A stretch of DNA of 32,000 nt from Desulfocapsa sulfexigens DSM 10523 (GTDB lineage: Bacteria; Desulfobacterota; Desulfobulbia; Desulfobulbales; Desulfocapsaceae), in assembly GCF_000341395.1 (NCBI RefSeq), contig NC_020304.1, positions 270,001-302,000 of the forward strand, read 5' to 3'. Within the stretch, counting starts at the first letter, position 1, and each line of letters begins with the position of its first letter. Below are positions 1-32,000 of the stretch, piece by piece. The notes beneath the pieces were generated by a model that ran no database searches, was not told where the DNA came from, and worked only from the letters and a program-made list of their open reading frames with translations. The position numbers were made by a program, and so were the translations under genes.

Positions 1-1317
1 TCTGGCCTTGGCACCTTTCTGCTTGGCAGGAAGCATATCAAGGAAATCCTTAACTTTTTCGAGAGCAGCCAGATCGTCCACCAGAATCTCTTTAATTTCG
101 GGATCAAAATGCTCCCGAAGAAAACGCAGAACGCAGTCATGATCCTGGTAGACCAGTCCCACACCTTCCATTGCCTGCCCTTTCAGCTTGATCTCATTCC
201 AGAGCCTTGACAATGAACGGACATCCTTAGTAAGTGCAGTTTTAGTAACATCCATACTTGCTGTACGAACAATCCAGCCCACACCTTCGGGAATATTCAG
301 AGAACCCATGATTTCACGCAACTGCGAACGACGCTCCTCACCACTGATCTTTCTCGATATTCCAGAAGAATCAGAGCCAGGCATAAGTACCACTCCACGC
401 CCAGGAATGGAAAGATAGGTGGTCATATTGGCCCCTTTATTTCCCACCTCTTCTTTTACAACCTGAACCAGAACCTCCTGCCCCCGCTCAAGGACATCGG
501 TTACTCTCAGCTTCTTCCACTGATGCTGTTCAATATAGCGTTTGTTCTCCTCACTGATTTCCTGTTTATAGTATTCAGGATGGATCTCATTAAAGGGAAG
601 GAAGCCGTTTTTATCAGTACCGTAGTCAACAAAGGCGGCCTGCAGATTACTCTCGATGGCTACTATTTTTGCTTTATAAATATTATTTTTTGTCTGCTTG
701 GAGGAAAGAGTGGAAACATGAATGGATTCCAGCCGTCCATCAGCGAGAAGCGCAAGACGACACTCCTCTGGTTCTTCAGCATTAACAAGAAGCTTTAACA
801 GCGGTGGCTTTTCCATGGAAACAGGTTTTTCAACCGCTGGTTCCGGCTGCTTTCCTTTTCCCGGTCCCTTTGCCTGCTGGTTACTCCGCCCACCACGAGG
901 ACGTGACGGTTTGGTTTTTGGCTTCGCCTCTTCTGAAGTATCAACTTTTACCGGATCTGACCCGTCTGTCATCTGTGATCCAGCAGGCAACTGATCAGCT
1001 TCCACCAACACATCAGGTTGCTTCACCTCTGCCTTTGCCTTCTCCGCAACCTCAGCTGTCGGCTTTTTTCTGGGAACCGGCTTCTTTCGAGGGGCTCGAG
1101 GCTTGGCTGCACTCTTTACAGCTGTTGTTTTTTTTCGTGCCTTAGGAGCGGTTTTTTTCGCAGGCTCTGCCGTTTCAACAACACCTGCTGTGACATCAGG
1201 TACATCTGGAACCGTTTCCTTTTTTTTCGTACTCTTCCACCAGGCACCGGTTGATGCCTTTTTCACAGTTTTTTCCTGCACAGCCTTTTTCTTTGGCTCT
1301 GCTTTTTTGTCTACCAT
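1..1317 (-). CDS. rne: Ribonuclease E/G family endoribonuclease, 5' portion (C-terminus lies beyond the left window edge), with a lysine-rich N-terminal extension
   Basis: The minus-strand frame is open from the ATG at 1317-1315 (SD-like AAGGA 5 nt upstream) to position 1. It is absent from the ORF track because it has no stop in the window. My translation contains KLLVNAEEPEECRLALLADGRLESIHV, the S1-domain block NIYKAKIVAIESNLQAAFVDYGTDKNGFLPFNEI, and TYLSIPGRGVVLMPGSDSSGISRKISGEERR. These are hallmarks of the RNase E/G catalytic N-terminal half. An alternative start is the ATG at 816. Confidence 0.85.
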   Translation of the reverse strand, partial: MVDKKAEPKKKAVQEKTVKKASTGAWWKSTKKKETVPDVPDVTAGVVETAEPAKKTAPKARKKTTAVKSAAKPRAPRKKPVPRKKPTAEVAEKAKAEVKQPDVLVEADQLPAGSQMTDGSDPVKVDTSEEAKPKTKPSRPRGGRSNQQAKGPGKGKQPEPAVEKPVSMEKPPLLKLLVNAEEPEECRLALLADGRLESIHVSTLSSKQTKNNIYKAKIVAIESNLQAAFVDYGTDKNGFLPFNEIHPEYYKQEISEENKRYIEQHQWKKLRVTDVLERGQEVLVQVVKEEVGNKGANMTTYLSIPGRGVVLMPGSDSSGISRKISGEERRSQLREIMGSLNIPEGVGWIVRTASMDVTKTALTKDVRSLSRLWNEIKLKGQAMEGVGLVYQDHDCVLRFLREHFDPEIKEILVDDLAALEKVKDFLDMLPAKQKGAKAR

Positions 1318-1964
1318 AATTTTCCTTTACCGAAAAAAGCCAGGCTCATTTCGGTACATTTGTGACACCCCTCTTGTAAGGGCTGTTGCATTTTTTAACA
1401 GAAAAAAGACCACTCAGGAGCCATCTTCTTCCCAGCATTATATTTTGTCGTCAATTTGCCAGGCACGGGTTTTCGGGATGTGTTACCCCGCCCCCCGGTC
1501 TTGATGGGAACAGTACTTACCCTCAACACCCCTGCAACGTTTCTGACACTTTTCCTGGACGAGAAATTCAACGTATTATCGCTTAACCCCTCTTCCATAT
1601 ATTTTCCCGGGGATATCCCGGTTCTCATCGCTCTATTGATGCACTGAAAGCTTGCAGCAAAGAACAAATCAATTCATTTATTCACACTACTTTATACTGC
1701 AATCAGCACACTCTTGCAACAGCAGGTGAATCAACAAGGGGGTGGAACCCACTTTTCTCGAAATCCATCAAACAACACATCAACAGGGAAGACTGGCTGA
1801 ACAGCAGAGAAAAAGGCACGGTTGAACGTATGATTGTGTACAGGTAATGCTTTCAGCAGAGAAAGCAAAAAAACACTGTTCATCTTTTCAAAAGCACACT
1901 ACAATGCTACATGCAAAATAAAACAATTTCCCTTTATTATCAAGGCAAATATGTGATTTTAAAC

Positions 1965-1993
1965 TTGACACCAATCGCCCATCCTCGTACATT
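1965..1993 (+). promoter_or_regulatory. Candidate sigma70-type promoter upstream of lptD (TTGACA-N17-TACATT)
   Basis: TTGACA at 1965-1970, a 17-nt spacer, then TACATT at 1988-1993, about 140 nt upstream of the lptD ATG. This is a sequence match only. Confidence 0.3.
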
Positions 1994-2131
1994 TCGTACG
2001 TTGATTAGATTGCTCTTCAACAATCAGGACCATGGGGGGTTCATCTCTCCTACTCCAAAGCAATCACACCAACAAGCCAGTACAAACATTTTCTTGTCAA
2101 TAACCATGTCAAACACCTCGCACAGTTTAGC

Positions 2132-4516
2132 ATGAAAACAAAAGAAACTTTCAGGGAGTTACCTGTGACAAAACTCTTCAATCGACATTCCCCTGCTGCA
2201 TTCTCTCTCTGTCTCGGCTCTTTGCTGGCTTTAGTCTCCCAGCCCAGTTTTCTTCAAGCTGACACCATTAACACCGATGAGTGGCAGATTGAGGCCGACA
2301 AAGTCCTTCGTTTTGATACCCCCCAAAGTGTTATTGCAGAAGGCAACGTTATCCTTACCAAAATACGGACTTTACCTCCTAAACGGGAAACAGGGCTGGT
2401 GAACACTTCAGACTGGTCTGTATTGCTTGAAGAGAATCCGGCAACACCTGTTGAAGATGTTGCAGCACAGGACGTTCTAATTGACGCGGAACCCCGTATA
2501 AAAACAGAAATGACCATCAAGGCAGACTGGATTGCCTATGACGTTGAACAGAACTCCATAAAGGCAAAAGGAAATGTCTCCATCGCCAATGACACCGATC
2601 AGCTTACTGCAAACGAAGGTGTCCTGGACCTGAACAAAGAAACAGGTATATTTAAGGAAGCCCTCATTCTCCGGGACTCTATGGATCTGCACCTTGAGGG
2701 TGAGACCATTGAAAAGACAGGAGTCAACACCTACCGTATCACAAACGGCTGGGTCGTCACCTGTAAAGTCCCCGAAGAGAACACACCTCCCTGGAGTTTT
2801 GCAGCCAGCGAAACGAATGTGACTCAAGGGGAATACGCCTTTTTGAAACATGCCACCTTTCGCATCAAAGATGTACCTGTTCTCTACACGCCCTGGCTCA
2901 TGCTGCCCGTAGGAAATAAACGGCAGACTGGTGTACTCTTTCCTGAAGTTTCCAGTTCCGACCGAAACGGATTTGGCTTCAACCTGCCGATCTTTATTAA
3001 TGTTTCCGACTCATCCGACCTCACCCTCTACCCTGAATATTATGCCAACCGTGGTTTTATGCCCGGTATGGAGTTTCGTTACGTCCTTGGTACCCAGGAT
3101 AAGGGGTCGTTAATGGCCAGCTATATCTACGATGATCTTTCAGACCCCTCCGAAACTGACTACTGGAACGACACAGGATACACCCACACCAATCAGGACA
3201 GATACTGGGTTCGAGGAAAAATTGACCAGGATTTCGACAACGACATCACTACCCGTATAGATCTTGATATAGTTTCCGACAGAGATTATCTGACAGAGTT
3301 CAATGGTGGAGTCACTGGATTTGACGAATCCAACCAAAAGTTCAGCGAGGTATTTGGGCGTGGCTTCCAGAATAAAACCAGTGACCAACGCCAGAACTCC
3401 GTAAAGCTCCTTAAAACCTGGGACGGAATGGCCCTGGAGGGCGTATTTCTGGGGATCAACGATGTCAGACCTGATCCTGTCCCCTTTATCAATCCTGAGA
3501 CTGGGCTAACAGAAACCATAACCAACCCCGGCGCTCTGTGGAAACTGCCAAGTATAGACTTCACAGGTAGCCTCCCCATGGGAGAAACAAGCCTGACTCT
3601 TGACTGGGATACTGATTATGTAAATTATTACAGGGAAGACGGTGTCGGGGGACACCGCCTTGATTTGTACCCTCGCCTGAGTGCCCCAATCCCTCTCAGC
3701 CCATACCTTGAAGCACGTGCTGAAGCAGGAGTGCGGGAAACCTTATACAGCGTTCAAACCTTTGGTGATGGGGAATGGGATAAAGGCGATAACCCAAACC
3801 GCCTGCTTGGGGATTTTCATACTGAAGTTGGAACCACTCTCTTAAGAAGTTTCGGTCTGAATGCAGATAACACCAGTGGTTTCACTCATAACCTCAGACC
3901 TTTCATTCAGTATGATTTCCTTTCAGACACAGACCAGGAAGACCTTCCAAGCTTTGACTCCGTGGACTATATAGGGGAACAAAATGCAATCACCTATGGT
4001 GTCGACAATTTCTTTGATCTCTTTGGAAACGACACTGACAGAGAATATGGCTACTTGAAGATCAGCCAGAGCTACGATTTCCGCAGTGAGGCTTCCGACA
4101 CTCCTTTCACCCCCGTCAACGTCAAGCTGCGCTGGAATCCACTAACCCAAGGCTGGGTTATCTATAAAACCAATATTGATGTGTATGGAGACGGATTTAC
4201 CTCTCACAGCGTGGAAACAGCCTACGAAAACAGCCGAGGTGATTACTTCAACCTCGATTATAGATACGGAAATGATGGTGACACCCAGCAGATCAACTTC
4301 AGCGCCAGAGCACAGCTGTTTGATACCATCTTCGCCGCATATGCAATCGAACATTCCATATCTGAATCCGAGATTATTTCGCAAAACATCTCACTGATGT
4401 ATCAACCTGCGTGCTGGTCTGTTGAACTGACCTCAAGATACACGCCCGGTGACCACAGCCTCATGCTGATGTTCAACCTTGCGAACATTGGCAGTCCGAT
4501 AAATTTAAGGCTATAA
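2132..4516 (+). CDS. lptD: LPS-assembly outer membrane protein LptD (OstA)
   Basis: 794 aa with an N-terminal signal-like segment. It has an OstA-like N-domain (KGNVSIANDTDQLTANEGVLDLNKETG) and the conserved junction RITNGWVVTC...PPWSFAASE...FRIKDVPVLYTPWLMLPVGNKRQTGVLFPE. A long Y/D/N-rich beta-barrel region follows. Confidence 0.9.
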   Translation: MKTKETFRELPVTKLFNRHSPAAFSLCLGSLLALVSQPSFLQADTINTDEWQIEADKVLRFDTPQSVIAEGNVILTKIRTLPPKRETGLVNTSDWSVLLEENPATPVEDVAAQDVLIDAEPRIKTEMTIKADWIAYDVEQNSIKAKGNVSIANDTDQLTANEGVLDLNKETGIFKEALILRDSMDLHLEGETIEKTGVNTYRITNGWVVTCKVPEENTPPWSFAASETNVTQGEYAFLKHATFRIKDVPVLYTPWLMLPVGNKRQTGVLFPEVSSSDRNGFGFNLPIFINVSDSSDLTLYPEYYANRGFMPGMEFRYVLGTQDKGSLMASYIYDDLSDPSETDYWNDTGYTHTNQDRYWVRGKIDQDFDNDITTRIDLDIVSDRDYLTEFNGGVTGFDESNQKFSEVFGRGFQNKTSDQRQNSVKLLKTWDGMALEGVFLGINDVRPDPVPFINPETGLTETITNPGALWKLPSIDFTGSLPMGETSLTLDWDTDYVNYYREDGVGGHRLDLYPRLSAPIPLSPYLEARAEAGVRETLYSVQTFGDGEWDKGDNPNRLLGDFHTEVGTTLLRSFGLNADNTSGFTHNLRPFIQYDFLSDTDQEDLPSFDSVDYIGEQNAITYGVDNFFDLFGNDTDREYGYLKISQSYDFRSEASDTPFTPVNVKLRWNPLTQGWVIYKTNIDVYGDGFTSHSVETAYENSRGDYFNLDYRYGNDGDTQQINFSARAQLFDTIFAAYAIEHSISESEIISQNISLMYQPACWSVELTSRYTPGDHSLMLMFNLANIGSPINLRL

Positions 4517-4521
4517 GCAGT

Positions 4522-5481
4522 ATGCACTTTGATGTCTTCAATGGCGACGCAGACGGTATACTGGCCCTGCACCAGTTCCGTCTGCATACTCCAAGCCCTG
4601 AGGCAACCCTGATCACCGGAGTCAAACGCGACATCACATTACTCAAGAAAATCAATACCCAGGAAAACAGCCGCATCACCGTTTTTGACATATCACTTGA
4701 CTCCAATCGCAGCCCTCTGCTGTCGCTTCTTGATCAAGGCAATACTATTACCTATATTGATCACCACTTTGCCGGAAGTATTCCGGACGACAACAAGCTG
4801 ACCGTTCACATAGACCCATCCCCAACGATCTGCACATCCCTCATAGTGGACAAACTTCTCAAAGGCAAATACCGGACCTGGGCCATAGCCGCTGCCTATG
4901 GAGACAACCTCCATGAATCTGCAGAAAAGGCAGCCGCCACTCTATCCCTTACCACAGAGCAACTGGCCATGCTCCGAGAACTTGGAGAGTTACTGAATTA
5001 CAATGGATATGGAGCGGAAATCAGCGACCTCCACTTTCCTCCAGATACCTTATATCAGGCCCTGCATCCTTACGAGGATCCATTTTCCTTTCTGGCCGAA
5101 TCCAAAGATCTAGCCACCCTCCGTCAGGGCTTCACAGAAGACATGGCACTTGCCATGGAACAGAAAGAAATGTCTCCCGGAAACAACAATAGAATTTATA
5201 CATTTCCTGACGCTCCCTGGGCAAGAAGAGTTGCCGGAGTGTATTCCAATCTGCGGGCCCGTGAGAAAAAAGACGTTGCACACGCACTCATTGTGCAAAA
5301 CAGGGATAAGACCCTGCGTATCAGCGTAAGAGCTCCCTTAAACAACAGAAAGGGTGCTGATAAACTCTGTCTCGCCTTCCCCACAGGAGGAGGACGCAGT
5401 GCTGCGGCCGGCATAAATAGCCTTCCGCCAGAATTACTTGATGAGTTTCTCGCCAGCTTTCACTCAACCTATTCAGCCTGA
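4522..5481 (+). CDS. DHH-family phosphoesterase-like protein (function unknown)
   Basis: 319 aa, starting 6 nt after lptD. The N-terminal DVFNGDADGILALHQFRL and a later IDHH resemble DHH motifs I and III. The family assignment is from memory of similar annotated proteins. Confidence 0.5.
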   Translation: MHFDVFNGDADGILALHQFRLHTPSPEATLITGVKRDITLLKKINTQENSRITVFDISLDSNRSPLLSLLDQGNTITYIDHHFAGSIPDDNKLTVHIDPSPTICTSLIVDKLLKGKYRTWAIAAAYGDNLHESAEKAAATLSLTTEQLAMLRELGELLNYNGYGAEISDLHFPPDTLYQALHPYEDPFSFLAESKDLATLRQGFTEDMALAMEQKEMSPGNNNRIYTFPDAPWARRVAGVYSNLRAREKKDVAHALIVQNRDKTLRISVRAPLNNRKGADKLCLAFPTGGGRSAAAGINSLPPELLDEFLASFHSTYSA

Positions 5482-5496
5482 GGTTACTTCATTAGG

Positions 5497-6531
5497 ATGA
5501 AAAATCTCATGCCAGGAATTTTTATTTTACTCCTTTGTCTCACCTTCCCGGCTCATAATGGGATAGCAGAAGATAAAGTTCTCGCTGCTGACCTGGTCAA
5601 AAACGGCCAGAAGATCGACTTGAGCCAGGAGAAATACAGACTTCTCTTTGAGGAGCTTGAACAGGTACACCAATTCACCAAAGATGAGATTGGGGCTATT
5701 TTTAAAGGGGTGAAAATCAAGCGAAAAGTGCTCGTTCTTATGGATACCCAATGGGAAGCAAAACCCTATTACCAGTATCGGCCACGCTTCATCACCAAAT
5801 CCGTCATAAGAGAGGCAAAAAAGAAACTTAAGAAACACAAAGATATACTTGATCGCATTGAACAGGAAATTGGCGTTGACCGGGAAGTTGTAATCGCCAT
5901 ATGGGGCATAGAATCCCGCTTCGGTACCTATAGCGGTGGCTTCAACGTCTTTCAGACCCTGAACACGCTCTTTGATGCCTACCCCCGTAGATCCGATTTT
6001 TTCCGAAAAGAGTTGATTGAATTCCTTATCCTCTGCAAAGAAAACCATTACAATCCCCGTATGATTACAGGTTCTTACGCTGGAGCCTTTGGCCAGACCC
6101 AGTTTATCCCTTCAAGCTTTCGCACATACGCAGTGAGCTTTGACGGCGACGAACGTCGTGATGTCTTTAACTCCATTGATGATATCCTGGCATCCATTGC
6201 CAACTATCTTCACTTCTTCCACTGGACGCTTGATGCACCTCTCTACATTGACATTGGAAAGACTTTAACGGGACCTGAAGTCATCAAGGCAAACAGCAAG
6301 GGGAGGAAAGGAGTTGTTGATTACCTCACGGTACAGAAAGAGCAGGCCATAGCCCTTCCCATTCCTCAAGCCAACAGGCCTCTTACCATCGTCGACCTGG
6401 AAATAGATCCGAAGAAAGGTGGTGGAAAACGCTATATTGCCGGATATCCCAACTTTCAGGCAATTACGGAATGGAACCATTCAAATCGATATGCCATGGC
6501 AGTCAGTGAACTTGCCGAGGCGATCAGATAA
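5497..6531 (+). CDS. mltB: Lytic murein transglycosylase B (GH103)
   Basis: It has a signal peptide and the blocks IWGIESRFGTYSGGFNVFQTLNTLF, RRSDFFRKELIEFLIL and GSYAGAFGQTQFIPSSF, all typical of MltB/Slt35. Confidence 0.85.
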   Translation: MKNLMPGIFILLLCLTFPAHNGIAEDKVLAADLVKNGQKIDLSQEKYRLLFEELEQVHQFTKDEIGAIFKGVKIKRKVLVLMDTQWEAKPYYQYRPRFITKSVIREAKKKLKKHKDILDRIEQEIGVDREVVIAIWGIESRFGTYSGGFNVFQTLNTLFDAYPRRSDFFRKELIEFLILCKENHYNPRMITGSYAGAFGQTQFIPSSFRTYAVSFDGDERRDVFNSIDDILASIANYLHFFHWTLDAPLYIDIGKTLTGPEVIKANSKGRKGVVDYLTVQKEQAIALPIPQANRPLTIVDLEIDPKKGGGKRYIAGYPNFQAITEWNHSNRYAMAVSELAEAIR

Positions 6532-6538
6532 CAGACCT

Positions 6539-7726
6539 ATGATCAGAAAACATAGCACCTCTTTTTTTATTCTGCTTTCAGTTTTACTCCTCTTGTTAAA
6601 TAGCTGCGCTAAAGCACCACTCAACAAAGTCTCTCCTGCAGACACTCCCCCGCTTATTGACGATTCAAACCTTAACCATCTGCTTACTGCAGCAGTGCGC
6701 CATCTACACTACCTGAATAAACTTCCCAACGACACCTCATTTACCTTCGGATCCGACAGATATCCCGTTTCCTGGATCAGAGAATCCATGACATCCTTTA
6801 TTGATATCCTGAAACTGGACCCGACCAGAGACGAACTCGGTCGAATAATCAGTGAGAATTTTACGCTTTATCAGGCGGGCGGAAGAAAAGATTCTCATCA
6901 GGGTAAGATGCTGATCACGGGCTACTATGAACCTTTCCTCAAGGGAAGCCTCAAGAGAGAGGCACCCTACCTCTACCCCTTATACAGCCCTCCTCAATCC
7001 CTCGTTCAAGTAAAAGATCCCGCCAGTGGAACCCCGTTGTATAAACGAAGAAATGAAAAGGGGCAGCTCATTCCCTACTGGAGCCGAAAAGAGATTGAAG
7101 AAAATGGAGTAGCGAAGGGCAGCGAACTGGTCTACCTGAATAACCCGATCGATGCATTTATTCTCCACGTTCAAGGATCCGGAAAAATCCAACTGCAGGA
7201 TGGTTCGGTTCGTTCCATCCACTACGCTGCCTCCAATGGTCTTGAATATTTCTCAATTGGCAAATTACTTGTGGATCAGGGAAAGATGAGCCTTGAAGAG
7301 GCCTCCATCCCCTCCATTCGCGCCTACCTCCGCCAGCACCCAGAAGAGCAGGAAGATATTCTCAATCACAACAGCAAATTCATTTTCTTCAACTGGGCTC
7401 CCGATGGTGACCCAGTAGGAAGCCTTGGCGAACCCCTCGTTGCAGGACGCTCCATTGCAGTTGATCCTGAAGTTCTCCCGCAGACGACCCTGGCTTTTCT
7501 CATCAGTCGTAAACCAGTGCTGGACAAAGCTGGAACAATTACAGAGTGGATCCCCATGCACCGTTTTGTCTTTCCTCAAGACACCGGATCAGCGATCAAA
7601 GGCGCTGGGCGTGCAGATCTCTACTGGGGCAGTGGCAACTACGCAAAAGCCGCAGCCGGCAGTATGAAAGAAGAAGGAACACTCTACTTTATGATTAAAA
7701 ATAATTTCGAAAACCCGGACGAATAA
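6539..7726 (+). CDS. mltA: Membrane-bound lytic murein transglycosylase A (lipoprotein)
   Basis: The ATG at 6539 gives MIRKHSTSFFILLSVLLLLLNSC, a lipobox-type signal. MltA blocks are present: VQGSGKIQLQDGSVRSIHYAASNGLEYFSIGKLL, and a 3D-domain end with GRSIAVDP and DTGSAIKGAGRADLYWG. The track start at 6419 would overlap mltB by 113 nt. Confidence 0.85.
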   Translation: MIRKHSTSFFILLSVLLLLLNSCAKAPLNKVSPADTPPLIDDSNLNHLLTAAVRHLHYLNKLPNDTSFTFGSDRYPVSWIRESMTSFIDILKLDPTRDELGRIISENFTLYQAGGRKDSHQGKMLITGYYEPFLKGSLKREAPYLYPLYSPPQSLVQVKDPASGTPLYKRRNEKGQLIPYWSRKEIEENGVAKGSELVYLNNPIDAFILHVQGSGKIQLQDGSVRSIHYAASNGLEYFSIGKLLVDQGKMSLEEASIPSIRAYLRQHPEEQEDILNHNSKFIFFNWAPDGDPVGSLGEPLVAGRSIAVDPEVLPQTTLAFLISRKPVLDKAGTITEWIPMHRFVFPQDTGSAIKGAGRADLYWGSGNYAKAAAGSMKEEGTLYFMIKNNFENPDE

Positions 7727-7728
7727 AA

Positions 7729-8391
7729 GTGAAGAAACAGTGGCAGGTAAACTCCGCCGTGTTTCATGCACGGGCAGAGGAGTATGACAGCTGGTTTGAT
7801 AACAGCCTGCTCTTTGATATTGAGACTGCAGCTATTGCAGCACTGTCTGGTTCTCCCAAACAGCCATCTCTTGAGATCGGTGTGGGCCCCGGTCGCTTTG
7901 CATCGCATTTTGGTTCGAACTTTGGAATTGATCCTGCCCGAGGGCCTCTCCTTTTCGCAAAATCAAGAGCCATTGCTGTCTGCCAGGCAATCGGGGAAGC
8001 ACTTCCTTTTTCCAGCAAATCAATGAACAGGGTATCACTTTTTTTCACTCTCTGTTTTGTCCAGAATCCTGGGGAAGTTTTTCGCGAATCCCATCGAGTA
8101 CTCCAGGAGAACGGCTTTCTGCTCCTGGGGTTTGTGCCCTCAACGGGAGCCTGGGGAAAAAACCTGCAGCAAAAAAAAGAAGAGGGGCATCCTTTTTATA
8201 AACATGCCCGTTTTTTCACCATTGAAGAAATTAAAACACTTCTTACAGATGAGGGATTTGTTCCAGGGGAATCTGTTTCAATCCTTTACCAAACACCAGG
8301 GAATGTGACTCAAATGGAATTACCACAGCCGGGTATGGATAAAGAGGCCGGCTTTATTGTGCTTCGCTCCACAAAAAGTTATAACAGATAA
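7729..8391 (+). CDS. Class I SAM-dependent methyltransferase
   Basis: A GTG start 3 nt after the mltA stop. It has the EEYDSWFD N-terminal motif, a glycine-rich motif I (LEIGVGPGRF) and FDxV-type downstream blocks typical of Methyltransf_11-like enzymes. Confidence 0.7.
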   Translation: MKKQWQVNSAVFHARAEEYDSWFDNSLLFDIETAAIAALSGSPKQPSLEIGVGPGRFASHFGSNFGIDPARGPLLFAKSRAIAVCQAIGEALPFSSKSMNRVSLFFTLCFVQNPGEVFRESHRVLQENGFLLLGFVPSTGAWGKNLQQKKEEGHPFYKHARFFTIEEIKTLLTDEGFVPGESVSILYQTPGNVTQMELPQPGMDKEAGFIVLRSTKSYNR

Positions 8392-8444
8392 ATACATATT
8401 GTCTGCCAGTTAATGGTCACCAAAACTTTTTACAGGAGGTTTTT

Positions 8445-8798
8445 ATGAAAAAGACACTGTTTCTTACTGCCCTGCTTTCATTTTTATTTTTTCCTATCCA
8501 GGGACAAACAGAGGATTCCTATAAAATTGTCTTTGAAACCATGGATTGCAGCGGCAACACAGGCTTTGCTACCGTGGGCCCCGATGAAATTTTCAAAGTG
8601 GGAAATGGAGATTGCACTAACCCAGAAGATCCCGCTAAGAAACTGAAACAACTCCTCGTCCATGACGGCAGTGGCAGCTACAAAGTCTATACGCTGAGCC
8701 AGGAAGAGGCCAGAAATGTCATGCTTGAATTGAAAGAGTATATGAAATCCAGAAAAGGCGTTCTTGACCGATCGGATGCTGTAATTATCAGCCAGTGA
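8445..8798 (+). CDS. Small secreted protein, function unknown
   Basis: A strong SD (AGGAGG) sits about 7 nt upstream. The N-terminal signal peptide is MKKTLFLTALLSFLFFPIQG, and the mature part has two Cys. I recognise no family. Confidence 0.6.
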   Translation: MKKTLFLTALLSFLFFPIQGQTEDSYKIVFETMDCSGNTGFATVGPDEIFKVGNGDCTNPEDPAKKLKQLLVHDGSGSYKVYTLSQEEARNVMLELKEYMKSRKGVLDRSDAVIISQ

Positions 8799-8803
8799 GT
8801 CAG

Positions 8804-9325
8804 ATGAAAAACGCTATACGTTCTTTTACCACCTCTTTTCTTTTTCTACTCACCGTCCTTTCCATAGTAACGGGTTGCTCTTCAGTGCAACATACCTCAA
8901 GGACATCGATTGAAGTTGTGAAAATGCCAACTGCTGTTAATTTGCAGGACAGCGATTTTGTCAAATCAACTTTATTGGAGCAGTATAAAGAATGGTATCG
9001 AACACCATACCGGATGGGTGGCTTAAACAAACGCGGTATTGACTGTTCCGGCTTTACGTATGTCACTTTCCGTTCAAAACTCGGACGTATTCTTCCCCGA
9101 ACAACGGATTTACAAGTTCAGACAGGACGGCAGGTGGCTCGGAGAAATTTACAGATCGGTGACCTTGTGTTCTTCAAAACAAGCCTCTTTTACAAACATG
9201 TGGGCGTATACCTGGGAGATTCAAAATTCCTTCATGCCTCCACAAGCAGTGGAGTGATCATCTCAAACCTGAACGACCGGTACTGGAATGAAAACTATTG
9301 GACAGCAAGGCGTATTGACAGCTGA
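8804..9325 (+). CDS. NlpC/P60 (C40) peptidoglycan endopeptidase lipoprotein
   Basis: The ATG at 8804 gives MKNAIRSF...LSIVTGC, a lipobox. The catalytic Cys block is GIDCSGFTYVTF, and the His block is HVGVYLGDSKFLHAS. Confidence 0.85.
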   Translation: MKNAIRSFTTSFLFLLTVLSIVTGCSSVQHTSRTSIEVVKMPTAVNLQDSDFVKSTLLEQYKEWYRTPYRMGGLNKRGIDCSGFTYVTFRSKLGRILPRTTDLQVQTGRQVARRNLQIGDLVFFKTSLFYKHVGVYLGDSKFLHASTSSGVIISNLNDRYWNENYWTARRIDS

Positions 9326-9386
9326 AGAGGATTTACCTTTTTCAATTCAATCTGATCAATACTGAAATTTCGGCAGAAACCGGAAC

Positions 9387-9427
9387 AAAAAAAAGGTGTT
9401 GGGTGACTTCTCACCCAGCACCTTTTT
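9387..9427. terminator. Bidirectional Rho-independent terminator between convergent genes
   Basis: The stem GGTGTTGGGTGA (9395-9406), loop CTTC and stem TCACCCAGCACC (9411-9422) give 12 bp with one G-U pair. The hairpin is flanked by A8 (9387-9394) and T5 (9423-9427), so it reads as hairpin plus U-tract on both strands. Confidence 0.65.
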
Positions 9428-9447
9428 CTGCTTCAAAAACCTTCCAG

Positions 9448-10395
9448 TTATCGATCTACTGGAAAAACAGACATCCCCTTGGTTAGACTGCCTCCTGAAA
9501 CAGGGGCACAGTAGGATATTTTCTCTTTTGTACTTGTAACCTTGATGGTACCAGCGACCGTCATCTCAGAATCGAGAACCTCACCGGTATCAGGGTCAAC
9601 CAGTTCTTCCACTGAGCCAACATTAAACTGCCTGCCGACTTCCACACCTTCACGACTACCACGATTGATAACAATCTTGTCACCTTTCGCCAGAATAACA
9701 GAGCCTTCCCAGGGGATCCCCTCAAGCTGCTTGATAAGGAAGATAACAGCCTGACCGACGGCATCTTCGAGTGCCTTGCCCACATTATCTTTTTCAGCTC
9801 CGCCAAAGTTGCCACCCAAGCCGCCAAGTGCTCCACCGTGATACCCGACGGTAAAGCCCCTTTTGCCGGAAACACCAACAACGTCGGTGGATGCCTTCAC
9901 CTGTCCTGTTTCCGAATCAACCAGATATATGGTAACATTCATTTCAGCTTTTCCTGCAGAACCGCCAATACTAAAGCCCTGAAAACTTAAGCCACCGCCA
10001 CCACTTCCAGTGTCATCCTGAACGTGAGTGATGGAGCCACGCACAAGAAGTTGCGCGGGAGTCATTCGGCCGATCTTGGCAGTTTTCTTGCCCTGAGCTG
10101 TACGACCTGATGCAGCAAAATCCTGCTCTGCCATGGCAGCCTGTCTCATCTCGCCATCACCAAGCACTATAAACCATCCAGATTCGTGGAGAAGATTGGT
10201 CATAACAGTCTTCATGCCATCTCCGACACTCCAGCGACCATGCCACCCAGCTTCGTTCTTGAATTCTGTAACTGTGATAGAGTATCGTAGATTACCGGCA
10301 GGAGGTGCCGGAATAGTATTTTCCGCTGCTGCCCAGCTTAGAGGTAAAATAAGTACAACGATCAGAGTCAATCCAGCCAATATTGATTTCTTCAT
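9448..10395 (-). CDS. CsgG/HfaB-family periplasmic/outer-membrane protein (curli-secretion-channel-like)
   Basis: It has a signal peptide. The block SITVTEFKNEAG...GDGMKTVMTNLLHESGWFIVLGDGEMRQAAMAEQDFAASGRT matches the CsgG N-terminal pattern. No lipobox Cys is seen. Confidence 0.55.
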   Translation of the reverse strand: MKKSILAGLTLIVVLILPLSWAAAENTIPAPPAGNLRYSITVTEFKNEAGWHGRWSVGDGMKTVMTNLLHESGWFIVLGDGEMRQAAMAEQDFAASGRTAQGKKTAKIGRMTPAQLLVRGSITHVQDDTGSGGGGLSFQGFSIGGSAGKAEMNVTIYLVDSETGQVKASTDVVGVSGKRGFTVGYHGGALGGLGGNFGGAEKDNVGKALEDAVGQAVIFLIKQLEGIPWEGSVILAKGDKIVINRGSREGVEVGRQFNVGSVEELVDPDTGEVLDSEMTVAGTIKVTSTKEKISYCAPVSGGSLTKGMSVFPVDR

Positions 10396-10497
10396 CCAGT
10401 TCTCCTTTTTAAAAAGCTTCTTGATTGATACAACATACCGGAAACATATCGTAAAAACGCTTGGAAATCAAACACTTTATAGACATGGCAGAAGCGT

Positions 10498-11772
10498 TCA
10501 GCCAAGTTCACCAAAGCTTTCCCAGAAGGTTGGAAAGGATTTGGCGACACAATTCTCTCCTCGTATCTTGACACCAGGAACACGAAGTCCTGCTACGGCA
10601 AAACTCATGGCCATCCTATGATCGTTATAGGTTTCAATCTCAGCTCCGTGCAGGCATGCACCACCGTCGCCATGGATCACCATAAAATCATCACCCTCCT
10701 CAACTCTGGCTCCCATTTTTGTCAGTTCAGTCAGGGTGGCGGAGAGTCTGTCACACTCCTTGATGCGCAGATGAGCAATATTGGTAATGACAGTTTTGCC
10801 ATGGGCAAAGGCTGCAACCACTGCTAGTGTTGGTACCACATCCGGCATATTTCCCATGTCCACCGTAATACCGTCCAGATGGTCACGTCCTCTCAATGTA
10901 ATACCGCCACCGTCCAGACTTATCTCGCACCCCATCCTGGCAAGAAGCGGTGCCAGGTCAGCATCTCCCTGTAAAGAAGGCACCGGCACATTTGCCACGG
11001 TGACCCGCCCTCCTGTTATGGCTGCCGCAGCCCAGAAATATGATGCATTGGACGCATCCCCCTCAATTTCATATTCCATAGCCCGATAGCAGCCCTGGGG
11101 AATAGTGAAAGAGGTGAAAGCTTCATTACATTCAACACTCACGCCAAAATCGGACATCACCGACAGAGTCATGGCAACATAGGGTTTAGACAGTACCTCT
11201 CCATTCACTTCCAGAGTAGCTGGTTGCGCAGCATAGGGTGCAACAAGCAGCAGGGATGAAACATACTGACTTGACTTGCCTTCAGGAAGAATTGTTGCTC
11301 CACCTGTTATTCCCTTACTCTTGAGGTGCAGCGGGGGACATCCTGTCCCGTTCACAGATGCAATATCAACGCCCCAGCCCTGCAAAGCCTCCATAAGCGG
11401 CCCGATCGGTCGTTCCTGCATGCGTTCTTCACCGTCAATCCGGAAATCACCCTGGCCAAGCGCTGTAACCGAAGTGAGAAAACGAGTGGCGGTTCCATTA
11501 TTTCCTAGAAAGATATCTTCTTCAGGAGTTACAAGTTTTCCACCACTGCCGTGAACAACCCAGGAATTCTCACCCCTCTCGACTAAAATCCCCATCTGTT
11601 CAAGAGCTTTCGACGTATAGCTTGTATCTTCACTTGCAAGGGGCCCGATAAGTTTACTTGTTCCATCTGCAAGGGCAGCTGCAATCAAAGCACGTTGAGT
11701 CAGACTTTTTGATCCTGGCACAACAACGGTGGCATCAACTTTAGACACTGGTTTTATTTCTATCATATTCAA
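10498..11772 (-). CDS. aroA: 3-phosphoshikimate 1-carboxyvinyltransferase (EPSP synthase)
   Basis: VVVPGSKSLTQRALIAAALADG, LGNNGTATRFL, and RIKECDRL...DHRMAMSFAV are canonical AroA motifs. Confidence 0.93.
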   Translation of the reverse strand: MNMIEIKPVSKVDATVVVPGSKSLTQRALIAAALADGTSKLIGPLASEDTSYTSKALEQMGILVERGENSWVVHGSGGKLVTPEEDIFLGNNGTATRFLTSVTALGQGDFRIDGEERMQERPIGPLMEALQGWGVDIASVNGTGCPPLHLKSKGITGGATILPEGKSSQYVSSLLLVAPYAAQPATLEVNGEVLSKPYVAMTLSVMSDFGVSVECNEAFTSFTIPQGCYRAMEYEIEGDASNASYFWAAAAITGGRVTVANVPVPSLQGDADLAPLLARMGCEISLDGGGITLRGRDHLDGITVDMGNMPDVVPTLAVVAAFAHGKTVITNIAHLRIKECDRLSATLTELTKMGARVEEGDDFMVIHGDGGACLHGAEIETYNDHRMAMSFAVAGLRVPGVKIRGENCVAKSFPTFWESFGELG

Positions 11773-11908
11773 TCACTAGTAATTTCAATTTTCTTTTTTT
11801 TAAAACACTTAACAACTGGAACTGATTGAGCATTGTGGGTGTTTAGCACTCAACAATCCACCGCGAAGCGAGGACATTTGGTGATACAACCCACAAGAGG
11901 ATCGCCCA

Positions 11909-12730
11909 TTATTTTTTCCGAGCAAGAACTTCCACAAGTGCTTTACGCATAACTGAAACAGGAGCATCCTTTCCCGTCCAGATCTCGAATTGCGCGACAC
12001 CCTGGTACAAAAGCATCTCAAGCCCATTGATTATTTTACAACCACCCGCTTCCGCTTCCCTGAGCAACCGGGTCTTCATGGGAGCATACACAATATCCAT
12101 TACTACCTGAAATTGGGAGGTAACCTCTTCAGAAACAGGAGTATTTTCTATCTGGGGAACCATCCCAACAGATGTGGCATTGATTAAAACGTCCCCACGC
12201 AACCTATCGCTTTCCTCAAGGGAAATCCAGGGACAGTGCAATTCATCGGCTAATCTGCGACCACGTGACTCAGTACGACTACAAAGAGTTATGGACGCAC
12301 CCTTTTCCAATAACCCAAAACCAATGGCCCGCGCTGAACCACCGGCACCAAGGATCACAGCGTGTGCACCACTCAGATCAATTTCTTCTTCTAAAGCACG
12401 GGTTGCTCCCAGCCAATCCGTATTCAGTCCAGTGAGTACTTTTTCCGTATTCACAATGGTATTTACTGCACCAATTTTAACGGCAACTGGATCAACAGTA
12501 TCAAGCAGAGCCATAACGCTCTCTTTATGAGGAATGGTAACGCTGAGTCCCTGTATCCCGAGACCACGTATACCGGTAACCGCAGCGGCGATATCAGATG
12601 CCGGAAAGGGAAGATACACCGCATCAATACCCAATGCTGCCAGGGCGGCATTGTGCATGGCAGGACTCAATGAATGAGTCACCGGATTTCCAATTATGCC
12701 ATACAAAACTGTTGTACCACTAATAGCCAT
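11909..12730 (-). CDS. aroE: Shikimate dehydrogenase
   Basis: YGIIGNPVTHSLSPAMHNAA, SVTIPHKE, NTDWLG, and the Rossmann motif ILGAGGSARA. Confidence 0.9.
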   Translation of the reverse strand: MAISGTTVLYGIIGNPVTHSLSPAMHNAALAALGIDAVYLPFPASDIAAAVTGIRGLGIQGLSVTIPHKESVMALLDTVDPVAVKIGAVNTIVNTEKVLTGLNTDWLGATRALEEEIDLSGAHAVILGAGGSARAIGFGLLEKGASITLCSRTESRGRRLADELHCPWISLEESDRLRGDVLINATSVGMVPQIENTPVSEEVTSQFQVVMDIVYAPMKTRLLREAEAGGCKIINGLEMLLYQGVAQFEIWTGKDAPVSVMRKALVEVLARKK

Positions 12731-12733
12731 GCA

Positions 12734-13423
12734 CTAGACTCTCATCAAGAAATGAATTTCACGCAAACTTCCGACGGACAACTGTCCAGGGGCCGTGGCC
12801 TCATCATCACTCACCGAACAGTAGGTCATATATCCGCCGAGCTCACAGGTAGCCACACGGCTCACCACTCCCGGGCGTCCCATGCAAAAGGCAATCAACG
12901 GGAAACCGAGCTGTTCTGCCACTTCCTGGAGCTGCAGAACCCGTAATACATCTCGATGCGAATGAGCCGTTGTAATAATTTTTCCGATATCAGCTCCCTT
13001 ATCCTGCATCAGAGCCATGCGTCCAACCAATTCTTCACGCGTTGGAGTATCTTTAAAATTATGCCAGGAAAGAATAAGCTTCGTCCTACTCTCCTGCAGA
13101 GCCATACGCATCCTCTGGTGAGAATCATCGGGGGCAAGAAGTTCCAGATCAACGTATCCGCAATTTTCCGTAACGGCCTCAAGCAATGGTCCTATTCGCT
13201 GCTCTTCTTTTCCTACAAATTCCCCACCTTCCCAATCCGGTCTATTCGTAAAAAGAAGAGGTGTCCGCAGGGTATTGACAAAGGGGGACACAGCTGGCGT
13301 GTGCAAAAAATCAAGTCGAATTTCAAGAACATCGGCCTGGGCAGCGACGGAGTCTGCGATGGCCAGAGCATCATCGATACTGGAGCGACCGATGGAGACA
13401 CATATACGGGAGTGAGATTTCAT
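12734..13423 (-). CDS. aroD: Type I 3-dehydroquinate dehydratase
   Basis: 229 aa ending 3 nt upstream of aroE. ICVSIG...DVLEIRLDFL, ILSWHNF and ADIGKIITTA follow the type I DHQase pattern. Confidence 0.8.
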   Translation of the reverse strand: MKSHSRICVSIGRSSIDDALAIADSVAAQADVLEIRLDFLHTPAVSPFVNTLRTPLLFTNRPDWEGGEFVGKEEQRIGPLLEAVTENCGYVDLELLAPDDSHQRMRMALQESRTKLILSWHNFKDTPTREELVGRMALMQDKGADIGKIITTAHSHRDVLRVLQLQEVAEQLGFPLIAFCMGRPGVVSRVATCELGGYMTYCSVSDDEATAPGQLSVGSLREIHFLMRV

Positions 13424-13429
13424 AAGCCC

Positions 13430-13684
13430 CTATTTTGTTTTCTTTTCAGCGATTTTTATAGCCCAGGCCACAAGAAGAGAGACTACTGTGAGATCATCAA
13501 GCAAGCCAAAGCCCACAATCCAGTCTGGAACAAGATCAAAGGGAGAGAGAATATAGAGAATTGCAAAAGCCAGAATAGCCTTCACCTTCCATGGTGTATC
13601 ACGTCTAAAAAGAAGACGCGCCCATGACTGAATCCTGCCCCATAACGGTAACTGACCTGGGCTGTTTTTCGGTGACGAAGTCAT
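13430..13684 (-). CDS. DUF1232 (YkvA-like) small membrane protein
   Basis: ILYILSPFDLVPDWIVGFGLLDDLTVV is the characteristic DUF1232 motif. Confidence 0.7.
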   Translation of the reverse strand: MTSSPKNSPGQLPLWGRIQSWARLLFRRDTPWKVKAILAFAILYILSPFDLVPDWIVGFGLLDDLTVVSLLVAWAIKIAEKKTK

Positions 13685-13686
13685 GA

Positions 13687-14619
13687 TCAGGGAAGAATAA
13701 GCCCTCCAATCAACTCTCTTACGGATCCGAGTTTCTGTTCAGCAACGTAATGAGCCAGCCCCTCGACGGCATCCTCACTGGCCCGTGGATTGACAAAATT
13801 AGCTGTACCGATTTGAACCGCTGTAGCCCCTGCGAGCATAAACTCAACAACATCCTCGGCAGTTTCAATACCTCCGATGCCAATGACCGGAATAGAGACA
13901 GCCTGTGCCACCTGATAAACCATTCGCAGAGCAACGGGTTTTATTGCAGGACCAGACAAGCCTCCTATTACGTTGGCGAGACGGGGACGTCTGCTGCGAG
14001 AATCAATTGCCATACCAATCAGGGTGTTAATAAGGGAAACCGCATCAGCTCCGGCATCCTCAACGGAACGGGCAATAGCACTAATATCAGTAACATTTGG
14101 AGAAAGCTTCACAACAACGGGAACAGTTGATTCGGCTTTCACTGCACTGGTAACGGCAGCAGCCATCTCCGGAACCGTTCCAAAGGCTACACCACCTTTT
14201 TTCACATTCGGACATGAAATATTCACCTCAATACCAGAAACTCCCTGAACCCCTGCAAGACGAGCGGCTATCTCTTTGTACTCATCAAGCGTATCGCCAA
14301 GAATGTTAACAAAGACAGGAACAGGAATACCCTGCAACGATGCCATTTTGTCAGAGATAAAACGTTCAACACCAACGTTTTCAAGTCCAATGGCATTCAA
14401 CATCCCAGCGGATGTTTCAACAATTCTCGGTGGCGGGTTACCGGATCGCGGCTCAAGAGAAATTCCCTTTACTACCACAGCCCCCAGACGATGAAGATTA
14501 ACGTAGGGCATGAACTCTCTGGCATAGCCAAATGTTCCCGATGCGGTCATTACAGGATTTCTAAGACTGAGCGTTCCGATGGAGACCCTCAGGTCAACAC
14601 CGTTTACTTGACTTGCCAT
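13687..14619 (-). CDS. pyrD: Dihydroorotate dehydrogenase, class 1B catalytic subunit
   Basis: NPVMTASGTFGY, GAVVVKGISLEPRSGNPPPR, NISCPNVKKGG, and GIGGIETAEDVVEFMLAGATAVQIGTANF. Confidence 0.9.
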   Translation of the reverse strand: MASQVNGVDLRVSIGTLSLRNPVMTASGTFGYAREFMPYVNLHRLGAVVVKGISLEPRSGNPPPRIVETSAGMLNAIGLENVGVERFISDKMASLQGIPVPVFVNILGDTLDEYKEIAARLAGVQGVSGIEVNISCPNVKKGGVAFGTVPEMAAAVTSAVKAESTVPVVVKLSPNVTDISAIARSVEDAGADAVSLINTLIGMAIDSRSRRPRLANVIGGLSGPAIKPVALRMVYQVAQAVSIPVIGIGGIETAEDVVEFMLAGATAVQIGTANFVNPRASEDAVEGLAHYVAEQKLGSVRELIGGLILP

Positions 14620-15392
14620 AGTAGCTCCTTCGCGTCAAAAACAGGGCCATCACAGCAGGCATGTGCGTAACCACCCCTTTCCACAGGCACAATGCATCCA
14701 AGGCACGCTCCCATTCCACACGCCATGCTAGTCTCCATGGACACCTGACAAGCATACCCTCTATCCTTACACAAGAGATGAACCGCAGCCATCATGGGAT
14801 GAGGCCCACAAACGTAAGCCTGGCAGTTAGGTCCTAAATCAAGACCTTTCAAGACATCGGTAACCAGGCCATGATGCCCTAATGTCCCATCATCCGTTGC
14901 GGAATGGACAGACAGACCAAGTTCGTTGAAATCATTAACAAGTGGATCAAGTTCCTCACGGGTTCTGGCGCCTAAAATAACGAGGGGAGGATTACTGGTG
15001 CATTTACGTGACAAATATTTTCCGAGAAAAAGGAGCGGCGCAATGCCCATACCGCCACCAACCAGGCAATGGGTACGCTGGCAGTCCACTCTAAAACCTT
15101 GACCGAGAGGACCTAGAATAGAAAGGTATTCTCCCTCACGACAGTGAGCGAGCAGTGAAGTCCCTCTTCCAACCACCTTAAAAAGAATCTGAAAATGTTT
15201 TCCATTACTGGTCTGTGAGATAGAGAAGGGTCGACGGAGCAAGGGATCGTTGCTATTACCGGTTCGGACCATGACAAATTGTCCAGGTTGGGCAAGGGAG
15301 GTAATATCAGGGGAGTCCAGTGTCAAGCGGACAATATCTGAAGCGAAACGCTCAATGCGAATAATCTGTGTTTTTTCCTGGAATTGAGACAT
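14604..15392 (-). CDS. pyrK: Dihydroorotate dehydrogenase electron-transfer subunit (FAD/[2Fe-2S])
   Basis: The FNR-like fold block is RRPFSIS, with GPLG nearby. The C-terminal cluster motif is CGMGACLGCIV...CCDGPVF. It overlaps pyrD by 16 nt. Confidence 0.85.
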   Translation of the reverse strand: MSQFQEKTQIIRIERFASDIVRLTLDSPDITSLAQPGQFVMVRTGNSNDPLLRRPFSISQTSNGKHFQILFKVVGRGTSLLAHCREGEYLSILGPLGQGFRVDCQRTHCLVGGGMGIAPLLFLGKYLSRKCTSNPPLVILGARTREELDPLVNDFNELGLSVHSATDDGTLGHHGLVTDVLKGLDLGPNCQAYVCGPHPMMAAVHLLCKDRGYACQVSMETSMACGMGACLGCIVPVERGGYAHACCDGPVFDAKELLWQVK

Positions 15393-15459
15393 GGTTAGGG
15401 CTAGTATTTATAGTAATCTAAATGACCAATCAGCAAAATTCAATTACCGATCACATTCT

Positions 15460-16248
15460 ATGGATATTATGCTCTTCGTTCTTATCACAGCCTTCTCCTT
15501 CGGGGCAATTGTCGGAAGCTTCCTGAACGTCGTTATTCTTCGTCTGCCAAATGAAGGGGAATCAATCGTATTTCCAGCTTCACACTGTACCAGTTGCATG
15601 ACGAATCTTCGCTGGTATGAAAATATCCCAATATTGAGTTTCCTGGCACTTCGCGGCAGATGCAGCCACTGCCGTGAAAAAATTTCATTTCAATATCCTG
15701 TAGTTGAAATGAGCATGGCACTGCTCTCAACAGCCACCGTATACCAGTTCGGACTCAGTATCGCAACTATCGGCTATTTTATATTTAGCGCAGCACTACT
15801 TGTCATTATCTGGATCGATATTTACCACCAGATTATCCCTGACCTTATCTCCCTGCCAGGAATCGTCCTCGGTTTTCTCTTTTCATTGGTCAGCCCCGTC
15901 CTATCCTGGCAGGATTCACTCATCGGCATACTTACCGGTGGTGGAATTCTTTATATCATTGCCTTTCTCTATTTTCTATGGCGCAGAGTAGATGGTATGG
16001 GTGGGGGAGATATCAAACTGCTTGCCATGATTGGTGCCTTTCTTGGCTGGCAGTCTCTGCCTTTTGTAATTTTTGCAAGTTCACTCACTGGTACAGTAGT
16101 TGGCCTGGGAGCCATGATCAAACAGAAAAAAGGTGCCCAGACACGGATACCTTTCGGTCCATTCCTCTCCGTTGCGGCCCTTACTTACTTATTCTTCCAG
16201 CAAGAAATTATTCTGTTATATGAACTCTATGTAAACATGGCTTATTAG
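15460..16248 (+). CDS. pilD: Type IV prepilin peptidase / N-methyltransferase (A24, PilD-type)
   Basis: The ATG at 15460 gives MDIMLFVLITAFSFGAIVGSFLNVVILRLP. The Cys pairs CTSC...CSHC mark a PilD-type N-domain, and the aspartyl-protease block is GMGGGDIKLLAMIGAFLGW. The track start at 15391 adds 23 non-conserved residues. Confidence 0.85.
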   Translation: MDIMLFVLITAFSFGAIVGSFLNVVILRLPNEGESIVFPASHCTSCMTNLRWYENIPILSFLALRGRCSHCREKISFQYPVVEMSMALLSTATVYQFGLSIATIGYFIFSAALLVIIWIDIYHQIIPDLISLPGIVLGFLFSLVSPVLSWQDSLIGILTGGGILYIIAFLYFLWRRVDGMGGGDIKLLAMIGAFLGWQSLPFVIFASSLTGTVVGLGAMIKQKKGAQTRIPFGPFLSVAALTYLFFQQEIILLYELYVNMAY

Positions 16249-16293
16249 TATCTTAGAAAGAAAGCCAATATAAAAGCAATTTATAGAGTATTA

Positions 16294-16983
16294 CTATATT
16301 TTTTCTGTTGGCACTGGTGTTTCAAAGTGCAGATCAGATGGATTTATTCCTGAATTCAGATCATTTCCCAGTTTTTTCCCTAGCTCCTGTGCACTCGCAA
16401 ACTGTTTTCTACTATGTCCATACTTTGGATAATATTTGCGAAACCAGCCTTTACCACGTTCAGGCATCTTTCCGGCAAGTTTCAAAAAGACTCCGATGGT
16501 ATTCCACGGCTCAGACGTTGGATGTTTAAAGACTATGGGATTAACAACAGTTTTTGCTCCGCATTTCCTTAACAGCGAGCGCAGTCCCCAAAAATGAACG
16601 CGCCAATAGCCACGGCACGAGATCATTGGCAGCACTTCCTGATTGGCAAACAACTTTTCACCGTAAAGATCTAAAAATGAGAGGATAATTCCTGAGGGAT
16701 TATAGGACCAGGTTGGCCCTGCAATAATAATCAAATCCCAGTCAATAAAAATTTTTGAATCAACAGGTTGTACTGGATAACGCTTGCGTAAAAAAGTCTG
16801 AAACATCATAAGAACTGTGGCAGGAATTGTACCAATGGGAAAACGTAATTCCTGTACTGGAACCAGTCTCTCCCATGTAACTTCAATTTCACATTTTTCC
16901 AGTCCTCTAATCAGTTTTTTGAGCAGATTCCGTGTCTGATGGCTGTAGGAGTAGGAAACTATGAGTATTCTTTTTTGTGACAC
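16294..16983 (-). CDS. Flavodoxin-fold protein of unknown function
   Basis: The N-terminal KRILIVSYSYSHQTRNL is a flavodoxin-like beta1 loop, and DLIIIAGPTWSYNPS is a second strand-loop. The family assignment is tentative. Confidence 0.4.
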   Translation of the reverse strand: MSQKRILIVSYSYSHQTRNLLKKLIRGLEKCEIEVTWERLVPVQELRFPIGTIPATVLMMFQTFLRKRYPVQPVDSKIFIDWDLIIIAGPTWSYNPSGIILSFLDLYGEKLFANQEVLPMISCRGYWRVHFWGLRSLLRKCGAKTVVNPIVFKHPTSEPWNTIGVFLKLAGKMPERGKGWFRKYYPKYGHSRKQFASAQELGKKLGNDLNSGINPSDLHFETPVPTEKI

Positions 16984-17046
16984 AAGCTATCCTTTAGTAT
17001 CAATTTTCTAACATATTGCCTGCAATCACTATACCGTACAAAAGTG

Positions 17047-17077
17047 CAAAAAAAAAGCCCCCGATTACTCGGGGGCT
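17047..17077 (-). terminator. Rho-independent terminator of the dsrMKJOP operon
   Basis: Read on the minus strand, AGCCCCCG-AGTAAT-CGGGGGCT (17077-17056) is followed by a T9 tract, the complement of A9 at 17048-17056. It lies 32 nt downstream of the dsrP stop. Confidence 0.7.
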
Positions 17078-17108
17078 CGAAAAGCTGTCAAATAAAAGTA
17101 GCTGTTTA

Positions 17109-18278
17109 CTACCCTTCTACTTCATGTTCAACACCAATTGCGATTTTATAGAGAAGGGTAACTACCATAAAACCCGTCGCCCATACACCAATGGTGATTC
17201 CAAGCTCATTGGCTGTGGGAATATACTCGGTGATCTCATGAAGACCATTGGGTACAAAACCGGCAAGGACGAAACCGATGCCCTTATCGAGCCAGAAGGC
17301 GAGGAACAAGGCTGCACAGCCCATCCCAAGAACAAAATCATTCTTTTTAGCCGCCGGGGTAGCAAGCACTGCAATGGATCCAAAGGCCAGTATTACAAAG
17401 GCCCACATGAACGGAACCAGATTATTGTAGACATGACCATGATGCTCAAGACCAAAGAAAAGATACTCAAGCGAGTGCTTGTGACCGGGAATATTGGAAT
17501 AATAACCAACAAAGAATTCAAGACCGACAAAGAACATATTCAGCAGTGCTGCATAAATAATAATGGTTATAAGCTTGTTCATCGCCTTGCGTCCTGCATC
17601 AAATCCTGCAACACGCTTCAGAACAAGACAGGCAACAACGATAAGAGCCGGTCCTGCAGCAAAAGCTGATGCAAGAAAACGGGGTGCAATGATAGCGGAG
17701 AGCCAGAAATGACGTCCTGGCAGACCGCAGTAGAGCATAGCCGTAACCGTATGGATGGAGATAGCAAAGGGGATGGACAGGTAGACAAAGAAATAAATCC
17801 ACTTGGGAGGTTTTACCTGCTTCTTCTCAGCAGTAAGAATAACCCAGCCGCAGAGAACATTCAGGAACAGATACCCGTTTAACACGATTGCATCGTAGAA
17901 AAGCATGGAATTAGGGGTTGGATGGAGAACAACGTTCAAGGCACGCATTGGCTGGCCGAGATCCGCCATGATAAACAGGAGACACATGACGATGGCGCCA
18001 ATCGCCAGGAACTCACCCAAAATCGTAATTCGTCCAAATTCTTTATAATTATGAATATAATAAGGAAGCACCAGCATAACACCTCCAGCCGCAACTCCAA
18101 CCAGGAAGGTAAACTGGGAAATATAGAGCCCCCATGAGACATCACGGCTCATCCCGGTCATGCCCAGACCAAAATTGTACTGTCTGACATAACAGGCAGC
18201 ACCAATAGCCATGAACATTCCTAAAAATGCAAGCCAGATCCAGTAGGCCGGTTTGCCTTTGAGTGTTTTTTCAATCAT
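17109..18278 (-). CDS. dsrP: DsrP, NrfD/PsrC-family integral membrane quinone-interacting subunit
   Basis: 389 aa and about 10 TM helices, with an NrfD-type N-terminus (GKPAYWIWLAFLG...SRDVSWGLYISQFTFLVGVAAG). It occupies the last position of the M-K-J-O-P order. Confidence 0.85.
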   Translation of the reverse strand: MIEKTLKGKPAYWIWLAFLGMFMAIGAACYVRQYNFGLGMTGMSRDVSWGLYISQFTFLVGVAAGGVMLVLPYYIHNYKEFGRITILGEFLAIGAIVMCLLFIMADLGQPMRALNVVLHPTPNSMLFYDAIVLNGYLFLNVLCGWVILTAEKKQVKPPKWIYFFVYLSIPFAISIHTVTAMLYCGLPGRHFWLSAIIAPRFLASAFAAGPALIVVACLVLKRVAGFDAGRKAMNKLITIIIYAALLNMFFVGLEFFVGYYSNIPGHKHSLEYLFFGLEHHGHVYNNLVPFMWAFVILAFGSIAVLATPAAKKNDFVLGMGCAALFLAFWLDKGIGFVLAGFVPNGLHEITEYIPTANELGITIGVWATGFMVVTLLYKIAIGVEHEVEG

Positions 18279-18285
18279 GACTACC

Positions 18286-19119
18286 TCACACTATGTAAAA
18301 GACTGATGGTTTAGTACCCAGCGTTGGCTTTCTCTGGATAGTAAATTCTTTATCAAGTACCGCTCGTATCTCGGACTTGGCATCGTTCAGGTCACCAAAG
18401 ACAATGGCGCCTGTTCCTTTGCAGGCCTCAACACAGGCCGGTTCCTGTCCAAGAGCAAGACGTTCACCACAGAAGTTACATTTTTCAACAACACCCTTCA
18501 TTCGTGACGGGAATTCTTTATTGTACTTCTTTATGTAAGGGCGTGGATCCTGCCAGTTAAATGACCTTGCACCATATGGACAAGCTGCCATACAGAAACG
18601 GCATCCGATGCAACGATGAAAATCCATTGCAACGATTCCGTTTTTTTCAAGCCTGAAGGTAGCCTGAGTTGGACATGCACGAACACATGGTGGATCATCA
18701 CAATGATTACAGAGTGCCACTGAAGGAAAATTTTTCACCTTGGCAGCAGAATGACTTGCAGAGTGATCAGTAAACACATTTTCAAATGGGGCCTTCCATA
18801 TCCATTTTACTTCATTTTTCTTATCAGGAAACTCTGGGATATTGTGCGCTGCTATACAGGCCGCAATGGCACTGTCAAGCATCTCGGGATTCTCATTCAT
18901 CTTGCGAAGATCAATGACCATTCCGAGCCGCACCCCTTGGGGTGCTTCTTCAGCATGACCGCCATGAGCATCAGGTGCAGGTGCATGTGCTGGCGCCTCA
19001 CCGTGTCCTGAAGCAAGTGCGGGAGTAGCAGCTGTCAGCTTTATAACCGCCGGTGCACCTATCCCTGCAAGTACTGACGCACCTGCTATTTTCAGAAATT
19101 TTCTTCTTTTATTATCCAT
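18286..19119 (-). CDS. dsrO: DsrO, periplasmic 4Fe-4S ferredoxin-like subunit (Tat-exported)
   Basis: The ATG at 19119-19117 overlaps the dsrJ stop (TAATG). It gives MDNKRRKFLKIAGASVLAG, a twin-arginine signal. The cluster motifs are CNHCDDPPCVRACP, CIGCRFCMAACP and CNFC...CVEAC. Confidence 0.85.
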   Translation of the reverse strand: MDNKRRKFLKIAGASVLAGIGAPAVIKLTAATPALASGHGEAPAHAPAPDAHGGHAEEAPQGVRLGMVIDLRKMNENPEMLDSAIAACIAAHNIPEFPDKKNEVKWIWKAPFENVFTDHSASHSAAKVKNFPSVALCNHCDDPPCVRACPTQATFRLEKNGIVAMDFHRCIGCRFCMAACPYGARSFNWQDPRPYIKKYNKEFPSRMKGVVEKCNFCGERLALGQEPACVEACKGTGAIVFGDLNDAKSEIRAVLDKEFTIQRKPTLGTKPSVFYIV

Positions 19120-19520
19120 TAGTGCATTGCCTCCTTCGATCCTGCTTCGTTGGGAGTCAGGTGACAATCCCAACAATAGGGGTCTACTGCTGCATAGGTA
19201 TGACAGCTGTCGCAGAATTTTTCTTTTTGACTATGACATGTCATACATGCCATCTGCAAGCCTTTGGGATATTTCTTCCCGTTGATCTCAAGAATCTCAC
19301 GATCTCCATCCCGCAGGACGTTATCACGCCACTCGTTGAGTAGCTGCATATGATTTGCCCGCATATAATCAGCCGGCATGACACACTGTTTCTCTCCACC
19401 TGGTGGCAACTCGGGTTTCGGCAAATCACCCGCCGTGGTCAACCCGTTGAACCAGATTGGAAAGGTCACAAAAAGGACGAATAAAATCAGTCCCGGTATG
19501 ATTGTTCCTTTGTTATACAT
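19119..19520 (-). CDS. dsrJ: DsrJ, membrane-anchored triheme cytochrome c
   Basis: It has an N-terminal TM anchor and three CxxCH motifs (CMTCH, CDSCH, CWDCH) in 133 aa. Confidence 0.85.
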   Translation of the reverse strand: MYNKGTIIPGLILFVLFVTFPIWFNGLTTAGDLPKPELPPGGEKQCVMPADYMRANHMQLLNEWRDNVLRDGDREILEINGKKYPKGLQMACMTCHSQKEKFCDSCHTYAAVDPYCWDCHLTPNEAGSKEAMH

Positions 19521-19546
19521 TTACGTTTCCTCCGTTCCGGTTCCTG

Positions 19547-21208
19547 TTAAACCATGGTCCTGAAGCCATCGGGAAGCTCTGATTCAGTTCCGTCGGCGCC
19601 ATACCCCATGGCTCGTTTCTCGTTATCCATAACCAGTGCATTCCCAACAAGTTCGGAAATACCACAAACACCACAGCCGGGATTCCAGTAATCCATAAGT
19701 GATGAAAGTGTTGCACGGTCGATGGCGCAGACACAGGAGAGCATGTTGACATCATGTTTATCAATCACATGCTTCACAGCATTAGCCCGTGGTAAACCGG
19801 CACGCATCCGAAGCTCCATGATCTCATCGGTATTCAGACCGGTTCCAGAGCCACAGCAGAAGGTCTGCTCGCGGATAGTATTTTCAGGCATTTCAACCCA
19901 TTTGGGAACGACATGATCGAGGATGTAACGCGGCTCATCCATAAGTCCCATTGCTCGCGCCGGGTTGCAGGAATCGTGATAGGTTGGCATCACATGGGCG
20001 TTACGGGTGGGATCGAGCTTGATCTTGCCATGCTTGATCAAATCAGCTGTAAACTCACTAATATGAATCATCTTGGTTGATTTGGCATTGTCAAAGACAG
20101 TCCCGGTCATGGGAGATTTTGGAACCTCCAGGAAATCAGCGGGACCGTTCATGGTATCCATATACTGATGCAGGACACGCCACATATGACCACACTCACC
20201 ACCAATGATGTACTTCACACCGAGACGTTTAGCCTCCGCATACATCTTGGCATTCAGTTTCTTCATCAATTCATTACTGGTGAAGAGCCCGAAGTTACCT
20301 CCTTCAGATGCGTAGGTAGACCAGGTGTAATCAAGGCCAATCTGCTCAAAGAGTGCAAGGTAGCCCATGGCTGTATAGAGGCCGGGTTCAGCAAAAACAT
20401 CAGCCGATGGAGTGATGAAGAGAACCTCAGCACCCTTGCGATTAAAGCTGTGATTAATCTTGACACCGGTAAGGCTTTCAACATCCTCCGCAAGGAAATC
20501 CACGTTGTCTTTAAAGGTGTGGGGCTGGAGTCCCATGTGGTTACCGGTACGGTTGGAGTTGGAAGCAGGTTCCAGGATCCAGTTGATTCCGATACCAACG
20601 AGATGAAGAAGCTCACGAAGCATCATGGTGACTTCAGCGGTATCAATACCGTATGGGCAGAAGACCGAACAGCGTCTACATTCCGTACACTGGTATGAGT
20701 ACATAAACCACTCTTTGAGGACGCCAACCGTCATCTCACGGCCACCCGCCATTTTACCGAAGAGTTTACCAGCCAGGGTAAAGTCATTCCGATAAACGGA
20801 ACGAAGCAGCTCTGCTCGAAGTACGGGCATGTTTTTTGGATCACCGGTACCGAGAAAGAAGTGACATTTATCTGCACAGGCCCCGCAACGCACACAGCAG
20901 TCCATGAAGATTTTAAGAGATCTGAATTTCTCGAGACGTTCGGCAAGCCCCTTGAGGATGATTTCCTGCCAGTTTTCAGGCAATTTCCAGTCATCTTCAT
21001 CCGGAGACCAAATGCGGGCATTTGGAAAGTTCAAATCACTTGAACTGTTTAGATATTCGACCTTTTCCTTTTTCGCAGGGTAGGCAAAATTCCCCTCTTT
21101 AAATATAGCCGGGGTGTCCATCCAGTCTTTGGTTGGTTGTGCTCCTGTTACCAAAGACGGACCCTGCACTACGCTTTTTGATAATTGTTCTAATTTTGCA
21201 AGTGCCAT
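19547..21208 (-). CDS. dsrK: DsrK, HdrD-like cytoplasmic iron-sulfur (CCG-domain) subunit
   Basis: The ferredoxin motifs are CVRCGACADKC and CTECRRCSVFCPYG. The CCG-type motifs are HDSCNPAR and FCCGSGTG. Confidence 0.9.
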   Translation of the reverse strand: MALAKLEQLSKSVVQGPSLVTGAQPTKDWMDTPAIFKEGNFAYPAKKEKVEYLNSSSDLNFPNARIWSPDEDDWKLPENWQEIILKGLAERLEKFRSLKIFMDCCVRCGACADKCHFFLGTGDPKNMPVLRAELLRSVYRNDFTLAGKLFGKMAGGREMTVGVLKEWFMYSYQCTECRRCSVFCPYGIDTAEVTMMLRELLHLVGIGINWILEPASNSNRTGNHMGLQPHTFKDNVDFLAEDVESLTGVKINHSFNRKGAEVLFITPSADVFAEPGLYTAMGYLALFEQIGLDYTWSTYASEGGNFGLFTSNELMKKLNAKMYAEAKRLGVKYIIGGECGHMWRVLHQYMDTMNGPADFLEVPKSPMTGTVFDNAKSTKMIHISEFTADLIKHGKIKLDPTRNAHVMPTYHDSCNPARAMGLMDEPRYILDHVVPKWVEMPENTIREQTFCCGSGTGLNTDEIMELRMRAGLPRANAVKHVIDKHDVNMLSCVCAIDRATLSSLMDYWNPGCGVCGISELVGNALVMDNEKRAMGYGADGTESELPDGFRTMV

Positions 21209-21246
21209 TATTCTATATCCTTATATAATTTGGATCAACAATCCTG

Positions 21247-22278
21247 CTATTCTTCGTCCTTCTTGGGAGGAAGCTCTTTTTCAACAGGGATGCCGGCATC
21301 AACCATGAACTCTCTGAACTCATCCTCGTATCCTGCATAGGAGTGAGGTTTGATTGTAGGATCATTCCATGGATTGATATGACGTTTCATACGACTGTCG
21401 TTTGCCATATTTCTGGTGGGACTCATAAAGACTCCCCCCATATGCATCAGTTTACTGAATGGAAAATATATGAGAAGAACTGAAACCAGAAAGACATGAA
21501 TATAGAAAATGGAACCAATCTGAGCATTAATAACCGGTGACAGGGTCACAAGACCAACCAGCAACTCTTTGATATTTACGATATCAATGTTGGTACGCAG
21601 AAAATAACGCATCAGCATGCCGGTGACGGCGATGGCAAAAATAAGAAAGAGTGGAAAATAGTCATTTGCAAGTGAAATGTAACGTACATTACGATTCACA
21701 AGACGACGGCCAAAAAGAAAAAGAACACCGGCAAGGATTGCCAGATCAGACGCGTAAAGCAGTGGAGCACCGACCTGAAGCATGGCTCCTGCATCCAGGA
21801 AATCCACAAACTGCAACCATTGAGGTACAGGATTCAGGAACAGACGCATATGTCTGATAACGATCACCAGAAAAGAATAGTGGAACAGCAGAGCTGCCAG
21901 CCACAGCCACCTGGATGACTCATAGGTGATTTTCGGCCCCTCGTGGAGTTCGGATTTGGTATTCCGAAACAGAGACCTGAACGCAAAAATTTCCAGGAAC
22001 ATCCTGGCGACAACTTCCGATGTCTTGGTTGGACAGTCCAGCTTATCCTGTTTGATGAAATCCAGAGATTTTCCCTGACCGCAAGTGGTCGGAATGGAAA
22101 ATGGTACCGGCGACTTAGCCCAGTACACAACTCTGTACACAAAACCACCCAGGAAGATCATGATCGCAAGATACGGGATAGCAACACCAAACAGGTATTG
22201 CATCCCAGGTATCATGGATCCCAGCCACGCAAACAGAACCAGCGCTAAGACTGCCAGGAATGAGAAGGCATACTTCAT
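21247..22278 (-). CDS. dsrM: DsrM, NarI-like diheme cytochrome b membrane subunit
   Basis: 343 aa with multiple TM helices and conserved His positions in a NarI-like layout. It is the first gene of the M-K-J-O-P order. Confidence 0.88.
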   Translation of the reverse strand: MKYAFSFLAVLALVLFAWLGSMIPGMQYLFGVAIPYLAIMIFLGGFVYRVVYWAKSPVPFSIPTTCGQGKSLDFIKQDKLDCPTKTSEVVARMFLEIFAFRSLFRNTKSELHEGPKITYESSRWLWLAALLFHYSFLVIVIRHMRLFLNPVPQWLQFVDFLDAGAMLQVGAPLLYASDLAILAGVLFLFGRRLVNRNVRYISLANDYFPLFLIFAIAVTGMLMRYFLRTNIDIVNIKELLVGLVTLSPVINAQIGSIFYIHVFLVSVLLIYFPFSKLMHMGGVFMSPTRNMANDSRMKRHINPWNDPTIKPHSYAGYEDEFREFMVDAGIPVEKELPPKKDEE

Positions 22279-22379
22279 TTCTTCTAACCTCGCTTCAAAT
22301 TGAATTGTATAGGTTTAGCTCCGGCAATATCCCCTGAACCGATGCAAAACCTGTTAATAATACGTGGTAACCCTGTCAA

Positions 22380-22916
22380 TCAGGTAGGAAAACCAACAGG
22401 ATCAACCTTATCTTTGTCCAGCAAGTTCGATGGACACTTGCTGTCGGTAAGAATGATGGTGCCGGTTTTTATCTCTTTAATCCTGACCTTATACAACCGC
22501 TCACGGCATTGCGAGTACAGGTCAAATGCTGCAAGAACTGCAAGATCCACAGCAAATTCAAAATCATAAAGATCTGCAATAAATTGCTTGCGTTCTGAAT
22601 CCTTGGCTAAAACATCTCGGGTAATATGTTTGACGGCATGAATGGGAGCTACAGCCTCGGATGCAGTAAACTCCTGAATAGAGCGAATCCGCATGATTTG
22701 ATCAAGTGGCGCAACAAACTCCTTGGGATCAGCATTTTTTGTGAGCAGCTTGTAGAGTTGCCCTAAAGACTCGCGGGTATTCCCCCCAACGGGGTTGGAA
22801 AATTTATCTGGCCCTTTCTTAAAAAATGTGGACGACTTATAGCTTGACAAGGTGTAGTCAACCCACTGATCAACTATCTTATCTTCGTAATTACGAAATG
22901 CCTCGGCAAGATCCAT
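22380..22916 (-). CDS. Conserved hypothetical protein, possibly RsbRD_N-domain family, immediately upstream of dsrM
   Basis: 178 aa, soluble, with clean coding character. My recollection is that RsbRD N-terminal-domain proteins are annotated next to dsrMKJOP in sulfate reducers. This is unverified here. Confidence 0.5.
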   Translation of the reverse strand: MDLAEAFRNYEDKIVDQWVDYTLSSYKSSTFFKKGPDKFSNPVGGNTRESLGQLYKLLTKNADPKEFVAPLDQIMRIRSIQEFTASEAVAPIHAVKHITRDVLAKDSERKQFIADLYDFEFAVDLAVLAAFDLYSQCRERLYKVRIKEIKTGTIILTDSKCPSNLLDKDKVDPVGFPT

Positions 22917-23134
22917 ATACCCCTAGTCCTGTTTAATGATCAATTAGCACCGGTTAACGCTAAGTAAGCCGGTATAAGTTCCTTCACGAAATTCTTTTCA
23001 AAAAAAACACTAAAAAAAATTCTAAGGCACTAATTGAATGAATGACCATTCATAAGGATCGAGATTTAGCATTTTTTAGTCTGTTAATCAAGAATTTTTT
23101 AAAATTCTATTATTCAAAAAAAACTGATGCTCCC

Positions 23135-25258
23135 TCACATATCATCAAGGATATGGAGCGACTCATTAATATATGGATCTTCTTTGATTTCCTCTTTCCA
23201 TTTATCCTTATCTTTACCATTATCAGGTTGAACGTCGGAAGAATCGCCATGCTCCAAGTCCTGTTCTTCGCGGTACTTCAGATAATGGGCACCGATCTTA
23301 TCGCGGGCAACTTTTGCCTCCAGGCGTTTTTCTTTCATATCGGAGAGTTTTAGAGAAATGGTCGTTTTTTTAACGCGCTCCGAGGCCTTGTCAGCCTCAT
23401 CGGCGATCACCTGCAACCCCTCGTCCTGCTGCACCCGTTTCCTCGATTTCGCCTCCAGCATGGCAAGATCAACTGGGGTTGAGCCATACCTTGCATAGGA
23501 AACAGGCTCTACCTGATCCCAGGGGAGGGAATAATCCAGATACTGTTCCCCGGATTCAAGATGCTGAAAAAGGCTCGGTAAAACAATGTCCGGCTCTACA
23601 CCTTTGTATTGCGTAGAACCGCCATTCACACGATAGAATTTCTGGATGGTTACCTTCAATGCTCCCAGGTCATCGTACTTCTTCAAGTGCAATGTCGGGA
23701 TATTCTCATTCATATTTATAAGTGTCTGAACGGTTCCCTTGCCATGAGTATGTGCCCCGCCAACAATCACTGCCCTTCCATAATCCTGAAGGGCGGCAGC
23801 TAAAATTTCAGAGGCTGAAGCAGAAAATTGATTCACAAGTACAAGCAGGGGACCATCCCAGGCGATGGAAGAATCCTCATCACTAAGCACCCTCTTATTT
23901 CCATAACTGTTCTTAACCAGCACAACAGGCCCTTCCTTGATAAACAAACCAGTGGTATCCACTGCATCCATAAGCGATCCGCCGCCATTATTACGAAGAT
24001 CAAGGATAAGGCCTTTTATTCCCTGCTTCTTCAACTCCTCGATGGCAATCCGGGTATCATCGGTGGAGTTCCTGGCATCGGAAGAACCATCACGGGTTTT
24101 TTCAAAATCACGATAAAAACTCGGAATCATCACATAACCGATTTTGGTTCCCGTGGGACTTTCAATCAAAGTAGACTTCACAAAAGTCTCCTCAATCTGC
24201 ACCACATCCCGAAGAATTGAAATAAATTCTTTATTCCCGTCAAGTTTTTTCACAGTGAGACGAACCTCGGTTCCTTTAGGACCGCGGATGAGACGAACGG
24301 CATCACGCAGGCGCATATCAGTGATTTCCACTGGATCCTTTTCACCCTGCCCCACTTCAAGAATAATATCTTCGGCCTCCAGGCGTCCCTGACGAGCAGA
24401 AGCGGAACCGGGAATAATATTAACTACTTTGATATAACCGTCCTCTTCTCGAAGAAGAGCACCTATTCCTTCCAGACTACCGCGCATGTGAATATCAAAA
24501 TCCTCTTTGTTGGCAGGTGGCATATAATTAGTGTGCGGATCAAATGCCCTGGCAATAGCATTAAAAAAACGGTCATAATGATCCTGCCTGGTCTCCTGGT
24601 GCATACGATTGAAAAAATTCCTGTTTCGCTGAGTAATCTTTTCCTCAGCTTCTGCCCACAGCTCCTTATCACTTTTTTGGGGGCCTTTGTCCTTTCCTTC
24701 CCCAGTTTGCACCTGATCTTCCTTCAGGTCCAGGTAACGGGAAATAATCTGGGCTTTAAGTATCTTCCTCCAACGCTCGGACAGATCGGTAAGGCTGGTT
24801 GCATATTGTAACTTCTCGGGATCAGTTTCATAGCTCTCATCACGGTTATAGTCAAACCCTGCTGCAAGGAGTTCAGTGGCGATTTTTTCTACTTCTACGA
24901 TTCGGGTAGCCAGCACTTCATAGCCGACATCGGGTAGAGTAATATCCCCTTTCACAAGATTGTTATCAATGGCAGGAGCCAGAACAGACAGCTTATCTAC
25001 ATCGGACTGCAGGAGAAAGCGTTTCTGATAATCGAGTTGTTTAAGGTACAGATCAAAGGCAGCAAAGGCCAGTTCATCATTCATAACTTTGTCGCTGAAA
25101 TGCATCACCGGCAACTGCTTACTGATCATAAAACCGATTATTTTATTGCGGGATACATCTGCAACGGGCGAGTCGGAGGACTTCGCAGGGGACACTGCGG
25201 GTAAAAAGAAGCTGATGACCACAATGCAGCCCAGAAATAAACGAAATATTTTTATCAT
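23135..25258 (-). CDS. prc: Carboxy-terminal processing (tail-specific) protease, S41 family
   Basis: It has a signal peptide and a PDZ segment (LEGIGALLREEDGYIKVVNIIPGSASARQGRLEAEDIILEV). The catalytic blocks are LILDLRNNGGGSL and NQFSASASEILAAALQDYGRAVIVG...HGKGTVQ. Confidence 0.9.
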   Translation of the reverse strand: MIKIFRLFLGCIVVISFFLPAVSPAKSSDSPVADVSRNKIIGFMISKQLPVMHFSDKVMNDELAFAAFDLYLKQLDYQKRFLLQSDVDKLSVLAPAIDNNLVKGDITLPDVGYEVLATRIVEVEKIATELLAAGFDYNRDESYETDPEKLQYATSLTDLSERWRKILKAQIISRYLDLKEDQVQTGEGKDKGPQKSDKELWAEAEEKITQRNRNFFNRMHQETRQDHYDRFFNAIARAFDPHTNYMPPANKEDFDIHMRGSLEGIGALLREEDGYIKVVNIIPGSASARQGRLEAEDIILEVGQGEKDPVEITDMRLRDAVRLIRGPKGTEVRLTVKKLDGNKEFISILRDVVQIEETFVKSTLIESPTGTKIGYVMIPSFYRDFEKTRDGSSDARNSTDDTRIAIEELKKQGIKGLILDLRNNGGGSLMDAVDTTGLFIKEGPVVLVKNSYGNKRVLSDEDSSIAWDGPLLVLVNQFSASASEILAAALQDYGRAVIVGGAHTHGKGTVQTLINMNENIPTLHLKKYDDLGALKVTIQKFYRVNGGSTQYKGVEPDIVLPSLFQHLESGEQYLDYSLPWDQVEPVSYARYGSTPVDLAMLEAKSRKRVQQDEGLQVIADEADKASERVKKTTISLKLSDMKEKRLEAKVARDKIGAHYLKYREEQDLEHGDSSDVQPDNGKDKDKWKEEIKEDPYINESLHILDDM

Positions 25259-25469
25259 CTGTTTCTCGATGGAGTAAAAGGAAAAGTCCGTTGCGCTTTA
25301 GTACCTTACAGGGTATTTTTTATTTTTTCCGATAATGCTCTACGTAGAGACTGACTTCGGCTAACTGTTCACCACCGTAAGGTAACGCTCAAATGCTACT
25401 TTAGACTTTATAAAACCAGAAAAACTACCAGAATTCGAGAAGAAATACCAATACAAACACTACAATCCC

Positions 25470-25772
25470 ATGGAAAAATTACGATCTGCCCTTCGGGAAT
25501 TCGCCTCAGCCAGAAAATGGCAACCATTTCACACCCCTAAAAACCTCTGTATGGCTCTGAGCGTGGAGACTGCAGAACTCACCGAAATCTTTCAATGGAT
25601 GGACAGCGAGGAAAGTCGTGTGGTTGACACAACCACCCTCCAACACATTGCGGAAGAAATAGGTGATGTCATGATATACCTTACCATGCTGGCAGACAAA
25701 TTTGACCTGGACCCTCTCAATTGTGCAAAGCAAAAGATACTACTCAATGCGGAAAAATACCCCCATCCATAG
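25470..25772 (+). CDS. MazG-like nucleotide pyrophosphohydrolase (small all-alpha NTP-PPase)
   Basis: FASARKWQPFHTPKNL...ETAELTEIFQW...EEIGDVMIYL is the MazG-type EExxE/D pattern. Confidence 0.8.
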   Translation: MEKLRSALREFASARKWQPFHTPKNLCMALSVETAELTEIFQWMDSEESRVVDTTTLQHIAEEIGDVMIYLTMLADKFDLDPLNCAKQKILLNAEKYPHP

Positions 25773-25851
25773 TGACCTGAGAAAAAAAAGCGGCTTGAAT
25801 TCACAACAAAAACAACAGATCTCATTTTTTTTATGTTTTGCCTATTCCATA

Positions 25852-25860
25852 TGATAGAAT
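25852..25860 (+). promoter_or_regulatory. Candidate extended -10 element (TGATAGAAT) upstream of flp
   Basis: TG-N-TAGAAT lies 46 nt upstream of the flp ATG, after a T-rich tract. There is no good -35. The flp gene has a strong SD, AGGAGG at 25892-25897. Confidence 0.25.
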
Positions 25861-25905
25861 CTCACAAGAATCTGACAGTTTGAAAATCCACAGGAGGAAT
25901 ACCTT

Positions 25906-26169
25906 ATGAAACTGTTCAAAAACCAATCTGGTCAGGGAATGACAGAGTATATTATTATTGTTGCTGTTATCGCTTTAGCAGGCATTGCAGCATTTTCCTA
26001 CTTCGGCAAGACGGTCCGTAATCAGACTGCCGCCATGAGTGAGTCGCTAGCCGGGGACAAGGCGGCAGCTACCACTGCAATCACGGCTGCCGATACCAGT
26101 GCAGGTAAAGCCGCGACAGAAGGAACGACCGATGCAAACCTGAAGGATTATGTAGACCGTCAGGAATAA
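25906..26169 (+). CDS. flp: Flp-family type IVc major pilin
   Basis: 87 aa. MKLFKNQSG|QGMTEYIIIVAVIALAGIAAF carries the Flp G/xxxxEY motif with Glu at +5, followed by a hydrophobic helix. Confidence 0.85.
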   Translation: MKLFKNQSGQGMTEYIIIVAVIALAGIAAFSYFGKTVRNQTAAMSESLAGDKAAATTAITAADTSAGKAATEGTTDANLKDYVDRQE

Positions 26170-26249
26170 TACGGTCACATTCAGGTATCCATGACAGAAC
26201 ACAAACAACCTGGAACACATCGGCAGTACCTCGAGTAGGAAACAAGACA

Positions 26250-27197
26250 ATGATATCCATCAACCAAAAGGGGCAGGCATCTGTTTTTGTGCTTGCTCTT
26301 ATTGGGATCGTTCTTGTTGCCACCATCTTTCTCTATCAATCCGGACGGCTTACCAGCGAAAAAATGCAACTCCAGAATGCTGCTGACGCCGCAGCCTTTG
26401 GAGCCGCTACTCTGGAAGCACGCTCTCTTAATTTTTCTGCTTACACCAATCGGGCCATGGTCGCCAATGAAGTTGCCGTAGGCCAGATGGTCGGCATGCT
26501 CTCCTTTGTTGACGAGCTCAAGACTACGGGCGAATACATAGACGAGTATGCCGGTATTCTGGAGGCTGCAACCGCCTGGCTGTTTGCAATAATTACGGTT
26601 GGTGATGTAATTGAAGGTATTATCAGTGTCATTGTCGAGATCCTGGAGGATATCGGCTCCACAATCACCGAGGTGGGAGAAGAGGCTGAACAGGCCATGG
26701 CGGCAATTGCCTCTCCTGTCATCAGTGGACTCTCCATTATTAATAATGTTTACAGCATCAGCCAGACTGCCTATCACGGTGCAACCATTGTTCTGGTCAC
26801 CACGAATATTTTCCAGAGTCTTGAAGATAATGTTCCAGGCACCACCCCTTTCAATATGATCAACCTCTTTGATCCCGACAAACCCGGTGCTCACCTCTCC
26901 GACCTTGGAGTTCTTGCCCTTGTCGGACACCTCCCCTCTTACTGGCAGGGATACACAAAACGATATACCCCATCGAAACAGAAGAAAAAAAAGGAATCAG
27001 AAGAAGAGAAAGAAAAAGAAAAAGAAGACGAGGAGTTGATATCAAAAGACGAAAGAAAAATAAAAAATGACAGAAAGCGGATTGCCGATGATCAAAAAAC
27101 CTTAGGACAGGATGAGAAAAAGTACAATGCTGCCCTAAAAAAAATAGAGGCTGATAAAAAAAGATTACGGCTGAAAAGAAAAAATGCGATTCGCTGA
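26250..27197 (+). CDS. TadG-like (Tad N-terminal domain) pseudopilin, N-terminal segment that ends in a frameshift
   Basis: NQKG|QASVFVLALIGIVLVATIFLYQSGRLTSEKMQLQNAADAAAFGAA is the TadE/G-like N-terminal pattern. The frame-0 stop at 27195-27197 falls inside a K/E-rich tract. Confidence 0.75.
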   Translation: MISINQKGQASVFVLALIGIVLVATIFLYQSGRLTSEKMQLQNAADAAAFGAATLEARSLNFSAYTNRAMVANEVAVGQMVGMLSFVDELKTTGEYIDEYAGILEAATAWLFAIITVGDVIEGIISVIVEILEDIGSTITEVGEEAEQAMAAIASPVISGLSIINNVYSISQTAYHGATIVLVTTNIFQSLEDNVPGTTPFNMINLFDPDKPGAHLSDLGVLALVGHLPSYWQGYTKRYTPSKQKKKKESEEEKEKEKEDEELISKDERKIKNDRKRIADDQKTLGQDEKKYNAALKKIEADKKRLRLKRKNAIR

Positions 27198-27466
27198 AAC
27201 AGGCCTGGGAAAAAGACAAAACCAAGGAAAACTCAGACAACTATGAAGCCTGTAAACAAAGATTAACTGAAGACAAGCTCACTCTGCAGGAAGACCAGGA
27301 TGCCCTGCAGGCAGTCGAGAAAACCCGGGCAAAACACCAGGAAAAGTTAAAAAAAGATCAAGCAACACTTGCACGCCACCAGAAAGACCTCACCGATGAA
27401 GAAGAAGACGAAGCAGAAGACGAAAAAGAAGAGAAGGAAAATGGGGGAAAAGAAGAAAATGCCGGG
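26976..27466 (+). other. Purine-rich, homopolymer-laden low-complexity coding tract encoding an E/K/D/R-rich segment
   Basis: The tract runs from SKQKKKKESEEEKEKEKEDEE... through ...DEEEDEAEDEKEEKENGGKEENAG. It contains A8 (26985-26992), A8 (27137-27144), A7 (27156-27162), A6 (27179-27184) and A7 (27349-27355). Confidence 0.8.

Positions 27467-32000: not shown

What the first reader, a model, noticed from the sequence alone, without database searches (positions are those of the whole stretch)
26976..27466. ER/K-type charged helix insertion of about 165 residues inside a Tad pseudopilin
A continuous tract made almost entirely of E, K, D, R, Q, A, L and T lies between the TadG-like N-terminal region and the globular C-terminal region. 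Examples are KQKKKKESEEEKEKEKEDEELISKDERKIKNDRKRIADDQKTLGQDEKKYNAALKKIEADKK... and ...LTEDKLTLQEDQDALQAVEKTRAKHQEKLKKDQATLARHQKDLTDEEEDEAEDEKEEKE.

This composition and the i/i+4 charge alternation are typical of single alpha-helix (ER/K) spacers or coiled coils. Such elements are rigid rods tens of nanometres long. I am not aware of a described minor pilin or TadG family member carrying one.

In a tip-located pseudopilin it could present the C-terminal domain at a distance, acting as an adhesin stalk or ruler. It also creates the homopolymer tracts that make the gene frameshift-prone.
Basis: partly seen in the sequence, partly recalled or inferred. Interest (0 to 1): 0.65.

Follow-up and report, generated by a model that had tools for sequence, protein, structure and literature searches.

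The report
Coiled-coil hairpin inside a Tad pilin
The charged tract is real and belongs to one pilus-tip-type gene, but it most likely folds back on itself as an 11-nm two-helix hairpin rather than a single-helix spacer, and the frameshift that splits the gene here is probably a sequencing error.

Summary
The tract at 26976-27466 exists. It codes for residues 243-406 of one 724-aa TadG-related minor-pilin-like protein in a Tad/Flp pilus locus. The window matches Desulfocapsa sulfexigens DSM 10523.

- **Frameshift.** The gene is split only because an A run at 27156-27162 has 7 bases. Three conspecific assemblies have 8 bases and an intact gene. The reference genome was made by 454 pyrosequencing, so a homopolymer miscall is the likeliest cause.
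- **Insertion.** The tract sits in a loop that is 5-35 aa long in 83 of 122 family members. The long structured form (141-178 aa) occurs in 17 proteins of one Desulfocapsa/Desulfobulbaceae clade.
- **Not an ER/K single helix.** E+K+R is only 45%, and opposite-charge i/i+4 pairs are not enriched.
- **Hairpin evidence.** Each half carries an exact, conserved heptad stripe. AlphaFold2 predicts two 72-73-residue helices joined by a 3-residue turn (pLDDT 83-95). The protein's only two cysteines lie 11 residues either side of that turn.

So it is an antiparallel coiled-coil hairpin of about 11 nm that projects from the pilin body. It cannot hold the C-terminal domain at a distance. Its function, probably a contact arm on the pilus tip, is inferred. 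I rate it a new variant of a known kind, of moderate interest.

The parts
26250..28423 (+). Whole TadG-related large minor-pilin-like gene. It gives 724 aa if the A run at 27156 has 8 bases. Here it is split into a frame-0 part (26250-27197) and a frame-2 part (open from 27158; first ATG at 27467).
   Evidence: Intact 724-aa orthologues P0006, P0127 and P0129 are 99.7-96% identical.
26271..26408 (+). PF13400 'Tad' (TadE/G-like) N-terminal match, residues 8-53, including the hydrophobic alpha1 segment.
   Evidence: E 1.1e-7, 32.5 bits, cut-off 22.3.
26268..26831 (+). Family-wide N-terminal pair of long helices: H7-113 and H118-194.
   Evidence: AlphaFold2 with a 122-sequence alignment, (pLDDT mostly 85-97).
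26967..27475 (+). The variable loop or insert, residues 240-409, between the conserved motifs GYTKRY and (M)AATIREARD. It is 170 aa here, against a family median of 17 aa.
27000..27214 (+). Hairpin arm 1, residues 251-322. The heptad stripe is at residues 264, 271, 278, 285, 292, 299, 306, 313 and 320. This arm contains the frameshift site.
27156..27162 (+). A7 homopolymer. Three conspecific assemblies have A8 here. This is the site of the apparent -1 frameshift.
27185..27187 (+). Cys313 codon (TGC), 11 residues before the centre of the turn.
27215..27223 (+). Predicted turn, residues 323-325 (D-K-T).
27251..27253 (+). Cys335 codon (TGT), 11 residues after the centre of the turn. Cys313 and Cys335 are the only cysteines in the protein.
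27224..27442 (+). Hairpin arm 2, residues 326-398. The heptad stripe is at residues 332, 339, 346, 353, (360), 367, 374 and 381.
27476..28423 (+). C-terminal beta-rich domain, residues 410-724, conserved across the family. It has no Pfam, NCBIfam or PDB relative. The source genome annotates it as a separate 315-aa CDS.
25906..26169 (+). Flp-like pilin gene directly upstream (87 aa).
   Evidence: PF04964, E 0.001, below the cut-off. Synteny.
28420..30471 (+). Three conserved downstream genes (about 315, 237 and 128 aa). They are likely further minor-pilin-like tip components. An RcpC-like gene follows from about 30586.
   Evidence: The gene order is conserved in most of the 46 related loci compared.

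Best explanation
The tract is the coding sequence of a lineage-specific insertion of about 170 residues in a single gene. That gene encodes a 724-aa TadG-related large minor-pilin-like protein in the Tad/Flp pilus locus of Desulfocapsa sulfexigens.

**Shown or strongly supported.**
- The gene is one unit. The split in this window is a one-base shortening of an A8 run to A7.
- The insertion occupies a loop that is short in most family members.
- It has two arms. Each carries an exact, conserved a/d heptad pattern.
- AlphaFold2 predicts two helices of 72-73 residues joined by a 3-residue turn, about 11 nm long. The hairpin is tethered to the body by two low-confidence charged segments.
- The protein's only two cysteines sit symmetrically about the turn, which fits a disulfide staple.

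**Inferred.**
- Both ends of the hairpin emerge at the same point. It therefore projects from the pilin body as a semi-rigid, highly charged arm and does not separate the N- and C-terminal domains.
- TadG-type proteins are modelled as the backbone of the Tad pilus tip complex (PMC12075869). The arm would then enlarge or extend the tip. The variable, Cys-bracketed end would be the likeliest contact site for a surface or a partner.
- The frameshift is most likely a 454 homopolymer undercall, at about 0.6-0.65. The main alternative is a real recent OFF allele at a slippage-prone run.

**Confidence.** The 0.7 applies to the structural and genetic statement. For the 'contact arm' function alone I would give about 0.35.
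For: **One gene**
- P0006 is a 724-aa protein that differs from the repaired window protein at one residue. P0127 and P0129 are also intact.
- L052, L053 and L054 are 98.1-98.3% identical in DNA to the window and have A8 where the window has A7.
- Downstream of the shift there are 15-16 synonymous and 0-1 non-synonymous codon differences.
- The cluster members of 315 aa come from a contig of 3,986,761 bp. That is the chromosome size of D. sulfexigens SB164P1, which was sequenced with 454 GS FLX Titanium at 31x (PMC3739170).
- A second long run (T9, at 25825) is also one base short in the window relative to all three other assemblies.

**Insertion**
- Alignments A1 and A4 give these linker lengths among 122 proteins: 83 at 35 aa or less, 19 at 36-100 aa, and 20 above 100 aa.
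- The hairpin type is close to monophyletic.
- The insert alone finds no donor domain among 1.84 billion representative proteins.

**Hairpin**
- Hydrophobic 3.5-residue periodicity is significant in each half (P < 0.0005 and P = 0.0085) but not across the whole tract, which indicates a phase break.
- The stripe positions are hydrophobic in 12-17 of the 13-17 orthologue residues aligned at 16 of the 17 positions; at residue 360 it is 10 of 17.
- One subgroup carries an indel of exactly 7 residues.
- AlphaFold2 gives pLDDT 85.5 and pTM 0.70 overall, helices H251-322 and H326-398, and insert pLDDT 83-95. The shallow-alignment run gave the same two helices.
- Cys313 and Cys335 are the only cysteines. 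Orthologue inserts have 0, 2 or 4.
- Weak Foldseek matches include antiparallel coiled coils, for example p85 iSH2 at rmsd 2.1 A over 127 columns, and colicin E3.

**Selection on the insert**
- dN is 0.19 in the insert against 0.06-0.07 in the flanks versus L002, and omega is still about 0.09.
Against: - No model coordinates or PAE could be inspected. The antiparallel packing is inferred from the 3-residue turn, the equal arm lengths, the Cys symmetry and the heptads. It was not measured in the model.
- The model has two long helical pairs, so the Foldseek coiled-coil hits cannot be assigned to the insert. None of those hits is significant.
- Most predicted core layers would pair one Leu/Ile with an Asp/Glu, an '[LIV]xxD' heptad. 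That is a sparse core for a free-standing two-helix coiled coil. The arms could instead pack on another protein or on the protein's own N-terminal helices.
- AlphaFold2 tends to give confident long helices for charged sequences.
- The organism lives in sulfidic, reducing conditions, where an extracellular disulfide may not persist.
- Net charge of the insert is not conserved, ranging from -15 to +32. A close relative, P0013, lacks the hairpin altogether. Any function is therefore accessory.
- Tip location and contact function rest on literature models of other TadG/KilN proteins, not on data for this family.
- Whether the frameshift is an error cannot be settled without reads. The three intact assemblies could belong to a sister lineage.
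Confidence: 0.7

Rival explanations
1. ER/K-type single alpha-helix. The tract would be one extended, monomeric charged helix that holds the C-terminal domain some 20 nm or more from the N-terminal region, as a stalk or ruler.
For: The tract has high charge (55-58%) and is predicted fully helical. The two base segments (251-263, EEEKEKEKEDEEL, and 383-398) are E/K/D-only and lack a hydrophobic stripe.
Against: E+K+R is 45%. Oppositely charged pairs at i/i+4 are not enriched (z = -0.1), and the E-to-K orientation is depleted. Heptad seams are conserved on both halves. AlphaFold2 predicts a 3-residue break at the midpoint. The cysteines are symmetric about that break. The insertion site is a 5-20 aa loop in most relatives, and one clade member has a 16-aa loop, so the flanking parts belong together.
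Confidence: 0.06
2. Intrinsically disordered polyampholyte linker. The tract would be low-complexity filler with no fixed structure, expanded by replication slippage and tolerated rather than selected.
For: The same loop was expanded with pure K/E/D low complexity in other lineages: 39-96 aa in 19 proteins, and 157-161 aa in P0070, P0073 and P0074. Triplet and 6-24-nt tandem repeats occur at both ends of the insert. Net charge is not conserved. The insert evolves about 3 times faster than its flanks.
Against: In the Desulfocapsa-type insert the central 120 residues or so are not repetitive. They keep exact heptad positions across 17 orthologues at 18-68% identity. An indel there equals one heptad. 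Cys pairs are kept. AlphaFold2 gives pLDDT 83-95. Conspecific differences are 7 synonymous to 1 non-synonymous.
Confidence: 0.1
3. The frameshift is real in the sequenced strain. Either the gene is a recent pseudogene or split gene, or the A8/A7 run acts as a slipped-strand ON/OFF switch for the tip protein. A little full-length product might be restored by ribosomal -1 or transcriptional slippage on the A run.
For: The run length differs between the reference and three other assemblies. The insert is full of A runs. A -1 slip on AAA-AAA-A would give exactly the intact protein sequence (reading of the sequence). Two further homopolymers just upstream of the flp gene also vary.
Against: The reference was assembled from 454 reads, which are prone to homopolymer length errors. 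Only that assembly shows the OFF length. The downstream frame has no excess of non-synonymous change. No relative conserves a frameshift, so programmed frameshifting is not supported. There is no plausible ribosome-binding site or promoter for a separate C-terminal gene (sequence upstream of 27467).
Confidence: 0.3
4. The two arms are not a self-contained hairpin. They would be an interaction module that packs onto other helices to form a four-helix bundle. The partners could be the protein's own 107- and 77-residue N-terminal helices, the neighbouring minor-pilin-like proteins, or a second copy.
For: Only one clearly hydrophobic position per heptad is present, with Asp/Glu at many 'd' positions. 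That is weak for a two-helix core. Long helices already exist in the N-terminal region of every family member. TadG/KilN proteins are modelled as interwoven with TadE/F-type partners (PMC12075869).
Against: Short-loop relatives have the same N-terminal helices without needing a cover. The hairpin is extremely polar apart from its seam. The Cys symmetry points to arm-to-arm pairing.
Confidence: 0.15

Closest known systems
TadG / KilN large minor pilins of Tad pilus tip complexes (Herrou et al. 2025, PMC12075869)
   Same: Both have an N-terminal TadE/G-like hydrophobic helix. Both are large proteins encoded next to other minor-pilin-like genes in a tad locus. Both have long alpha-helices plus a beta-rich variable C-terminal module. 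[quoted passage not shown]
   Different: No sequence relationship beyond PF13400 was shown here. The paper does not describe an extra charged coiled-coil hairpin inserted in a loop. The two long helices it mentions may correspond to the family-wide N-terminal pair H7-113/H118-194, not to this insert; I did not compare the structures. Many classical TadG proteins carry a vWA domain (from memory); none was detected here.
GspK, the tip pseudopilin of type II secretion, with an all-alpha domain inserted in the pilin fold (from memory: Korotkov and Hol 2008)
   Same: A large minor (pseudo)pilin at the filament tip whose pilin body is interrupted by an inserted helical module that enlarges the tip.
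   Different: The GspK insert is a compact helical domain of about 110 residues, not a two-helix rod of about 11 nm. The families are unrelated, and no similarity was detected.
Long antiparallel coiled-coil hairpins such as the colicin E3 receptor-binding domain and the p85 iSH2 domain
   Same: Two long helices are joined by a tight turn to form a rod of about 10 nm. In colicins the tip of the hairpin is the binding site. These were among the weak Foldseek matches.
   Different: The matches are not significant (best E 0.024) and cannot be assigned to the insert. There is no sequence similarity. The core here is unusually polar, with an '[LIV]xxD' heptad.
ER/K single alpha-helix (SAH) domains, for example in myosin VI/X and caldesmon (from memory)
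   Same: A highly charged, helical, rod-like element used as a spacer.
   Different: The defining composition, the i/i+4 salt-bridge pattern and the absence of a hydrophobic seam were all tested and not met.
Homopolymer-switched pilus tip proteins, for example Neisseria pilC with a poly-G tract (from memory)
   Same: A homopolymer inside the coding region of a pilus-tip-associated gene, with the run length deciding whether the frame is intact.
   Different: Only one assembly, made from 454 reads, shows the OFF length. No population heterogeneity is documented. A8 is a short tract for efficient switching.

Membership tests
TadE/G-like (PF13400 'Tad') minor-pilin-like proteins | N-terminal PF13400 match above the gathering score | tested here: met
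   residues 8-53, 32.5 bits against a cut-off of 22.3, E 1.1e-7. PF13400 is also precomputed for nearly all homologues.
TadE/G-like (PF13400 'Tad') minor-pilin-like proteins | Encoded in a tad locus with Flp pilin, RcpC, secretin RcpA, TadA ATPase and TadB/C | tested here: met
   Flp-like gene, this gene, three small genes, RcpC (PF16976), Secretin, FHA-T2SSE ATPase, two T2SSF genes. The order is conserved in most of the 46 related loci compared.
TadE/G-like (PF13400 'Tad') minor-pilin-like proteins | Prepilin-peptidase site (Gly followed by a hydrophobic helix with Glu at +5) | tested here: inconclusive
   The sequence reads KG/QASVFVLALIG. A conserved (K/R)GQ(A/S) motif is present, but position +5 is Phe, not Glu. 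Processing cannot be judged from sequence.
Classical TadG (Aggregatibacter/Pseudomonas type) | C-terminal vWA-type domain (feature recalled from memory for many TadG proteins) | tested here: not met
   No vWA or other Pfam domain at E <= 0.01 apart from PF13400. No NCBIfam equivalog. No PDB sequence relative.
Classical TadG (Aggregatibacter/Pseudomonas type) | Location at the pilus tip as backbone of a minor-pilin complex | not testable with these tools
   This rests on AlphaFold models and genetics for other TadG/KilN proteins (PMC12075869).
ER/K single alpha-helix (SAH) | Very high E+K+R content (roughly 70-80% or more; threshold from memory) | tested here: not met
   E+K+R is 45%, D 11% and hydrophobic residues 12% over the 170-aa linker.
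ER/K single alpha-helix (SAH) | Enrichment of E(i) to K/R(i+4) pairs | tested here: not met
   25 opposite-charge pairs at spacing 4, against 25.4 +/- 3.9 in 2000 shuffles. E-to-K/R pairs number 7 and K/R-to-E pairs 18.
ER/K single alpha-helix (SAH) | No hydrophobic heptad seam | tested here: not met
   There are exact 7-residue stripes, 264 to 320 and 332 to 381, conserved in 17 orthologues.
Antiparallel two-helix coiled-coil hairpin | Heptad periodicity of hydrophobic residues in both arms, with a phase break between them | tested here: met
   power at period 3.5 gives P < 0.0005 and P = 0.0085 for the halves, and P = 0.43 for the whole tract.
Antiparallel two-helix coiled-coil hairpin | Two helices of similar length joined by a short turn | tested here: met
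   AlphaFold2 gives H251-322 and H326-398 with a turn at 323-325 and pLDDT 83-95. A 6-sequence alignment gave the same result. This is a prediction, not an experiment.
Antiparallel two-helix coiled-coil hairpin | Residues equidistant from the turn are in contact | tested here: inconclusive
   Cys313 and Cys335 are the only cysteines and are symmetric about residue 324. Orthologue inserts have 0, 2 or 4 Cys in nested spacing. No coordinates, PAE or experiment were available.
Programmed -1 ribosomal frameshift gene | The frameshift and slippery site are conserved in relatives | tested here: not met
   Of the 45 related loci checked, 43 (including all 15 closest) carry one ORF across the whole matched stretch; the two exceptions are distant relatives. 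The proteins are also single products, and conspecifics have A8 in frame.
Phase-variable (simple-repeat contingency) gene | Both ON and OFF repeat lengths occur within populations of one strain | not testable with these tools
   Only between-assembly data exist: A7 in the 454 reference and A8 in three others. No reads are available.

The most novel reading that the evidence does not exclude
The hairpin would be a disulfide-stapled reach-extending arm of about 11 nm on the Tad pilus tip of sulfur-disproportionating Desulfocapsa and relatives. Its Cys-bracketed variable end and conserved acidic ladder would bind a surface, a cation-coated mineral or sulfur particle, or a partner cell. The A8 run inside it would be a genuine slipped-strand ON/OFF switch for the tip protein.
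Probability: 0.1. Interest if true: 0.6.

Novelty: new variant of a known kind. Interest (0 to 1): 0.36.

Why it matters
- **Annotation.** Two CDSs in the reference genome of D. sulfexigens DSM 10523 are almost certainly one 724-aa gene. Three conspecific assemblies have it intact.
- **A family without a name or structure.** This TadG-related family is widespread in Thermodesulfobacteriota and Gammaproteobacteria. It has conserved synteny, no solved structure and no curated family model. One surface loop in it is a hotspot for charged expansions.
- **Evolution of a fold.** In one clade the loop expansion has become an ordered coiled-coil hairpin with no detectable donor. This may be a case of a structured module arising within a linker.
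- **Pilus biology.** If TadG-type proteins form the Tad pilus tip, as recent work proposes, an 11-nm arm is a new kind of tip decoration. It could bear on how these sediment bacteria contact solids or each other.
- **Limits.** None of this overturns current models. A close relative lacks the arm, so it appears to be accessory.

Tried and rejected
The run with 6 sequences gave a poor overall model, pLDDT 46. I therefore ran a profile search to collect usable homologues and repeated the prediction with 122 sequences.
- **Co-variation of hairpin length with RcpC length.** RcpC is 726 aa here and 573 aa in a short-loop locus, which suggested a link. Across the 39 of 46 loci where an RcpC homologue was found, RcpC ranges from 311 to 744 aa with no relation to linker length. 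Rejected.
- **Donor domain for the insert.** A phmmer search of the insert against 1.84 billion representatives gave one family member, one polyubiquitin artefact and one Gram-positive surface protein with similar [VIL]xxDQxx heptads at E 3.9e-4. That protein has no Pfam family. The idea of a PrgA-like stalk relationship is only a lead from memory and is not supported.
- **PDB searches.** Sequence searches with the family profile and with the insert found nothing meaningful. Foldseek against the PDB found nothing at E <= 0.001.
- **Internal promoter, terminator or ribosome-binding site** that would make the C-terminal part an independent gene: none found on the + strand.
- **Conserved electrostatics of the hairpin.** Net charge ranges from -15 to +32 among orthologues. 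Rejected.
- **Programmed frameshifting.** Rejected because no relative conserves the shift.
- **Antisense ORFs** at 26860-27240 and 27347-27640 are poly-F/L/S translations of the K/E tract and are artefacts.
- **dS against L002** is saturated (1.1-2.2), so the omega values are rough. The conspecific synonymous and non-synonymous counts are the better evidence.
Full report
**1. What is in the sequence**

Window 26250-27197 (+) is a 315-aa ORF. Its N-terminus matches Pfam PF13400, 'Putative Flp pilus-assembly TadE/G-like' (residues 8-53, 32.5 bits, cut-off 22.3). It ends inside a K/E/D-rich tract.

A second open stretch, in the frame one base back, opens at 27158 and runs to 28423. Its first ATG is at 27467. 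The two frames overlap only between 27158 and 27197.

Adding one A to the A7 run at 27156-27162 gives a single 724-aa protein. The finding's coordinates, 26976-27466, correspond to residues 243-406.

The 156-aa core of the tract is K37, E29, D18, A13, Q11, L11, T8 and R6, which is 58% charged. The region is 49.5% A. Only 0.6% of shuffles stay open with one frame change or fewer, and only 0.04% stay open with none. The tract as described is therefore there, and it is coding.

**2. One gene, not two, and probably not a real frameshift**

The first homology search with the C-terminal ORF found only five proteins. The full-length ones (538-553 aa) run straight from the Tad N-terminus to the C-terminal domain.

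A scan of species-representative genomes returned 50 loci. In 43 of the 45 loci checked, including all 15 closest, the gene is a single ORF; the two exceptions are distant relatives. The nearest is Desulfocapsa sp. MC-05 at 81-83% identity and 733 aa.

A DNA alignment with that locus places the window's missing base in or next to the A7 run.

A profile search then found P0006, a 724-aa protein from a JGI metagenome. It differs from my repaired protein at a single residue, K290Q. Its contig, L052, is 98.3% identical to window 16252-32000. Inside the gene it differs by 19 synonymous and 1 non-synonymous codon changes, plus A8 in place of A7.

Two further conspecific assemblies also have A8: an NCBI MAG (GCA_975001335.1) and a Logan assembly. 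They show 22 synonymous and 2 non-synonymous differences. Downstream of the shift the counts are 15-16 synonymous against 0-1 non-synonymous. The 'out-of-frame' part has therefore evolved as coding sequence in its own frame.

The same protein cluster holds two 315-aa NCBI proteins, the N and C halves, from a contig of 3,986,761 bp. That is the published chromosome size of Desulfocapsa sulfexigens SB164P1 (DSM 10523). That genome was sequenced with 454 GS FLX Titanium at 31x plus Sanger fosmid ends (PMC3739170). Pyrosequencing is known (established knowledge) to miscount long homopolymers.

In the 8.2 kb (L053) and 5.7 kb (L054) that these two assemblies share with the window, the only indels are at three homopolymer sites. 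At two of those (T9 and A8) the reference is one base short of all three assemblies, L052 included.

I put a sequencing undercall at about 0.6-0.65 and a genuine recent or switchable allele at about 0.3. Programmed frameshifting is not supported, because no relative conserves a shift. No + strand promoter-like or terminator-like site lies in the tract, and there is no good Shine-Dalgarno sequence before 27467.

**3. The tract is an insertion at a hotspot loop**

All family members share the motifs ...GYTKRY and (G)MxRxAAT(I/V)RxARDPF(S/T)S on either side of the tract.

Among 122 family proteins, the linker between these motifs has a median length of 17 aa:

| Linker length | Proteins | Character |
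|---|---|---|
| 35 aa or less | 83 | short loop |
| 36-100 aa | 19 | almost pure K/E/D low complexity, e.g. KKKKEEEKKKK |
| more than 100 aa | 20 | 3 low-complexity without Cys (157-161 aa, ~11-residue repeats); 17 of the window's type (141-178 aa) |

On a neighbour-joining tree built without the linker columns, those 17 proteins form one terminal group. Its sister sequences have 13-aa linkers. One nested member, P0013, has a 16-aa loop, TPSDQGTGAENEGMQR, that keeps both ends of the insert but lacks the middle.

The insert alone finds no homologue outside the family among 1.84 billion representative proteins. It looks home-grown rather than captured. Short tandem repeats (AGA/GAA triplets and 6-24-nt units) are confined to its two ends.

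Against L002 the insert has a dN of 0.19, compared with 0.06-0.07 in the flanks. It is thus faster-evolving but still constrained. dS is saturated, so the ratio is rough.

**4. Single helix or hairpin**

The ER/K single-helix reading fails its own criteria:
- E+K+R is 45%.
- Opposite-charge pairs at i/i+4 are at the shuffle expectation (z = -0.1).
- The stabilising E-to-K/R order is the minority, 7 against 18.

Hydrophobic residues instead show 3.5-residue periodicity within each half (P < 0.0005 and P = 0.0085). Over the whole tract they do not (P = 0.43), so there are two heptad segments out of phase.

In the alignment of the 17 orthologues, two sets of positions are hydrophobic in 12-17 of the sequences aligned at each position: 264, 271, 278, 285, 292, 299, 306, 313, 320 in one arm, and 332, 339, 346, 353, 367, 374, 381 in the other. 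Residue 360, which completes the second stripe, is hydrophobic in 10 of 17. Overall identity among these proteins falls as low as 18%. One subgroup differs by a gap of exactly seven residues.

AlphaFold2 with the 122-sequence alignment gives a usable model, with mean pLDDT 85.5 and pTM 0.70. The insert is two helices, 251-322 and 326-398, joined by D-K-T at 323-325. Block pLDDT is 83-95, with dips to 58 and 53 at the two tethers, 240-250 and 390-400. The 6-sequence run had already given the same two helices.

At 0.15 nm per residue each arm is about 11 nm long.

The protein's only cysteines, C313 and C335, lie 11 residues on either side of the centre of the turn. Orthologue inserts carry 0, 2 or 4 cysteines, and the four-Cys versions have nested spacing of 7/11/6.

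Foldseek found nothing significant in the PDB. The weak hits include antiparallel coiled coils: p85 iSH2 at rmsd 2.1 A over 127 columns, colicin E3 and tektins.

I could not inspect coordinates or PAE. The antiparallel packing is therefore an inference from several independent features, not a measurement.

**5. Consequence for mechanism**

- The loop is short in most relatives and absent in one clade member, so the parts on either side belong together.
- The hairpin starts and ends at the same point, so it must project from the body. It cannot space the C-terminal domain away from the N-terminal region. The 'stalk or ruler between domains' idea is therefore not supported.
- The locus is a Tad system: an Flp-like pilin, this gene, three small conserved genes, RcpC, secretin, an FHA-TadA ATPase and TadB/C.
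- Recent work models TadG/KilN proteins as the backbone of a minor-pilin tip complex with variable exposed modules (PMC12075869). TadG is also listed as a tip or minor-pilin-like protein in a 2026 preprint.
- By inference the hairpin is an accessory, flexibly tethered, semi-rigid arm on that tip. Its Cys-bracketed, variable end is the most likely contact site.
- This functional step is not shown. Net charge is not conserved, ranging from -15 to +32. RcpC length does not co-vary with the insert.

**6. Unexplained**

Many 'd' positions of the heptads are Asp or Glu: 16 of 17 at residue 274, 14 of 17 at 370, and 15 of 17 at 384, against a background of 0.21. Most core layers would then pair one Leu/Ile with an acidic residue.

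This is a thin core for a free two-helix coiled coil. It leaves three possibilities open: packing on another partner, cation binding, or conditional opening.

**7. Comparison and novelty**

The protein meets the PF13400 and tad-locus criteria for a TadG-related protein. It has no vWA domain or other known domain, no NCBIfam model and no PDB relative.

I found no paper describing a coiled-coil insert in a TadG-type protein. A full-text search for 'TadG' with 'coiled-coil' gave no relevant bacterial hit.

The nearest concepts are:
- the modular 'adaptable tips' of Tad pili;
- the helical insertion in the T2SS tip pseudopilin GspK (from memory);
- long helical-hairpin receptor-binding domains such as that of colicin E3.

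I class it as a new variant of a known kind.

**8. Verdict**

The i/i+4 detail is not supported.
The tract is helical, rod-like, an insertion and frameshift-prone. It is wrong on the SAH type and on the spacer role.
- The feature is conserved in a clade rather than unique.
- The frameshift is most likely an artefact of the reference assembly.
- Interest is moderate, at 0.36.

Noticed in passing
window 25782-25789 and 25825-25832: Two intergenic homopolymers (A8, T8) lie 75-125 nt upstream of the flp-like pilin gene. Their lengths differ from three conspecific assemblies (T9 in all three; A7, or T plus A8). With 27156, these are the only internal indels in the overlaps. They are either 454 miscounts or natural length variation in the pilin promoter region.
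   Followed up: partly
This looks like an annotation consequence of the one-base discrepancy.
   Followed up: yes
window 17109-22278 (- strand): An operon of a NrfD-type membrane protein, a 4Fe-4S protein, a 133-aa protein, a 553-aa Fer4/CCG protein and a nitrate-reductase-gamma-like protein. This layout resembles DsrMKJOP (my reading, from memory) and would fit a sulfur-metabolising organism.
   Followed up: no
window about 30586-32000 (runs off the end): The RcpC-like gene is internally repetitive. The L002 orthologue matches window 31408-31998 in several registers at 30-34% identity. Its length varies from 311 to 744 aa across related loci, unrelated to the TadG loop length.
   Followed up: partly
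related proteins P0021, P0025, P0050, P0062, P0070, P0073, P0074 and others: Other lineages of the same family expanded the same loop with nearly pure K/E/D low complexity. The expansions are 39-96 aa, and 157-161 aa with ~11-residue 'QKKDDLKKEEQ' repeats, all without cysteines. These are better candidates for SAH-like or disordered linkers than the window's insert.
   Followed up: partly
related protein P0013 (578 aa): A 66%-identical relative nested within the hairpin clade has a 16-aa loop, TPSDQGTGAENEGMQR. The loop keeps both ends of the insert but lacks the hairpin. It is a natural hairpin-less variant.
   Followed up: partly
window 26268-26831 (residues 7-194): All family members are predicted to have an unusually long alpha1 helix (107 residues) and a 77-residue return helix before the beta-rich domain. 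This is a long helical pair independent of the insert.
   Followed up: no
hairpin arms, residues 264-385 (window 27039-27403): There is a conserved '[LIV]xxD' heptad. The i+3 core position is Asp/Glu in up to 16 of 17 orthologues. A Gram-positive surface protein (P0132) shows similar [VIL]xxDQxx heptads at E 3.9e-4. The meaning is unknown.
   Followed up: partly
window 26860-27240 (-) and 27347-27640 (-): Antisense ORFs of 126 and 97 aa overlap the tract. They translate to poly-F/L/S strings and are by-products of the A-rich coding strand.
   Followed up: yes
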